From the IMG/VR virus record IMGVR_UViG_3300032285_000709, positions 1 to 64,000 of that record: 64,000 nucleotides of DNA; one strand, 5' to 3'. The stretch's first letter is position 1. Every line of letters starts with the position of its first letter. The DNA is from a virus. Below are positions 1 to 64,000 of this stretch, piece by piece. The position numbers and the translations under genes were made by a program. Under the pieces are notes generated by a model, which was not told the origin of the DNA, ran no database searches, and saw only the letters and a list, made by a program, of their open reading frames with translations.

Positions 1-119
1 CAGCAAACAATTTTTCGCTTGCAACGCGAGAGGTTACAGGTTCGAATCCTGTTTTACGATCAAGCCTAAAAAGCAGTCGTGAATAGCACAATTGGTAGTG
101 CGCTATAAAATGTATCCTG
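1..119 (+). ncRNA. CAGCAA-stem RNA element 1 (5' truncated), enclosing a circularly permuted tRNA-Cys(GCA)-like sequence
   Basis: CAGCAA 1-6; anticodon arm 14-30 (GCA at 21-23); T arm 36-52; acceptor 3' strand 53-59; acceptor 5' strand 77-83; D arm 86-101; closing TGTATCCTG 111-119 resembles elements 2 and 3. Confidence 0.75.
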
Positions 120-135
120 TTTTATCCAAAATGTA

Positions 136-164
136 TTGACACAAGTCATTGTTTCATATACAAT
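136..164 (+). promoter_or_regulatory. sigma70-type promoter
   Basis: TTGACA-17 nt-TACAAT. Confidence 0.75.
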
Positions 165-195
165 ATACACATGTTAAGAAATTAACAAGAAGTTT

Positions 196-304
196 TAGGA
201 TCGGTTCAGCAATTTACTATACTTGAAGGTCGGACCGCTCTTCGGAGCACCTCGACGAACTGGTTTGGAGATCCAGTCTAATCAAATCGACAACAACGAT
301 CCTG
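196..304 (+). ncRNA. CAGCAA-stem RNA element 2
   Basis: TAGGATCG-GTTCAGCAA ... CGATCCTG terminal stem; internal GCTC-TTCG-GAGC and ACTGG/CCAGT hairpins. Confidence 0.65.
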
Positions 305-316
305 TTTGAATTTATA

Positions 317-377
317 TAGGTTAAGTTCAGCAATCAATTTTCACGCATATCGAAAACCGCCGTAAGGCATTAACCTG
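317..377 (+). ncRNA. CAGCAA-stem RNA element 3
   Basis: TAGGTTAA-GTTCAGCAA ... TTAACCTG terminal stem; GCC-GTAA-GGC GNRA hairpin; abuts the RBS of the next gene. Confidence 0.65.
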
Positions 378-389
378 AAAGGACACAAA

Positions 390-1793
390 ATGTCAACATT
401 CGTAGAAGCAATCGCAAATCAAGAAGCCCGTACTGCCAATGGCATGAAGGCACGTAAGTCAACAGCTAACAAGGTTGTTGATCTGTTTTACAATATCGGT
501 GCAAGCCGTGGCAAGGATATCGTACCTGCATTCGTAGGTGCGTACACTGAAGACCGCGAACTTGCACTTCGTATCGCACTATGGGCACGTGATGCTCGTG
601 GTGGCGCAGGTGAACGTGAATTGTTCCGTTCAATCCTGAAGCACTTAGAAAAGACCGACATCGATGCGGCCTTTGCTCTGCTTCGTAAGATTCCAGAGCT
701 AGGTCGTTGGGATGACATCTTTGTCTTCACAACTCCAGAGTTGAAGAAGGCCGCATACACAATGCTAGGTGACGCACTTCGTGCTCAAAATGGCTTGGCG
801 GCTAAGTGGACTCCACGTAAGGGTGAAGTAGCACGTGAAATCCGTGAGTTCTTCGGTATGAGCCCAAAGTTCTACCGTAAGAGTTTGGTGGCGTTGACCA
901 AGGTTGTTGAAACACAAATGTGTGCCAAGGACTGGGATAACATCAACTTTAGCCATGTACCATCTGTAGCGGCCAGCCGTTACAAGAAGGCATTCCATCG
1001 TAACACTACAAAGTTCGCTGAGTATGTTGCGAGCCTGGTTAAGGGAGATCCAACTGTAAAGGTAAACGCTTCGGCAATTTACCCTTACGATGTCTTGAAG
1101 GGAGTGAACTACCGTTCATTCGACAAGACAGAAACTGACCACATTGTGGCGCAATGGGAAGCCTTGCCAAACTATGTGGGTAGCGCCAACATCCTACCAA
1201 TGGTAGACGTGAGTGGTTCTATGAGCTGTCCAGCCGGCAAGAACACTTCGGTGACTTGCATGGACGTTGCAGTTTCACTAGGTTTGTACCTAGCAGACAA
1301 GAACACTGGTAAGTTCAAGGATACGTTCTTGACTTTCAGTGACAAGTCTGAACTTGTTACTCTAAAGGGTAACGTAGTTCAAAAGATGGCCCAAATGGTT
1401 AAGTCTGATTGGGACATGAGTACAAACCTACATGCCGCTTTCAACAAGATTCTTGATGTGGCGGTTAAGAATGAAGTGCCTCAAGCAGAAATGCCAGAAA
1501 TGGTTTTGATCTTGAGTGACATGCAATTCAACCAATGCGTTCGTCACGACGACAGCGCGATGGAAATGATCGAACGCAAGTATGCGGCCGCAGGTTACTC
1601 TGTGCCACAAGTTGTGTTCTGGAACTTGAACAGTTCTGACAATGTGCCTGTAAAGGCAGACAAGTCAGGTGCCGCTCTAGTATCTGGGTTCAGCCCAGCT
1701 ATCATGAAGGCCTTGCTTGCCGCAGACATGAGCGAGTTCACACCAGAAGGGATCATGTTAAAGACTGTAATGAGCGATCGTTACAGCTTCTAA
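390..1793 (+). CDS. DUF2828-type TROVE/Ro-like helical protein with C-terminal VWA domain
   Basis: RDARGGAGER, GRWDD and AAKWTPR family motifs; MIDAS DVSGSM and ILSDMQF. Confidence 0.8.
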   Translation: MSTFVEAIANQEARTANGMKARKSTANKVVDLFYNIGASRGKDIVPAFVGAYTEDRELALRIALWARDARGGAGERELFRSILKHLEKTDIDAAFALLRKIPELGRWDDIFVFTTPELKKAAYTMLGDALRAQNGLAAKWTPRKGEVAREIREFFGMSPKFYRKSLVALTKVVETQMCAKDWDNINFSHVPSVAASRYKKAFHRNTTKFAEYVASLVKGDPTVKVNASAIYPYDVLKGVNYRSFDKTETDHIVAQWEALPNYVGSANILPMVDVSGSMSCPAGKNTSVTCMDVAVSLGLYLADKNTGKFKDTFLTFSDKSELVTLKGNVVQKMAQMVKSDWDMSTNLHAAFNKILDVAVKNEVPQAEMPEMVLILSDMQFNQCVRHDDSAMEMIERKYAAAGYSVPQVVFWNLNSSDNVPVKADKSGAALVSGFSPAIMKALLAADMSEFTPEGIMLKTVMSDRYSF

Positions 1794-1837
1794 GTACAGT
1801 TTAGTTGGGTGTACTGCAAACACCCACACCTTATTCC

Positions 1838-1869
1838 AAAAGACTGTTACATAAAAACAACAGTCTTTT
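1838..1869 (+). terminator. probable intrinsic terminator
   Basis: AAAAGACTGTT / AACAGTCTTTT inverted repeat with T-rich tail. Confidence 0.5.
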
Positions 1870-1878
1870 ATTTTATAG

Positions 1879-1907
1879 TTGACAGGTAAAACCATTGATA
1901 GTATACT
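1879..1907 (+). promoter_or_regulatory. sigma70-type promoter
   Basis: TTGACA-17-TATACT. Confidence 0.7.
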
Positions 1908-1936
1908 ATTAGTATAGAAGCAAAAAAAGGTAGCAA

Positions 1937-2338
1937 ATGGAATTTCATGTTGAAGCAAGCCCAAAACTAAAACAATATATAGAACTGCTATTGCCGTCTA
2001 TGATTGAACAATTAGGGTTAACCAAAAGTAAAAAGTTACTAATGGTTAAAGTGGACAAAGAATTGGAAGATCTTGGTACGACAGTTCCGCTGGTTGGAGT
2101 TGATACTTACCTAGTAGTTCTTCGTCCAGTAACTGATAAATTTGCGTTAGGGGTAACTTTAGCACATGAACTGACTCATGTAGCACAAATGGCCAAAGGC
2201 ATACTAAAGATTACCAAAAACGGCAAGAAATGGAAAGGTAAGTTTTACAATAGAAATCATCCGTATCTTTTCCAACCTTGGGAAGTACAGGCTTTTTCTA
2301 AACAAGAACTTGTTTTTCGTAGAGCAATTGAACTTTAA
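1937..2338 (+). CDS. putative zincin-like metallopeptidase
   Basis: LAHELTHVAQ (HExxH) followed by PWEVQA. Confidence 0.55.
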   Translation: MEFHVEASPKLKQYIELLLPSMIEQLGLTKSKKLLMVKVDKELEDLGTTVPLVGVDTYLVVLRPVTDKFALGVTLAHELTHVAQMAKGILKITKNGKKWKGKFYNRNHPYLFQPWEVQAFSKQELVFRRAIEL

Positions 2339-2356
2339 TTAAGAAAGGAGCAACAG

Positions 2357-2938
2357 ATGTCAAACGTATTTGTAACAAGTGATACACACTTCGGTCACGC
2401 TGGCGTCTGTGTGTTCACAAAAGACGACGGTTCGAAACTTAGACCATGGACCAGTGCCGACGAAATGGACGAAGACATGGTCGAACGCTGGAACGCTGTA
2501 GTCAGGCCCGAAGACAAGGTATACCATTTAGGTGACGTTGTTATCAACCGTAAGGCCTTAAATGTTTTACGCAGATTAAATGGCCGCAAGGTCTTAATCA
2601 AAGGAAACCATGATATCTTTAAGTTAAGCGACTATGTCGAACACTTTAAGGACATTAGGGCCTATCATGTAATGGACGGTATGATCTTTAGTCATATCCC
2701 AATGCACGTTGAAAGTTTAGCCAGATTTGGTTGCAACGTTCACGGGCATTTACATGCTAACAGAGTAATGCGAGTCAAGCATACAGGTGCTACACCTGAA
2801 ATTGATCCACGTTACTTTAGTGCCTGCGTAGAGCATCATGATTTTGCACCCGTGGCTTTTGAAGATATGGTTGCGCAAATTAAGGCTCAAGGTGGAGAAA
2901 TTAGTTTCCGTAACGGAAATTTTAAAGGAGCAGACTAA
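2357..2938 (+). CDS. calcineurin-like metallophosphoesterase
   Basis: SDTHFGH, HLGD, GNHD, SHIP and HGHLH motifs. Confidence 0.9.
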   Translation: MSNVFVTSDTHFGHAGVCVFTKDDGSKLRPWTSADEMDEDMVERWNAVVRPEDKVYHLGDVVINRKALNVLRRLNGRKVLIKGNHDIFKLSDYVEHFKDIRAYHVMDGMIFSHIPMHVESLARFGCNVHGHLHANRVMRVKHTGATPEIDPRYFSACVEHHDFAPVAFEDMVAQIKAQGGEISFRNGNFKGAD

Positions 2939-3429
2939 TGTGGATACAAAATGTAGCATTAAGTGACATCAAAAAAGGATTCCACATTGACGCAGGCATC
3001 AACAGTATGTTAATTCAAATTGTTGATCCGGCAATGGAGTTTCCTGTTCCTAAGCACGAGTTCAAAGAGACTCACCAATTTGAGTTTCTTGACCTTGAAA
3101 AGGATGACATGCCCGATGCCGAGGAATTTAAAATAACTGATGACCAAGCCAAAGAGCTTGTGCAACTTTTACAACACGCTCACGACAATCGCATGAATGT
3201 CATTGTACATTGTGTGGCAGGCGTTTGTCGTAGCGGTGCTGTATGCGAAGTAGGAGTAATGATGGGATTCGATGACACTGAAGTGTTCCGTAGCCCTAAC
3301 TTGCTCGTAAAGCACAAGATGATGAAAGCCTTGGGTTGGACCTATGACGAGAATGAGCATCACACTATCAACGGTGTGATGCTCGATTCTGGTCTAATTG
3401 TTCCTAAAAATTATGAAGGTGATATTTAA
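2938..3429 (+). CDS. Cys-based (PTP/dual-specificity-like) phosphatase
   Basis: VHCVAGVCRS = HCxxGxxRS loop. Confidence 0.8.
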   Translation: MWIQNVALSDIKKGFHIDAGINSMLIQIVDPAMEFPVPKHEFKETHQFEFLDLEKDDMPDAEEFKITDDQAKELVQLLQHAHDNRMNVIVHCVAGVCRSGAVCEVGVMMGFDDTEVFRSPNLLVKHKMMKALGWTYDENEHHTINGVMLDSGLIVPKNYEGDI

Positions 3430-3890
3430 TGCCTAAGTGTTATCAATTGATTGGAGTGCCTGGTTCTGGCAAAAGTACTTGGATTAAAAATCAAGACTGG
3501 ATGTTAGGGCTAACCGTAGTTTCAACAGATGCTTTTGTAGAGGACTATGCACGGGCTCAAGGTAAGACTTATTCAGAAGTGTTTAAGGATTACATGCCTA
3601 AGGCAGTTGAGCTAATGGCCCAACAAGTAGTATTTGCCCGTGAACATGGGCATACTATTATTTGGGATCAAACCAGTACTACTATCCAAAGTCGCACTCG
3701 TAAGTTTAACATGTTGCCAGACTATGAACACATTGCCATAGTTTTTAGTACTCCACCAATTGAAGAATTAAATAGAAGGTTAGCAAGTCGTCCGGGCAAA
3801 ATTATCCCTCCTGAAGTTGTACAAGGTATGTTGGACAATTTTGAGATGCCTGATGAAACCGAAGGCTTTGCAGAAATATGGCGAGTATAG
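3429..3890 (+). CDS. P-loop kinase, polynucleotide-kinase-like (AAA_33)
   Basis: GVPGSGKST, STD, IIWDQT and RxxxR lid motif. Confidence 0.8.
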   Translation: MPKCYQLIGVPGSGKSTWIKNQDWMLGLTVVSTDAFVEDYARAQGKTYSEVFKDYMPKAVELMAQQVVFAREHGHTIIWDQTSTTIQSRTRKFNMLPDYEHIAIVFSTPPIEELNRRLASRPGKIIPPEVVQGMLDNFEMPDETEGFAEIWRV

Positions 3891-3915
3891 TATAATATAA
3901 ACTAGAAAGAATTTT

Positions 3916-3999
3916 GCGAGTGTGGTGTAATGGTAGCCACAGGAGACTTAAAATCTCCCGTCTTCGGGCGTGCCGGTTCGACTCCGGCCACTCGCACCA
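3916..3999 (+). tRNA. tRNA-Leu(TAA)
   Basis: GCGAGTG/CACTCGC acceptor, CTTAAAA loop, long variable arm, TTCGACT, encoded CCA. Confidence 0.95.
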
Positions 4000-4003
4000 A
4001 AAA

Positions 4004-4205
4004 CCCGGTTTACTCTTTTACGTTATAATAAGAGCGTCCCTGAAACGATAGAACAGGGGGTACACTAGGACCTGACCTTACAGTCCCTCTTTAGGGGATC
4101 CTGAAAACTGCCTAGGGTGGAGAACTACACTCCTTCCAGAAGACAAAAACGTGTGGACAGGGTAACAACTCAGTCTAGGGCTCATGTGGTGTGAGTGGCT
4201 AGACA
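4004..4205 (+). ncRNA. unclassified structured RNA between tRNAs
   Basis: No credible sense ORF; serial hairpins CTCTT/AAGAG, CCCTG/CAGGG, CTAGG/CCTAG, TCCC/GGGA and GTCTAG/CTAGAC. Confidence 0.45.
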
Positions 4206-4215
4206 CTTTATAAAT

Positions 4216-4333
4216 GCTTTCTGTAGCTGAACTACACTTGAGAACACGAACCTTTTTCGATTCTAGAAAGAACAAGGAGTGCAAGGAAGATGCGGGGTTT
4301 GGCAGGTACCGTTCGACTCGGACAGAGAGCACC
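4216..4333 (+). ncRNA. tRNA-like RNA with extended acceptor stem and non-canonical interior
   Basis: GCTTTCTG/CAGAGAGC then ACC; CCG-TTCGACT-CGG T-loop; TAGC after the 5' strand; no canonical anticodon arm. Confidence 0.5.
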
Positions 4334-4341
4334 TATAAAGT

Positions 4342-4415
4342 GCGGGATTAGTTTAATGGTAAAACAGCAGATTTCCAATCTTCGGTCGGGGGTTCGATTC
4401 CCCCATCCCGCTCCA
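4342..4415 (+). tRNA. tRNA-Gly(TCC)
   Basis: GCGGGAT/ATCCCGC acceptor, TTTCCAA loop, GGGGG-TTCGATT-CCCCC, T73 plus CCA. Confidence 0.93.
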
Positions 4416-4443
4416 TTTTAATAGCAGACAGATAAATAATTAT

Positions 4444-4896
4444 ATGCTAACATTTATCACAGACATTGCCAGTCCTTTACTACAGTTTATCAAGGATGAT
4501 CCAGTACGTCCTGAAATTCCTGCAGAGTTTCGTGTTAGCAATAACAGATTTGTTAGCAGTATTGTTGACGGAGAAGATCCTAAAGCAATGGTCTGTGTAA
4601 GTCTTTGCGATCAAGTTCCTGCTTCTGTAGCAGAGCTTGCACAAGATGCTCTAGCACCTACAACAGCAATCTTTTACACTATTTGGAGTTATGCTCCGGG
4701 TGCTGGAAAAGACCTATTACTACAAACAGTAGAAGAAATCAAACAGCAGTTTCCAAATGTTACTCGTTTTGTAACACTAAGTCCTAAGTCGGAAATGGCA
4801 AAACGATTCCATCTTAAGAATGGTGCTGAGATTTTTAGAGAAAACGAAGATACTATAAACTACGAATACAAAGTTTTACAGTCTGACGCCGCTTAG
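4444..4896 (+). CDS. GNAT-fold protein resembling the malonyl-CoA decarboxylase catalytic domain
   Basis: AIFYTIWS...GAG...FPNVTRFVTLSP resembles the MCD motifs AIFYSI...FP...TFxTLSP. Confidence 0.4.
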   Translation: MLTFITDIASPLLQFIKDDPVRPEIPAEFRVSNNRFVSSIVDGEDPKAMVCVSLCDQVPASVAELAQDALAPTTAIFYTIWSYAPGAGKDLLLQTVEEIKQQFPNVTRFVTLSPKSEMAKRFHLKNGAEIFRENEDTINYEYKVLQSDAA

Positions 4897-5505
4897 ACTT
4901 TCTGCGTGTCCAACGTAGCCCCTAATCATTATATTGAATGAGAGTGAAATTCTATTATTTTCACTCTCATTTTTTTTGACCCCATGTACCATAGGACTTA
5001 ACCAAAGCATGAGTTCGCTAGGATTAGGAGTAACATAGATACAGTTCTTGCTGATCATGCTTACAGGGTTTTGATTGGCTTCATCTACGTTAGGTACAAA
5101 CTGAAATGTATTGGGATTGTGGAATACTATAGGGCTTTGCTCAACACCAAACGGGTAATATGTACCGCTGATGATACTATTAGTATGTCTATGGATATGA
5201 TGGTGCTGGCCCGGTACAGTAACATTAATCCAGCTTTGGGTTAGCTCTATTTCAATATCTTGGTAGGCAAGAACGTCACGAGCATAAAAATTAACATGTT
5301 CAAGGATATCGTCTTTAAGCGATTTTAACTCTGGGCGTTCTAGAATATCGATAGCGTTGTGTATTAGGTTTCCCTGGTTATCACGCAAAGGTTCATTCTG
5401 CACAATAGTTAAAAGTGCTTGGTTAACATCCTGTTTGTCTTCAAGCATATGGCGCATTAATGGCCAAGCAAACAGTGGAAAAAGGCCGATATCTTTTGTG
5501 TTCAT
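4876..5505 (-). CDS. 2OG-Fe(II) oxygenase (TIGR02466-like)
   Basis: SWIN, HxH-NS, HGV and RISLSFN motifs; start could be 5505 or 5514. Confidence 0.85.
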   Translation of the reverse strand: MNTKDIGLFPLFAWPLMRHMLEDKQDVNQALLTIVQNEPLRDNQGNLIHNAIDILERPELKSLKDDILEHVNFYARDVLAYQDIEIELTQSWINVTVPGQHHHIHRHTNSIISGTYYPFGVEQSPIVFHNPNTFQFVPNVDEANQNPVSMISKNCIYVTPNPSELMLWLSPMVHGVKKNESENNRISLSFNIMIRGYVGHAESLSGVRL

Positions 5506-5564
5506 AGTAGACATATTTAAAATACTATGTTATAATAACAAGCAAATATGAAAGAGGTCAATAT

Positions 5565-6449
5565 ATGATTGTAGTTACAGGTGGTGGTGGTTTTATCGGT
5601 AGTGCCATGGTTGGATATTTAAATAGTATTGGTCGTGCTGATGTGATGGTTATCGATAATATGCCACACGCCGAACAATATAAAAATCTTGTAGGTAAGA
5701 CTTTTTCTATTATGGAAGAAAGCGAACTTGACCTGCTGAGCCATTATAGGCTGGGCGATATTGAAGCAGTTATACATCTAGGTGCTATTACAAATACCCT
5801 TCACAATGATTGGAATTCAATTTATAAACAGAACATACAACCTACTAGAAGGCTGGCGGGCTTGTGCAGTGAATTACGCATACCAATGGTTTATGCAAGT
5901 TCGGCGGCAGTATATGGCAACGGTAACGGTCCTCTAAATCAATATGCTATGAGCAAGCACCTTAGCGAAAGAGAAATAAAAGATCGTGCGGCCTGTTTGA
6001 GATTCTTCAACGTATACGGTCCTAATGAATATCACAAAGGACGTATGGCATCAACAGTACTGAACTGGTTCAATCAGATACATGAAACTGGCAGTATTAA
6101 GATATTTGAGGACAGCGATCAATACTATCGGGACTTTATCTATGTTGAGGATGTATGCCGTGCAGTATGGCATATGGTTGAAAATTTTAAGCCCGGTGTT
6201 TATGACCTAGGTACAGGCAAGAGCGTTAACTTCGAGCGTGTTGCAAAGGAGTTAGCCAAGCATGTTGATCAAGAAGTATACTTTGATTATATTCCTATGC
6301 CGGCTGATCTTAAGGCACAATACCAAACAGATACAAAAGCCGATACAACAGCGTTAGCCGCAACTGGGTTTGATATCGATTTATGTAGGTCAGTAGCGGA
6401 AGGTGTTGAAGATTATGTAACTTATTTAAAAGGACATCACTACCTATGA
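5565..6449 (+). CDS. hldD: ADP-L-glycero-D-manno-heptose 6-epimerase-like NAD-dependent epimerase
   Basis: MIVVTGGGGFIGS, YASSAAVYG, YxxSK, RFFNVYGPNEYHKGRMAS, RDFIYVED, YQxxTxAD. Confidence 0.85.
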   Translation: MIVVTGGGGFIGSAMVGYLNSIGRADVMVIDNMPHAEQYKNLVGKTFSIMEESELDLLSHYRLGDIEAVIHLGAITNTLHNDWNSIYKQNIQPTRRLAGLCSELRIPMVYASSAAVYGNGNGPLNQYAMSKHLSEREIKDRAACLRFFNVYGPNEYHKGRMASTVLNWFNQIHETGSIKIFEDSDQYYRDFIYVEDVCRAVWHMVENFKPGVYDLGTGKSVNFERVAKELAKHVDQEVYFDYIPMPADLKAQYQTDTKADTTALAATGFDIDLCRSVAEGVEDYVTYLKGHHYL

Positions 6450-7045
6450 TAGGCGAAATATACGTATTAGATGATGTGATATCGCCGGGGTATCAAGATC
6501 TTGTAGAAAGAGAACTAATGAGTAAAAATGCTCCGTGGCATTTTCAGCGAGATATTGCACTCGATGTTGATGATCCTAATGCAAAATTAAATGGCCGCAC
6601 TCCTGGACTTAGTCATGTATTTTTTGATGTAGACTCAGGTGGCATTCGAAGCCCTATGATGCACTACATGACTATGCCAATTATGTTCGAAGCGGTCCAT
6701 AGGATAGGTTATAATGCACAAGGACTTATCCAAAGTCGTAGTTTTATGCATTTTCCAATCGCCGATAAACTTCGGAAACCTTACGACAACGTCCATGTTG
6801 ATTACGGCATCGAACATTTGGTTTGTCTTTATTATGTAAACGAAACAGATGGCGATACAATTATATTCGATAAGAAATTTAATAAACAGGACCCAAATCC
6901 AGATTTTTCCAAAATAAATTTAAAGATAAAAGATCGCATTACGCCCAAGAAAGGTAGATGCATATTGTTTGACGGAGATTGGTACCACAGCAGTTCAGGC
7001 CCTACAGAGGACGTTCGCTGTATTATTAACTTTGATGTCGTTTGA
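6446..7045 (+). CDS. 2OG-Fe(II) oxygenase
   Basis: HVD, LYYVNETDGDT, FDGxxYHSS, RCIINF. Confidence 0.8.
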   Translation: MIGEIYVLDDVISPGYQDLVERELMSKNAPWHFQRDIALDVDDPNAKLNGRTPGLSHVFFDVDSGGIRSPMMHYMTMPIMFEAVHRIGYNAQGLIQSRSFMHFPIADKLRKPYDNVHVDYGIEHLVCLYYVNETDGDTIIFDKKFNKQDPNPDFSKINLKIKDRITPKKGRCILFDGDWYHSSSGPTEDVRCIINFDVV

Positions 7046-7057
7046 ACGATATTATTC

Positions 7058-7086
7058 TTGCATGATTTTCGTATATCTGCTATAAT
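7058..7086 (+). promoter_or_regulatory. sigma70-type promoter of the tRNA-like RNA
   Basis: TTGCAT-17-TATAAT; predicted +1 near 7093. Confidence 0.6.
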
Positions 7087-7092
7087 TACATA

Positions 7093-7194
7093 GCGGCTGT
7101 AAGCAAATTAGCAAAGCTCTCACCATATATGGTGCAGGATAGGGCAACGACTTAGTCATCGCTCTTGGTGGTTCGAATCCACCCAGCCGCACCA
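7093..7194 (+). ncRNA. aberrant tRNA-like RNA (Leu-like frame, no canonical anticodon loop)
   Basis: Perfect GCGGCTG/CAGCCGC acceptor plus A-CCA; GGTGG-TTCGAAT-CCACC; D-like AGC/GCT; central CACCA-TATA-TGGTG and a long extra arm. Confidence 0.7.
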
Positions 7195-7219
7195 TATTCC
7201 TATAGTAAATAGTTCCATA

Positions 7220-7295
7220 GCCCCTTTAGCTCATCTGGTAGAGCAACTGATTTGTAATCAGTAGGTGGTCTGTTCGAGTCGGACAAGGGGCACCA
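7220..7295 (+). tRNA. tRNA-Thr(TGT)
   Basis: GCCCCTT/AAGGGGC acceptor, ACTGA-TTTGTAA-TCAGT, CCA. Confidence 0.95.
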
Positions 7296-7312
7296 ATAAT
7301 AAAAAGGATTAT

Positions 7313-7921
7313 ATGTTTAATAATATTGAAGAGCTAAAAGCGCATGTAGAACACTTAAAAACTGCACCGCCGTACGAAATTAACGAGCATCTTGCAACAT
7401 TGCAGAGATTTGGTTCAGAGTGCGAAACTATCTGCGAATTTGGCATTGGGTGGTTTACAAGTACCTGGGCATTACTGTCCACTCAACCTAAATGGATGAG
7501 AAGCTACGATAGCAACCCCGAGTACGATACTTCGGGTCACGTGTTTCATGATACTGCAAATGCCGCTAGAGCAACTGCCTCAACACTAGGTATAGATTAT
7601 ATATTAAAAGTACAAGATTCAGGTGCTGAAGATTTTGTTATTGACGAATGCGATTTACTTTTTATCGACAGCTTACACAACGGATGGCATCTTAAAAAAG
7701 AACTTACTAATCACGCCCACAAGGTAAGAAAATATATCATATTCCACGACACTGAAAAGTACGGTCAGATGGGGCAAGACGGTGGTCCTCCATGGCGCGA
7801 TCTACATCCAGATGTTCCCGGTCTCAACGGTGCTATCGATGAGTTCTTAGCTCAGAATCCAGAATGGCAAGTTAAAGAACGCTATTCTAACTGTAACGGA
7901 CTATTAGTCATTGGAAAATGA
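7313..7921 (+). CDS. class I SAM-dependent methyltransferase (Methyltransf_24-like)
   Basis: ICEFGI, DLLFIDSLH, IIFHD; start moved to the ATG after AAGGA because 7265 lies inside tRNA-Thr. Confidence 0.75.
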   Translation: MFNNIEELKAHVEHLKTAPPYEINEHLATLQRFGSECETICEFGIGWFTSTWALLSTQPKWMRSYDSNPEYDTSGHVFHDTANAARATASTLGIDYILKVQDSGAEDFVIDECDLLFIDSLHNGWHLKKELTNHAHKVRKYIIFHDTEKYGQMGQDGGPPWRDLHPDVPGLNGAIDEFLAQNPEWQVKERYSNCNGLLVIGK

Positions 7922-8775
7922 TTTCTGATCTAACTATCGTTGTAATTGACAGCCTCAATTACAACGCTTCTGTTATAGCATTAGATCAAACTAGAAAAAT
8001 ATTTCCACAGGCTAAAGTACTGATTATAAGTGATAAAGAATTTTATCCTTGTGATAAGTTCCATTACGTTGATAAGTTTGACGGCACAGAACATTCTAGA
8101 ATCTGTCTACAAGAAGTACACAAACATGTAGACACATCACACGCATTGTTTATACAATACGACGGATTCCCTACCCAACCTCAATACTGGACTGACGAAT
8201 TTTTAAAGTACGACTACATCGGGTCTCCGTGGCTCAGGCATGATGTTTGGAGGGTAGGTAATGGCGGGTTTAGTTTGCGCAGTAAAAAATTACTAGAACT
8301 AACACAATATACTCCGCAAGTGTTTGATGGAGACATTGGGCATCTAGAAGATCAAGTTATTAGCATCAGCAGTCGTGCCTGGTTAGAAGCTAGAGGCATA
8401 CGCTATCCATCTATCGAGTTAGCCTCGCAGTTTGGTACAGTCGAACCCTATATGTTAAAGCCATCCCTCGGATTCCACGGGCACGGATTGGTTCCTGAAT
8501 ACCTTGGTAAAGAAAAAACTCTAGAATGGTTAGACGCTATCGATAACGACTTCAGTGTCTATCATAGAAATTTGTTTACTATACCTTACTACTTATGGAA
8601 ATGGAACGAACTTGACCGTCTGAGAAGTTTTATGCTAAGAGCTAATGAAGTCTTTCCAGGATATACACAAAAATGCTGGGACGAATGTAGATGGCGTATC
8701 GGTCTCGCTTACCCAGATCAAGATCCCTGGGAGTTACAAAAAATGATATTTGTCTACGGATATACGGGTCCTTAG
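7918..8775 (+). CDS. DUF5672-like glycosyltransferase-fold protein
   Basis: IQYDG, YDYIGSPW, VGNGGFSLRS, ED and GFH motifs. Confidence 0.75.
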   Translation: MISDLTIVVIDSLNYNASVIALDQTRKIFPQAKVLIISDKEFYPCDKFHYVDKFDGTEHSRICLQEVHKHVDTSHALFIQYDGFPTQPQYWTDEFLKYDYIGSPWLRHDVWRVGNGGFSLRSKKLLELTQYTPQVFDGDIGHLEDQVISISSRAWLEARGIRYPSIELASQFGTVEPYMLKPSLGFHGHGLVPEYLGKEKTLEWLDAIDNDFSVYHRNLFTIPYYLWKWNELDRLRSFMLRANEVFPGYTQKCWDECRWRIGLAYPDQDPWELQKMIFVYGYTGP

Positions 8776-8840
8776 TTCAATGGATAGAATACGAGTCTTC
8801 GAAACTTGCGATGTAGGTTCGATTCCTACAGGGCCCGCCA
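8766..8840 (+). tRNA. tRNA-Arg(TCG)
   Basis: GGGTCCT/AGGGCCC acceptor, CGAGT-CTTCGAA-ACTTG, A20 in the D loop, CCA. Confidence 0.92.
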
Positions 8841-8862
8841 CTAACAAGGAATAATTAAAAGT

Positions 8863-9114
8863 ATGAGTACAAGAGAAAATGTTATCACCAATATGTGTTA
8901 TACAATGCGGCACGACTACGGACTAGATAAACATCCAGACGATGCCAGCTTTGTAGCAGGAATGACCATATCAGAACGAAATGCGTTATGGAAACAGATG
9001 GCACAGGTTTTTGATAATGACATCGCACCCCATATGGTATTCAAAACCCCCGATCCGAAATATGTTGCTGATGTTGCAGAGCATTTCAAAAATCAAAACT
9101 TGCATTCTGAATGA
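8863..9114 (+). CDS. hypothetical protein
   Basis: ORF with upstream AAGGA, coupled to the next gene. Confidence 0.6.
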   Translation: MSTRENVITNMCYTMRHDYGLDKHPDDASFVAGMTISERNALWKQMAQVFDNDIAPHMVFKTPDPKYVADVAEHFKNQNLHSE

Positions 9115-9737
9115 AAACAGTAGATAAAGAATTACGTCAGCTGTTCCCCACACCTATGTTTGTTGCTAAACTAGATAGCACAGACGTTTGCGATCTTGCA
9201 ATTTTAGAATTAGAAAAACTTGCAAAAGCAGGTACAGGGCATAGCAATGATTTTGCTTGGACAACTGACGACAACTTGCATACACTACCACAGTTCAAAC
9301 CATTAACAGACTTTTTGTATGCCGAAGCTGGCGAAGTTTTAGATGTTATGGGTATTAAAAGACGCTTCCACGAAATTACTTGCATGTGGGCCAACGTAGC
9401 AGAAGTCGGACATCAACACATTATACATGCTCATTCTAATAGTTTTTTAAGCGGACTACTATATTTGCAAGCACCTGAAGGTTCGGGCGCAACAGTTTTT
9501 ATGGATCCGAGGCCTGCGGCCGTTATGTGGGATCCAGATTATCTTGATAAAGAATCATTTAAAACAGCTTACATAAGCAACAAAGCAGAAAAGGGTGTTT
9601 TAACATTCTTCCCAAGTTGGCTAACCCACGGAGTTGATGTGGGCAGAAAACGTCCAGAAGAAAAACGTATAGTTTTAAGTTTTAATGTAATGATACGGGG
9701 TCCTATGACTCAGCATTCAAAAAGGCTTGATTTATAA
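9111..9737 (+). CDS. 2OG-Fe(II) oxygenase (TIGR02466-like)
   Basis: LFPTP, MWAN, HAHSNS, DPRP, FPSWLTHGV, RIVLSFN. Confidence 0.88.
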   Translation: MKTVDKELRQLFPTPMFVAKLDSTDVCDLAILELEKLAKAGTGHSNDFAWTTDDNLHTLPQFKPLTDFLYAEAGEVLDVMGIKRRFHEITCMWANVAEVGHQHIIHAHSNSFLSGLLYLQAPEGSGATVFMDPRPAAVMWDPDYLDKESFKTAYISNKAEKGVLTFFPSWLTHGVDVGRKRPEEKRIVLSFNVMIRGPMTQHSKRLDL

Positions 9738-9756
9738 TTTTACAGGATTTATAATG

Positions 9757-9764
9757 TATAAATA
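9757..9764 (+). promoter_or_regulatory. T4-like late promoter
   Basis: TATAAATA upstream of the dnaK leader. Confidence 0.55.
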
Positions 9765-9766
9765 TC

Positions 9767-9836
9767 ATGTCAACTGTGCCGAACGGGCAGTGACATTAGT
9801 TTATAAAAATCTTGCTTATTAAAGGAGAAAAATATG
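9767..9836 (+). promoter_or_regulatory. ROSE-like RNA thermometer in the dnaK 5' UTR
   Basis: 5' hairpin 9767-9796; TCTT-G-CTT (9810-9817) pairs with AAGGAGA (9822-9828) leaving a bulged G. Confidence 0.55.
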
Positions 9837-11759
9837 TCAAAGATTATCGGTATCGATTTAGGTACAACAAATTCATGTGTAGCCATTATTGAAAATGGTG
9901 TTGCAAAAGTTCTAGAGAACGCAGAAGGCGCTCGCACTACCCCAAGTATTATTGCCTATGGTGATGAAATCCTTGTAGGTGCACCTGCAAAGCGTCAAGC
10001 AGTAACAAACCCAAAAAATACTATCTATGCGGCCAAGCGTTTAATTGGTCGTAAATTTGCCGAGAAAGAAGTTCAGAAAGACATCGACTTGATGCCTTAC
10101 AAAATTATTCAAGCAGACAACGGCGATGCTTGGATCGAAGCTAACAACGATAAATTAGCACCCCCACAAATTTCAGCAGAAGTTCTTCGTAAGATGAAAA
10201 AGACCGCTGAAGACTATTTAGGTTCAGAAGTAACACAGGCTGTTATTACAGTTCCTGCTTACTTTAACGATGCACAACGTCAAGCAACTAAGGACGCAGG
10301 CAAGATTGCTGGACTAGAAGTACTACGTATTATTAACGAGCCCACAGCGGCCGCATTAGCATATGGAGTAGATAAAAATGATAAACGTGATCGTAAGATT
10401 GCTGTGTATGACCTTGGTGGCGGTACTTTTGATGTGTCTATCATTGAAATTGCTTCAGTCGACGGTGATAAACAAATTGAAGTTCTCTCTACCAATGGTG
10501 ACACATTCCTCGGCGGTGAAGACTTTGACCAACGTATTATGGATTTCTTAGTTGACGAATTTAAGAAAGACAACGGTGTTGACCTTAAGAAAGATGTTCT
10601 AGCACTACAGCGTTTGAAGGAAGCTTCTGAAAAAGCCAAGATCGAACTGTCAAGCTCTGCACAAACTGATGTTAACTTGCCATACATTACAGCAGATGCA
10701 ACAGGTCCTAAGCACATGAACGTTAAGTTAACTCGTGCTAAGTTAGAAGACCTAGTAGCAGAGTTAATTGAGCGATCAGTACAGCCTTGCAAAACTGCTA
10801 TGAAGGATGCAGGTTGTGATGCTTCTGATATTGATGAAGTTATCCTAGTTGGTGGTATGACCCGCATGCCAAAGGTACAGGAAACTGTAGAGAAGTTGTT
10901 TGGTAAAGCACCACGTAAAGATGTTAACCCAGACGAAGCAGTTGCCGCTGGTGCCGCCATTCAAGGTGATGTGTTAGGTGGCGGACGTAAAGACGTTCTA
11001 TTGTTAGACGTTACTCCGTTGAGCTTGGGCATCGAAACCCAAGGTGGCGTGATGACTAAGATGATCAAGAAGAACACAACTATCCCAACCAAGTATAGCC
11101 AAACATATTCTACTGCGGATGACAACCAGCCCGCTGTTACTATCAAAGTTTACCAAGGTGAACGTGATCTAGTCATTGGTAACAAGTTACTAGGCGAGTT
11201 TAATTTGGAAGGTATTGATCCAGCACCGCGCGGTATGCCACAAATTGAAGTTACATTTGATATTGATGCCAATGGCATCCTTGACGTACATGCCAAAGAT
11301 AAGAAAACTGGTAAAGAAAAGAAAATTACCATTAAGGCAAGTTCAGGACTATCAGAAGCTGAAATTGAAAAGATGGTAGCAGATGCAGAAGCTAATGCGG
11401 AAGAAGATAAAAAGACCTTAGAACTTATCAATGTGCGTAACGAAAGTGATGCGGCTATTGCCCAAACTGAACGCCAAATGAAAGAGCTCGGTCATTTAGT
11501 ATCCGATGACGAACGTGCTTTGGCAGAAAGTTCAATTGCCAAAGCCAAAGAAGCTAATGCAGGAACTGACAAACAAGCAATCGTAGAAGCTTCAACTGCG
11601 GTCAAAGACATACTTGGTAAATTTATGCAGAAGTCTGCAGAAGTTAAAGAATCAACTAGACAAGAAAACGAGATGGACAAAGGTAAACGTCCGGAAGTTG
11701 ATGATATGCAGGCAGGTCAGGACAGCGTAGTAGATGCTGATTTTACCGAAGTTAAGTAA
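9834..11759 (+). CDS. dnaK: Hsp70 chaperone DnaK
   Basis: [38 protein letters not shown]; ends VDADFTEVK. Confidence 0.98.
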
Positions 11760-11988
11760 TAAACTAAAAAGACTCTGGCGTTTGTGGGCAAAAAGTTTGG
11801 GCGAAAAGTCCGGAACCACTAACGCCGAGTCCGATATGATCGCTATAATTAGAACTGTAATAGTGCTAACTTATATCGTAACCAATTTCTTTATTGTAGC
11901 AGGCGTAATTAGGCACTGGTAGTACATTAAGTACCAACTTAATGGTTTTATTTACCGACTGGTAAATATATTATATCGGAGTTCAATC

Positions 11989-12720
11989 GTGGCAACAGCT
12001 TCCTCATTTGACTGGAGTGAGTGGGACAAAGAAACCATAATAGACATGGTCTATATGGCCAAAGATCTCGTGGTCAATCAAAACTTAACGATCACAGAAT
12101 TTAACAAGCGATTGACTAGACATATCAAATATTGGTTGCCTATCAGAAGTCGCAAAAGTCTTGAACCGCAAGTCGATAAAGGTTTTGTTTGGATTGGTGG
12201 AATGTACTATACCGATTACGACCAACAAAAGCAAAAAAGTATTGAACTATGTTTAGCCTATCATAAAGGCGACAGAATGATAAATCTAACAGCACGTAGA
12301 TTTACCAGAGTATGCCACAGAATTGCAGATGTGCTACTGCACGAAATAATCCACATGCGACAAGCTCGCAAGCGTAATTTTAAAAATTTACCAGGATATA
12401 GCTCAACCGCTGAATCTACAAAACAACGAGTAGAACAAGAATATCTGGGCGATCCAGACGAAATAGATGCTTATGCATTTAACATGGCTTGTGAACTTAA
12501 TGAAAAGTTTTCCGGTAATATCAAAGATATCGTCAATTACTTCAATGAACCACAAAAAGGTAAAAGACGCTATTACAACACATGGCGTATGTATCTCAAA
12601 GCATTTAATTGGGATAGCGACCATCGTATCATTAGACGCTTAAAAAAGCGTTGCATCTACTACTTAAACCGTAGTCAAATCTCCAAACCATATCACTGCA
12701 AAGACTGGATTCATCGATAA
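11989..12720 (+). CDS. hypothetical protein with HExxH motif
   Basis: LLHEIIH and EIDAYA; upstream TAAATA. Confidence 0.55.
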   Translation: MATASSFDWSEWDKETIIDMVYMAKDLVVNQNLTITEFNKRLTRHIKYWLPIRSRKSLEPQVDKGFVWIGGMYYTDYDQQKQKSIELCLAYHKGDRMINLTARRFTRVCHRIADVLLHEIIHMRQARKRNFKNLPGYSSTAESTKQRVEQEYLGDPDEIDAYAFNMACELNEKFSGNIKDIVNYFNEPQKGKRRYYNTWRMYLKAFNWDSDHRIIRRLKKRCIYYLNRSQISKPYHCKDWIHR

Positions 12721-12798
12721 CATTTTGGCATAATAATGTCTTGTTATTAAGGCAACATTGTGTTACAATTATTGTATGAATTTACTAGGATTGTTAAA

Positions 12799-13077
12799 AT
12801 GAAAGATAGAATAATTTTTCTGTCCTTGCTATGCGGAGTTGGCGTAGGGCTATTCGCATGCTCGGACGACTTTACAAGTTCTGCTAAGAAAATAAAAGAC
12901 AAGATGTCTATCAAAGTGTTACAAACATCAGACGCTGACCCAGATAGTGATTTACCAGCTGATTATACTCTGTTATGTATCGATGGTGTAAAATACATCA
13001 AAACTAAAGAAGGTGGGATCAGCGTAAAATACCAAGCGAATGAGAACGGTGACCCGAGTGCAGAAGAATGCGATTAA
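12799..13077 (+). CDS. putative lipoprotein
   Basis: Hydrophobic N-terminus ending LFAC. Confidence 0.45.
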   Translation: MKDRIIFLSLLCGVGVGLFACSDDFTSSAKKIKDKMSIKVLQTSDADPDSDLPADYTLLCIDGVKYIKTKEGGISVKYQANENGDPSAEECD

Positions 13078-13214
13078 TACATCCACTGCATACTCTAACT
13101 TAGCGTTTGAGGAAATTTTTTCTGATAAATTAGAGAGTGGTGGTCCTGTTTTATTAAGTCAAAGTCAAAACAAACTTTTAAGCCGCCAAAGATTAAAATC
13201 ACAAAAGGATAAAA

Positions 13215-13967
13215 ATGAAAAAAAATAAGTTGAATATCAATGTTAAGCCACAAGCGGCACCAGTAGCGGCACCTGCCGTACAACCGCAACAGGCTCAGCA
13301 ACAAGCTCAACCAGCACAAAAAGTAGCACAGCCAGCAGGTAAAACTCCAAGCGTAATGATCTTGGTTCCAGCAATGGAAATGGTTAATGCAGAATTTGCA
13401 CAACACTTGGCCATGGCCGCCGCTAACATGGTAGCCAATGGTATTAAGATCAACTGTGCATTTAATATTGGATCGGTTATTACAATCGCCCGTCGTAACC
13501 TAACTGATATCTTCCTTAAGAGTGATTTTGATTATGCATGGTGGGTCGACTCAGACATGAAGTTCCCAATTGACGCACCTATTAAACTATTGAAGCGTGG
13601 TGTACCATTAGTTGGAGCAAACTATCGCCGTCGCCGTTTCCCAAATCCAGGCTTTACTGGTATGATGGGGCAAGCCGGTAATTTTACAGAGTTAGTAACA
13701 GATGACAACAGTCCTGCTATGCAACCAGTAGATGTTCTACCACATGGTATGATGTTGGTACATCGCTCAGTGTACGAAAAAGTTCCACAGCCACATTACT
13801 TGCAAGACTATGTTCCAGAGATCAATCTTGAAATTGGTGAGGACATTTATTTCTGTAATAAGGCAAAGGAAGCAGGATTTACTCCATACTGTGATCACGA
13901 GTTGAGCCGTGAAATTGCACACATTGGTATCTTCCACTTTAACTATAATTTGTCAGTTCCACAATAA
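13215..13967 (+). CDS. GT-A fold (family 2-like) glycosyltransferase
   Basis: ARRNL, WVDSDM (DxD), GEDIYFC, IAHIG; Q/P/A-rich N-terminus. Confidence 0.75.
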   Translation: MKKNKLNINVKPQAAPVAAPAVQPQQAQQQAQPAQKVAQPAGKTPSVMILVPAMEMVNAEFAQHLAMAAANMVANGIKINCAFNIGSVITIARRNLTDIFLKSDFDYAWWVDSDMKFPIDAPIKLLKRGVPLVGANYRRRRFPNPGFTGMMGQAGNFTELVTDDNSPAMQPVDVLPHGMMLVHRSVYEKVPQPHYLQDYVPEINLEIGEDIYFCNKAKEAGFTPYCDHELSREIAHIGIFHFNYNLSVPQ

Positions 13968-13979
13968 CCCGGAGGTCCT

Positions 13980-14156
13980 ATGGACAATTTTGATTCAATT
14001 GAATTACGAAAAGTAAAAAATGGTGTAATCGTCGCACTACGCACTGACGAAGAAGATTCCGAATACATCTTTGATACTAATCGCAAAGCATTGAGATTTG
14101 TCAAGGACCTACTCGAAGGTAAATTTGTATTAGAAAAAGAAGCCGAAAATGATTGA
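13980..14156 (+). CDS. hypothetical protein, 58 aa (not in the ORF track)
   Basis: GGAGG RBS; MDNFDSIELRKVKNG...END*. Confidence 0.65.
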   Translation: MDNFDSIELRKVKNGVIVALRTDEEDSEYIFDTNRKALRFVKDLLEGKFVLEKEAEND

Positions 14157-14526
14157 AACTGCATTAGTGTTCCTAATGTTTCTTCAAATTAAACATTGGT
14201 ACATTGATTTTGTAAATCAAAGCAACATTGAAGTAGCAAGTAAAGGTATCTATGGTGATTTCCATGGTATCATGCACTCAGTAAAACAAGGTGTAGGCAC
14301 GGTGCTTTCTGCATGCCTAGCATTTGGGTGGTCATACATTTTCTTTTGTTTGGTGCTTGGAGTAATTGATTTCATCGCTCACTATCATATTGATTGGGCA
14401 AAGATGAACATCAACAGAATAAAAGGGTACACTATTGAGATGCCTCAATTCTGGGCATGGTTGGGTGCAGATCAATTAGCACATCAATTAACATATATTG
14501 GATTAGTATGGTTAGCCGTAGCGTGA
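14149..14526 (+). CDS. DUF3307-like membrane protein
   Basis: KHWYIDF, HYHIDWAK and DQLAHQ motifs; hydrophobic helices. Confidence 0.7.
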   Translation: MIETALVFLMFLQIKHWYIDFVNQSNIEVASKGIYGDFHGIMHSVKQGVGTVLSACLAFGWSYIFFCLVLGVIDFIAHYHIDWAKMNINRIKGYTIEMPQFWAWLGADQLAHQLTYIGLVWLAVA

Positions 14527-14873
14527 AGAAAGAATACAACATAGGTGATAGTGCCTGGATATACGGAGTTGCCGCTGGTCCGGGTTACAATCGCCTAACA
14601 CAAGGTACCGTTGTCCATTCGATGGAAATTGAAGGATACTCTGGAACACATTATGTTATAGCCATATCAAATGGCATCGAAGATTTACTCGAAGTTCGAA
14701 CTTGGGACAGCATGAGTCAAGACGATAAAGGTCCTATTGGATCTTTTAGAGAGTTGTTAATGAATCGCCCAGCTGAGCAGAAAATGCTGTTACGCACAGG
14801 TATGAGATTACCAGACGTTGAATTAAATCCAGAATTCATAGACGATGACCTCCCCGATCCAATTCAAGATTAA
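14523..14873 (+). CDS. hypothetical protein
   Basis: ORF; GTG start overlapping the upstream stop is the likely start. Confidence 0.5.
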   Translation: MKKEYNIGDSAWIYGVAAGPGYNRLTQGTVVHSMEIEGYSGTHYVIAISNGIEDLLEVRTWDSMSQDDKGPIGSFRELLMNRPAEQKMLLRTGMRLPDVELNPEFIDDDLPDPIQD

Positions 14874-15039
14874 AGGTCATAATAATGCTCATAAAGCCGC
14901 AAATTGGTGTATCGATCAATTTGGGTTAGACAGCTGGGAAATGATGTTGAATACATCGAGTTGGGACCTTTATGAATTTAAATTCAAAGAGTCGCAAGAA
15001 GCTACATTATTTGCGTTAACATGGGCCGAGTACGCATAA
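14845..15039 (+). CDS. hypothetical protein
   Basis: Small ORF in a tight operon; ends ATLFALTW. Confidence 0.5.
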   Translation: MTSPIQFKIKGHNNAHKAANWCIDQFGLDSWEMMLNTSSWDLYEFKFKESQEATLFALTWAEYA

Positions 15040-15320
15040 ACTTTAATAAAGAAGGATTGGGCAACACCATGTTCAACAATGTACTCAATGCCTTTAAAAA
15101 AGAACACGGATATCACGCAAACGCATATGACGGATATTACAATAAAAAACCATATTGGAAAAGTGAATTAAGTGAATGGCTATCAGTAAAAGGGTTTCCG
15201 TGTTTGATGTGTATGGAAATGACAGATACCCAGATTGGTTCGTCTACTACGGCATACGACCTTATAGGAGTGGAGATGGACAGCGCAACCGCTACCGCGT
15301 TCATAATAACATGGTCGTAG
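15021..15320 (+). CDS. hypothetical protein
   Basis: Small ORF; ends ATAFIITWS, similar to its neighbour. Confidence 0.5.
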   Translation: MGRVRINFNKEGLGNTMFNNVLNAFKKEHGYHANAYDGYYNKKPYWKSELSEWLSVKGFPCLMCMEMTDTQIGSSTTAYDLIGVEMDSATATAFIITWS

Positions 15321-15592
15321 AATCCAAACAAATTATCGTACACACAATTACTATGGGCGATGTCGAAGACCCAGATTTAATGGTAGCCGAGCCAATTTAC
15401 AAATGGCAACAAACAGATCACGGAAAATGGGTCATGGAAAACGCTGTTCCAGAAAGCCCAATGTGGAATAGATATTTGGACCCAATGTCCTATGGGCACA
15501 AGTACATGATATCCGCAGTATTTGAAGGGTCCAAAATAACAGAGTACTACTTACGTTTTGGCGATTCTGCCCAAAAAAGAGTTCCTTTATAG
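15311..15592 (+). CDS. hypothetical phage protein
   Basis: MGDVEDPDL...W...GKWVM; start trimmed relative to the track. Confidence 0.55.
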   Translation: MVVESKQIIVHTITMGDVEDPDLMVAEPIYKWQQTDHGKWVMENAVPESPMWNRYLDPMSYGHKYMISAVFEGSKITEYYLRFGDSAQKRVPL

Positions 15593-15621
15593 TTGACAAA
15601 ACCATCAATTGATGTTATAAT
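15593..15621 (+). promoter_or_regulatory. sigma70-type promoter (predicts a leaderless mRNA)
   Basis: TTGACA-17-TATAAT, 6 nt before ATG 15628. Confidence 0.8.
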
Positions 15622-15627
15622 TGTACT

Positions 15628-16164
15628 ATGAAAATAACATCACTTGATTTAGAACTGAACCAACCTTCGGGAAAAATTATCCAAATTGGTGCTGTAATAG
15701 GCGATACCCAAACAGGAGAAATTTCTCAACGGTTGCGTATCTATGTAGACCCACAAGAACAACTAAGTGATTTTATTACTGAGTTAACTGGTATTAGTCA
15801 GCAACACATTGATACTCACGGAGTAAGTTTAAAAGAAGCATATCTTCAACTGAGAGAATTTCATCTTAGGCATTCAACTTTTATCAACCCGTTAACATGG
15901 GGCGGAGGTGATAGCCAAGAAATTTTTAATCAATTGTCACCAGAAGATCGAGTAGAATGGCCCTTTGGACGCAGATGGGTAGATGCAAAAACACTTTATG
16001 TAAGTGAGTGCATTGCAAAAGGATTACCTGTTCAGGGTGGCCTAAGCAAAGTGATGACTAAGTACAGTATGAATTTTAAAGGGCGTAAACACGATGCCCA
16101 AGACGATGCAGAAAACACGTTTAGACTGTATCATGAAATGTTAGTAAGAATAAGGAACAAATGA
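15628..16164 (+). CDS. DEDDh 3'-5' exonuclease
   Basis: SLDLE, IIQIGA, ELTGI, TWGGGD, HDAQDDA. Confidence 0.88.
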   Translation: MKITSLDLELNQPSGKIIQIGAVIGDTQTGEISQRLRIYVDPQEQLSDFITELTGISQQHIDTHGVSLKEAYLQLREFHLRHSTFINPLTWGGGDSQEIFNQLSPEDRVEWPFGRRWVDAKTLYVSECIAKGLPVQGGLSKVMTKYSMNFKGRKHDAQDDAENTFRLYHEMLVRIRNK

Positions 16165-17000
16165 TGAGATCACATTATTGGACAATTAGCAAGTTTGCAG
16201 GATGGATTCGCGGTACTCCTAGTCCTGGTGCCCTTACATCCGAAGGTTGGGATGAGTGGCATGAAAAGGCCAGCAAACTGCATCCCGTTCGATATTGGAT
16301 TGCCGAAGAAGGTTTAGACTATCTTCAGAAGTTTGTTTACTATATTCCAGATAAATTAAATGATGTTAGATATTATATTAATAATCGTTGGGTTAGCCGC
16401 AGTCATAGTCTCACTGCTCACCCTCGTGATATTCGTCCTGGCGACTGGTGCGATGTTGGGAATCGATTCCTGCCATGCCTATTTAATGAGCTTGTGGACT
16501 TCGTTGAAATAGAGCAAGCATGGCATCATTGCCTATGGAGTGACGAAGCTAAGACCAAGTTTGATGTGCCCTGGTATCGCCGCGGTTGGTTGCGCTGGCG
16601 TACTTGGCGATGCCCAGAAGCAGGTATGGAGTATCTAAAGTGGGCCAGCGGGCTTGTTGTAGATGACCATATGGGTGCAGAGCCTGGTAGCAAAGGCTAC
16701 GGTGAGCCAACTTATCAAGCCAAAGCCGCTAAGGAAATTATCGAGCTTTACACTTGGTGGACTGTAACTTATCGTAATCGTCCAGATCCGTACGAAGCCA
16801 GTGGCTGGACTGAGTATTGCGAAGCCAGTCGTATTGCTAACGGTGGCCGACTAAGTTTCAGCGGAGACAAGACTCCTGAAATGCGTAAGATGAGTGACAA
16901 GGCACATAAGCTATTGCGTAAAATTGAAGCGGCTTATGAAAAAGAAGATGAACAGATGATGATCCGTTTAATTAAGATAAGACAATCACTATGGACTTGA
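16161..17000 (+). CDS. hypothetical Trp-rich phage protein
   Basis: Long ORF with coupled start and stop. Confidence 0.6.
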   Translation: MMRSHYWTISKFAGWIRGTPSPGALTSEGWDEWHEKASKLHPVRYWIAEEGLDYLQKFVYYIPDKLNDVRYYINNRWVSRSHSLTAHPRDIRPGDWCDVGNRFLPCLFNELVDFVEIEQAWHHCLWSDEAKTKFDVPWYRRGWLRWRTWRCPEAGMEYLKWASGLVVDDHMGAEPGSKGYGEPTYQAKAAKEIIELYTWWTVTYRNRPDPYEASGWTEYCEASRIANGGRLSFSGDKTPEMRKMSDKAHKLLRKIEAAYEKEDEQMMIRLIKIRQSLWT

Positions 17001-17767
17001 AAGGCACAGTTAAAGTTGGGTGGACTCCTTTTGTCCATAATGAAGGTCAACCTAGCGACAGCTTTGGGTATTTTTCAGAATGGCAAAACGTAGCAGTACA
17101 ACCGCCCGAACTTGCATACAAAACTATTGCAGGAGATAGAGAAGGTAGTGATATCCTTCCCTGTCCCGCAATACAAGGATATTTTAAAAATACATATCTA
17201 ATTCGCTGTCCTGTAGATTTTACCATTATTCCAAAACCAAATGCTAAGACCTACAGCATTGATCGGTTTGATCAAAAGTTTTTTAATGAGTGGTGCATTC
17301 GTAGACCTAATGATTTTATAAATCCGGATCGTCCTATTTGCACACTAGGTCCTAAAATGGTGTTTGTTGCTGACGAAGATGTTATTATTGAATCGTTGCC
17401 TGCTATGATGCACGATAGTCCTACCTTAAGAAATATTAGGGTCATTCCTGGTACATACAATATTCATCGTTGGATACGTCCGTTAGACTTTACATTTGAA
17501 ATTTTAGATCCTAGTCAACCATTAGAATTTAAAAGAGGTGATCCGTTATTCTACGTTAGGTTTATTGACAAAAAGGGCCGAAAGGTAGAATTAGAAAGAA
17601 TAGAACAGTCTAATGATCTATTAAAAACTATGTACGGAATGATTGTTGTAAAAAACTACATTCAAAAGTTAGGTCTTGAGAAGATGTATGAAATGGCTCA
17701 CGATTGGATTAAAAATCGTAAGTGGTTAGGTAAAACTAAAAAATGTCCATTTAACTGGAGAAAATAA
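16991..17767 (+). CDS. hypothetical protein (possible dUTPase-like beta fold)
   Basis: CPAI, IPG, FKRGDPL. Confidence 0.5.
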   Translation: MDLKGTVKVGWTPFVHNEGQPSDSFGYFSEWQNVAVQPPELAYKTIAGDREGSDILPCPAIQGYFKNTYLIRCPVDFTIIPKPNAKTYSIDRFDQKFFNEWCIRRPNDFINPDRPICTLGPKMVFVADEDVIIESLPAMMHDSPTLRNIRVIPGTYNIHRWIRPLDFTFEILDPSQPLEFKRGDPLFYVRFIDKKGRKVELERIEQSNDLLKTMYGMIVVKNYIQKLGLEKMYEMAHDWIKNRKWLGKTKKCPFNWRK

Positions 17768-18123
17768 TGGAAGAAGTTGTTAGTATTTTAGTATATGCCT
17801 TTGTGGCATTGTTCTTCTATGCAATACTCAAAGGTGTTGTAAACTACATGCTTCATCAAGAAGTTAGGTCTCATCTTAAAGAAGTGTTGTCCGATATGGT
17901 GCATGAGGTAACAGTTGAGAAACACGGAACAATGCACTACTGGTTTGACTCTGAATCAAATATATTTTTAGGTCAAGGTACAACTGATTCTGAAATTATC
18001 GAGCATGTAAAAGCACGATTCCCTACACATATATTCATCATCCCTAACAAAGGTTTGTTAGCTCGTCCAGATTGGGTTTTCAAAACTGAAATTAATGACA
18101 TCATCAACGTTGACAGATCGTAA
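17767..18123 (+). CDS. hypothetical membrane-anchored protein
   Basis: N-terminal hydrophobic helix; GGAG RBS. Confidence 0.55.
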   Translation: MEEVVSILVYAFVALFFYAILKGVVNYMLHQEVRSHLKEVLSDMVHEVTVEKHGTMHYWFDSESNIFLGQGTTDSEIIEHVKARFPTHIFIIPNKGLLARPDWVFKTEINDIINVDRS

Positions 18124-18139
18124 AATAGAAAGTAAAATT

Positions 18140-18373
18140 ATGGCTAAGAAAAAACTTAAATTAGAATTCGCACCCGGATGCTTTGATCATTTCGACGGCA
18201 CACAAGAAGAATTAGACGAAATGGTTGCTGAAATCCAACGCATGTTCGAAAGTGGCGAAATGGAAAAATTAGCAAAGCCGATTGATCCAGATGAAATGAC
18301 TAAAGAAGAAATGTCTATATTGGCCAAAGCGTTTGAAAACGAAATCAACCCAGAGAAGAGAAAACTACAATGA
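18140..18373 (+). CDS. hypothetical protein
   Basis: MAKKKLKLEFAPGCFDHFDGTQEELD. Confidence 0.55.
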   Translation: MAKKKLKLEFAPGCFDHFDGTQEELDEMVAEIQRMFESGEMEKLAKPIDPDEMTKEEMSILAKAFENEINPEKRKLQ

Positions 18374-18801
18374 AAGCACAATTACCGGCAGAAGGTATAT
18401 TAAAGACTCATGATTGGGGAGACTCAAAAGTTTATAAAGTTACCTGCGATTGCGGTCAGCCCGATCACGAACACAATGTTTGGATCGAAGCAGACGAGTG
18501 CGGTGTTAACGTAAACATCTATACAACAGTTAAAACTGACTGTTGGAGTGAAGAATTAAAACCCAAATACGATATTGAGAACATTTGGTTACAAGAGTTT
18601 GAGTGGTTCTGGAAAGGACTATACAACAGTCTTGCCCGAAAACTAAAACTTACAAAATCCATTTGGAGCAAGGGCTATGTCGATTTTGAAACTACAATCA
18701 GCATGAATGAACAGGCCGCATTGAACTACGCAACAACTTTAAAGAACGCAATAGCAGATGTCAAAGAATTCAAAAAACCCAAAGGCGGCCAGCAGTCCTG
18801 A
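18370..18801 (+). CDS. hypothetical protein (CxC...H motif)
   Basis: ORF, coupled to neighbours. Confidence 0.55.
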   Translation: MKAQLPAEGILKTHDWGDSKVYKVTCDCGQPDHEHNVWIEADECGVNVNIYTTVKTDCWSEELKPKYDIENIWLQEFEWFWKGLYNSLARKLKLTKSIWSKGYVDFETTISMNEQAALNYATTLKNAIADVKEFKKPKGGQQS

Positions 18802-19333
18802 ACGCCATACCTTCCAAAAAGAAGGGTACGTTAAACGCAAACAGGAAGAAGGACTAGAACCACTCGAAGAATATATCGAGATGTTCAAAACTTGGAAACA
18901 GCAGGATGAAGCCAATCTTGTAGATCCGGAGTGGCAAAAAGACAACATGGAGTATGATCTCCGTAGTACCAAATGGATTTGCGATAAAGTCAAAGCCAGT
19001 GAAAACTATGCGCAGAATCTGTATGCGGCCATGTGCAATATGCAGTTTACCAAATTAGCAGTTATTCCAATTTTAAAAGAACAACGATGGAGTCGTAGTT
19101 GGCGTAGTGCTGGCGGTATTATTGCCGACATGCGTGAAGAAGGTGACTACATTGATTGGTATTGTAGTGGCATTCGCAACGACGAATTGGGCAACGGGTT
19201 GGATGGGACAAAGCCAATTTTGGACGAAGATGGGCGCGATTACGTTCCAGAAGGTACTGTTACTGAGGAAATTCGGGCAGATCTCCAAAAATTGGGCTGG
19301 TTTCCTGTGCCTTGGGACGATGACGACTCTTGA
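18758..19333 (+). CDS. hypothetical phage protein
   Basis: YAQNLYAAMCN, SWRSAGGIIAD, YIDWYCSG. Confidence 0.6.
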   Translation: MSKNSKNPKAASSPERHTFQKEGYVKRKQEEGLEPLEEYIEMFKTWKQQDEANLVDPEWQKDNMEYDLRSTKWICDKVKASENYAQNLYAAMCNMQFTKLAVIPILKEQRWSRSWRSAGGIIADMREEGDYIDWYCSGIRNDELGNGLDGTKPILDEDGRDYVPEGTVTEEIRADLQKLGWFPVPWDDDDS

Positions 19334-19358
19334 CAAAACCAAATAAAGACTGTATAAT
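19330..19358 (+). promoter_or_regulatory. sigma70-type promoter
   Basis: TTGACA-17-TATAAT. Confidence 0.8.
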
Positions 19359-19389
19359 ATATACATATTGAACACTAAGGAGTAGGCAA

Positions 19390-20592
19390 ATGGCAACAAA
19401 AGCACCAGCAAAAAAGACCCGTGTAACTAAAGCACAGGTTGTGGCACATCGTACAAACGCTAAAAAAGATCACAGCCCAACTTGGAATGATGTTGAAGGC
19501 TTAACTGGCGAACAGTTTGGCGCAAAGTATCGTGAAGCGATGAAGTGGTATCGTTTGGAAGGTTCAGCTAAGGACCTTAAGCCAAAAGTTATCGACTGGA
19601 TGGGTCGTGCTGGTATGAGCAAAACTGAAATTGCCGCTTTTAAGAAAACCAAAGACTGGCGTTGTAATTTGACCATGGGTGCCATTGCATCTTGCTTGAT
19701 CAAAGGTATGCCAGACAGTCATAAAGATTGGAACCAAGGCCGTAGTTTTTCCGAATACCTCAAGAAAAGTATTAAGGAAGTTGTTGAGTCTGGCAAAAAT
19801 GATATTGAAGAAGTAGAAGAAGTTAAGGCTATTAAAGCAGTGGCTCCTGTGGTTACTATCCAAGATCGTTTGAAAGATGCCGCAGGCGACATGAGCGAAG
19901 AAATTGACTACGCCATTGATAGCTGGATTACCGATCCAGATGCGTTTGATCCAAAAGCATTTAAGATGACAAACTTGTTGCGTGGCAAGGGTGCTAAAGC
20001 CGCACACGCTCGATTTATCAAATCTTACTTCAAGCGTGGACAAGATGAATTACTAGAGCTTGCCAGCGGTAATGCTGACGAACAGTTGCGTGAAGCCTAC
20101 AGCCATGTAGCTCGTAAGAATGTTAAGAAGCTGATCGAGTTCTACGAAAGCATCATGACCGCATGTGACCAAATCGCGGCAGAGGCTAAACTTAACAAGA
20201 AGCCCCGCGCTAAGAAGATCGTCCCTGCTGAGAAATTGGTTGCTAAACTTAAATTCAAAGCCAGTGACGACAAGCTGGGGCTTACGTCAGTGCCTCCTGC
20301 ACAGTTAGTTGGTGCTCAAGGTGCAGTAGTGTACAATGCCAAGACACGTAAGTTGGGCATCTATACTGCTAAGACGAGTGCCGGCCTTGCTATCAAAGGT
20401 ACAAGTATCTTAGAGTTTACTGTAAAGAGTACACAAAAGACTCTGCGTAAACCCGAAATTCAATTGCGTGAGTTTAAAGAGCAAAATACTAACAAGCGGA
20501 TTGAAACTTGGTTTGCTAAGATCAAGGCTACTGAGACTGTGATGAACGGACGCATGAACGAAGAGATCATGATCTTAAAGGTCTTTAAATGA
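19390..20592 (+). CDS. Lys-rich hypothetical protein of large phages
   Basis: 400 aa; AAGGAG RBS; C-terminal KTLRKPE...NGRMN. Confidence 0.7.
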   Translation: MATKAPAKKTRVTKAQVVAHRTNAKKDHSPTWNDVEGLTGEQFGAKYREAMKWYRLEGSAKDLKPKVIDWMGRAGMSKTEIAAFKKTKDWRCNLTMGAIASCLIKGMPDSHKDWNQGRSFSEYLKKSIKEVVESGKNDIEEVEEVKAIKAVAPVVTIQDRLKDAAGDMSEEIDYAIDSWITDPDAFDPKAFKMTNLLRGKGAKAAHARFIKSYFKRGQDELLELASGNADEQLREAYSHVARKNVKKLIEFYESIMTACDQIAAEAKLNKKPRAKKIVPAEKLVAKLKFKASDDKLGLTSVPPAQLVGAQGAVVYNAKTRKLGIYTAKTSAGLAIKGTSILEFTVKSTQKTLRKPEIQLREFKEQNTNKRIETWFAKIKATETVMNGRMNEEIMILKVFK

Positions 20593-20765
20593 AAGTAGGC
20601 GGCGTCAATCCAGCAATGGCTCATAAGGTCGAGTTACAGAAATTGGCACAGCAAGAAACTATCAAACAGCAACAGATCAAAGCTATTAAGGAACGACAAA
20701 AAGAATTAGAAAAAATTAGACCGCAAGATCTTGATAAAGGTAGCAACATTGACAAAATAGTTTAG
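20589..20765 (+). CDS. hypothetical protein, 58 aa
   Basis: Open frame MKVGGVNPAM...DKIV*. Confidence 0.45.
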   Translation: MKVGGVNPAMAHKVELQKLAQQETIKQQQIKAIKERQKELEKIRPQDLDKGSNIDKIV

Positions 20766-21023
20766 GAGTAATGTATGAATAGTGACGGAGCATTTTTTGG
20801 TACAATCTTAGCCATGATGGCACTACTGTTTGGACATCCTGTTGCGGCTGTGTTTATCTTTCTAATTGGCGTATTGTCTTGAAATCAACCGTTGATATTA
20901 TAGTTTGCATCTGTATGTTAGTAGCACTATATTTCAATCTAACTTCGATACCTAAACAAGACTATATCCATAACAATCCATGGAAACAAACAGTAACAAG
21001 TGGACCTTTGGAAAGAATTCAAA

Positions 21024-21491
21024 ATGAAACAAAGTAAAATCTATTACGAAAAAGTTGGACGCAGGTATGTGCCTGTTGCAGAATACAACGAAGAATGGTT
21101 GGATAGTTTTTTTAAAGGCACCCACATTGTAATGTGCTACCCAGGTGGTAGTAGCCGTAGATACAATATCGATCCTGCGTATGCTCCTATGATAGCCGCT
21201 GGCCGTGTTGCTGAAGATGCTATCTGTCGTGCTATCAGCAAGGCAAGTGAACTACGACCACAGCAAACTCCTATCACGCTTGGCCAGAAACGAGCATGGG
21301 AAAAGTTAGCCAAAGAGTTTGGTAATGAATTAGCTACCCTGCAGATCAACAGCGCCCGGGATATTGCAGAAGCCGGAGTTAAAGCAATGCAAGAGGAAGT
21401 TGATAAGTTATTGACTAACCCAACTGTACGTAAGGCTTATGATCATTTTTTATTATTATGTGAATTAACCAAAGAAAGAGAAACTGTATGA
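21024..21491 (+). CDS. hypothetical protein
   Basis: ORF MKQSKIYYEKVGRRY... Confidence 0.55.
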   Translation: MKQSKIYYEKVGRRYVPVAEYNEEWLDSFFKGTHIVMCYPGGSSRRYNIDPAYAPMIAAGRVAEDAICRAISKASELRPQQTPITLGQKRAWEKLAKEFGNELATLQINSARDIAEAGVKAMQEEVDKLLTNPTVRKAYDHFLLLCELTKERETV

Positions 21492-21576
21492 AATGGCTAT
21501 TACCTGTTGCCCTTGTTTGTTTTGGACATTTTTTCTGGGCCATGTTTTTTTCAATAGTTTTTATACTAACTGAATA

Positions 21577-21780
21577 ATGAAGAAAATTCTAATCAACTTT
21601 TTCTTTTTAATTGGAGTTGCAGGAATACTATTGTCTATGGTCGCTCTAATTGTGTTTGGTAATCAATTAGTTGACAAAAATACGCCTAGACTGTATAATT
21701 GTAGTATAGCAGAGATAAGTCCAGACTTTACTCATGCTATGCGTGAAGAATGTCGTAAACAAAGAAAGTTAACCACATGA
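21577..21780 (+). CDS. hypothetical membrane protein
   Basis: TM helix followed by CxxAEISPD. Confidence 0.5.
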   Translation: MKKILINFFFLIGVAGILLSMVALIVFGNQLVDKNTPRLYNCSIAEISPDFTHAMREECRKQRKLTT

Positions 21781-22031
21781 GCAAGGCAAAACATAAACCC
21801 TATCAATGGATAGATGGTGAAACTGCTGATCGTATCACCAGTATGAACCTAAAAGACTATCGTGCGTATCTTAAAAAAGAATTGAAGCAGTGGAAGAAAA
21901 ATCCAAAGAGCGAATCTAATCCTAACGGTTACTGGTTACATCCAGAAGACGTAGGCCTTAATATTCAAACTATTGCGGCATTGGATTTAATCATCAGTCA
22001 CTTTCCAGAAACATCGGATGAAATAAAATGA
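21777..22031 (+). CDS. hypothetical protein
   Basis: Coupled ORF. Confidence 0.55.
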   Translation: MSKAKHKPYQWIDGETADRITSMNLKDYRAYLKKELKQWKKNPKSESNPNGYWLHPEDVGLNIQTIAALDLIISHFPETSDEIK

Positions 22032-22384
22032 GCGGTTGGAACACTATTCAAAGAATTAAACGCATGGAAGTAGAGATTGATAAACTTGGCTTCAAGTTTA
22101 GACAACCTAAACATGGTGATTGGGATCAACAAGAACGCAGTATTAGTCTCGTGCCAAAAGATTCAGACTCACTACCCATCTACTGTAGAGATGCTGAACT
22201 GTATGTTGGTACTTTAGAAAACCTAGAAACATGGCTATACGGAGTCCGTTGGGCACGTGAATACGACATGATGTTGCGCCTCAGTGACGATAGCAAACGT
22301 GCCAAGGCAGAACAAAAAGAACGCAATAAAAACCTAATGCGTACTATCAAAGAAGGTAAACTTGTAACTGGAGATGTAGAATGA
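22028..22384 (+). CDS. hypothetical protein
   Basis: Coupled ORF. Confidence 0.55.
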   Translation: MSGWNTIQRIKRMEVEIDKLGFKFRQPKHGDWDQQERSISLVPKDSDSLPIYCRDAELYVGTLENLETWLYGVRWAREYDMMLRLSDDSKRAKAEQKERNKNLMRTIKEGKLVTGDVE

Positions 22385-22959
22385 TTACAATGAAAGAGTG
22401 GATGGAATTGGTCGACTATAAGATCACCGAGGGCAGTGATTATGGTTGGTCGTGTTACGGTCCAAATGCCTATTGCTTGGATAGCTGGAATGGTGTCCAC
22501 GGCAAAGGAGGATACAGTTTTAGTATTGTGTTCAGTACCAAGACACAAAAGGTCTACGAAGTCACTGTATGTGACTACACCAATGATCGTGCTTATCGTA
22601 TGATTGCGGAGAACAAGCGAGATAAGCACAGCAAGGAATCAATGGAACGTGGCGTCAATTTGAACGAGGCATGGGACGATGTTGACTATGTGGATTTGGA
22701 AATTGATGATGACTTTATCCAAAAATGTCTAGCTATCAAAGCCGGAGAGGATTACGATACAAATGTCAGTATTCCGTTGGACTTGCCAGATGACTTGCTG
22801 ATGTTTGCGTTCAAATGCGCACACGAAGAAAATATGACATTCAACGATTGGGTTAATAAAATGTTGCGCAGTTTTATTGACAAAGTAGAAGCAGGTGAGT
22901 ATACTAAAGAAGATGCGCAGAAGTGGTTAACTGAACAGAAAGAGGAACAAGATGTTTAA
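22381..22959 (+). CDS. hypothetical protein with possible C-terminal ribbon-helix-helix
   Basis: SIPLDLPDDL...AHEENMTFNDWV. Confidence 0.55.
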   Translation: MITMKEWMELVDYKITEGSDYGWSCYGPNAYCLDSWNGVHGKGGYSFSIVFSTKTQKVYEVTVCDYTNDRAYRMIAENKRDKHSKESMERGVNLNEAWDDVDYVDLEIDDDFIQKCLAIKAGEDYDTNVSIPLDLPDDLLMFAFKCAHEENMTFNDWVNKMLRSFIDKVEAGEYTKEDAQKWLTEQKEEQDV

Positions 22960-23269
22960 AGAAATTTCAGCAATCGTAGTTGGTTGGGCGGCCTTGATTA
23001 TATTGGCCATGTTTGGTAGCTTTTTTGCTTACCAGTACTTTGCTCCTAAGTATCGTCAGGTAGACAATGAAGTGTTCAAACAAAGTGAGCAGTATAATGA
23101 CGGTATGATCCGTGATTTGGAAAACTTGCAGATTGAATACATCAATGCCGATGCGGAGAAGAAACAAGCTCTTCGTGCTATTGTGTTACATCGTTTCTCG
23201 GTGTACCCAGAGGACAAGATGCCTCCCAACCTTCGTAACTTTTATAACAATTTGAAAGCAGGAAAATGA
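22952..23269 (+). CDS. hypothetical membrane protein
   Basis: N-terminal TM helix. Confidence 0.55.
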   Translation: MFKEISAIVVGWAALIILAMFGSFFAYQYFAPKYRQVDNEVFKQSEQYNDGMIRDLENLQIEYINADAEKKQALRAIVLHRFSVYPEDKMPPNLRNFYNNLKAGK

Positions 23270-23360
23270 AAGATGTAATATTGCCCGAATGGGCTGGCAA
23301 GGTAACTTACTTTGCTCTTGGATTTATGGTTTGTTTTACTCTCTTTGTTAAAGGTATCCT

Positions 23361-23843
23361 ATGAAACATATTCTAGCCCTTGTAGTTGTCGCAACTCTTT
23401 TGACAGCATGTGATGTTAAAGAAACATCTACACAGATTGAACGCCGTAAGCAAGAAGAACTCAGCTTGCAAGGTGTACAGTCAGTTGGTATGCCTAGCAT
23501 TGTAAACTTTGCCGAAAAGCGTATGATGAAAGACATCATTGAGTTGCGTGATCAAAATGTAGCCACTTATGTTTACATCACGGACATGAATGGTCGTTTG
23601 CATAAGGTATGTAATGCAGTCGGTTACGGCTTGCCTTATGCTACTCAGTACACTAACCCAATGCGTATTAGCGGTGATGGGCATGGCTATGTAACATTGC
23701 CACAAGCTGATCCAAACGGTTTGTACAGTCCAGCAAGTGCTGATGGTACCTGGGTCCTGTGTGTAGACACTAAGTCCGGTAAAGCTAAACCAGTTTATAT
23801 TGAACCACGTGTTATTGTAAGCCCGATTGCATTAGGCGAGTAA
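23361..23843 (+). CDS. putative lipoprotein
   Basis: Lipobox LTAC; GYGLPYATQYTNP, QADPNGLY. Confidence 0.65.
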   Translation: MKHILALVVVATLLTACDVKETSTQIERRKQEELSLQGVQSVGMPSIVNFAEKRMMKDIIELRDQNVATYVYITDMNGRLHKVCNAVGYGLPYATQYTNPMRISGDGHGYVTLPQADPNGLYSPASADGTWVLCVDTKSGKAKPVYIEPRVIVSPIALGE

Positions 23844-23957
23844 TATGAACGGAGATCATTGGGCACAGTTTATAGCCTGTTTGATTGCAATTGGCGGCAT
23901 GGCGTTTGCATTTGTAATGGGCTACCTGATTGGATACAATGATGCTAAGGACGGCAG

Positions 23958-24419
23958 ATGAAATTATTTGAGCGATCCGGCGGGTGTTGGTTGTTTTGGT
24001 GGAGTGCCGTTTACTTCACTATAGGAATGATAGATCTTTTTGTGCTCAAAACAGATTTGTTTCCATTGACACAGTTAGCATGGTTGTGTATAATAGCATT
24101 ACCATTAGTTTGTAATCCGCTGGCTCGCTGGCTTAACATGAAAGAAAATACAATGTTTGATTTGTTTAAGAAAAATAAAATGCCTGAAAATGTAGTTCCG
24201 TTTCCTGCACCGGCACCAAAATTGGTAGAGCCTCCTCCGGAACCAAAAAAGCCTGCCGTAACTTATTACACGCTAGGAATGACCAGTGAGGGTCGATTAG
24301 AGTTTAAGATGGGCTATAGTGCCATTACTATGAACTATGGTGGTCTTTGTAACTTAATGGATCAACTCGAAGTATACAAGAAACAACTCGCCGAATACGA
24401 AGATGTTGAAGAAGAATGA
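23958..24419 (+). CDS. hypothetical membrane protein
   Basis: Two TM helices and a Pro-rich linker. Confidence 0.5.
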   Translation: MKLFERSGGCWLFWWSAVYFTIGMIDLFVLKTDLFPLTQLAWLCIIALPLVCNPLARWLNMKENTMFDLFKKNKMPENVVPFPAPAPKLVEPPPEPKKPAVTYYTLGMTSEGRLEFKMGYSAITMNYGGLCNLMDQLEVYKKQLAEYEDVEEE

Positions 24420-24832
24420 AATTCTTTGAACCTCTGCGTGATGACCTAATGGTCCAGCAACAGATCTCTAATAGCTGGGAGCATATGGTTGGTGTCATCA
24501 TGCTTAACCAAACTGGTCGTAAGCCTGTTAAGATGACCTTGCCGGAATTCCTATATTGGTTTCCCACACCACAGGCATTGATAGCCGCTGACGAAGAATT
24601 TGTCAAAAGCATTATACAACCATTAGGCATGACTAATGTCCGCTACAAACGTCTAGTAGGTATGAGTTATGATTATTTGACTTGGGATGGCAATGATGCT
24701 ACAATGTTATATGGGATCGGAAAATACGGCAGTGATAGTTACGAAATATTTTTCAAACAGAACTATAGTGTAGTACCCACAGATAAAGAATTGAAACGTT
24801 ATTTAGAAGAGGAAGTTTATGAATCCGTTTAG
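24416..24832 (+). CDS. HhH-GPD DNA glycosylase, MBD4-like
   Basis: IMLNQT, PLG, LYGIGKYGSDSYEIF, PTDKEL. Confidence 0.8.
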   Translation: MKFFEPLRDDLMVQQQISNSWEHMVGVIMLNQTGRKPVKMTLPEFLYWFPTPQALIAADEEFVKSIIQPLGMTNVRYKRLVGMSYDYLTWDGNDATMLYGIGKYGSDSYEIFFKQNYSVVPTDKELKRYLEEEVYESV

Positions 24833-25181
24833 AGATCAAGAAAAGTTTATGAAGGCATGTGACCAAACTACCGGTGAGTGGAACGTTGAGCAATTCAATT
24901 TGTATGTTAATTTGATTGAAGAAGAATTTAATGACGAACTAAAAACAGCCATTAAAAATTGCGATAATGTTGAAATCTTAGACGCCCTTGTGGATATCCT
25001 AGTTGTTACCATTGGTGCCGCACACTCGATGGGTGCAGATATCGAAGGCGCATGGAAAGAAGTTATGCGAACTAACTTTGCTAAAATTGGCGAAGATGGC
25101 AAAGTCCGTAAACGTGAAGATGGCAAAGTATTGAAACCAGTGGGCTGGACTCCTCCAAATTTAAAACCTTTCGTAAAATAA
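24819..25181 (+). CDS. MazG-like/PRA-PH NTP pyrophosphohydrolase
   Basis: LIEEE, DALVDILVV, NFAK, REDGKVLKP. Confidence 0.85.
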   Translation: MNPFRDQEKFMKACDQTTGEWNVEQFNLYVNLIEEEFNDELKTAIKNCDNVEILDALVDILVVTIGAAHSMGADIEGAWKEVMRTNFAKIGEDGKVRKREDGKVLKPVGWTPPNLKPFVK

Positions 25182-25402
25182 TGTATAAAACAATTTACAC
25201 AGAAGTTGAAGTAGATGTCGACTTGTCAGAATTTGACACAGACGACCTGATTGAAGAATTGGAGTCGCGTGGTGCTGGTGCTACTGACTACGGTGATGGT
25301 AAAGAAGTACTAGAATCCATTTACCAGAAACGTAGACTGGGTCAAGACTACCAAACAGAATTAGAAGCATTAATCTATTTAGGATTAGGAAAAATTATAT
25401 GA
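25181..25402 (+). CDS. hypothetical protein
   Basis: Coupled ORF. Confidence 0.55.
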   Translation: MYKTIYTEVEVDVDLSEFDTDDLIEELESRGAGATDYGDGKEVLESIYQKRRLGQDYQTELEALIYLGLGKII

Positions 25403-25851
25403 AAAGAGAACTAGACGAATACCTGTGCAAGACCTATCCAAAGATGATGGTCAATCGAAGCAAACCTATGCAGGAAACTGCAATGTGTTGGGGCTTTGAA
25501 TGTGGGGATGGTTGGTTTGATATCCTTAGAGTCCTTATGGGCAATATCCAGCATCGCATTGATTGGAACAACAGTAATTTTGAAAAAGGTTATACACAGT
25601 ACAAACAGATCCCGCAAGTAACCCTAGATCAGGTCAAAGAAAAGTTTGGCACACTACGGTTTTACTACTCAGGTGGCGATGACTATATCAGCGGTATGGT
25701 AGCTATGGCAGAAAGCATGAGCGCCGTTACTTGCGAAACCTGCGGCAAGCCTGGCACACAAACCCGTGGTGGTTGGATTAAGACAGCATGTGTAGAGCAT
25801 GGTGGTCAAGATTACAGCACTCCAGAAGAGGAACTAGATGACGCTACCTGA
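25399..25851 (+). CDS. hypothetical phage protein with zinc-finger-like C-terminus
   Basis: GDGW, QVKEKFGTLRFY, CETCG...C..H. Confidence 0.65.
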   Translation: MKRELDEYLCKTYPKMMVNRSKPMQETAMCWGFECGDGWFDILRVLMGNIQHRIDWNNSNFEKGYTQYKQIPQVTLDQVKEKFGTLRFYYSGGDDYISGMVAMAESMSAVTCETCGKPGTQTRGGWIKTACVEHGGQDYSTPEEELDDAT

Positions 25852-26098
25852 TGAACGCTATCGTGCTGTGATGTGGGCAAAGAGCTTTTGCGAAGATCTA
25901 TTGGATTCTAAGAAAACCCCTAGGGTTCCAAAAGAGATTCGACGTAGAGCCTATGGTGTGTTGCGTCACTTTCCAGATGACTATTACCTAAGTATGCTTG
26001 CAGATGCTCGTCCGGATATTTTAGAACGTAAAGGGGAACCTTTTGATCCTCTTTACAAAATGGTTAAAGAGTACGACTTACAAAAGGAAAAGGATTAA
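25838..26098 (+). CDS. hypothetical phage protein
   Basis: MTLPDERYRA...PRVPK...LRHFP. Confidence 0.6.
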   Translation: MTLPDERYRAVMWAKSFCEDLLDSKKTPRVPKEIRRRAYGVLRHFPDDYYLSMLADARPDILERKGEPFDPLYKMVKEYDLQKEKD

Positions 26099-26497
26099 AT
26101 GTTAGATTGTTTAATTATGGGTGACAGTATTGCAGTAGGCACAGCCCAAGTGCGACAAGAATGTGTTTCATATTCTAAAGGCGGTATTAACAGTTACCAA
26201 TGGTTAAACGCTAACGTGGGTAAAAGTCCTTACGTTGCCAAAACTGTTATTATCAGTTTGGGATCAAATGATCACAAGTATGTTAAAACCTTAACAGAAT
26301 TACGTACTATTCGCGAGCTGACTAAGGCAGAACGAGTCTATTGGATTTTACCCGCTATTAAACCCGACATTCAAGAAATGGTTAAAAAAGTAGCGGCAGA
26401 GTGGGGCGATACAGTATTGCCAATGACTCGACTACAAAAAGATGGCGTCCACCCAAGTTGGGCAGGTTATAAAGAGTTAGCAGAAAATACAAAATAA
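26099..26497 (+). CDS. SGNH/GDSL hydrolase
   Basis: GDS, SLGSND, DGVHP. Confidence 0.8.
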
Positions 26498-26505
26498 GGA
26501 AAACT

Positions 26506-27093
26506 ATGTTAGTACCAATGGTAATTGAAAAGTCCAGCAATGGCGAACGTGCTTATGACATTTACAGCAGACTTTTAAAAGAACGTATTGTGTTCTTAAA
26601 TGGTCCTGTACATGACGATTCAGCTAACTTGATCGTAGCACAGATGCTGTTTTTAGAGTCAGAAGACCCAGATAAAGACATTAATTTTTATATCAATAGC
26701 CCGGGCGGTGTTGTTACCGCAGGTATGAGCATTTATGATGTAATGCAGTTTGTTAAGTGTGATGTTGCTACTTATGTGATGGGGCAGGCTTGTTCAATGG
26801 GCAGTTTGTTGGCCAGTTCAGGGAGTGCCGGAAAACGCTATATGTTACCCCAGGCTCGTCATATGATTCATCAGCCTAGCGGTGGTGCAGGTGGGCAGGC
26901 CACTGACATGGAAATCCAAGTAAAAGAGATTCTAAAAATGAAGAAAACTCTCACAGAAATCTATGTTAAACACAACAGCAAAGGCAAAACTTACGAAGAA
27001 TTTGCACGTGATATGGAACGTGATTTCTTTATGAGCGCACAAGAAGCCTGCGATTATGGCCTCGTAGACACAGTTGTAAGCAAACACGAATAA
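26506..27093 (+). CDS. clpP: ATP-dependent Clp protease proteolytic subunit
   Basis: [34 protein letters not shown]. Confidence 0.97.
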
Positions 27094-27161
27094 ACTACAA
27101 CGTATTCCGCTAAATAGTAGGTACAGCCCAAATAGGGCTTATCTACTACTGGAATACGCTA

Positions 27162-28067
27162 ATGTCAATAATCGATGTCTTAACCTTAGAAAACGGCAAA
27201 TTAGTCGCTCGTAGCGACCTGAATGTTTACGGACAACTAACTGTAAACAAACTAATTACACACGAATTAGTAGCTCATACCAAGTATGATGCACCATTCT
27301 TTGAGTTTTCAAAAAATAACGAAACAGGCACAAATGCAGGCCACGGGCTTACTTGGCCGCAAGCAGACTATGCCCGCCAGTTAATTTGGCGCGATGACCC
27401 AAGTCGTTTTTGGTTCACAGATAGCGTAGACCTAGCACCCGACCGTGCTTATCACATCGGTGGTTCTCCTATACTCAGCCAGCATACATTAGGTGGTAGT
27501 GTTACAGTATCTAATTTACAAACTGTGGGCGTATTAGAAAGTCTAACAGTTAGCGGTGACGTAAACTTTGGCGAAGAAGTATTTTTCAATGCAACTTCCG
27601 GAAGATTGAGTATTGGCACAGAAGCCGCAACAGGTGTTCTAACTGTTTACGATACAACTAACGATGTTGAATTAGTACTAACAGGTGGCACTAATAGTCG
27701 TGGACGCATCGGTACAGTTCAAACTAAAAATATTGATATCATTACAGATGATCAAGCTAGAATCAGCGTTGAGTACAATGGTGACGTTACAATCAGTAAT
27801 GAAACAGATCGCACAGTAACAACTCGCATCTATGGTCAAGTCGGTGTTAATGTTAAAAATCCACGTGAAGATTTTGAAGTAGCAGGAAACATTCGCTGGG
27901 CTAATAAATTATTTGCAACAGGCAACGGTGCGCCGACAAATGGTCAGTATATGAAGGGTGATGTGATTTGGAACGATGATCCAAAGAGCATGAGCTACAT
28001 TGGTTGGGTATGCACTCAATCAGGAAACCCTGGCGACTGGAAGCCGTTTGGTTTAATCGGCAGTTAA
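27162..28067 (+). CDS. putative virion/tail-associated protein
   Basis: Beta-rich; SNLQTVG repeat-like segment; C-terminal GWVC..G.PG.W; TAAATA upstream. Confidence 0.5.
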   Translation: MSIIDVLTLENGKLVARSDLNVYGQLTVNKLITHELVAHTKYDAPFFEFSKNNETGTNAGHGLTWPQADYARQLIWRDDPSRFWFTDSVDLAPDRAYHIGGSPILSQHTLGGSVTVSNLQTVGVLESLTVSGDVNFGEEVFFNATSGRLSIGTEAATGVLTVYDTTNDVELVLTGGTNSRGRIGTVQTKNIDIITDDQARISVEYNGDVTISNETDRTVTTRIYGQVGVNVKNPREDFEVAGNIRWANKLFATGNGAPTNGQYMKGDVIWNDDPKSMSYIGWVCTQSGNPGDWKPFGLIGS

Positions 28068-28148
28068 TTCATAGATAATCCAAGATAAGTAATTAGACAA
28101 GAGAAATCTTGTTTAGGCAACTATCTTTTGGCACATTAGGGGATTACT

Positions 28149-28463
28149 ATGAAAGACCAACTCAATAAAATTAACTGGCACATTAAACTTTGGCTCTGGT
28201 ACGGCAGACTTAGCCCGGTACTATTCTTAATCGGAGCATTTTCGCTCTATCAAATACTCAACACGGACATACCACTTATTTTCTACGCGGCTTGGACAAT
28301 TTTTGTCGCCACTGGAATCATCTGGTGGGCGTGGGTGATTAAAGTACTGTTGGATATGGTAAATTTATTCATTCAAGTAAGCGAACACGTTGAGTCAATA
28401 CAAAATACCATCAAAGAAGTAAAAGAGGATGTAAAATCTCTCGACACCTCTAGGAAAGATTAA
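28149..28463 (+). CDS. membrane protein (2 TM plus coiled coil)
   Basis: Hydropathy pattern. Confidence 0.55.
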   Translation: MKDQLNKINWHIKLWLWYGRLSPVLFLIGAFSLYQILNTDIPLIFYAAWTIFVATGIIWWAWVIKVLLDMVNLFIQVSEHVESIQNTIKEVKEDVKSLDTSRKD

Positions 28464-28579
28464 ATAAAGATGCTATAATAATTTATAGCGTTAAAACTTA
28501 GTCGACTCCTATGGCATTCATCCGACTTTAAATATTCTGCATGTCATCAAACTTGCTACTTTTATAAAGGAGACTAGAG

Positions 28580-29110
28580 ATGGCAAAATTCTACTCAACA
28601 AAAACTTACGGTAACGACCGCGGCCTATCATGCTGTTTTAGACAATGGCGTGCCACACACAGCCACTGCTCAACACTACATGGTTACTCAATTGGCATTA
28701 AACTTGTGTTTGAATGCGACACACTAGACGACAAAAACTGGTGTATGGACTTTGGTGGTCTTAAAGAATTCAAAGCATGGGCTGACTATATGTTTGATCA
28801 TACTTTGGTTATTGCCCACGATGATCCCCATCTAAACTTTTTCCAACAAATGGCTAATATGGGAAATGTTCCAAGTTCGGGAAATGGTGATCAAGGCTTT
28901 GATAAACTAGAACCATATCAACGTGGAGCATTATGCGATCTACGTATTGTACCAGGCGTAGGTTGTGAAATGTTTGCCAAAATGGCATACGACAAAATGG
29001 CCGAACTGCTGGCATCGGGCGATATGCGTTACCCAATCAATCCAACTGTTAGAATTAAAACAGTTGAAGTATTCGAACACGGAGCAAATTCAGCTACATA
29101 CGAAGGTTGA
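28580..29110 (+). CDS. queD: 6-carboxytetrahydropterin synthase (QueD/PTPS family)
   Basis: HCSTLHGY, DFGGLK, FDH, GCE, EVFEH. Confidence 0.85.
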   Translation: MAKFYSTKTYGNDRGLSCCFRQWRATHSHCSTLHGYSIGIKLVFECDTLDDKNWCMDFGGLKEFKAWADYMFDHTLVIAHDDPHLNFFQQMANMGNVPSSGNGDQGFDKLEPYQRGALCDLRIVPGVGCEMFAKMAYDKMAELLASGDMRYPINPTVRIKTVEVFEHGANSATYEG

Positions 29111-29135
29111 CTTTTTCCAAACAATCTGCTATAAT
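29107..29135 (+). promoter_or_regulatory. sigma70-type promoter (leaderless)
   Basis: TTGACT-17-TATAAT, 6 nt before ATG 29142. Confidence 0.7.
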
Positions 29136-29141
29136 ATTGTT

Positions 29142-29645
29142 ATGATAATATATTTAGATATGGATGATGTAGTAGCAGATTGGATGGGCTATGCTCGTGC
29201 AATCGTTAATCGTAACTGGAACTACGGAGAACGTATTCCAGACGAAGATTGGAACAAAGTTAAAGCCAAAGAACGTATGTATAGAGATCTACCTTTAAAA
29301 GAGGGTGCAAAAGATCTAGTGCAGTTTTGTCGCACCGCAGTTAGTACAGGCAAAGCAGATGGGTTATTTTTCTTAACAGCATTACCGCATTCAGATACGG
29401 TTCCCTGGGCCGCCTATGACAAGGTATATTGGGCAGAAAAATACTTTCCAGGTATTCCTGTGTTCTTTGGCCCTTACAGTTTTGACAAACACAAACATTG
29501 TAAATCAGGCGATATCTTAATTGATGACCGTACCAGCAACTGTGAAGAATGGCGTGCCGCAGGCGGCCACTCACACATTTATCGTAACTGGGAAGAATGT
29601 AAACCTTGGTTAGAAAGCATATTAAATGAACATTCTAAATTTTAG
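29142..29645 (+). CDS. HAD 5'(3')-deoxyribonucleotidase (NT5C-like)
   Basis: YLDMDDVVAD, LTA, K, ILIDDR; start corrected from 28965. Confidence 0.85.
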   Translation: MIIYLDMDDVVADWMGYARAIVNRNWNYGERIPDEDWNKVKAKERMYRDLPLKEGAKDLVQFCRTAVSTGKADGLFFLTALPHSDTVPWAAYDKVYWAEKYFPGIPVFFGPYSFDKHKHCKSGDILIDDRTSNCEEWRAAGGHSHIYRNWEECKPWLESILNEHSKF

Positions 29646-29913
29646 ATTTGAATTGGCTAACCCGCTCGATAGGTGGGAATACTTCAAACCATTAGGCCAT
29701 CTAAGTGGTAGTTTACCTTGGCATAAGGCTTGGGAATTAGAACATTCTTATATGAGTACCATGTTACTAGATACCGAAATGCATTGGACTCGAAATACTG
29801 ATCATGCTGGTCTAGGGTTCTCTATAGGTATTTTGGGCTATGGTGTTGCGTTTAGGATATACGATACTAGGCATTGGAATTACACACTAGATCGATGGGT
29901 GTCATATGAGTAG
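29626..29913 (+). CDS. hypothetical protein
   Basis: ORF with DHAG and YDTRHW. Confidence 0.5.
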   Translation: MNILNFRFELANPLDRWEYFKPLGHLSGSLPWHKAWELEHSYMSTMLLDTEMHWTRNTDHAGLGFSIGILGYGVAFRIYDTRHWNYTLDRWVSYE

Positions 29914-30070
29914 ATATCACTGGATCAAAACTATTGTTGAAGACGATAATGGAGAACTGATTCTAGACCTTAAAGAAGCCTGTGAAGAATTAGGGTGGAA
30001 AGAAGGTGATGTTATTGAATGGATCGACAATAAAGACGGTACATGGACCATTAAGAAAAAAGATGACTGA
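29906..30070 (+). CDS. AbrB/MazE-like small protein, 54 aa (not in the ORF track)
   Basis: GELILDL...LGWKEGDVIEW. Confidence 0.6.
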   Translation: MSRYHWIKTIVEDDNGELILDLKEACEELGWKEGDVIEWIDNKDGTWTIKKKDD

Positions 30071-30665
30071 AGTTATAGATGATGTATTTTCCGACAAGTT
30101 CTTTACTCAGTATCTGTTAGAAGGACTTATTTCCACTAAAGGGTGGCAAATATGTTCTGATAATTTTTATGAGTCATCTGTAGGTGATAGCGACTTTGAA
30201 TCTTCAAAATACAGCGATCCCGGAGTTATTTTAGAAACATTTAATCAAGAAAGACCGCCACAAGAAAGATTTGGTGATCATAGACTAAATGCCTACGGTG
30301 ATTTAATCTTTACCAAAATTTTACATCTTAGCCAATACCAGTACGAAGGAGTTGGAGTGCTTCGTTACTTTTGGAATTATTACAACAGAAGTTCTACAGG
30401 ACTATATCATTTGGATATGACTGATGCTGATCCACCTGGCAATTACTGTAGTATTGTATTTTACATTAACGAATCTGACGGTGGCACATATTTGGAAAAA
30501 GAGTTCTTTGAACATAAGGCAAATCGTGCTATAATATTTAATAGTAAAACCCCACATAGAGGAGTTGGCCCAACAAACGCAAAGCAACGTTGGAATTTAA
30601 ACATCATTTTTAAATATGATACTGTGTCAAAAAAGACCGGCACATCGAATAGAATCTTACTATGA
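30063..30665 (+). CDS. 2OG-Fe(II) oxygenase
   Basis: HLD, FYINESDGGT, PHRG, RWNLN. Confidence 0.75.
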   Translation: MTEVIDDVFSDKFFTQYLLEGLISTKGWQICSDNFYESSVGDSDFESSKYSDPGVILETFNQERPPQERFGDHRLNAYGDLIFTKILHLSQYQYEGVGVLRYFWNYYNRSSTGLYHLDMTDADPPGNYCSIVFYINESDGGTYLEKEFFEHKANRAIIFNSKTPHRGVGPTNAKQRWNLNIIFKYDTVSKKTGTSNRILL

Positions 30666-31690
30666 TTAAAAAAATTGGGTTCGCCTGCAAATGGATTGAC
30701 GGACCTAGCCAAATCGACGGTATCAAACAAACCGATACTGCTAAACAATTCAACACGGGCACAACTACAGTCGCGTGGTTAAATAGACAATCACGCGATG
30801 TGGCGGAGCAAAAGTTATGGGACCTAATGGTAGGCAATATCGAAGCAACAAGGAGGCTTGTTGAACGTGTCTCCACACTTGATCCTCACCTTAGGATGGT
30901 TAGGCTTTCTAGCGACATTCTTCCTGTTTATACTCACGAGTCTTTTGCTGATTATTGGCGCCAACCTGATGTTATATCATACGCCGAAACCCACTTTGCG
31001 CGAGTGGGCGATATTGCTCGGAATAGCGGTGTTCGACTTAGTATGCATCCTGGCCAGTTTACTGTCTTGGCAAGTGATAACCCAGGCATTGTCCAACGTT
31101 CGTTAGAGGAGTTTGAGTACCATGCAGATATGGCGAGATTTATGGGCTACGGCAAGACGTTTCAAGATTTCAAGATCAATGTGCATATCAGTGGACGACA
31201 GGGCCCTGAAGGTATTCGTCGTGCCTATAGCAAACTCTCGCCAGAAGCAAAGAATTGTATTACTATCGAAAACGAAGAAAACGCATGGGGATTAAATGAC
31301 TGTCTCACTCTTATTGATATTTTGCCTATCGTGCTTGACATACATCATCATTGGATTCGTGAGGGAGAGTACATACAGCCTGGAGACGACCGCGTCAAGC
31401 GAGTTGTGGACTCTTGGCGGGGTGTTCGCCCTACTATGCATTACAGCCTATCTCGTGAAGATGTACTTGTAGATCATTGCCCTTTAACTATCCCCAACCA
31501 CGCTATGTTGCTAGAACAAGGATACAAAAAGCAAAAGCTCAGAGCACATTCTAACTTCTACTGGAATAAACCAGCGAATGAATGGGCACTGAGCTTTTTA
31601 GGTACACACGATATTATGTGTGAGTCTAAGGCTAAAAACTTAGCCAGCTTTGCTTTGGCTGAGCAGGCTCGAGAGCTTACTTTGCTTTAG
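30662..31690 (+). CDS. uvsE: UV damage endonuclease
   Basis: GFAC, RLSSD, SMHPGQF, IENEE, LDIHHH, AHS, MCESKAK. Confidence 0.92.
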   Translation: MIKKIGFACKWIDGPSQIDGIKQTDTAKQFNTGTTTVAWLNRQSRDVAEQKLWDLMVGNIEATRRLVERVSTLDPHLRMVRLSSDILPVYTHESFADYWRQPDVISYAETHFARVGDIARNSGVRLSMHPGQFTVLASDNPGIVQRSLEEFEYHADMARFMGYGKTFQDFKINVHISGRQGPEGIRRAYSKLSPEAKNCITIENEENAWGLNDCLTLIDILPIVLDIHHHWIREGEYIQPGDDRVKRVVDSWRGVRPTMHYSLSREDVLVDHCPLTIPNHAMLLEQGYKKQKLRAHSNFYWNKPANEWALSFLGTHDIMCESKAKNLASFALAEQARELTLL

Positions 31691-31943
31691 GCTTTTTAGC
31701 GGCTGTGGTTTTCTTTGCCGCTGGCTTTTTAGCTGTTGCTGTTGTCTTGCGTGGAGCACGTGGCTTCTTGGCAGGCTTTTCTTCAGCTACAACTGGTGCA
31801 GTAACTTCAGCAACAGGTGCCGGTGTTTCTACTTTGTACGGTACGGCTTCAGCCTGTTCAGCTTCAACTAAATCTTTTGGTTTACGGCTGTAATATACAA
31901 CTGCACCAAGAACGACCGCGATAAGAACTAAAATAATTTCCAT
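31677..31943 (-). CDS. membrane-anchored Lys/Ala-rich (histone H1-like tail) protein
   Basis: N-terminal TM helix, AKKP repeats, GGAAGG RBS. Confidence 0.6.
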   Translation of the reverse strand: MEIILVLIAVVLGAVVYYSRKPKDLVEAEQAEAVPYKVETPAPVAEVTAPVVAEEKPAKKPRAPRKTTATAKKPAAKKTTAAKKPKAK

Positions 31944-31997
31944 GGTATTATACCTTCCTTTTAAAAGTACAGCTATTTAATATCTCATAAATACCAG

Positions 31998-32127
31998 GGA
32001 GCTAGAAAAAGAGTCAAGCGCCGATTTGCCGTTTAGCCACGCTGGCTGTGCTAGAAAAAGAAATAGGGAAAATTCATAGCTTGCGGATCCTCGGATGCCC
32101 TATTGACCGCTTGACAGGATATTTACC
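31998..32127 (+). promoter_or_regulatory. structured 5' leader of the SOD gene
   Basis: TAAATA 31988-31993; GTCAAGCG/CGCTTGAC and AATAGGG/CCCTATT stems; GCTAGAAAAAGA occurs twice. Confidence 0.45.
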
Positions 32128-32685
32128 ATGTATAATTTTATCAAAACTATTGCTGAAGGACGTACTCCAAAGGAATTAACCCAGATTTCTTTACCGTATG
32201 CTCACGATGCGTTAGGTCGCAGTTTAAGTAAACAGGCTATCAGTTATCACTACGGAAAACTGTATAAGGCCTATGTTGATCGCTTTAATGCAGGTGAGGG
32301 CGATTCTAACTTCAACGAAGCTGGAGCATACTTACACAGCATATATTTTAGCCAATTTCGTCCACCTAAAGGTAGTAATAAACCAGACGGATCTATCTTG
32401 GTGTTTATAGAAAAGTATCATAAGACATGGGATACCTTTCAAGAAGCTTTTGAAAAGACTGCTATGGGCATACAAGGTAGCGGATGGGTCTATCTAGCGA
32501 AAGATGGCAAAATTAAAACAATCGTTAATCACGAAATCAAGGACGATATTGTATTGTTAATTGATTGGTGGGAACATGCCTGGGCACTTGACTATCAAGC
32601 CGATAAACAAAAATATTTGTCCAATCAATGGAAGATTATAGACTGGTCAACTATTAACAATAGAATATTTGATTTTAAACTTTAA
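32128..32685 (+). CDS. Fe/Mn superoxide dismutase, compact form
   Basis: LPY, HYGK, LHSIYF, GSGWVYL, DWWEHA. Confidence 0.85.
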   Translation: MYNFIKTIAEGRTPKELTQISLPYAHDALGRSLSKQAISYHYGKLYKAYVDRFNAGEGDSNFNEAGAYLHSIYFSQFRPPKGSNKPDGSILVFIEKYHKTWDTFQEAFEKTAMGIQGSGWVYLAKDGKIKTIVNHEIKDDIVLLIDWWEHAWALDYQADKQKYLSNQWKIIDWSTINNRIFDFKL

Positions 32686-32703
32686 AGAAGCTATAATAGT
32701 TAA

Positions 32704-33441
32704 ATGCTAAAAATAAAAAATCTTAATATAAAATCAGCAGAACAAGAACTAATCAAAGATGTCAATCTAGAAGTCAAACCCGGAGAAGTACACGCTATCA
32801 TAGGGCCAAGCGGCAGTGGCAAGAGTGCGCTAATGATGGGATTATGCGGATTGCCATTTGTAGATGTAGCATCAGGATCTATCACATATAAGTCAAAAAG
32901 CCTGTTAAAACAAACAGTCAGCGAAAGAAGCCTAAACGGTATCGCTTCAATATTTCAACATCCTGTAGAAATTCCTAACACAACCAATTGGGAACTGTTT
33001 TGTAATATACTTAAACACAGACAAGATCCTAGATCTCCTGCAGACTTAAAACCACTGTATGACGAAACAGCAGAGAATCTAGGGCTAAGTATTGCTCACG
33101 GATTTAAAGCAGTTGATAGTGACAGCATGACACACGCCGAAGCTATGCTCAACGAACTCTTAATATCTTTTTTACTTGATCCAAACTTATTGTTAGTAGA
33201 CGACATAGACGAGAAATTAGAAGTTAACGACAAAACAAAAGTCGCATTAAATATAAAGAACTTCATTCACACCAAGCGAAGAGCGGGTATTATCTTTAGC
33301 AAAGATAAAAACGTGTTAAAGGACATAGAACCCACACACGTACATGTCATTGCAAATGGTCAGATAGTTCTCAGCGGTGGAATTGAAATACTAACAAGGA
33401 TTGAAGAAGATGGGTATTCAGAGCTTCCTACAAGCAAATAA
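32704..33441 (+). CDS. SufC-like ABC ATPase with degenerate signature
   Basis: GEVHAIIGPSGSGKS, FQHPVEIP, PTHVHVIANGQIV. Confidence 0.75.
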   Translation: MLKIKNLNIKSAEQELIKDVNLEVKPGEVHAIIGPSGSGKSALMMGLCGLPFVDVASGSITYKSKSLLKQTVSERSLNGIASIFQHPVEIPNTTNWELFCNILKHRQDPRSPADLKPLYDETAENLGLSIAHGFKAVDSDSMTHAEAMLNELLISFLLDPNLLLVDDIDEKLEVNDKTKVALNIKNFIHTKRRAGIIFSKDKNVLKDIEPTHVHVIANGQIVLSGGIEILTRIEEDGYSELPTSK

Positions 33442-34237
33442 AGGCGATCCTGATTGGCTTTATAGCCCAGAAGAATATTTTGGCAAGCAGTTTAAACTCA
33501 GTGAACCAAACATGGTTGAACTGAAGGAGGGCCGAAAAGATAGTGTAGTATTACGTCACAATCCTACAGAAAAGGGCTTAATAGCCAAACATCTTAAAAT
33601 AGATCTTAGAGATAACAGCCAACTCGATCTTACGATTTTAAACGAAACTACTCCAAAATTACAGCAAGTATGCTTATACGATATTCATATTAGAGAAGGT
33701 GCTACACTGAATCTAGGGGTATTTGTTAAGGGTGGCAAACTCAATAAACATATATTTCAAATAGAAATCGACGATGGTGCCAGTTTAAGCAATTACGGTT
33801 ATATGAATAACAATGATTCGGGCGACACTGAAGTTGTTTTTAAAATATATCAAAAGGGCGCAGAATCATTATGTACACAGTTAATTGCCGGAGAGGCAGG
33901 GCCTAATAGTCAGACCGTGTATCAAGGCATGGTACATATCGACGAAGGGGCTGAGATGGCCGAAACTGGCATAGAAAACGTTAATATCATTACAGGTTCT
34001 AACGGAAAATGCTACAGCAAGCCAGAAATCGATAGCCATAACGAAACTACAAGAATGCGCTACGGTAGCCAAACTGCGTTCATAGATGATTCTATGTTGT
34101 TATACCTTAACAGCAAAGGGCTAACAGATGGTGTGGCGAGAAACCTTATTCTAGAGGGTTTTAAGAACACCGTATTCAATTTAATTCCCCAAGAAGATTT
34201 ACAGCAAGAAGTGAGACAAATGTTTGATTTAGATTAG
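33410..34237 (+). CDS. SufD/SufB-like Fe-S assembly protein
   Basis: Beta-helix-like region; SKPEI, LYLNSKGL, ARNLILEGF; follows the SufC-like gene. Confidence 0.7.
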   Translation: MGIQSFLQANKGDPDWLYSPEEYFGKQFKLSEPNMVELKEGRKDSVVLRHNPTEKGLIAKHLKIDLRDNSQLDLTILNETTPKLQQVCLYDIHIREGATLNLGVFVKGGKLNKHIFQIEIDDGASLSNYGYMNNNDSGDTEVVFKIYQKGAESLCTQLIAGEAGPNSQTVYQGMVHIDEGAEMAETGIENVNIITGSNGKCYSKPEIDSHNETTRMRYGSQTAFIDDSMLLYLNSKGLTDGVARNLILEGFKNTVFNLIPQEDLQQEVRQMFDLD

Positions 34238-34333
34238 CCAACTGGCTGTTTATTGGTAAATACCCGTATAATACTATAAACCTGGAGTATGGAGTAAAAT
34301 TACTCCAATAAATATAGGAACGTAGGGAAAAAC

Positions 34334-37300
34334 ATGCCATCAATTTCAACAGCCAGTCTAATTCAATCAATTAACTTAGGTGCCCAATCTAACGACGGAA
34401 CGGGTGACGCAATACGTGATGCGTTTAATAAAGTCAATCAAAACTTTTCAACAATCGCAGGAGTTTTAGGTGTAGGTTCTGGATTATATTTTACCAAACT
34501 TATCGATACACCACACGTTTTATCACCAAATAAATTAATTGTAACTAACCCAACAGGGTTAACTCTCACCCAAGTTAGTTTAGTTGGTCGCAATGGTATA
34601 CAACTAACACTAGATCAAACAGCTAAAACGCTGACTGTTGACTCAACTATTACCAACTTAGTTAGAGACCCAAATCCAATATTAGCAAATAACCTAAGCG
34701 GAAACTATGTTTATAGAGGTGTAAATTTCGTTGACCCAGTCGACGACCAAGACGTTGCAACAAAGAAGTGGATCTACGATAACTTCCTAAATCGTGACGG
34801 TAACTATGAATATATTTCCAACACCAATCCAATCACACATGCAAATGTAACTGCAACGATTGTTGAAGGTAGTACTATACGCCACAACATACAATTAACA
34901 CCTAGCGGAGCGAATACCAGCACAAACACAGGCAAGACTATCACTGTGTTTACTGCGTCTGGAACTACTTCAACCGTAGACATTAGTCGAGGACAGTGGT
35001 TACCCAGCCATGTAACACGTAAAGATTATGTTGATACTAAAATTAGTTTACAAGGTACCAGCACAATTGATCCGTTCACTGGACAGATAAACACCGGCTT
35101 TGGTAAGATGACCGGCGGATTAGAATTATTCCGCAGTCCAGCAGAAAGCGACAGTCCATTAATTGCCGCAACAAAAGCATACGTTGACGAGAATAGTCCA
35201 ATTAGTAAAATTAACTTTTATGTTAGTTTAGCTGGCAACGATGCACGTTATGATGTGCCATCATACAAGCGTGGTAGATCTTTAGCCTATGCGTTTAAAT
35301 CTATCGGTAAGGCCGCGGCGGCCGCCATTGAATCTGAAGCAGTTAGTGAAATTAAATTAGGTCCATATCAGCGTTTCATTACTACTGATAACTATCAAAC
35401 CAACGTACAAATTTCTAGTACGTCTACCAGTTTGATTCCTAATGCAATCAAACTTAATGTTACTTACAACGGTGGTCTAGGAACTGATCCGTTCAAAGAG
35501 CGAAGTATCCGCCCTGGTATGTTCTTACAAGGTGCCGATAGTAATGCAATGGCTAATATATTAAACATCAGCTTAGCCAGCAATAGTAACGTAGAAGAAT
35601 ACTACGAAGTACAATACGTCGATTACGCACAAACATTTACCAGCGCAATTACCGCAGACAAACTCAGCGGCGATGTTACTTTTACCTTGTTTAACTATAA
35701 CATAGTTCCTATCCCAGATTTCTGGATCGGATACATATTCCAACTTGAGCAAAGTGTCGGCGGGCAATCTGGTAAGATTATTAAAGTAGGCACTACTTAT
35801 GACCCTAACGGAAATGTATACGATACATTCACTGTTAGAATGGACAGCGACCTAACTAACCTTAACGCTATTTCTGGAACCAATTGGCACGTTTATTCTG
35901 GTTACTTTATTCAAGGCGAAAACTTACGATATGGTCAAAAGTATAACAAGTTAGAAATCAGCTTGATTGTTGAGTCGGGTGAATACAATGAGCAGTTCCC
36001 GATTCGTATGGCAGACAACGTGTCATTGCGTGGTGATGAATTCCGCCGTACTATTTTCAAACCAGCCTACGTAAACGGTACTGCTCGTGCAAGTATCAGT
36101 ACATCACCTTGGGTTAATATTTGGTTCCGTAGAGATACACAAGTCGACGGCTTAATCACATGTGCAATTAGTACAGCAACAGACTACGCATCTACACTAA
36201 CTCAAGTATCTGTGATTCCATCTAGCGTAACTAACGATGCTACTACCGGTGTAACTACATTTACTCTTAGCACCAGTAGCTCAGTTACTACACCAAAAAA
36301 CTGGACTAACAAAGTATTTGCAAAATACAATCCAGATGGTAAGACTTACGCCGCTGTCGGAACTATTACCGCAGTCAACCAAAATACATTCTTTGTTAAC
36401 TTAGCCGAGAACTATGACAACCAACGATCAATTGGTAGTACTGCTACCATTGCCAGCGGTGCGTGGCATGTGTTTGATCCTATTAACTTCGGTTATCATT
36501 ATCTACGTGATCCTTCAAAACCAGCAAACTATATTGCAGGTCCAAACTCAGGCGGACACGTACATGCCTATAACATTATTCAAGGCAATATAGAATTCTT
36601 AAAATCTGAAATATTCGGTTATGTAAATCAAAAATATTCCGGACAGTTTGTACTTGATCCTGTTAAGTGTAAACGAGATATTGGAATCTTACTAAATGCG
36701 ATCGCATACGATCTTAAGTTTGGTGATATTAATCAATCGATTAACGCCGCAGATTCTTTTGTCAGCGACCCTAGTATTCTTTCAACAAGCTATGGAGCCA
36801 AGCTACCATTAACAGTGGACATGGTTGGATATATCAATACTATTTTACAAAGAGTGTTGATCAACGTTGCACCAACAACAAAATACTCGGTTGCTGTGCA
36901 AACTACATTTAGTTACAGCGCAGAAAGTGTAGCACTCTTTACCATAGCTGATTTAACAGCGGCAATGCAGGCAATCATTAATAAAGATCCTAGCTTTAAT
37001 CCTGCCAAGTATAATGACCAGTTAGACGTGTTCTTGATGAACGATGCGACCATCTTACGCTATTGCGGTGGTCAAGGTCACGGCGGTTTCATGAAAGTTC
37101 TTGACCCAGAAGGTCAAATTAAATCTAAGTCACCGTATACACAAACATGTTCTAGCTTCTCTAGATCAGTAGGTCACCACACATTCTCTGGTGGTATGTT
37201 AGTTGACGGATTCTGCGGTAACTTGCCATTAACTGTAACAACTCCAGGTCAGGCCGCACAAGCTGATACTCAAGGTAACTTAATCTTTATTCCTGTATCT

Positions 37301-40300
37301 GGTCTAGTACGTAAGCCACAGTTCCCATGTTTCTTTATCGACAACGGTATTAGCTACGAAGTAGATTATATGAATTCATATAATTCGCTTGCAGGTACTG
37401 CGGTACTGGCGTTGAACTCAAACAACCCCGGTGGTTTCCAAAGCGTATCTATACAGAATGCGGCCGCTGAATTCCAAGCCAGCAGAACTCAATCTAACCC
37501 AATCTATTGTACCTTTATTAACCCAGGTATTGCTGGAGCTATCAGTGCAAAAGGGTTTGTTACAACTGATGCAAACGGTGTAATAAACGGCTTCAACGTA
37601 ACATTCCCAGGTAAAGGTTATGTTGGACAGCCAACTATCATTGTTGGTCAAGCTACGTTCAACTTTAGCATAGTCGGCGGTGTTATTAAATCAATGACCG
37701 TTAACAACGGCGGTAGTGGTTACACAACTGGCACAAAACTTACTATTTCATCACCAGGTGGTGGCGGTACACAAGCAACTGCAACTATTACAGGTGTTGA
37801 CGGTAATGGTGCTATTACCAGTGTTAATTTGTCATATGGCGGTACTGGTTATAGTCTCAGTGTTACCCCAACTGTTACCTTTGGTCTACAATCATTTAGT
37901 GCTGTACTAAAAAATGGCTTTGTTGGTCCTCTGCCATTTAACATTGAACTTAATACTGCTGGTAACCGTTCTATGTTGGCTAACGACTATACACAGATTA
38001 ACGACTTAGGTTATGGTGTATTTGCAACTAACGGTGGTTTGATAGAAAACGTTAGTATGTTCACATACTATAACTGGACTTCTTACTATGCTCTTAACGG
38101 CGCACAAGTTCGTAGTATTACTGGGTCAAGCTGTTACGGTTTCTACGGTCTAGTATCTGAAGGTTCAAATCCTTTAGAAATTCCTACACCAGTTACATTG
38201 CCTGATCAGCTAACACAAGTAGCAACAGTTTACAATCAAGCACCATATCAAAACGTTGCAGGTGGTGCGCAATTCTATGTGACTATCGATTCTACATACG
38301 GATATGCACCGTTCGCCGGAAGCGAAGTTGAAGTTAACCATTATGGTATTAGAAAGATCTATAACATACAAAATGCATCACAGGTAGTTAATAATGTGTA
38401 TGTTCTTAGTATCGACACTACCGCTATTGGCGGCATTTACGCGGCAATCCCAGATGGCACACCAGTAACTATTCGATTACAAACACAATTTAGATTGTAT
38501 GGTCTTAACGCATCTGCGGTTACACGCCCAAGTACAGTATTAACACTTAACGAAGAATCAACATATATCTATCGTATTTTGAATTATGTTAATCTAGGCA
38601 GTGACTATGTATTAGCAGAATCAGAGGAAGCATACGACTATATTAGCATTACTCCGTATACAATAAACAGTAACTTCCGTCAAGGTATTGGACGACCTAG
38701 TTTTATATCAACAGGTTCTGGCTACACAACTACCGCAAATTGGACTGCCACTGTTGTAACACCTACAACCAAGTCGGCAGTAGTTCTAGGAAACCAAGGT
38801 ACTGCTCAAGTAGGTGTAACTCAACTTAGTATTGCGTCTGCCAGTGGTCCAATCCATCCTGGAATGACTATTACTGGTAACGGTGTATTGTCTGGACAAC
38901 AGGTACTATGGGTAAGTGCAGATACTTCAGTTATTCAAACAACATTGGCACAACAATGGACAGCAAGTACTACACTAAGCTTCATCGGTAGTACTGCAAC
39001 TGCTTACGCAGTATCCGATCAAGCATCTGGTTACATTACAAATCTAGTAATTACTGATCCAGGTGTAGGATACGACTCTGCTCCAGCTGTAACTATTTGG
39101 CCAAGTCCAGTCGGTGTATCGGGTAACGCAAGTGTAACAGTTTCATTGTCTGGTATGGTTGGTTCAAATGTTATTAAGACTTCTAATATCAAATCTTCAG
39201 ATATTGCGAGAATTAACGCAGGCTTAACTGCGTCAACACCTTACTACTACCAATTCGGTTACGAAGGTCAGATGTATAAGATAACCAAATACGTTCCTGC
39301 AGGTACTCGTACGAAATATAACGATACCAGCGTAACAGGCGGTTCTTGGAATGAGATTGAAATTACTCCGATCCAATCTGGTGCTACTTCGATGACTAAG
39401 GAGCTTTGGTATTCTAGTACACAGCCATTGTATGCTGGTATAGAGAAAAACCAAGGTGGTGCTGTAACTATACAGATTTCAACAATGCGTGCCACAGGCC
39501 ACGATATGTTGAACGTAGGTACTGGTGGATATGCAAGTTCTAAATATCCAAACGATCTATACGGTCCTCCAACATATCTACCTGACGCAGGTAAGATCAC
39601 TAGAGAAGTTGGCAAAGGTCGTGTTTACTCAGTAACTACCGACCAAGACGGTAACTTCCGTGTTGGTAAGTACTTCTCCGTAGACCAAGGTCGTGGTACT
39701 GTAACAATCAATGCGCCAATCGCATTAAGCGGTATTAGCAAACTATCGTTTAAGAAGGGCGTCGAAGTTGACAACTTCTCAATCGACGAAACGATGGCAG
39801 GTAACAGTCCACGTACTGTTCCTACAGAATCTGCCATCGTAGGCTACGTTGGTCGTAGATTAGGTTTTGATACATCTGGTAATAAAACATCAGTGCTTGG
39901 CCCAGGTGCTATTGCAACCAACGGTGTGATACCAATGGCGGCTCCATTGAATATGGCCGGCAATAAAGTAACTAACGTAGGTACTCCGACAGGCGGAACT
40001 GATGCGGCAAACAAAGATTATGCCGACGACAAAATAAGCAAACGAGGAACTAACGAGTTATTTTACAAAGGTGGTCAAGGCGCAGGTGTAATGAGCGGTT
40101 CGTTGATATTAAACGGCGATCCTAAAGTTGTTACACATACATTATCATCCCAAGTTAACAGTGGCGATGGATTACTATACTTAGACAGCACCGCTGGTAT
40201 CGTGCCTGGTATGCAGGTTACTTACGACCCAGGAGTTGGATCATTTGGCTTTATCGGTGGGACAACTGTTACTAACGTTAGCACAACATCAAACGTAGTT

Positions 40301-43300
40301 AATATTAGTCCAAATGCTATCGGAACTGTTGCTCCAAGTACTACGTTATATTTTGACAGCGTATATCAAGCGGCAAATAAACGTTATGTAGATAGTCAGT
40401 CTCAGATAGCGAAGATGCGTGATGTATCGTTAGTTAATTCAGCTGACGGTGACCTAATGATGTTTGGCAGTAATATTACTGCTTCTAGTTCAACAGTCAC
40501 TCCATTATATAATTCTGCTAGACAAGTTGTTAACGTTGCTAACAGCAGTTCTGTAATTACTAATACTCCATTAACAAGAGGAGGTGGTAGCGACATTACA
40601 ATTAGCCGTAATGGACGTTTCGCTACATTTAAATTAGTAGGTGGCCAAGGATCAACAAATCCAATTACCGATTATCATATTAATTCTGCGGCGGCTATTG
40701 CTCAGAGTAAATTATCATTGCAAGATGCAAAAGCAATATATAATACCGCACCTTTAAGTTTCAATCAGAGTTTATTAGGTGTTGCAACATTTAATAGCAC
40801 TCAGTTTAGTGCAAGTAATGGTTGGGTAAGTATTAATCTTACCAGCAACCTAACTACGCAGAGTTTAATTCCATCACAGAATGGAACATACGATCTTGGT
40901 AGTACAGGTAATAAGTTTGGAAATGTTTACGCTAATACATTGTTTGGTTCCATTGACGCTGGACAAATTGGTGGCACACTAGGCATTGAAAACGGTGGAA
41001 CAGCCGCAGGTACTGCCAGTGGTGCGTTAACTAATATTTTAGCAGGCGCTTCAAACCAACCTTCAGTTGGATTTGTATTGAAAGCCAGTGGTACTGGACA
41101 GTTCTATTGGGCACAAGAATTAGGCGGCGGATTACAAACTGGTACTAAGATTCTTACACAGCGTTTAGGAACTACAGTAGCATCAAACGGTCAAACAGTA
41201 TTCACTGCGCCAACATACAGCATAGGTGCAGGTCAACTTCGCGTTTATGTTAACGGTGTTCGCCAAAGCGTAGATAGAAACGACTATACTGAAACAAGTA
41301 CAACAACCTTTACGTTAGGTACTGGTTTAAACACAGGTGATTATGTTTTAGCTGAAGTTGATGGATACTATTTCTTCCAAGTTAATGCTAACGCAGTTGC
41401 ATATACTGCCAGCTATCCATTAACTGCTAACAACGTACAAGATGCAATTGATCAGTTAAATGCCAACAAGTACGCAAAAACAGGCGGCACAATTACAGGT
41501 GATGTAACTATCGATACTGGTAAGGCATTATATCTAGCGGCCGGTACATCTACTAAGCCTGCCTTAAAATTGATTGCAGGTACAACGTTAACAGCTCCTC
41601 AAGTAGGTGCTATTGAATTTGACGGCACATATTTGTATTATACACAAACTGCTGGTACAACACGCATGGCAGTAGCAAGTCAAACTTATGTAAATGCGCA
41701 AGGTTTCTTGAAGTATGCTGACAATATTACAAGTGCTAATACATCAACATACTCAACATACGCTGTGTATGCACAAAAAGCAGATACATCTACCTACGCG
41801 GCTATCGCTCCATGGAATGGATTAACTGGTACACCTCCAAGCAACACTATATTTGCTAACGGTGCGGCCTACTTAACATCGTCAGGTACAATTGACAATG
41901 CTGTAACAGCCGGAACTGCTAATAATCTTAACAGCGCAAATAGCTACCAAGTTACTCGATTAGGTATTGGCCAAGCATTAGGTGCCGCCTACTTAACTAT
42001 TGCGGCTGGTACTACTGTGCAGTCGGCTATTCAGTTGAACGTGGGCTCAACATTAACCAATGCCGTAGTGGGCGCAGTTGAATGGGACGGTAGTAACCTT
42101 TACTTAACCAGCCAAGGTCCGACACGACATACAGTCGCTTACCAAGACTGGGTTACTGCACAAGGATTCCAAACTGCATCAGGTAACGTACAACAGTCTA
42201 ATTTAGCAACTACAGCTACATACGTTGTTAACGGTGTTTACACTACTGGTAGCTATCCAAACCCAGCGTGGATTACCAGCTACGATGTTTCCAAAGTTAC
42301 AAATGGTGTATCATCTGCATTAACTTATAGCAATCCAACATTCATTAGTGCGTTAGATGCAGGTAAATTAACAAGCGGTACTATTCCAAGTGCTACATTA
42401 GGTAACAGTTCATTATATATCGGTAGTACTCAAGTAGCATTGAATCGTGCAAGTGCTAATTTAAGCCTAGCAGGAATTCCGTCTATCGCAATGCCCGGTT
42501 CAACAAGTGGAACTATCACTTTACAACCTGCGGCGGTTGCTGGCAGTAACACATTAACACTACCTGCACAAACAGGCTCGTTAGCAGTTACTGGAGATAG
42601 CTTCTATATTGGTAGCACACAGGTTGCTAATAATAGAGCAAGTGGCAATTTAGCATTAGCAGGTATTAGCAGTATTACATTGGCAGGTGCAACAAGCGGT
42701 AGTACAGTATTGCAACCTTCTGCAACTGCATCGGGTACATTAACATTACCGGCCGCAACTGGTACACTTGATCTAGTAGGTGCTACATTCTACATTGGTA
42801 CTACCGCTATCACTAATAACCGTAGTAGTGCGGCGCAAGCGTTAACTGGAATTAACAGTATCGACGGTACTGCGGCCAACGTTGCTAATGCCTTAACATT
42901 TAAAAATGATGGAACAGGCGCAGTAGCCGATAGTACATACAACGGCGGAACTGCTAGAAATATATCTTATAACTCAATTGGGGCGGCACCAGTAGGACAA
43001 ACATTCTACATCGGTACTACGCAAGTAGCAATCAACCGTGCAACTGGTTCTTTATCATTAACAGGAGTAAGTATCGACGGTAACGCCGGTACCGTTACAA
43101 ACGGTGTTTACACAAACAGCACATTGTATATTGGTACTACTGCTATTACAATGAACCGTTCAAGTGGCGCACAATCATTGACGGGTATCAACATTGACGG
43201 TAGTGCAGGATCAGCAGGATCAGCAAGTTGGGCAACTAACATCCGTGTTAGCTCAACTGACTATGCAGGTGCTACAGCCGCAACAATAAACACAGTTGCA

Positions 43301-43723
43301 TTACGTGATGGTTCAGGAAACTTAACAGCTAATACATTTAACGGTAACCTAAGCGGTAACGCTACATCAGCTAACTATGCTGACTTGGCAGAGAAATACA
43401 CAACAGATGTTGAGTATGCTCCAGGTACAGTAGTAATGGTAGGTGGCAACGAAGAAGTTACTGCGGTAACAGGTCCAGATTGCTGGGTACTAGGTGTTAT
43501 ATCAACTAACCCTGCTCACTTGATGAATGCTGGTGCTAACGGACAACCGATAGCGTTGACAGGTCGTGTACCAGTTAAATTAAATGTTGCAGTTAAGAAA
43601 GGTGACCCGATTTACCCAGACGTAAACGGCGGCGCAACAAATGTAAGTAATGGACGTCATCCATTTGGCTTTGCATTAACAACTACCACTGAGCCAGGCT
43701 TAGTAGAGTGTGCTATCAAATAA
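34334..43723 (+). CDS. giant (3129 aa) baseplate/tail fibre protein with C-terminal intramolecular-chaperone-like domain
   Basis: N-terminal NDGTGDAIRDAFNKVNQNF (T4 gp9/gp10-like); ATKAYVD repeats; G/T/S-rich; C-terminal YADLAEKY...GRVP. Confidence 0.8.
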   Translation: MPSISTASLIQSINLGAQSNDGTGDAIRDAFNKVNQNFSTIAGVLGVGSGLYFTKLIDTPHVLSPNKLIVTNPTGLTLTQVSLVGRNGIQLTLDQTAKTLTVDSTITNLVRDPNPILANNLSGNYVYRGVNFVDPVDDQDVATKKWIYDNFLNRDGNYEYISNTNPITHANVTATIVEGSTIRHNIQLTPSGANTSTNTGKTITVFTASGTTSTVDISRGQWLPSHVTRKDYVDTKISLQGTSTIDPFTGQINTGFGKMTGGLELFRSPAESDSPLIAATKAYVDENSPISKINFYVSLAGNDARYDVPSYKRGRSLAYAFKSIGKAAAAAIESEAVSEIKLGPYQRFITTDNYQTNVQISSTSTSLIPNAIKLNVTYNGGLGTDPFKERSIRPGMFLQGADSNAMANILNISLASNSNVEEYYEVQYVDYAQTFTSAITADKLSGDVTFTLFNYNIVPIPDFWIGYIFQLEQSVGGQSGKIIKVGTTYDPNGNVYDTFTVRMDSDLTNLNAISGTNWHVYSGYFIQGENLRYGQKYNKLEISLIVESGEYNEQFPIRMADNVSLRGDEFRRTIFKPAYVNGTARASISTSPWVNIWFRRDTQVDGLITCAISTATDYASTLTQVSVIPSSVTNDATTGVTTFTLSTSSSVTTPKNWTNKVFAKYNPDGKTYAAVGTITAVNQNTFFVNLAENYDNQRSIGSTATIASGAWHVFDPINFGYHYLRDPSKPANYIAGPNSGGHVHAYNIIQGNIEFLKSEIFGYVNQKYSGQFVLDPVKCKRDIGILLNAIAYDLKFGDINQSINAADSFVSDPSILSTSYGAKLPLTVDMVGYINTILQRVLINVAPTTKYSVAVQTTFSYSAESVALFTIADLTAAMQAIINKDPSFNPAKYNDQLDVFLMNDATILRYCGGQGHGGFMKVLDPEGQIKSKSPYTQTCSSFSRSVGHHTFSGGMLVDGFCGNLPLTVTTPGQAAQADTQGNLIFIPVSGLVRKPQFPCFFIDNGISYEVDYMNSYNSLAGTAVLALNSNNPGGFQSVSIQNAAAEFQASRTQSNPIYCTFINPGIAGAISAKGFVTTDANGVINGFNVTFPGKGYVGQPTIIVGQATFNFSIVGGVIKSMTVNNGGSGYTTGTKLTISSPGGGGTQATATITGVDGNGAITSVNLSYGGTGYSLSVTPTVTFGLQSFSAVLKNGFVGPLPFNIELNTAGNRSMLANDYTQINDLGYGVFATNGGLIENVSMFTYYNWTSYYALNGAQVRSITGSSCYGFYGLVSEGSNPLEIPTPVTLPDQLTQVATVYNQAPYQNVAGGAQFYVTIDSTYGYAPFAGSEVEVNHYGIRKIYNIQNASQVVNNVYVLSIDTTAIGGIYAAIPDGTPVTIRLQTQFRLYGLNASAVTRPSTVLTLNEESTYIYRILNYVNLGSDYVLAESEEAYDYISITPYTINSNFRQGIGRPSFISTGSGYTTTANWTATVVTPTTKSAVVLGNQGTAQVGVTQLSIASASGPIHPGMTITGNGVLSGQQVLWVSADTSVIQTTLAQQWTASTTLSFIGSTATAYAVSDQASGYITNLVITDPGVGYDSAPAVTIWPSPVGVSGNASVTVSLSGMVGSNVIKTSNIKSSDIARINAGLTASTPYYYQFGYEGQMYKITKYVPAGTRTKYNDTSVTGGSWNEIEITPIQSGATSMTKELWYSSTQPLYAGIEKNQGGAVTIQISTMRATGHDMLNVGTGGYASSKYPNDLYGPPTYLPDAGKITREVGKGRVYSVTTDQDGNFRVGKYFSVDQGRGTVTINAPIALSGISKLSFKKGVEVDNFSIDETMAGNSPRTVPTESAIVGYVGRRLGFDTSGNKTSVLGPGAIATNGVIPMAAPLNMAGNKVTNVGTPTGGTDAANKDYADDKISKRGTNELFYKGGQGAGVMSGSLILNGDPKVVTHTLSSQVNSGDGLLYLDSTAGIVPGMQVTYDPGVGSFGFIGGTTVTNVSTTSNVVNISPNAIGTVAPSTTLYFDSVYQAANKRYVDSQSQIAKMRDVSLVNSADGDLMMFGSNITASSSTVTPLYNSARQVVNVANSSSVITNTPLTRGGGSDITISRNGRFATFKLVGGQGSTNPITDYHINSAAAIAQSKLSLQDAKAIYNTAPLSFNQSLLGVATFNSTQFSASNGWVSINLTSNLTTQSLIPSQNGTYDLGSTGNKFGNVYANTLFGSIDAGQIGGTLGIENGGTAAGTASGALTNILAGASNQPSVGFVLKASGTGQFYWAQELGGGLQTGTKILTQRLGTTVASNGQTVFTAPTYSIGAGQLRVYVNGVRQSVDRNDYTETSTTTFTLGTGLNTGDYVLAEVDGYYFFQVNANAVAYTASYPLTANNVQDAIDQLNANKYAKTGGTITGDVTIDTGKALYLAAGTSTKPALKLIAGTTLTAPQVGAIEFDGTYLYYTQTAGTTRMAVASQTYVNAQGFLKYADNITSANTSTYSTYAVYAQKADTSTYAAIAPWNGLTGTPPSNTIFANGAAYLTSSGTIDNAVTAGTANNLNSANSYQVTRLGIGQALGAAYLTIAAGTTVQSAIQLNVGSTLTNAVVGAVEWDGSNLYLTSQGPTRHTVAYQDWVTAQGFQTASGNVQQSNLATTATYVVNGVYTTGSYPNPAWITSYDVSKVTNGVSSALTYSNPTFISALDAGKLTSGTIPSATLGNSSLYIGSTQVALNRASANLSLAGIPSIAMPGSTSGTITLQPAAVAGSNTLTLPAQTGSLAVTGDSFYIGSTQVANNRASGNLALAGISSITLAGATSGSTVLQPSATASGTLTLPAATGTLDLVGATFYIGTTAITNNRSSAAQALTGINSIDGTAANVANALTFKNDGTGAVADSTYNGGTARNISYNSIGAAPVGQTFYIGTTQVAINRATGSLSLTGVSIDGNAGTVTNGVYTNSTLYIGTTAITMNRSSGAQSLTGINIDGSAGSAGSASWATNIRVSSTDYAGATAATINTVALRDGSGNLTANTFNGNLSGNATSANYADLAEKYTTDVEYAPGTVVMVGGNEEVTAVTGPDCWVLGVISTNPAHLMNAGANGQPIALTGRVPVKLNVAVKKGDPIYPDVNGGATNVSNGRHPFGFALTTTTEPGLVECAIK
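42412..43200 (+). repeat. five degenerate ~25-aa repeats in the fibre shaft
   Basis: (L/F)YIG(S/T)T..A.NR.....L.G..I seen five times in the translation. Confidence 0.75.
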
Positions 43724-43736
43724 TTAGGAAAATATC

Positions 43737-44300
43737 ATGGTAACAAAAGTAAGAAGCGATACGTTAGATAGCAGTCTAGTACTAGATGTTGTTTCAATCT
43801 CAATGAATAATCCGGGATCTATAACTGGATTACAGACGATTTCCGGCCTAACATCACTATCGGCCAGCGGAACCTGCACAGTAAATGGTACATACATATT
43901 AGGTAGTAATTCTTCATTCCAAGCCACGTATGCTGACTTGGCAGAAAAATATACCAGTGATGAATTTTACGAACCAGGAACTGTTGTAGTATTCGGTGGA
44001 AAGAAAGAAATTACGATTAGCACAGAAGCAGGTTGTAGAAATATTGCTGGAGTAATTTCAAGTTACCCGGCATACGTAATGAACACAGATTGCTACGGTC
44101 CAGAGGTGGCACTATTAGGACGAGTTCCTTGTCGTGTAGTAGGTACTATTAAAAAGGGAGACTTAATGGTTGCAAGTAGCATGCCAGGAGTTGCTACATC
44201 TAGTGATGATCCAAAGGTCGGATCTGTTATTGGCAAAGCCCTTGAAAATTATGACAGTGAATTCCCTGGCATGATCGAGGTTGTTGTAGGAAGAGTTTAA
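43737..44300 (+). CDS. near stand-alone peptidase G2/IMC-like chaperone-domain protein
   Basis: YADLAEKY, GVIS..PAY.MN, GRVPC, IGKALE. Confidence 0.65.
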   Translation: MVTKVRSDTLDSSLVLDVVSISMNNPGSITGLQTISGLTSLSASGTCTVNGTYILGSNSSFQATYADLAEKYTSDEFYEPGTVVVFGGKKEITISTEAGCRNIAGVISSYPAYVMNTDCYGPEVALLGRVPCRVVGTIKKGDLMVASSMPGVATSSDDPKVGSVIGKALENYDSEFPGMIEVVVGRV

Positions 44301-47146
44301 TGTCATCTCCACCAAAATGGATCACTCCTGCTGGAAGTATCGGTACGTATGTACAGTCTCAAGAAGCATCATTTGTACTAGAAGCAGTTGGGGCGTCCGA
44401 CTTTGATCTTATATCCGGAACACCTCCAGGATTTTTTAACTTTCATATTACTACAGGTACTTCATTAACAGAGGTTACTTCTTTAGAAATTCGTGGTACT
44501 CCGTACACCTTTAATGAAAACATTTCATCAACCATAGTATTACGTGCATCAAATATATATGGCGTTACAGATCGTACATTTATTTTAAATGTTACAGGTC
44601 CTGTTGCTCCTACATGGGTTACTCCAGAAGGATATTTGGAAGTTGGTCCAAAAGCAGAACCATACTGCCTTAATAAAAATCGTGTAGATATTTTATTACG
44701 TGCAGAAACAAATAAACTTCCACAAGGTAAAGAGTTAACATATTACATTGCAGAAGGCGACGGAACATTGCCGCCAGGACTAAGATTAAATGGAAAGACA
44801 GGTCTAATTAACGGATATGTAAATGATAACCTAACTCTAGACTTCAATGCCAGCAAAATTGGCGGATATGATGCAGAATCGTATGACGCATATCCTTATG
44901 ATCACGTAGTATTTTTTAATAAGAACCCTGACGGAGTTCCTACGTCAATTAGTAAAATTTATCCTTTCTATGTTACTGTAACAGATGGCGTTTCTAGTTC
45001 TAGACAAAAATTTAAAATTCGAGTTGAGGATCCTAATGCGTTCCGTGCAGACACAACACAGATTGATGTCGACACCACTGACTTTTTAGCAGACATCGGT
45101 TATCTTCAAACACCAGTATGGGTGGCGGCTGACAACAGCTTATTACCTAATCCTGCTAACCTCGGCACTATTCGAGCAAATAATAATCATGGAATAGACT
45201 TAACAGTATTCGATCCTTATCCTTTTGTTGGTCCAATAACATTTGATTGGGAGTTAATTCGAGTTAATCCAGAAGTTAGAGTGTTAACTGATAGTCAGAA
45301 TAATGCAATTTATCTGCCAACTAGAAATTTAGCTGTACAGAATCAAATATATCTCAGTAAAACTATCGGCGTTCCGTTAGTCGGGATGCAAGTACAACTG
45401 GCTCCTTATGTTACTGTAGCAGATAACTTTGTGTATAATATAACACAAGTTGAAAAGTTCGGTGACTACGGTTATATTCTAACTCTTGACACACCTTTAA
45501 AATTTGATATTCCAGACAAGACCAATCTGTATATAGGATCAGCCAGTGTGCATCCAACCGGGTTAGATCTAGATCCGGAAACAGGATTGCTGTACGGCAG
45601 AATCCCTTATCAACCTGCATATAGTCAGACATATAGATTTACTGTTAGAATCACAAAAAGTGATTATGATACTAACGATAGTGTTTCCGACAATCAAATC
45701 TTTAACATAACAGTCAAAGGCGATGTTGAGAATCCTATTATATGGGTAACTGATACAGACTTAGGATATATTCTTCCTGGCTACGTTAGTGATCTAAGCG
45801 TTACCGCCAAACATGCAACTGTCGGTCTTGACATTGTGTATAGCCTTACTGGCGGATCTTTGCCTCCTGGTCTAAGTTTAACCAATCAAGGAAATATTAC
45901 AGGTTCCATTCCCTACAACATCCAGACTAACTTTGATGCAACAGCGTTAGGCTTTGGAGCAACTTCATTTGATTTAGGTCGTACAACATTTGATAAACAA
46001 TATCATTTCAATATTACTGCTCGAGACAGCTATCTATTGTCAGCAGTATCTAAAGACTTTACGATTGAAATTGAAGAAACATCAATTACTCCATACACAA
46101 ATATTTTCGTAAGTCCGTTACTGACTCCAGATCAAAGATCTTATGTTAAGTCATTAGTTAGCGATCCTGTAGTTTTTGACAGAAGTTTATTATACAAATC
46201 TGATGATCCTAATTTTGGTGTACAGAATAAAGTTAAGATGACTATCGAATATGGTGTCCAACAGATTGATATAGATGCATACACTCCTGCGCTAACCAAT
46301 TACTTTCAAAGAAAGCGTTACTACTTTGGAGATCTAAAAACTGCACAAGCAGTTGATGATACCGGAACTGTATTATATGATGTAATCTATGTAGACATTA
46401 TTGATGATCAGATGGACGGCAACAAAATTAGTGTCAGTCCTAGTTTTACTCAAATTGTTAATGGTTCTATTGTAACTTATTATCCAGATAGTATCATTAA
46501 CGAACAAGGCGCACTGGCATTAATATCTCCTACCCAAGGACAATTGATCAGTGTAGATGGACAGCTACGACCAAAGTTCATGCAAACATTACAGCAAGCA
46601 ACTGGAACTCCTTTAGGATTCATTAAAGCATTTATTTTATGCTATACTATTCCTAATAGATCAAGTGATATTATTACAAACATTAAAAATAAAGGGTTTG
46701 ACTTTAAAAATATCGACTTTGATATCGATCGCATCACTGTTGAAAATGCTATTTCTGCAAGAACTACCGCAGTAACCGTTTCGCCCACTGACGATTATCC
46801 TAATATAATAACACTATCTGAAATCAGCGGTTTGTTGCCAGGGATGCAATGTTTATTTAGAGGAGTTGAACAAGGTACTGTAATTACTTACGTTGATGTT
46901 CCAAACTCGCAAATTACTATAAGCAACCCCATTCAGCTTAGAATACCGTTTGGTTCCGTATTGAACTTCAATTTAGGAGTTAAACAGCTGGTATTTGGAC
47001 TAACTGCGGCCCAGGGTGGTGGTGTAAGTACATCATTCTACCTAGATACAGAAAGCTATAATGCGGCAACAGATCCAAATCCAGATAATGCGCTATTTGC
47101 AGATACAGATATCGATACGGAAGATGGCAGTCCATTATCAATATAA
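44300..47146 (+). CDS. virion structural (baseplate-like) protein with Ig-like repeats
   Basis: PxWxTxxG and G.LPPGL.L repeats. Confidence 0.65.
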   Translation: MSSPPKWITPAGSIGTYVQSQEASFVLEAVGASDFDLISGTPPGFFNFHITTGTSLTEVTSLEIRGTPYTFNENISSTIVLRASNIYGVTDRTFILNVTGPVAPTWVTPEGYLEVGPKAEPYCLNKNRVDILLRAETNKLPQGKELTYYIAEGDGTLPPGLRLNGKTGLINGYVNDNLTLDFNASKIGGYDAESYDAYPYDHVVFFNKNPDGVPTSISKIYPFYVTVTDGVSSSRQKFKIRVEDPNAFRADTTQIDVDTTDFLADIGYLQTPVWVAADNSLLPNPANLGTIRANNNHGIDLTVFDPYPFVGPITFDWELIRVNPEVRVLTDSQNNAIYLPTRNLAVQNQIYLSKTIGVPLVGMQVQLAPYVTVADNFVYNITQVEKFGDYGYILTLDTPLKFDIPDKTNLYIGSASVHPTGLDLDPETGLLYGRIPYQPAYSQTYRFTVRITKSDYDTNDSVSDNQIFNITVKGDVENPIIWVTDTDLGYILPGYVSDLSVTAKHATVGLDIVYSLTGGSLPPGLSLTNQGNITGSIPYNIQTNFDATALGFGATSFDLGRTTFDKQYHFNITARDSYLLSAVSKDFTIEIEETSITPYTNIFVSPLLTPDQRSYVKSLVSDPVVFDRSLLYKSDDPNFGVQNKVKMTIEYGVQQIDIDAYTPALTNYFQRKRYYFGDLKTAQAVDDTGTVLYDVIYVDIIDDQMDGNKISVSPSFTQIVNGSIVTYYPDSIINEQGALALISPTQGQLISVDGQLRPKFMQTLQQATGTPLGFIKAFILCYTIPNRSSDIITNIKNKGFDFKNIDFDIDRITVENAISARTTAVTVSPTDDYPNIITLSEISGLLPGMQCLFRGVEQGTVITYVDVPNSQITISNPIQLRIPFGSVLNFNLGVKQLVFGLTAAQGGGVSTSFYLDTESYNAATDPNPDNALFADTDIDTEDGSPLSI

Positions 47147-47170
47147 ATATAAAACTACTGAGGAATTAAC

Positions 47171-47749
47171 ATGGCAAGACAGAATACAGTAACCAATTGG
47201 TCAAACAGCATTAGTACTGTTTATCCCGTCGCAGGTCAGGATAACGATACGCAAGGATTTAGAGACAATTTTACCAATATTAAAAATGCGTTCACTAATG
47301 CATCAAAGCAATTTAGCGATATTAATAGTAATGGAGTGTTTGTTGATCAAACAAATGATCTCGGCGGAAATATTTTACAAAATGCCACATTACAATCATC
47401 TGGTCAATTAGTATTAGATAACACGTTAGTTCCAGTAGGAGGTTCGCAGACTGTAGATTTTACAGAAGGCAATTATCAAAAGTGGGCGTTGAATTCGTCA
47501 ACTAACTTTACTGTTATCAATTGGCCAGCTTCTAAAATCTATGCTTCAGTGAAGCTAGAATTACATAACACTTCTGCAACTAACATTACAGTTAGTGTTT
47601 TAACAGGAACAAACACATTGCTATTAGATGCAATGACCAGTACAGCGTTTCCTGCAACATTGAATACTACTACTACATACATTTATGAAGTTGCTACTAC
47701 TAACGGTGGAGTGACACAGTTAGCAAAACTATCAGGTAGATACAACTAA
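47171..47749 (+). CDS. putative virion structural protein
   Basis: YPVAGQDNDTQGFRDNF; TATAAATA upstream. Confidence 0.55.
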   Translation: MARQNTVTNWSNSISTVYPVAGQDNDTQGFRDNFTNIKNAFTNASKQFSDINSNGVFVDQTNDLGGNILQNATLQSSGQLVLDNTLVPVGGSQTVDFTEGNYQKWALNSSTNFTVINWPASKIYASVKLELHNTSATNITVSVLTGTNTLLLDAMTSTAFPATLNTTTTYIYEVATTNGGVTQLAKLSGRYN

Positions 47750-47988
47750 TGTTCAACCCGTTATTGCCAAACCTTGGTGAGATTAAAGAAAACGATTTGG
47801 AGAATAAAATATCCGAGTTGACTAGAAAATATTTCATGGCATTGCGCACTAACGGGTATCTAGCAGAGCAAGTGTTGGTAAGTTTAGAAGCATACAAAGC
47901 CGAACTACGTCAACGACAAATTGCTTCTCAAAAATCCTTAATGGAAAAATCAAACAAAGATCTAGACGATCTTATCAAAGTAGATTGA
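47749..47988 (+). CDS. hypothetical protein
   Basis: Coupled ORF. Confidence 0.55.
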   Translation: MFNPLLPNLGEIKENDLENKISELTRKYFMALRTNGYLAEQVLVSLEAYKAELRQRQIASQKSLMEKSNKDLDDLIKVD

Positions 47989-48013
47989 CATTAACACCTA
48001 GGTGTGTTATACT
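47985..48013 (+). promoter_or_regulatory. sigma70-type promoter (leaderless)
   Basis: TTGACA-17-TATACT, 6 nt before ATG 48020. Confidence 0.7.
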
Positions 48014-48019
48014 GTCACT

Positions 48020-48541
48020 ATGAAACTCTCTAAATACGGTCAAGTGATATTAAACGCAGAGGATGTCTTTAACGGCATGTACTCTGGTAAAATCAAGTCG
48101 CTTGAAGATATTTTCTTAGACAGTCCAGAAGAATGTAAGAAATTCAATGAAAGTGTAAGGAAAAATCACGACCATATAGGAGTTTGTAAGGTTTTCTTAG
48201 AAAATGATATTACACAATCCGAGTTTGATGCTGTGAATCAAGAACAATGGTTTATGCCCGAAGAGTATAAACTATACGATATAGTAGACTATTTGTATAG
48301 CCAGTGTCGTACATTAGAGCAAAAAGAAAGAGTAACTGAAGAACTTAAATTATTTGCTCAACATAATTTTATCATGGTTCTAAAATATCTTAAATACTTG
48401 GTAGATACTATGCGTAAAAACAATATTGTTTGGGGCGTAGGACGTGGCAGTTCTGTAGCCAGCTATTGTCTATACCTTATTGGGGTACATAAAGTAGACA
48501 GTATCAAATACGAGCTAGATATACATGAATTTTTAAAATAG
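48020..48541 (+). CDS. DNA polymerase III alpha (DnaE)-like fragment
   Basis: R...EL...F, WGVGRGSSVASYCLYLIGV..VD.IKY.L...FL; ends before the catalytic PDxD. Confidence 0.75.
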   Translation: MKLSKYGQVILNAEDVFNGMYSGKIKSLEDIFLDSPEECKKFNESVRKNHDHIGVCKVFLENDITQSEFDAVNQEQWFMPEEYKLYDIVDYLYSQCRTLEQKERVTEELKLFAQHNFIMVLKYLKYLVDTMRKNNIVWGVGRGSSVASYCLYLIGVHKVDSIKYELDIHEFLK

Positions 48542-48550
48542 GAGAATCTC

Positions 48551-48754
48551 ATGCCAAAATATAGATCAATGCAAGGTAAAGAAATAGACATGGACAAGTT
48601 GATCCAAGTTAACGAAACTGTACCTGCTGTAGGGAATGTACGTATGAACGCACGGGGTGATGAATTAGGTCCGGGCGGGAAAGTAGTAAAAACACGTGAA
48701 GATATAGTTTCACAATATTATCAAGATACGAAAGGTCAAGATGGGGATCTATGA
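48551..48754 (+). CDS. hypothetical phage protein
   Basis: AVGN.RMNARGDELGPGG; GGAG RBS. Confidence 0.6.
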   Translation: MPKYRSMQGKEIDMDKLIQVNETVPAVGNVRMNARGDELGPGGKVVKTREDIVSQYYQDTKGQDGDL

Positions 48755-49151
48755 TAAATCGGGTTCGATTACAAAAGTAAGCGGAACCTTCCGAGCCTTG
48801 CATGACAAGGTGTTTGTAACTGATATGGAATTCGGAGAAGAAGTTACTAAAAGCGGTATCGTGTTGCAAAGCGATAACGGTAAGAGTGAAGGTGTTCGTC
48901 CTCGCTGGGGTCGAGTATGGGCCGTCGGGCCTGAACAGAAAGATGTCAAAGTCGGTGAATGGGTTCTAGTTGAACACAGCCGTTGGACACGTACTATTCA
49001 TTACGAAGAGCCAGACGGAAGTGTTGTAGAAATTCGCATGGTCGAACTAGATTCAATGATCTTATCAGCAGACGAAAAACCAGACGATAGCGTTGATCGT
49101 AGAACAGCAATCGGTGCTGGTTCAAATGTTAACTTTAATATTCCAGGATAA
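48741..49151 (+). CDS. GroES/Cpn10-like co-chaperonin
   Basis: LHDKVFV, TKSGIVL, GRVWAVGP, VKVGEWVL. Confidence 0.8.
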   Translation: MGIYDKSGSITKVSGTFRALHDKVFVTDMEFGEEVTKSGIVLQSDNGKSEGVRPRWGRVWAVGPEQKDVKVGEWVLVEHSRWTRTIHYEEPDGSVVEIRMVELDSMILSADEKPDDSVDRRTAIGAGSNVNFNIPG

Positions 49152-49154
49152 ATT

Positions 49155-49361
49155 ATGGATCAGTACAAACATCAGGACGAAGACTATAAAGTTGAACAGG
49201 TAAAAGATACAATTACACCTGCGCAACTTGAAGAGCAGTTAAACAAACTAACTGCTATGGTCGCTCATCTAACTAAAAAGGTTGAATTTTTAGAAAGACA
49301 AGATCAGCGCAGTCGTTCTAGTTTCGAACAAATCCAATCGCGTATCGCCGCAAGAAAATAA
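49155..49361 (+). CDS. hypothetical coiled-coil protein
   Basis: ORF. Confidence 0.5.
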   Translation: MDQYKHQDEDYKVEQVKDTITPAQLEEQLNKLTAMVAHLTKKVEFLERQDQRSRSSFEQIQSRIAARK

Positions 49362-49370
49362 AAATAGGGC

Positions 49371-49400
49371 TTGACACAGCCCTATTCTTCCCTGTATAAT
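49371..49400 (+). promoter_or_regulatory. sigma70-type promoter with the -35 inside an inverted repeat
   Basis: TTGACA-18-TATAAT; AATAGGGCT/AGCCCTATT flank the -35. Confidence 0.65.
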
Positions 49401-49407
49401 TAGGGAT

Positions 49408-49878
49408 ATGATATTCAATAAAATAAAACAACTAAAAGAAGAAGGCAAAACAATTGGCATTACATTTAGCCAATTTGACATGTTACATGCAGGACACATT
49501 GCCATGCTGTCCGAGGTTAAAAATCACTGCGACTATCTAATTGCAGGGTTACAAAATAACGCACAATGGGACCGTCCGGAAAAGAACGCACCTATCCAAA
49601 GTATTGTTGAAAGACAAATCCAATTAAGTGCAGTTCGTTATGTTGACGAAATCGTTGTTTACAATACAGAAAAAGACCTAGAAGACATATTGCTAACATT
49701 ACCAATTGATGTTAGAATATTAGGTGTAGAGTATAAAGAAAAAGAATTTACTGGCAAGGATATTTGTGCCAAACGTGGTATTCAAATAATCTATAACGGA
49801 CGAGACCATAGTTTTAGTTCAAGCAGTCTACGTAAACGTGTAGTACAAGCGGAGAAAGAAAAGAATGGAAAAATGTAA
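49408..49878 (+). CDS. HxGH cytidylyltransferase (TagD/RfaE-II-like)
   Basis: FDMLHAGH, ER, YVDE, RDHSFSSSSLR. Confidence 0.85.
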   Translation: MIFNKIKQLKEEGKTIGITFSQFDMLHAGHIAMLSEVKNHCDYLIAGLQNNAQWDRPEKNAPIQSIVERQIQLSAVRYVDEIVVYNTEKDLEDILLTLPIDVRILGVEYKEKEFTGKDICAKRGIQIIYNGRDHSFSSSSLRKRVVQAEKEKNGKM

Positions 49879-50068
49879 TGCATGTGGTATTGAAATAACA
49901 GAAGATTCCGTACAGGTTTGTACATGGCGTCAAGGTCGGTGTCCCCATCAACCTGCACTAATCGACAGCGTACTTTCAGATCCATATAAGACTAGATTTT
50001 ATAATCTAATACAATCTATCAAGAATTTTTTTACAAAGGATGACTGCAACTGCGGTCATAAACATTAA
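49865..50068 (+). CDS. small Cys-rich hypothetical protein
   Basis: CxxC...C.WRQGRCPH. Confidence 0.5.
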   Translation: MEKCNACGIEITEDSVQVCTWRQGRCPHQPALIDSVLSDPYKTRFYNLIQSIKNFFTKDDCNCGHKH

Positions 50069-50292
50069 TGACATCAGATGCAAAATTACAACAGTTATAC
50101 GATAACTTTTTAGAATTCACAGATCACATGGTCGGACAATACGGTCCTTATGAGGTAGCCGGTGTTATGCTGGCCCAGGCATTAAGTATCTATAAGTCAA
50201 GTATGAATGAAACAGAATTTGACATGATGGTTGATACTATCAGCGCAAGCCGCAGTAAAGTTCAAACATTTGAAAGGACAGTACTACAATGA
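50068..50292 (+). CDS. hypothetical protein
   Basis: Coupled ORF. Confidence 0.5.
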   Translation: MTSDAKLQQLYDNFLEFTDHMVGQYGPYEVAGVMLAQALSIYKSSMNETEFDMMVDTISASRSKVQTFERTVLQ

Positions 50293-50452
50293 GTAAAGGA
50301 AGTAGACCAAGACCACTAAAGGTACCTAAGGAACAATTCGATAATAACTTTGAAGGAATCTTTGGAAAGAGAGTACCTACTTATTTGAAGAAAATGATTC
50401 CAGACGAGCCTGTAATTAAACAAGAAACCAAAGAAGAACCTAAGGATAAAGA

Positions 50453-51379
50453 ATGAAAGAATTATGGGTAGAGAAATATCGTCCTAAGACTGTAGCAGAC
50501 TATGTGTTTAGAGATGACAACCAGCGCAATCAAGTCTTAACTTGGATCAAAGAAAAATCTATTCCGCATCTAATCTTAAGCGGAAGCCCGGGTATTGGTA
50601 AGACTACCCTAGCAAAGGTTTTGCTTAACGAAATCGGTGTAGAGGAATATGACATCCTACAGATTAACGCCAGTCGCGATAACGGTGTAGAATACCTGCG
50701 TGATACTATTGTTACGTTTGTAAGCATGATTCCGTTCGGTCCATTTAAGGTTGTGTTGTTAGACGAAGCTGATTACTTGACACATAATGCGCAGGCGGTG
50801 TTGCGAGGCGTTATGGAAGAATTCCATGATACTGCAAGATTTATTCTTACATGCAATCTTAAGAGCAAGATCATGCCTGCATTGTTTAGTCGCTCGCAAG
50901 GATTTGATATGGTCAAGACAGATCAAACTGAATTTACTGCTCGTGTAGCAACTATCCTTGTCGAAGAGAATGTAGAATTTGATCTAGATACATTAGATAC
51001 TATTGTAAAAGCAACTTACCCAGACTTACGTAAGTGTATTAACCTAGCACAACAAAGTATTGTTGACAATAAGTTAGTACTACCAGGAGTAGGCGATGCC
51101 GGGCAAGCAGACTATAAAGTAGAAATGGTTAATCTGTTTAAAGCAGGTGATATCCAAGGTGCCCGAAAACTGTTATGCGGAACTGTGCGTCCAGAAGAGA
51201 TGGAAGAAGTTTATACTTGGATGTATCAAAACTTAGACTTGTTTGGCAAAGATGACGATCAGAAAGACTCAGCATTGTTTATCATCAAGCAAGGATTATG
51301 CGATCATGCTATCATCGCCGATCCGGAAATTAATCTAGCAACTGTACTTGCCAAACTAGGCAGATTACAGAAGCAATAA
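50453..51379 (+). CDS. clamp loader AAA+ subunit (RFC small subunit / T4 gp44-like)
   Basis: LWVEKYRP, GSPGIGKTT, INAS, LDEAD, FILTCN, SR. Confidence 0.92.
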   Translation: MKELWVEKYRPKTVADYVFRDDNQRNQVLTWIKEKSIPHLILSGSPGIGKTTLAKVLLNEIGVEEYDILQINASRDNGVEYLRDTIVTFVSMIPFGPFKVVLLDEADYLTHNAQAVLRGVMEEFHDTARFILTCNLKSKIMPALFSRSQGFDMVKTDQTEFTARVATILVEENVEFDLDTLDTIVKATYPDLRKCINLAQQSIVDNKLVLPGVGDAGQADYKVEMVNLFKAGDIQGARKLLCGTVRPEEMEEVYTWMYQNLDLFGKDDDQKDSALFIIKQGLCDHAIIADPEINLATVLAKLGRLQKQ

Positions 51380-51380
51380 A

Positions 51381-51430
51381 AAACCGCGCTATCCGGATTT
51401 GCAGGTCTGGGTGAATGCGCGGTTTCTCTT
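51381..51430. terminator. bidirectional terminator between convergent genes
   Basis: AAACCGCG...CGCGGTTT long hairpin with A- and T-rich flanks. Confidence 0.65.
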
Positions 51431-51445
51431 GAATTGATTTAGAGT

Positions 51446-52195
51446 TTAATCAGTATCCAGCTCCTTGTATATAGATAAAACTTCGCGAACGACCGGGTGG
51501 CGTTCGATATCCTTTGTTTGAAACTTGGCCATGGCAATCATTCGGCAGTCACCTCCTTCATCGAATAATGTGCAGAATTCCAACAAACCGTTTTCACGGG
51601 GTCGGTCAGCCTGATTCAAATCTCCAGTCACAACCATTCGGCTACCTTCACCTAACCGTGTAAGTAGCATCTTCATTTGTGATGGCGTTGCGTTTTGCAT
51701 TTCGTCGGCAACAATCATAGCGTGTTTAAATGTACGACCACGCATATATGCCAACGGACTAATTTCAATTACACCTTCTTCTAGCATTTCTGCAATTTGT
51801 TTAGTGTGATAATATTCTTGAAATACGTCCATAATGGGCTTTGTCCAGGGCTCCATTTTTTGATTTAACGTACCTGGGAGGAAGCCATGTTCCTCGTCTA
51901 CACTTACAGCTGGCCTTGTAATGATTATGCGCTCAATCACCCCCTCTTTTAATTGTTTAATGGCCCACTGAACACCCAACATAGTTTTACCCGTACCGGC
52001 TGGGCCGATAGCGAATACAATATGTTTTTTGGGATTCTTTAGAAGTTCTAAGTATACCTCCTGCGAAGTGTTTCGCGGAACTATATGAACCTGCTGTTTC
52101 TTTTTGAAATAAGTGTTTATTTCTACTACATTTTGACTGTCGTTATAACGTGAACCCTGTTGTGGATTACGTCTTTTTGCGCTGTTTCTAGACAA
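51446..52195 (-). CDS. phoH: PhoH family ATPase
   Basis: GPAGTGKT, ITRPAV, GFLPG, YMRGRT, DEMQN, GDLNQ; TTG start with GGAGG RBS. Confidence 0.95.
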   Translation of the reverse strand: MSRNSAKRRNPQQGSRYNDSQNVVEINTYFKKKQQVHIVPRNTSQEVYLELLKNPKKHIVFAIGPAGTGKTMLGVQWAIKQLKEGVIERIIITRPAVSVDEEHGFLPGTLNQKMEPWTKPIMDVFQEYYHTKQIAEMLEEGVIEISPLAYMRGRTFKHAMIVADEMQNATPSQMKMLLTRLGEGSRMVVTGDLNQADRPRENGLLEFCTLFDEGGDCRMIAMAKFQTKDIERHPVVREVLSIYKELDTD

Positions 52196-52320
52196 ATCTA
52201 ACCTCCATTAGTTAGGAGACCTGCAAAGATATTTACGACAATTTTAAAAAACAGGGTTCAAATAGGGTTTTTTTGGATAGACGAATCTTAGCATAAATAT
52301 TCAAGTTATCAGGAACTCAC

Positions 52321-52875
52321 ATGCACGATATAGTAGACATTGTTAAAAACATACAAACATTAGCGGCAGACGATTCATCATTTAAAATACTCAAAGACTA
52401 TGAGCGTGTTTTAGATGATCTAGATCTGTACGTATTTAAAAACTGGGAAGATGGCGAGTTACTTGCAGGCCCTAACGTCAGCCGATATTTTGTTAGCTGT
52501 AAATTCATGTGGCCAGAAAATGATATGCCAGATCCAGAAGGTGCAGAACGTCTACTAGAATATGGTTGTAAGGTCACATTCCAAAAGAACAAAATTCTAG
52601 TTCCACGTAAAGTACGCAAGCCAAGCGACTTCCGCCCTGGTACAAAGAAAGGTAAGATTGATCCACATCCTATTTGGGTCGTAGAGATTACTATTCCTAA
52701 GAAATTAATGCAGGATATCTTTACAGGTAAAGAATTACAAGATAATATTCAATATGCAGAAGCAATGCAACGAGCAGAAGCAAGTAATATCGAACCAACA
52801 GAAGCGGCACAAGAAGCTATGCCAAATCAAATAGACAGTACGGAGCAAACAGATGTCCCAGCAACCCCACAATAA
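52321..52875 (+). CDS. hypothetical late protein
   Basis: TAAATA upstream; MPDPEG motif. Confidence 0.6.
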   Translation: MHDIVDIVKNIQTLAADDSSFKILKDYERVLDDLDLYVFKNWEDGELLAGPNVSRYFVSCKFMWPENDMPDPEGAERLLEYGCKVTFQKNKILVPRKVRKPSDFRPGTKKGKIDPHPIWVVEITIPKKLMQDIFTGKELQDNIQYAEAMQRAEASNIEPTEAAQEAMPNQIDSTEQTDVPATPQ

Positions 52876-53608
52876 ACTGTTTGAAGGTCTTAGAGAAGGG
52901 GACCTAAAAGGCTGTGTAGACAGTATCTTTACCGTAGATCAATATACAAGCAAGATGGGCAACGATCGTGATTGTGCTGTATTACGTTTTAGAGTTAACG
53001 ATAAATTCCCTGCGATCGATATGATGGAATTCCTTGAGCGTGGCTACGGATTTATTCTCGATTCTGATATTAGCTCAGGTGAGGAACGTGATAGCAAATA
53101 TAGTGTGTTTGTTGAAATGGAACGCACTAAAAAATTACCGAGCCAAATTAGAACTATTTTAGACGGTCTATCTAAACTCACAGGCAATGAAGAATGGAAG
53201 TTTAGATTCTACAAAGATTCTATGAGCCGTGACTTTACTGAAGAAGGAATTACAGAAAGTGTTCCATTAACTCCAGAAGAGTACGATATGAAATTAAACG
53301 AAAACAAAAATCAAGAAGTTAACGAATTTTTTAGCGAAGGTGGAGTTGAAGTTTCAATAGATGAAGGAATGACTCTTACTTTTAAAAAGCCATTCTTTGA
53401 AAATTTAAAATTAGAATTAGAATGCATTGGTCAGTACGATAATATTATGCAGGACCTTAAAGGACCTTATCAGATCGACGAAACATCAACGTCGGAAATA
53501 TTTTATCTTACCAAATATTTAGGTAACTATGATATTAACAAAATAGGTGGCAAGTTTGTTATTAGAAAAAATAACCAAGCCGCTCTTGTAAATTTTAATA
53601 AAGGATAA
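52853..53608 (+). CDS. hypothetical protein
   Basis: Coupled ORF. Confidence 0.6.
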   Translation: MSQQPHNKLFEGLREGDLKGCVDSIFTVDQYTSKMGNDRDCAVLRFRVNDKFPAIDMMEFLERGYGFILDSDISSGEERDSKYSVFVEMERTKKLPSQIRTILDGLSKLTGNEEWKFRFYKDSMSRDFTEEGITESVPLTPEEYDMKLNENKNQEVNEFFSEGGVEVSIDEGMTLTFKKPFFENLKLELECIGQYDNIMQDLKGPYQIDETSTSEIFYLTKYLGNYDINKIGGKFVIRKNNQAALVNFNKG

Positions 53609-53610
53609 AC

Positions 53611-54240
53611 ATGTCAGATTTTACATTCGATTTTACAGTAGACAAATTAGCTCAGATACTTCCAGGTAACCCCTATCTAGATCACTGGCATGAAGCATTG
53701 TGCAAAATTTTGCCAGACTACGACATCGATACCCCTGAGCGTGTAGCGGCTTTTTTAGCACAAACAGCACACGAGTCAGGTGGCTATAAAGCACTAAAAG
53801 AAAATTTAAACTATCGTGCAGAGACACTATGCAAGGTATGGCCAAGACTATTTCCTAATATGGATATAGCGAACCAGTATGCACACAAACCAGAAGCTAT
53901 TGCTAATCGTGCATACGGCGGGCGTATGGGCAACGGTCCCGAGGAATCAGGAGACGGTTATCGCTATTGCGGAAGAGGATTAATACAATTGACTGGTAAG
54001 CAAAACTATACCAAGTTTGCCGAAAGCATTGATACACCATTAGAAGAAATTCCAGACTTTCTAGCTACATTTGAAGGTGCTATTCAATCAGCTTGCTGGT
54101 TCTGGGAAACTAATAACCTAAACCAATACGCAGACAGCGGCGACATTCTTACTATGACTAAGAAGATCAACGGCGGAACACTAGGCCTTGCAGATCGCCA
54201 ACAGCATTACCAACACGCTATTCACGTCCTACAAGGATAA
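53611..54240 (+). CDS. glycoside hydrolase family 19 endolysin
   Basis: AAFLAQTAHES, ENLNY, GRGLIQLTG, TKKINGG. Confidence 0.92.
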   Translation: MSDFTFDFTVDKLAQILPGNPYLDHWHEALCKILPDYDIDTPERVAAFLAQTAHESGGYKALKENLNYRAETLCKVWPRLFPNMDIANQYAHKPEAIANRAYGGRMGNGPEESGDGYRYCGRGLIQLTGKQNYTKFAESIDTPLEEIPDFLATFEGAIQSACWFWETNNLNQYADSGDILTMTKKINGGTLGLADRQQHYQHAIHVLQG

Positions 54241-54243
54241 GCC

Positions 54244-54726
54244 ATGAGCCAAATTGCTTGGATGTTCAGTTTAATACCTGATGCCGTTCTAAACTGGGTC
54301 TACTGGTTTATTATCGCATTAGGCATCTCAGGTATAGCGGCTGGTTGGTTAGGTCGCTGGATTCCGTTATACGGAAAATACGTAGGATTTCTAAAACCAG
54401 CTGGCGTTGCTGTGTTAGTTTTAGGAGTTTGGCTACGTGGCGGTTACGATACAGAAATGGCATGGAGAGCTAAGGTAGAAGAAGCACAGGCTAAAGTTGC
54501 GGCCGCCGAAGTTAAATCCAAAGAAACTAATGTAGTTGTAAAAAAAGTATATGTTGATCGTGTAAAGAAAGTTAAAGAATTACAGATCGTCTATCAAGAT
54601 CGTATTAAAGAAATCGAAAAGCGGATCGACGCAGAATGTAAGGTTGCTCCAGAAGCAATCAGTATCTTAAACGATGCCGCGAAACTCCGCAAAGGAACTG
54701 TTACTATTGAGGAGGTTAAGAAATGA
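54244..54726 (+). CDS. putative inner-membrane spanin (Rz-like)
   Basis: TM helices plus coiled coil; lies between the endolysin and a lipoprotein. Confidence 0.6.
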   Translation: MSQIAWMFSLIPDAVLNWVYWFIIALGISGIAAGWLGRWIPLYGKYVGFLKPAGVAVLVLGVWLRGGYDTEMAWRAKVEEAQAKVAAAEVKSKETNVVVKKVYVDRVKKVKELQIVYQDRIKEIEKRIDAECKVAPEAISILNDAAKLRKGTVTIEEVKK

Positions 54727-54992
54727 AACGTTTATTAGTTTTATTTTCTGTATTATTGCTAACAGCATGTGCTACCTCAGTACCAGTAACAATGAACTTT
54801 CCACAAGTACCCGAAGAGTTGAAAGTTGCATGTCCCGATTTAAAAGAAACTGATCCAAATACTACAAAACTTAGCGAAGTTGTATCAGTAGTTGTTGATA
54901 ATTATGGACAATATCAAGAATGTCGAATTAAAGTCGATGCTTGGATACAATGGTACGATAGTCAAAAGAAAATATTTGAGAGCATCAAATGA
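54723..54992 (+). CDS. putative outer-membrane spanin (Rz1-like lipoprotein)
   Basis: Lipobox LTAC; P..L...C; NY..Y..C. Confidence 0.65.
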   Translation: MKRLLVLFSVLLLTACATSVPVTMNFPQVPEELKVACPDLKETDPNTTKLSEVVSVVVDNYGQYQECRIKVDAWIQWYDSQKKIFESIK

Positions 54993-55390
54993 AAAAAATA
55001 ATCCTACTTGCAGTAATTAGTTTGTTGCAAGGGTGTGCATTGTATGATGCGTACTTCATGGCACGATTTGACAACAACGAATATTTACTAATCAATAAAA
55101 TTAGAACTGAAGCAAACTTAGGAGCGGCCAAATGCGGCAAGCCCGAAGTAATTGAAGAAGTTGATCGTGTGTGGAGAACTGCTGTAGAGTTTAAAAATTA
55201 TACACAGAGTATTCCCCACAACGAAGAAGCTACAAAGATGGGTAGCGAGTTAGCTGAAATTGTTAAAGGGTTAAGTGATCGATATCACGGAAAAGAACCT
55301 GTTAGCATGATGTATTGCACTACTAAATTTAGCAGTATTGAGCGCAACGCTGTTAATATACAAAACGTTATAGGGAAGAAACCAAGATGA
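54989..55390 (+). CDS. putative lipoprotein
   Basis: Lipobox LQGC. Confidence 0.6.
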   Translation: MKKIILLAVISLLQGCALYDAYFMARFDNNEYLLINKIRTEANLGAAKCGKPEVIEEVDRVWRTAVEFKNYTQSIPHNEEATKMGSELAEIVKGLSDRYHGKEPVSMMYCTTKFSSIERNAVNIQNVIGKKPR

Positions 55391-55641
55391 GCGTAGAAAT
55401 TAATCAAGCATTAGAAGCTATTTTTAATACCGGCGATCCTAATATGCAGGATCTTGCTAACCGTGCTCTAGCACTAAAGCAAGCACTAGAACAAGGTCAA
55501 ATTAGTGCGGGTGAATATAAAGAAATGATCACTGATTTGTATCACGAAAAGAATATTAACGAAGCTGTACAAGATCTAGCACTAAAAGAACACATAAATT
55601 CAGCAATGAACGCCCTGATAAATCTAGCATCATTGTATTAA
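55387..55641 (+). CDS. hypothetical protein
   Basis: Coupled ORF. Confidence 0.55.
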   Translation: MSVEINQALEAIFNTGDPNMQDLANRALALKQALEQGQISAGEYKEMITDLYHEKNINEAVQDLALKEHINSAMNALINLASLY

Positions 55642-55666
55642 ATAAGAGTATAGTAAGGAGCGAACG

Positions 55667-56251
55667 ATGGCACTAATCGATTCAGTATTAAATTTAGTAA
55701 ACAAAACACCAAAAGATCCGGATGCGCCTAAGCCGCCGGTTGGATCAAGATCAGAGCGCGAAGCAAAGATCAAAGATAAAGCAGGTATGGTTATCAACAT
55801 ATTTGCTTTATGTCTAGCAGTCAACGCATGGTATGGCGGCAAGTTGTCTAGCACAGTATTAAACAATACTATCAAGGCTAACGACACTTATAGCTTCTAT
55901 CAAGCTAAATCAATTAAGCAAAGTCTAGCAGAACAAAACTTGTACGAAGCACAACACAATGGTGATAAAGCTCGTGCCGCCGAGATGGCCGCAAAGATCG
56001 ATCGTTATGAAAACGAGCCTAAAGAAGGTAAGAAGGATTTAATGATTAAAGCCAAAGCATTAGAAGCAGAAAGAGATGATGCTAAGATGCGTAGCCCATG
56101 GATTGGATATGCGAGTACAGCATATCAATTAGCAATCGTTTTACTATCCGCAAGTATCCTTGCTGTTAGTATGCCTTTGTTCTGGGGTAGCTTTGTAGTA
56201 GCAGGTATTGGTTTAGTATTGAGCCTGCAAGGAGCTTTACTATGGTTCTAA
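55667..56251 (+). CDS. DUF4337-like membrane protein
   Basis: FYQAKSIKQ, QLAIVLLSASIL; TM-coiled coil-TM layout. Confidence 0.65.
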   Translation: MALIDSVLNLVNKTPKDPDAPKPPVGSRSEREAKIKDKAGMVINIFALCLAVNAWYGGKLSSTVLNNTIKANDTYSFYQAKSIKQSLAEQNLYEAQHNGDKARAAEMAAKIDRYENEPKEGKKDLMIKAKALEAERDDAKMRSPWIGYASTAYQLAIVLLSASILAVSMPLFWGSFVVAGIGLVLSLQGALLWF

Positions 56252-56313
56252 ATAACACTGATGATTGCCCTATCTGCGGGCATAAACATCCTAAACAATA
56301 AATTGGAGCATTT

Positions 56314-56841
56314 ATGACAGATCAAGTATTAAGCGAAAGCGAAAAGAAAAAAGAAGATTGGATGAACAGTAAATGGCGTCCAATGATGGGTTGGATGTAT
56401 ATGTTAATCTGTACAATGGATATGGTTGTATTTCCAATTCTATGGAGTTTATTACAAGCTGTAACTCATACTGCAATTACACAATGGAATCCACTGACAC
56501 TACAGGGCGCCGGTCTATTCCATATCGCCATGGGTGCAGTTCTTGGTATTGCGGCATTTGGTCGTACACAAGAAAAACTAAACGGAGCAAACAATGGCGG
56601 AGCAAACGTACCATCAAGCAACTTTACAGCACCTAGCGCACCTGCGCCAAGCTTCGGTGCCGCACCTGGGGGCTTCAGTTCTCCAGCACCAGCACCAGCC
56701 CCAAGTAGCTTTGGCGGAGGCGGGTTTGGAAGCACACCTCCAGCACCAGCGCCAAGTTTCGGAGGCGGATTTAATTCATCGCCAGCAGTAAACGCCAAAG
56801 GCCAAAAAGTTGTTCCACAAGACGACTTTCCACCACTATAA
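56314..56841 (+). CDS. holin-like membrane protein (GTA 3TM-holin-like) with G/P/S-rich tail
   Basis: KWRPMMGW, LGIAAFGRTQEK. Confidence 0.6.
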   Translation: MTDQVLSESEKKKEDWMNSKWRPMMGWMYMLICTMDMVVFPILWSLLQAVTHTAITQWNPLTLQGAGLFHIAMGAVLGIAAFGRTQEKLNGANNGGANVPSSNFTAPSAPAPSFGAAPGGFSSPAPAPAPSSFGGGGFGSTPPAPAPSFGGGFNSSPAVNAKGQKVVPQDDFPPL

Positions 56842-56852
56842 GGAAATTTAAA

Positions 56853-57035
56853 ATGAAAAAATTATTAGCATTATTATTAGTAGCAGTATTTGCCTCAACA
56901 GCAATGGCCGCTGAGCCAGTCAAGAAGGCCCCAGCTAAGAAAGAAGCCCCAGCTAAGAAAGAAGTCAAAAAACATAAAAAGTTTGATGGTGAAAAAGTTC
57001 CAGAAAAGGCACCGGCACCAGCAAAGAAAAAGTAA
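56853..57035 (+). CDS. small secreted Lys/Ala/Pro-rich protein
   Basis: Signal peptide ending AMA; PAKK repeats. Confidence 0.55.
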   Translation: MKKLLALLLVAVFASTAMAAEPVKKAPAKKEAPAKKEVKKHKKFDGEKVPEKAPAPAKKK

Positions 57036-57043
57036 TTCTTTAT

Positions 57044-57073
57044 TTGACACAAGCAAGGCTTCGAGTGTATAAT
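57044..57073 (+). promoter_or_regulatory. sigma70-type promoter overlapping a terminator hairpin
   Basis: TTGACA-18-TATAAT within AGCAAGG...CCTTGCT followed by a T-run. Confidence 0.65.
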
Positions 57074-57105
57074 TACACTATGAACCTTGCTTTTTTATTT
57101 CCGAA

Positions 57106-57912
57106 ATGAACTATTACGATACCCTAGGCGTCAGTAAAGGCGCAACAGCAGATGAAATCAAAAAGGCCTATAGAAGCCTTGCAATGAAGCACCACCCCGA
57201 TCGTGGAGGTGATACTGCCAAATTCAAAGAAATCCAAGAAGCTTATGATACACTAAGCGATGATCAAAAACGTAGCAGTTACGATCAACCACAACAAGCA
57301 TACCATCAACATAATTCCGGATTTGGATTTCCGCCAGGATTTGATGCATTCTTTGGTCACAGTCAATTTAGTGACTTATTTAGACCGCATAGATCTCGAA
57401 ATAGAGATTTGAATTTTGCCACTCGCATTTCTTTAGAAGATGCATTTTATGGCAAAGAAATGGTTTTTAGTTTTATTAAAGCAAATGGTCAGGAAAAAAT
57501 CGTTAACGTAAAAATTCCAGCAGGTATACATAGCGGAATGACTTTACGATTAAGTGGTATGGGAGATGATACACTTAGCGGACTGCCAGCAGGCGATGTG
57601 TTAATTACTGTTGAAGTTATGAATCATCATGAGTTCGTTAGACAAGGCGATGACTTAATTAAAGAAATTGATTTAAATTGCTTTGATGCGATGTTAGGGT
57701 CTCAAATAAACATTACTACTATCGATGGCAAGACTTTAACTGGAAATGTTCCAGCTGGTACACAACACGATGCAATCATGGCCATCGCAGATCACGGAAT
57801 GCCAAATGTTAACAATAATGGTAGCAGAGGCCGACTACTTTTGCAATTAAAAATCAAAATCCCGACTATTAGCGAACAACAAAAAGAAGCTATACGAAAG
57901 ATTATAAAGTAA
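57106..57912 (+). CDS. DnaJ/CbpA-class J-domain co-chaperone without zinc finger
   Basis: YYDTLGV, HHPD, G/F-rich linker, DnaJ_C motifs. Confidence 0.92.
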   Translation: MNYYDTLGVSKGATADEIKKAYRSLAMKHHPDRGGDTAKFKEIQEAYDTLSDDQKRSSYDQPQQAYHQHNSGFGFPPGFDAFFGHSQFSDLFRPHRSRNRDLNFATRISLEDAFYGKEMVFSFIKANGQEKIVNVKIPAGIHSGMTLRLSGMGDDTLSGLPAGDVLITVEVMNHHEFVRQGDDLIKEIDLNCFDAMLGSQINITTIDGKTLTGNVPAGTQHDAIMAIADHGMPNVNNNGSRGRLLLQLKIKIPTISEQQKEAIRKIIK

Positions 57913-58424
57913 TGATACTACAAATTATTAAATTTCCAAATCCAATTCTAAGAACCAGGATGCCTGAGTTTGATTTCAAGAATCCCCTTATCGATCCAAA
58001 AGAATTAGAAACAAATTTAATCGAAACAATGTTTGCCAACGGGGGAATCGGACTTGCGGCAAATCAAGCAGGGATAGAAACCAGAGCGTTTGCTATGGGC
58101 GATCCACGTGTCCCAGAAAATGCCACTGTGTTTTTTAATCCAATCGTAACAGCTAATACAAAAGACATAGACGATTTGGAGGAAGGGTGCTTGAGTTTTC
58201 CCGGAATTTATGTTAATATTAAAAGACCTAAAGCTATCAAAGTCAGTTGGCAAAATAGCAGTGGGGAACCTATGGAAGGTGAGTTTGACGGTTACATGTG
58301 CAAGGTATTTTTACATGAGTTAGATCACCTCGAAGGGGTTGTGTTTTCAGATCGTGTCAGCCAATTAAAATGGGCAATGGCACTAAAAAAATTAAAATCA
58401 AATAGAAGGAAATTTAATGCTTGA
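57912..58424 (+). CDS. def: peptide deformylase
   Basis: GIGLAANQ, EGCLS, HELDH. Confidence 0.95.
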   Translation: MILQIIKFPNPILRTRMPEFDFKNPLIDPKELETNLIETMFANGGIGLAANQAGIETRAFAMGDPRVPENATVFFNPIVTANTKDIDDLEEGCLSFPGIYVNIKRPKAIKVSWQNSSGEPMEGEFDGYMCKVFLHELDHLEGVVFSDRVSQLKWAMALKKLKSNRRKFNA

Positions 58425-60696
58425 ACCTAATCAAGACCTGGAACGTATTTTTGAACGTGCAGTTCATCTTGCGATGAGTCATAAACACGAGTACATAACC
58501 CTAGAACATTTCCTATACGGCTTGTTGTTAGATGAAAAGTTTGATAAAAAATTATCAGACTTTGGTACAGATACCAGTCAGCTAAAAACTGATATCACAG
58601 AATATGTAACGAATGAATTATCTTCTATCATCCTAGAAGACGGCCAAAAGCCTAAAAAGACACATAGTATGGAACGTATGCTCAATAGAGCATTTACCCA
58701 AGTGCTGTTTGGCGGAAGAAGTACTATCGAACCAATGGACTGCTTTTTGAGTATGTTCTCAGAAAAGAAAAGCTATGCCGCTTATGTGATACGCAAAGCC
58801 AAAGTTGATAAAGATAAGTTCATTGAATATCTCAACAACGAAGCTGAAGAAGCTGAGATTGTAGAAGGTAAAGAAGTTGCCAGCCCACAGCTAGAAAAGA
58901 TGTTAGCACAATATTGTGTTAATCTTAGCAAAAAAGCCAAAGAGAAAAAGATCGATCCAGTTATTGGTCGTGAAAAAGAAATTGAAGAAATTCAACTTAT
59001 TCTTGCTCGCCGTACTAAGTCTAACGTAATGATGATCGGTGATCCAGGTGTAGGTAAGACTGCTATTGCCGAAGGACTTGCTAATAAAATCTTAGCGGGT
59101 ACAGTACCTAAGTATATTAAAGACCACATTGTTTACAGCCTAGATATCAGTGCTATGCTTGCCGGTAGTAAGTATCGCGGTGACTTTGAGGAACGTCTAA
59201 AGATGGTTATCAATGCACTTGAAAAGAAAAAGAACTGTATCTTGTTTATTGACGAAGCACACATGATGAATGGTGCCGGTGCAGTAAGCGGCGGCTCTAA
59301 CGACATGGCTAATATGTTAAAGCCAGCATTAGGTAAAGGTACACTTAAAGTTATTGCTTCAACTACCTGGGAAGAATTCCGTAAACACTTTGAAAAGGAT
59401 CGTGCTTTGATGCGTCGATTCCAGCGTGTTACAGTTGATGAGCCTACAGAAGCAGTAGCAATTAAGATCCTTAAAGGACTTAAGAAGTACTACGAGAAAC
59501 ATCACAATGTTAAGATCACTAATCAAGCTATTATTGATTCAGTAAAATATTCTAACAAATATATCAGTGATCGTAAGTTGCCAGATAAGGCAATTGACTT
59601 GATCGACTGTGCGTGTGCCCGTTTTAAAGTACGCGACGAAGAAGGCGGTATTGTTGACCATGACGAAATCGTATTTGAAGTAAGCAAAATTACAAACTTG
59701 CCTCTTGAACAAGTATCTAGTAAAGAAAATAAAAATCTTAAAGAACTTGACAAGAATATGCGTAACAAAGTATTTGGTCAAGAAAAAGCTATCGATATCT
59801 TACTTGATAAAATTTATATTAGTCAGGCAGGGCTTAAAGCAATTAATAAACCTGTTGGTAGTTTCTTGTTTGTTGGTCCCACAGGTTGTGGTAAAACAGA
59901 AACTGCTAAGGTATTAGCAGAACAAATGGGTGTGCAAATGGTTCGCTTTGATATGAGCGAATATCAAGAGCAACATTCTGTAGCTAAATTGATTGGTGCA
60001 CCTCCGGGCTATGTTGGCTTCGAAGATAACGCTGGTCAACTGATTACCAAACTACAAGAATATCCAAACTGTATCTTGTTACTTGACGAAATTGAAAAAG
60101 CTCATCCAAGCGTTAGCAATATCTTGTTACAACTAATGGATAACGGATTTGTTACAGGTAGTAATGGTAAGAAAGCGGATGCACGTCAAGCTATTGTAAT
60201 TCTAACAAGTAACTTGGGTGCAAGCGATGCCGAAAAGAATGGCATTGGCTTTGGCAAGATGGAGAAGGACTACGACAACAAAGACGCTGTTAATAGATTC
60301 TTTGCTCCTGAATTCCGTAACCGCCTAGATGGCATTATTCAGTTCAACAAACTAAGTCACGAAACTATGATTAAGATTGTTAAGAAGTTTATTGACGAGC
60401 TTAATGCATTGGTTAAAGACAAAAACATTCACGTTAAGCCAGACACAAGTGCATTGGAGTACTTGGTTAAGAAAGGATTTAACACTAAGATGGGTGCTCG
60501 CCCGCTGTTTAGAGTTATTGAGGACGAGATCAAGAAGCCACTATCTCGTGAGATTCTGTTTGGTAAGCTAACTAATGGTGGGGTTATCAACCTAACTATG
60601 AACAATGATAAGTTTGTATTCGATTTAGTAGAAGTACTACCAGTAGCTGTTAAAAATACTCCTGAAGTTGAAGATGCAGAAACTGTCAACGAATAA
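58417..60696 (+). CDS. clpA: ATP-dependent Clp protease ATPase subunit ClpA
   Basis: Clp N domain; two AAA modules (GDPGVGKT, GPTGCGKT); no M-domain; IGF loop. Confidence 0.92.
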   Translation: MLEPNQDLERIFERAVHLAMSHKHEYITLEHFLYGLLLDEKFDKKLSDFGTDTSQLKTDITEYVTNELSSIILEDGQKPKKTHSMERMLNRAFTQVLFGGRSTIEPMDCFLSMFSEKKSYAAYVIRKAKVDKDKFIEYLNNEAEEAEIVEGKEVASPQLEKMLAQYCVNLSKKAKEKKIDPVIGREKEIEEIQLILARRTKSNVMMIGDPGVGKTAIAEGLANKILAGTVPKYIKDHIVYSLDISAMLAGSKYRGDFEERLKMVINALEKKKNCILFIDEAHMMNGAGAVSGGSNDMANMLKPALGKGTLKVIASTTWEEFRKHFEKDRALMRRFQRVTVDEPTEAVAIKILKGLKKYYEKHHNVKITNQAIIDSVKYSNKYISDRKLPDKAIDLIDCACARFKVRDEEGGIVDHDEIVFEVSKITNLPLEQVSSKENKNLKELDKNMRNKVFGQEKAIDILLDKIYISQAGLKAINKPVGSFLFVGPTGCGKTETAKVLAEQMGVQMVRFDMSEYQEQHSVAKLIGAPPGYVGFEDNAGQLITKLQEYPNCILLLDEIEKAHPSVSNILLQLMDNGFVTGSNGKKADARQAIVILTSNLGASDAEKNGIGFGKMEKDYDNKDAVNRFFAPEFRNRLDGIIQFNKLSHETMIKIVKKFIDELNALVKDKNIHVKPDTSALEYLVKKGFNTKMGARPLFRVIEDEIKKPLSREILFGKLTNGGVINLTMNNDKFVFDLVEVLPVAVKNTPEVEDAETVNE

Positions 60697-61357
60697 ACTG
60701 TTCTTTGGCAAATGGCCGTATAAGATCGAGTGCTCTGTACAAGGGTCGAATCTTATACGGTTGCGCGGTATAGAGTGGGTTAAGAAATACTGTACAGATG
60801 ATGAATTTTATAGGCCGCCCAAAGTAAGTTTTCGAACCCACTTTGAAAGAATCGATAAAGATCAGCTACTTAAATTTCTCCATGCCGCTGAGCCTTTTCT
60901 TGATAAAGAAATTAAGGTTAGGGCAGAAGGCAGTACTTTTAGCTTCTATACAAGCGATGAATCTTTAGTTAAAGAATTAGAACAAGCTCTTAACTGGTGT
61001 ATTACATACATATATAGTCCAGAAAATCCCGAAGAAGCTGAATTCCTTGTAAACAACAGGAACAAAGTTATTTGTGATGCTATTCCTTACGGCAAATATA
61101 CACACAAGGTATGTTTTAAAGAAAAGATACCGCGTGATAAGCGTTTACAGTTCTGGAGTTGGATTTCTAAGTACGACGAAGATACTGTCAAAATAGGTAG
61201 AAGTACAGAAGGATTTATGATAGGTACAAAACAGTACGTTGCTAACCCCTTCTGCTACGTGTCTAACGCTAAGTTTTTAACTATGATGAGCCTAGTTGTA
61301 GGCGAATATATACAGAAAATAGAAGAATTTGTTCCTAGGTCTACCTTGCTCCTGTAA
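60674..61357 (+). CDS. hypothetical protein
   Basis: ORF. Confidence 0.6.
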   Translation: MQKLSTNKLFFGKWPYKIECSVQGSNLIRLRGIEWVKKYCTDDEFYRPPKVSFRTHFERIDKDQLLKFLHAAEPFLDKEIKVRAEGSTFSFYTSDESLVKELEQALNWCITYIYSPENPEEAEFLVNNRNKVICDAIPYGKYTHKVCFKEKIPRDKRLQFWSWISKYDEDTVKIGRSTEGFMIGTKQYVANPFCYVSNAKFLTMMSLVVGEYIQKIEEFVPRSTLLL

Positions 61358-61375
61358 TAAATACAGGGCGTAAGG
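61344..61375 (+). promoter_or_regulatory. late promoter inside an RBS-sequestering hairpin
   Basis: CCTTGCTCCTGTA-ATAAA-TACAGGGCGTAAGG; TAAATA at 61358-61363. Confidence 0.5.
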
Positions 61376-61382
61376 AAAAACT

Positions 61383-61829
61383 ATGCCGGCACAAAGCACA
61401 ACTCTAAGTTTCTATACAGATATCTATACTACTGGTACTACAGCGGTCTTAACAACGACCAGCGTGTTAAGTATGCCAGCGTATTATCACAATCAAAGCA
61501 CATTTAATCCTCCATATAATGTTTTGACATTCCCAAGTAATCCTGAAAAAGGATGCGGGTATTATGGAATTAGCAGTGGCTTACACACCGTTACATATAA
61601 AACAACGCAAGATTATGTAGGCACAGTTACTATGCAGGCTACATTGGCATCAAATCCAATAGAAACTGACTGGTTTGCTGTCAAAGATACTGCAAAAACT
61701 TATCTTTATAATCAAAATCCACAAACAACTTCAACAGTTGCATTAACCTTTGTTGGTAATTTTACATGGGTACGTGCAAAGGTCAATATCAGCCAAGGTG
61801 CATTGTTGGCTATTAACTATAATTTTTAA
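61383..61829 (+). CDS. putative virion structural protein
   Basis: GLHTV, QATLA, GNFTWVRA; late promoter upstream. Confidence 0.55.
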   Translation: MPAQSTTLSFYTDIYTTGTTAVLTTTSVLSMPAYYHNQSTFNPPYNVLTFPSNPEKGCGYYGISSGLHTVTYKTTQDYVGTVTMQATLASNPIETDWFAVKDTAKTYLYNQNPQTTSTVALTFVGNFTWVRAKVNISQGALLAINYNF

Positions 61830-61831
61830 TC

Positions 61832-62203
61832 ATGAAACTATACGAATTTTTTAGCCATCTCAATATCAACTCTGATAAGTCGCAAGAAAAGACCGCCGAC
61901 GAAAAATATGAAATGACTCTCGAAGAAAAAGAGCAATTTAAAAATGAGTTATTCTTTTATATTCTAGATCACGACGATATACATCGTAAGCATTTTCATG
62001 ATATAGCAGAACACATTACAGACGAATCCAAACCTAGTGTGTGGATGCCAATTGTTAACAAAGGCTGTATGGAATTCCACGACGCTAATAAAATACTACA
62101 ACATCCTCGAGATATGTTCGACAAACAGATGCGCGAAGAACTATGCAACATGTTAGACGATCACTATCGTAAAGATATCAAGAAAGGCGAATACCGTCCA
62201 TGA
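61832..62203 (+). CDS. hypothetical protein (possible head-packaged)
   Basis: MKLYEFF N-terminus. Confidence 0.55.
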   Translation: MKLYEFFSHLNINSDKSQEKTADEKYEMTLEEKEQFKNELFFYILDHDDIHRKHFHDIAEHITDESKPSVWMPIVNKGCMEFHDANKILQHPRDMFDKQMREELCNMLDDHYRKDIKKGEYRP

Positions 62204-64000
62204 ATTTACTAGAGTTGTTTTCTAGACCACGCCCCTTATTAGAAGGTGGTAACTTAGAATTAGATAACCCTAATGATCCATCCGCACCTTATCAGGCAGA
62301 CGAGATTGATCTTAAGGTACATAATCGCACCTTTATGGTTGGGTTATTAGATAAACTGTTACACGATATCAACGTTGCATTTTATAAGAAAAATAAAAAA
62401 CCATTGTGGAATCCACAGTTGTTACAATCAAAAGAGTTCTTAGGCGGAAGCAGTTTACATTTCTTTAATACCAAAGGTATTAGCGATAAAGAATTTGCTA
62501 AACATAAACCGAAAGTTGGAGATATTGATACACAATGTAACAAAGAACTCGAGCCAGCGGTTGAGCAATTTTTAACAATGTACGATCACAAACAAATAGG
62601 TGATACAACATTATTAGGATTCAGTAGAGGAAGCGAACAATTTAATGCTCTATTCCAATTTCAAGATCCTCCCATTAAGATACAAATAGACTTTGAGTTT
62701 GGAAAGTATGACGAAAAGACAGACATGCCAGATGAGTGGTATCGTTTCAGCCATAGTTCAGAATGGAATGATATACAAGCAGGCATCAAAGGTGTATTCC
62801 ACAAATACATATATCGTGCATTAACTTCTGCGCACGGTAGCATTAAACATCAAGTCGATGTTAAGAAAACAAAAACAAATATTAAACCAAATATTGCTGA
62901 TAATGATTTGTCATTTGCAGTAGCAAGCGGACAAGGCGGTGGTCTAAGCCACAAGTACGAGCCATATATTCACACAGATCCAGAAACAGGTCAAAAGAAA
63001 ACTCACGATCAAGGAGTTCCTTATAAGAGACTGATTCCGTCCGGTGAAAGAAAATACATTCAAAAACTAGATCAACAATTCTTTTTCTTTTTTGGTGCAA
63101 AGCCCGAGGGCAATGATAGCCAACTACAAAAAAGTTTCTTAGGTACATTAGAGTTAATCAACAAATATATCAAAGACGAATCGGCTAAAGAAAATGTCTT
63201 TAGAGCATTTTTAACATTATGTTTCGAACCTGGTGGGCAAATGATTACTAAGAACGATCCAGAGCGAGATCAAGAGATCAAATTTGCGGCTATTGATAAC
63301 TTTATACAAAAATGTAAACTTAAGAATCTAAGACCCGAAGCTATAAAGATGGGTAAAGAATACATAGACGATTTTAAAGAAGTCCAAGATTATAAAGCAA
63401 AGAATCCTAACGAAAAACAACCACGTGCCGCTCTAAAGCGTATGAAGGCAGGCCTAAACGAAGCCGAAGTAAAAGCACAACTACGTAAGGGCATGCCTCA
63501 CTTGCATGATTTAAAGGCACCTGATTTTTTGGACCTACTAGATGAGATCCACGACGGTAATGGTAAGTTTAAACTAGAAAATATTCCACTAAATGTTAAA
63601 GTAGACGGCTTCGGCGGGCGCTTTGGTAAGAATGCCGAAGGTAAACCTTTCATGGGTACAAGTCGTACTGAACCTCGTTATCAAGCAAGTTTTGTAGACT
63701 ATCATCAAAAGAAAGGCACAACGGATCCAGAGATTCTAGGTCGTGCTCAAATGTTTGATGACTTGTTTAACGAAATGATGAAGGCTATTGAATTAGTTGA
63801 TAGTAAACTAGGTCCAGACTTTTTAGTAAACAAACAAGTAACTTGCGAAGTATTGTTCTTGCCATTTGCTACAGAAACTCCAGAAGGTAAATTAAAGTTT
63901 GTAGGCATTCATTACGACAAACTTCCAAAAGGTGTACAGTTAGCTCTAGTACCTTTCCATGCTGTAGAAGCAGACAGCGGAGAAGCTGTTCAAGATACTA
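62200..64000 (+). CDS. large ORF, 3' truncated: Pol-beta-type nucleotidyltransferase domain plus KxDG ligase-like domain
   Basis: Absent from the track (no stop in window); my translation gives LGGSS, VGDID, IQIDF and later PHLHD...NVKVDG. Confidence 0.7.
   Translation, partial: MNLLELFSRPRPLLEGGNLELDNPNDPSAPYQADEIDLKVHNRTFMVGLLDKLLHDINVAFYKKNKKPLWNPQLLQSKEFLGGSSLHFFNTKGISDKEFAKHKPKVGDIDTQCNKELEPAVEQFLTMYDHKQIGDTTLLGFSRGSEQFNALFQFQDPPIKIQIDFEFGKYDEKTDMPDEWYRFSHSSEWNDIQAGIKGVFHKYIYRALTSAHGSIKHQVDVKKTKTNIKPNIADNDLSFAVASGQGGGLSHKYEPYIHTDPETGQKKTHDQGVPYKRLIPSGERKYIQKLDQQFFFFFGAKPEGNDSQLQKSFLGTLELINKYIKDESAKENVFRAFLTLCFEPGGQMITKNDPERDQEIKFAAIDNFIQKCKLKNLRPEAIKMGKEYIDDFKEVQDYKAKNPNEKQPRAALKRMKAGLNEAEVKAQLRKGMPHLHDLKAPDFLDLLDEIHDGNGKFKLENIPLNVKVDGFGGRFGKNAEGKPFMGTSRTEPRYQASFVDYHQKKGTTDPEILGRAQMFDDLFNEMMKAIELVDSKLGPDFLVNKQVTCEVLFLPFATETPEGKLKFVGIHYDKLPKGVQLALVPFHAVEADSGEAVQDT

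What the first reader, a model, noticed from the sequence alone, without database searches (positions are those of the whole stretch)
1..119. Circularly permuted tRNA-Cys(GCA) with an intact anticodon arm inside a stem element
Seen in sequence: the 3' part of a tRNA comes first. It comprises anticodon arm TTCGC-TTGCAAC-GCGAG (14-30), variable AGGTT, T arm ACAGG-TTCGAAT-CCTGT (36-52), acceptor strand TTTACGA (53-59), T60 and CAA. After a 16-nt linker comes the 5' part: TCGTGAA (77-83), TA, D arm GCAC-AATTGGTA-GTGC (86-101) and G. All 7 acceptor pairs form, one as G-U. Joining ...GTGCGC(T) to (T)CGC gives a perfect CTCGC/GCGAG anticodon stem and a normal-length cloverleaf. Established: GCA and U73 are the CysRS identity elements; permuted tRNA genes are known from some algae and archaea; bacterial YrlA Y RNAs have T-before-D order but replace the anticodon arm with the Ro-binding stem. 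Inference: this is either a phage permuted tRNA matured by cleavage, ligation and reopening, or a new Y-like tRNA mimic that keeps an anticodon, for example as a decoy for anticodon nucleases. U1-A72 is atypical for tRNA-Cys and CCA is not encoded.
Basis: partly seen in the sequence, partly recalled or inferred. Interest (0 to 1): 0.93.

Follow-up and report, generated by a model that had tools for sequence, protein, structure and literature searches.

The report
Phage Y-like RNA: whole-tRNA mimic
The window opens inside a small phage RNA that contains every part of a tRNA, anticodon loop included, in rearranged order with the amino-acid end sealed; it sits on a conserved docking stem and is most likely the partner RNA of the neighbouring Ro60-shaped protein, not a working tRNA.

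Summary
Window 1-123 holds, in order, an anticodon arm, variable loop, T arm, 7-bp acceptor stem closed by a 17-nt loop, and D arm. Re-ordered, ARAGORN calls it tRNA-Cys(GCA).

The contig starts inside the element. Full copies in at least 13 other contigs add only about 14 nt, which form a conserved "handle": a 7-bp closing stem, 3 nt, then CAGCAA.

Covariation in 35 relatives supports all five helices. It places the handle inside the 5' strand of the anticodon stem, between nt 28 and 29.

The loop keeps U33 and A37, but its triplet is swapped (GCA, UCU, UAU and others) on otherwise identical scaffolds. The "U73" is therefore a scaffold feature, not a Cys identity mark. Genuine tRNAs with the same anticodon co-occur in 14 loci.

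The adjacent gene (DUF2828/DUF7788) folds like Ro60, and 49 of 50 homologues carry such handles upstream.

Best reading: a Y-RNA-like tRNA mimic that displays an anticodon. It is related to YrlA but scores below Rfam's threshold and has a different handle.

I found no published description. This scan has already noted the same system in many other phage genomes. Its function is untested; a tRNA decoy or adaptor is my inference.

The parts
1..13 (+). 5' internal loop of the handle, with the invariant CAGCAAA at 1-7. The 5' closing strand (AGGATAC plus 3 nt in relatives) lies off the contig.
   Evidence: Contig edge. Full copies in L082, L086, L090 and others. CAGCAAA is invariant in A1.
14..30 (+). 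Anticodon arm. C16-C18 pair with G26-G28 (tRNA 29-31:39-41). The 7-nt loop UUGCAAC lies at 19-25. A29 and G30 pair either with U15/U14 or, better supported, with U104/C103.
   Evidence: (helix 2: 4 of 5 pairs with changes on both sides).
31..35 (+). Variable loop AGGUU (tRNA 44-48)
36..52 (+). T arm ACAGG-UUCGAAU-CCUGU
   Evidence: helix 3: 100% paired, 3 pairs compensatory.
53..59 (+). Acceptor 3' strand UUUACGA (tRNA 66-72)
   Evidence: helix 4: all 7 pairs show changes on both sides and 100% are paired.
60..76 (+). 17-nt loop that closes the acceptor stem (UCAAGCCUAAAAAGCAG). U-CAA looks like a decayed discriminator plus CCA.
   Evidence: This long loop is shared only with L082 and its copies. 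65 of 88 relatives have 3-6 nt here.
77..83 (+). Acceptor 5' strand UCGUGAA (tRNA 1-7)
84..101 (+). U8 and A9, then D arm GCAC-AAUUGGUA-GUGC
   Evidence: helix 5.
102..104 (+). G26, then C27 and U28, which pair with G30 and A29 to complete the top of the anticodon stem
   Evidence: 68 of 70 cells paired, with five covarying pair types.
105..111 (+). A-rich 3' internal loop of the handle (AUAAAAU)
112..123 (+). 3' closing strand of the handle, GUAUCCU (112-118), then the GUUUU tail
   Evidence: helix 1: 100% paired, 4 pairs compensatory. The closing stem also covaries across other handle RNAs.
136..164 (+). Sigma-70-like promoter TTGACA-17-TACAAT. It separates RNA 1 from RNA 2 and the gene.
   Evidence: 11 of 12 matches. 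Conserved in relatives.
198..306 (+). Second handle RNA (GGATCG-GTT-CAGCAA ... CGATCC-TGTT) with non-tRNA cargo
319..375 (+). Third, small handle in the mRNA leader (GGTTAA-GTT-CAGCAA ... TTAACC-TG). It ends 3 nt before the Shine-Dalgarno AAAGGA.
   Evidence: 44 of 50 distinct homologous upstream regions have a handle ending less than 25 nt before the ATG.
390..1793 (+). Ro60-like protein of 467 aa (Pfam DUF2828 plus DUF7788, PHROG 850 'RNA-binding protein') with a DxSxS MIDAS motif
2357..3890 (+). Conserved downstream genes: phosphoesterase (2357-2938), dual-specificity-type phosphatase (2938-3429), Pnk-like P-loop kinase (3429-3890)

Best explanation
Window 1-123 is the 3' nine-tenths of a phage non-coding RNA of about 138 nt.

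Architecture:
- Its two ends pair into a conserved handle: a 7-bp closing stem, a 5' internal loop with invariant CAGCAA, an A-rich 3' internal loop and a UGUU tail.
- From the handle rises a complete class-I tRNA body.
- The chain enters in the 5' strand of the anticodon stem (after nt 28). It then runs through the anticodon loop, variable loop, T arm and acceptor 3' strand.
- A loop seals the acceptor end. The chain returns through the acceptor 5' strand, D arm and nt 26-28.

Shown here: the architecture, its covariation, the tRNA-like constraints on the loop (U33, A37), the swapping of the anticodon triplet on identical scaffolds, the linkage of handle RNAs to the gene, and the Ro60-like fold of the gene's product.

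Inferred:
- The Ro60-like protein binds the handle, as Ro60 binds the terminal stem of Y RNAs.
- The tRNA body then presents a specific anticodon loop to a tRNA-recognising factor.
- The RNP would thus act as an adaptor or decoy in tRNA damage, repair or defence evasion.
- It would not act as a decoding tRNA.
For: Structure:
- Re-ordered, the sequence is called tRNA-Cys(GCA).
- The core matches YrlA.
- Across 35 relatives, 99.5% of cells are paired and 20 of 28 pairs show changes on both sides. None of 500 shuffles reach this, and slid controls pair 30-47%.
- The nt 27-28 pairing covaries.

Loop:
- There are 16 loop sequences in 35 RNAs, with U33 in 34 and A37 in 34.
- The window and L082 are identical over the 98 nt from the anticodon stem to the handle's 3' strand, except at 4 of the 7 loop bases.

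Not a replacement tRNA:
- Genuine tRNAs with the same anticodon lie in the same locus in 14 loci. In L090, L215 and L171 they are directly adjacent.
- Acceptor caps are 3-6 nt in 65 of 88 RNAs.
- The base after the acceptor strand is the same whatever the anticodon.

Partner protein:
- AlphaFold pLDDT is 88.8. The eight best PDB matches are all Ro60 (9KOP, 2I91, 1YVR, 2NVO, human Ro60; E 1e-8 to 1e-6).
- 49 of 50 distinct upstream regions of homologous genes carry handles.
- 48 of 135 loci found through RNA patterns alone hold the gene within a few kb, always on the RNA's strand.
- The same RNA type lies next to the homologous gene in Mycobacterium phage LilDestine and in the tRNA array of coliphage Bas63.

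Context and precedent:
- The closest relatives carry, at this position, the same handle with only a bare anticodon hairpin.
- Ro60-YrlA and phage phiLo Ro60-Yrl are published precedents (PMC4201824, PMC12135203).
Against: - There is no expression or binding data for this RNA or protein.
- The handle lacks the GNCGAA motif of YrlA, and no experiment links CAGCAA to Ro60-like proteins.
- Rfam YrlA scores only 28-39 bits against a threshold of 69.
- RNA 1 lies upstream of the gene's promoter, and in many phages sits kilobases away in tRNA arrays. The pairing is therefore statistical, not operonic.
- M. smegmatis YrlA is opened by RNase P and receives CCA in vivo (PMC4201824). A sealed acceptor therefore does not by itself exclude charging.
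- The alignment used for pair counts was fitted to the model, and I chose part of the set for having an anticodon hairpin.
Confidence: 0.77

Rival explanations
1. It is a two-piece, chargeable tRNA-like RNA. RNase P cuts 5' of U77 inside the 17-nt loop, and the 3' side is trimmed to U60 and given CCA. The two halves stay together through the acceptor stem and the handle. CysRS charges the product, as was suggested for M. smegmatis YrlA. This could coexist with Ro60-like binding.
For: - The acceptor stem has 7 bp, which is the feature Chen et al. tie to RNase P cleavage of M. smegmatis YrlA. That RNA is cut and receives CCA in vivo (PMC4201824).
- The window's loop is long (17 nt) and starts U-CAA.
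- Seven of 88 relatives have N-CCA at the start of the cap, and the commonest cap is TTCAT.
- GCA and U73 are CysRS identity elements (established knowledge).
Against: - The base in the discriminator position is the same T in scaffold-mates with UCU, UAU, UUG and GCA loops, so acceptor identity does not follow the anticodon.
- Most caps are 3-6 nt without CCA.
- A genuine tRNA-Cys is present in related loci.
- A helix that emerges from the anticodon stem at nt 28/29 would probably clash with the ribosome (inference).
Confidence: 0.12
2. It is a true circularly permuted tRNA-Cys gene. The transcript is circularised or ligated at the handle and reopened at the acceptor end, giving a normal decoding tRNA, as in Cyanidioschyzon merolae.
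For: The re-ordered sequence is a good cloverleaf of normal length. All the tertiary-interaction nucleotides are present.
Against: - There is no bulge-helix-bulge motif at the junction. The junction instead carries a conserved 7-bp stem with 15-nt and 7-nt internal loops, shared with RNAs that hold no tRNA at all.
- Acceptor caps are mostly tetra- or pentaloops.
- Genuine isoacceptors co-occur.
- No RtcB or Rnl2-type ligase was found in the 75-kb contig. This is weak evidence, because the contig is a fragment.
Confidence: 0.03
3. The handle is a processing or stability element of phage tRNA operons, for example a nuclease signal or a protective clamp. It acts independently of the Ro60-like protein, and the linkage only reflects both lying in the tRNA region.
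For: The RNAs abut tRNA 3' ends and sit inside tRNA arrays. RNA 1 is outside the gene's own transcription unit.
Against: - Handles occur upstream of the gene in 49 of 50 distinct regions, including one in its own 5' leader in 44 of 50.
- The pairing holds in phages as distant as mycobacteriophages and Felix O1-like coliphages.
- An invariant CAGCAA in an internal loop suggests a specific binder (inference).
Confidence: 0.07
4. It is debris: a rearranged pseudo-tRNA or an assembly artefact at the contig edge.
For: The element touches the first base of the contig.
Against: The identical arrangement lies inside many independent contigs. Compensatory changes occur in all helices.
Confidence: 0.01

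Closest known systems
YrlA-type Y RNAs bound by bacterial Ro60/Rsr (Rfam RF02553; Chen et al. 2014, PMC4201824)
   Same: - T arm, loop-closed acceptor stem and D arm in T-before-D order.
- The RNA's two ends form the protein-docking stem.
- Encoded beside a Ro60-shaped protein, and often several RNAs per locus.
- The M. smegmatis YrlA also has a 7-bp acceptor stem.
   Different: - YrlA replaces the anticodon arm by the Ro-binding stem. Here a full anticodon stem-loop with U33 and A37 is kept, and the handle branches from its 5' strand.
- The handle motif is CAGCAA, not GNCGAA.
- The score is 28-39 bits against a gathering threshold of 69.
- The protein is Pfam DUF2828/DUF7788, not TROVE.
Deinococcus radiodurans Yrn1 (Chen et al. 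2014)
   Same: A Y RNA that can be drawn with a possible anticodon arm with a 5-bp stem.
   Different: - Yrn1's loop has 6 nt, there is no variable arm, and its D arm is doubtful.
- Its orientation differs.
- It shows no family-wide swapping of the triplet.
Thermus phage phiLo Ro60 with Yrl1/Yrl2 (PMC12135203; PDB 9KOP)
   Same: A phage-encoded Ro60 with phage-encoded partner RNAs upstream of the gene. 9KOP is the best structural match to the window's protein.
   Different: The phiLo RNAs are stem-bulge-stem Y RNAs with a CGAA motif, and no tRNA body is described. Sequence identity to the window's protein is only 17% in the structural alignment.
Coliphage Bas63 gp130 (PhageMaP preprint, PMC11482910)
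   Same: bas63_0130 is a full-length homologue (39% identity; DUF2828 plus DUF7788). The authors note its Ro60-like fold and guess that some neighbouring 'tRNA' genes may be Y RNAs. My model finds a handle-tRNA RNA in that array (L218:5959-6095).
   Different: The paper reports a phenotype: loss of gp130 sensitises the phage to the Ppl defence. It does not describe the RNAs, the handle or the permuted tRNA.
Circularly permuted tRNA genes of Cyanidioschyzon merolae and some other algae and archaea
   Same: The 3' part of the tRNA is encoded before the 5' part, and re-ordering gives a normal cloverleaf.
   Different: - Those are matured through a circular intermediate, using a bulge-helix-bulge junction and the splicing machinery, into working tRNAs.
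- Here the junction is a conserved protein-type handle.
- The acceptor end is usually a tight loop, and normal isoacceptors coexist.

Membership tests
Rfam YrlA (RF02553) | Covariance-model score at or above the gathering threshold (69 bits) | tested here: not met
   The window scores 27.7 bits. Eight relatives score 31-39 bits. In most, only model positions 24-84 (the tRNA-like core) align.
Rfam YrlA (RF02553) | tRNA-like module: T arm, closed acceptor stem and D arm, with T before D | tested here: met
Rfam YrlA (RF02553) | Ro60-binding module with a conserved GNCGAAN0-1G motif in the 5' strand (Chen et al. 2014) | tested here: not met
   The handles of the window and its relatives carry an invariant CAGCAA(A) and no GNCGAA.
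Rfam YrlA (RF02553) | The anticodon arm is replaced by the stem leading to the Ro-binding module | tested here: not met
   A 5-bp stem with a 7-nt loop is retained and covaries.
Y RNA in the wide sense (partner RNA of a Ro60-type protein) | Encoded next to, and co-distributed with, a Ro60-fold protein | tested here: met
   Ro60-like fold. Linkage.
Y RNA in the wide sense (partner RNA of a Ro60-type protein) | Physically bound by that protein through the terminal stem | not testable with these tools
   This needs RIP/CLIP or EMSA. No RNA-protein fold tool is available here.
Functional (permuted) tRNA | Complete cloverleaf with tertiary-interaction nucleotides after re-ordering | tested here: met
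   ARAGORN calls tRNA-Cys(GCA). U8, A14, G18 G19, A21, G46, T54 T55 C56 and A58 are read.
Functional (permuted) tRNA | A free or processable acceptor end whose discriminator fits the anticodon's identity set | tested here: not met
The same T follows the acceptor strand with GCA, UCU, UAU and UUG loops.
Functional (permuted) tRNA | Supplies an anticodon that the genome otherwise lacks | tested here: not met
   A genuine tRNA with the same anticodon lies in the same locus in 14 related loci. The window's own upstream region is missing.
Functional (permuted) tRNA | Bulge-helix-bulge junction for endonuclease and ligase maturation | tested here: not met
   The junction is a 7-bp stem with 15-nt and 7-nt internal loops.
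Handle-tagged RNAs of DUF2828 Ro60-like proteins (family defined here and in earlier notes of this scan; no publication found) | A covarying 6-7-bp closing stem, a 3-nt spacer and CAGCAA on the 5' side; the 3' strand is followed by UG(UU) | tested here: met
   The window has CAGCAA at 1-6 and GTATCCT-GTTTT at 112-123. The 5' closing strand is cut off but present in all full copies.
Ro60 / TROVE proteins (for ORF 390-1793) | HEAT-repeat ring plus vWA domain with a MIDAS DxSxS motif | tested here: met
   Full-length Foldseek matches to Ro60 structures, TM 0.5-0.63. D273, S275 and S277 are invariant in 65 homologues.
Ro60 / TROVE proteins (for ORF 390-1793) | Match to Pfam TROVE (PF05731), or sequence match to solved Ro60 structures | tested here: not met
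   Pfam gives only DUF2828 and DUF7788. phmmer against PDB sequences gives no hit at E up to 1.

The most novel reading that the evidence does not exclude
The handle RNAs are a programmable set of anticodon displays. The Ro60-like protein would hold, through one common handle, interchangeable tRNA bodies or bare anticodon hairpins. Their triplet would decide which tRNA-specific host factor is captured, such as an anticodon nuclease, another tRNA-targeting defence, or a modification or repair enzyme. This would give the phage an anticodon-addressed decoy or repair platform. For this window, the GCA version could additionally be opened by RNase P and charged by CysRS.
Probability: 0.3. Interest if true: 0.9.

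Novelty: new variant of a known kind. Interest (0 to 1): 0.75.

Why it matters
Ro60 and its Y RNAs are conserved from bacteria to humans, yet it remains unknown what the tRNA-like module of bacterial Y RNAs is for.

- This family keeps the one tRNA part that YrlA lacks, the anticodon loop, and varies exactly that part. This points to anticodon-specific recognition as the function.
- The protein family is very large: about 6,200 clusters at 50% identity and 705 cultured-phage records.
- It occurs in tractable phages, including Felix O1, Bas63, mycobacteriophages and Listeria, Staphylococcus and Campylobacter phages.
- In one of them the protein already has a counter-defence phenotype (PMC11482910).
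- The idea is therefore directly testable. It bears on how phages cope with tRNA-targeting immunity and on how tRNA-derived RNAs acquire new roles.
- It also flags annotation errors: these RNAs are unannotated, or are covered by spurious small ORFs or hybrid tRNA calls.

Tried and rejected
- **PDB by sequence.** phmmer of the protein against PDB sequences found nothing. Only the fold search showed the Ro60 likeness.
- **RNA ligases.** Pfam RtcB and RNA_ligase are absent from the 75-kb contig. This says little, because the contig is about 21% of a genome.
- **Exact loop pattern.** An exact pattern including the GCA loop and the variable loop found nothing in viral contigs. Masking the loop found the family.
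- **Single-sequence fold.** The minimum-free-energy fold of 1-130 extends the anticodon hairpin through the variable loop. Covariation does not support this, so I rejected it.
- **ACAATTTT/AAAATGT stem.** This pairing in the window is not kept in L082, L083 or L085, so I read these stretches as internal loops.
- **attP core or tandem-tRNA remnant.** I considered a phage attP core or the remnant of a tandem tRNA deletion. I rejected both because of the conserved handle and the covariation. Tandem tRNA duplication remains a plausible origin (vestigial N-CCA in caps).
- **Copy of the phage's own tRNA arm.** The anticodon-stem sequences differ from those of the genuine tRNAs.
- **Wrap-around of the contig.** The other contig end is unrelated coding sequence, and my covariance model R1 for this RNA family finds nothing there.
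- **DUF2828 in the literature.** A search returned only plant and tardigrade papers.
Full report
**1. What is in the window**

- an anticodon-type hairpin TTCGC-TTGCAAC-GCGAG (14-30)
- a 5-nt variable loop (31-35)
- a canonical T arm (36-52)
- a 7-nt acceptor 3' strand (53-59)
- a 17-nt loop (60-76)
- the complementary acceptor 5' strand (77-83)
- U8 and A9 (84-85)
- a D arm with the GG dinucleotide (86-101)
- G26 (102)

The bases that build the tRNA elbow and core are all in place: U8, A14, G18 G19, A21, A15:U48, G46, T54 T55 C56, A58.

ARAGORN and Rfam at gathering thresholds see nothing here in the native order. A permissive Rfam scan gives YrlA at 29-104 (27.7 bits, E 6e-4) and a 5'-truncated tRNA hit at 1-60.

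**2. The element is cut by the contig edge, and it is real**

The window is the first 64 kb of a linear 74.9-kb viral contig. The other contig end is unrelated coding sequence.

I scanned public contigs with the anticodon stem, variable loop and T arm, masking the seven loop bases. This found 17 stretches:
- Two are ordinary tRNAs that share the arm.
- One has a divergent handle.
- Fourteen have the same rearranged architecture well inside their contigs.

Full copies such as L082:13819-13956 start with UUUUAGGAUAC-UAA before CAGCAA. The window therefore lacks about 14 nt, including the partner of its GUAUCCU (112-118).

**3. The handle**

In nearly every relative, the region upstream of homologues of ORF 390-1793 holds two or three RNAs bracketed by the same element. 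This element is a covarying 6-7-bp stem, three bases and CAGCAA on the 5' side, with the complementary strand followed by UGUU on the 3' side.

- 49 of 50 distinct upstream regions have at least one handle with an exact 6-bp closure.
- 44 of 50 have one ending less than 25 nt before the ATG.
- The window has three: RNA 1 (before base 1 to 123), RNA 2 (198-306) and a small one in the mRNA leader (319-375).
- A strong promoter-like site (136-164) separates RNA 1 from the rest.
- In relatives, RNA 1 directly follows a tRNA, so it belongs to the tRNA transcription unit.

**4. Structure by covariation**

I built a covariance model from 11 close copies and aligned 35 distinct RNAs with it.
- 99.5% of the 966 cells form standard pairs.
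- 20 of 28 pairs show changes on both sides.
- None of 500 shuffles reaches any of the five measures.
- Sliding the partner columns by 1-3 drops pairing to 30-47%.
- The acceptor stem is always 7 bp, and all seven pairs covary.
- The anticodon stem has four of five pairs with compensatory changes.

Two caveats apply. The alignment is fitted to the model, and I chose part of the set for having such a hairpin. However, 28 of 115 unselected handle-plus-T-loop RNAs have a perfect 5-bp stem with a 7-nt loop in the right place. By my own estimate, chance would give about three.

The two bases after G26 pair with the last two bases of the anticodon 3' strand in 68 of 70 cells, using five pair types: CU/AG, AC/GU, UU/AA, GC/GC and CG/CG. 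The local alternative manages 60 of 70 and hardly covaries.

The tRNA body is therefore complete. The handle branches from the 5' strand of the anticodon stem between nt 28 and 29.

**5. The loop is the variable part**

- The 35 RNAs carry 16 loop sequences.
- Position 33 is U in 34, position 37 is A in 34 and position 38 is A in 31.
- The triplet varies: UCU, GCA, UAU, UGA, UAA, GAU, GCU, UUG, GAA and others.
- The window and L082 are identical over the 98 nt from the anticodon stem to the handle's 3' strand, except at 4 of the 7 loop bases.
- L086, L090 and L098 share the window's arm but have a different, compensated acceptor stem with a UUCG cap.
- The nearest relatives by protein (98% identity) have, at the place of RNA 1, the same handle holding only a bare hairpin CUUUU-CUUGAAA-AAAAG.
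- Of 231 distinct short handle RNAs, 152 contain a 5-bp stem with a 7-nt loop. In 124 of these the second loop base is U.

What these RNAs have in common is a displayed anticodon loop.

**6. Why it is not a working tRNA-Cys**

- The loop that closes the acceptor stem is 3-6 nt in 65 of 88 parsed RNAs. Only seven begin N-CCA.
- The base after the acceptor strand is the same T in scaffold-mates with GCA, UCU, UAU and UUG loops. "U73" therefore belongs to the scaffold and does not follow the anticodon.
- Genuine tRNAs with the same anticodon lie in the same locus in 14 loci, sometimes directly adjacent. Their anticodon stems differ from the mimic's.
- The junction has no bulge-helix-bulge motif.

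One caution remains. M. smegmatis YrlA, which also has a 7-bp acceptor stem, is cut by RNase P and receives CCA in vivo (PMC4201824). The window's unusually long loop, beginning U-CAA, could be opened in the same way. I keep that as a rival at about 0.12.

The caps (TTCAT, TCCAT, TCCAA, GCCATTTA, and U-CAA here) look like decayed discriminator-CCA-spacer sequences. This would fit an origin from tandem tRNA genes, which is my inference.

**7. The neighbouring protein**

- ORF 390-1793 matches Pfam DUF2828 and DUF7788 and PHROG 850 'RNA-binding protein'.
- It has no sequence match in the PDB.
- With an alignment of 65 homologues, AlphaFold gives pLDDT 88.8 and pTM 0.87.
- The eight best Foldseek matches are all Ro60: Thermus phage phiLo 9KOP, Xenopus 2I91 and 1YVR, human Ro60 and D. 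radiodurans 2NVO. All are full length, with E from 1e-8 to 1e-6.
- The vWA MIDAS motif DxSxS is invariant.
- The family is very large: 6,212 clusters at 50% identity and 705 cultured-phage records.
- Of 135 loci found only through RNA patterns, 48 hold the gene within the few kilobases fetched, always on the RNA's strand.
- Downstream genes are conserved: a phosphoesterase, a dual-specificity-type phosphatase and a Pnk-like kinase. This resembles RNA end-healing sets, which is my inference.

**8. Cultured phages and the literature**

- The homologue in coliphage Bas63 is bas63_0130, with 39% identity and the same two Pfam domains.
- The PhageMaP preprint reports that loss of gp130 sensitises Bas63 to the Ppl defence. 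It notes the Ro60-like fold and guesses that some neighbouring tRNA genes may be Y RNAs (PMC11482910).
- My model finds a handle-plus-permuted-tRNA RNA in that array, at L218:5959-6095. It lies under two small annotated ORFs on the other strand.
- It finds another RNA 98 nt downstream of the 'Ro-like RNA binding protein' gene of Mycobacterium phage LilDestine, at L217:4029-4161.
- Rfam YrlA does not report either of these.
- It scores the freshwater relatives at only 31-39 bits.

I searched for YrlA, Y RNA, DUF2828, Ro60 with phage, and permuted tRNA with bacteriophage. None of these searches found a description of this handle or of a Y-like RNA with a true anticodon arm. The nearest is the possible 6-nt-loop arm drawn for D. 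radiodurans Yrn1. The library does not hold most subscription-journal papers, so I cannot exclude a published description.

**9. Earlier notes of this scan**

Notes from this scan describe the same protein-handle system, and near-identical permuted-tRNA RNAs with UAU or UCU loops, in many other phage genomes. I re-derived the main points independently. I took from one note the lead to the Bas63 paper, which I then checked.

**10. Verdict**

The best explanation is a Y-RNA-like partner RNA of a Ro60-like phage protein that carries a complete, sealed, permuted tRNA and displays an exchangeable anticodon loop (confidence about 0.77 for this identity).

What it does is not shown. I favour an anticodon-addressed adaptor or decoy role in the contest over tRNAs, at about 0.3. 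It is a new variant of a known kind (Ro60/Y RNA with tRNA mimicry). It is widespread and can be tested in model phages.

Noticed in passing
window 198-306: A second handle RNA (GGATCG-GTT-CAGCAA ... CGATCC-TGTT). Its cargo is not tRNA-like (GC-rich hairpins such as GGTCGGACCGCTCTTCGGAGCACCTCGAC). It is 93% identical in the closest relatives and has no Rfam match.
   Followed up: partly
window 319-389: A small handle in the mRNA leader of the Ro60-like gene. It ends 3 nt before the Shine-Dalgarno sequence. Its inner hairpin has a loop containing CAU (CUCAUAA, like a tRNA-Met loop, in several relatives). A similar handle is present in 44 of 50 distinct homologous upstream regions. It is a candidate operator for autoregulation by the protein.
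   Followed up: partly
L002:2664-2734, L003:1414-1485: The closest relatives (98% protein identity) carry, in place of the window's permuted tRNA, the same handle with only a bare anticodon hairpin CTTTT-CTTGAAA-AAAAG. Homology to the window breaks at window base 107. In L003 a genuine tRNA-Cys(GCA) lies immediately upstream.
   Followed up: yes
L009:2546-2675, L012:963-1092: Another permutation, judged by eye. The order is handle, small hairpin, T arm, closed 7-bp acceptor stem, D arm, then an anticodon arm AAGGC-CTCAAAA-GCCTT. Here the handle seems to enter at the variable region of a tRNA-Leu(CAA)-like body.
   Followed up: partly
loci L002-L216: There are 231 distinct short handle RNAs, and 152 hold a 5-bp stem with a 7-nt loop. 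The commonest loops are CTTTTAA (UUU), CTTCTAA (UCU), CTTGTAA (UGU), CTGTTAA (GUU), CTTGAAA (UGA) and CTGCAAA (GCA). Several occur per phage, scattered among the tRNA genes.
   Followed up: partly
window 2357-3890: A phosphoesterase (PHROG 547, PdeM-like), a dual-specificity-type phosphatase and an AAA_33/Pnk-like kinase follow the Ro60-like gene. In relatives with enough flank they are kept downstream in 39, 37 and 23 of 65 loci, respectively. This may be an RNA end-healing set.
   Followed up: partly
L218:5959-6095 (Escherichia phage JohannRWettstein = Bas63, record 82777-82913): A handle-plus-permuted-tRNA RNA lies in the tRNA array. It overlaps two small annotated hypothetical CDS on the opposite strand (bas63_0137, bas63_0138), which are probably spurious.
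   Followed up: partly
L217:4029-4161 (Mycobacterium phage LilDestine, record 42081-42213): The same RNA type (handle GGACUCC/GGAGUCC, ACAGCAA, loop CUGUUAA) lies in the unannotated gap after gene 55, 'Ro-like RNA binding protein'. Rfam YrlA did not report it at E up to 0.1.
   Followed up: partly
L084:1192-1268: ARAGORN calls a 'tRNA-Arg(tct)' that is a hybrid of the handle and the mimic's anticodon and T arms. Such RNAs can therefore be mis-annotated as tRNAs.
   Followed up: no
window 46-56 and 114-124: The 11-mer ATCCTGTTTTA occurs twice within the RNA: once as the T-arm 3' strand plus the acceptor start, and once as the handle 3' strand plus tail. Scaffold-mates with other acceptor stems share only ATCCTGT, so this is probably partly chance.
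   Followed up: no
L131:6931-7338, L137:307-783: Related phage contigs encode tmRNA-like genes (ARAGORN calls) near their tRNA and handle-RNA arrays.
   Followed up: no
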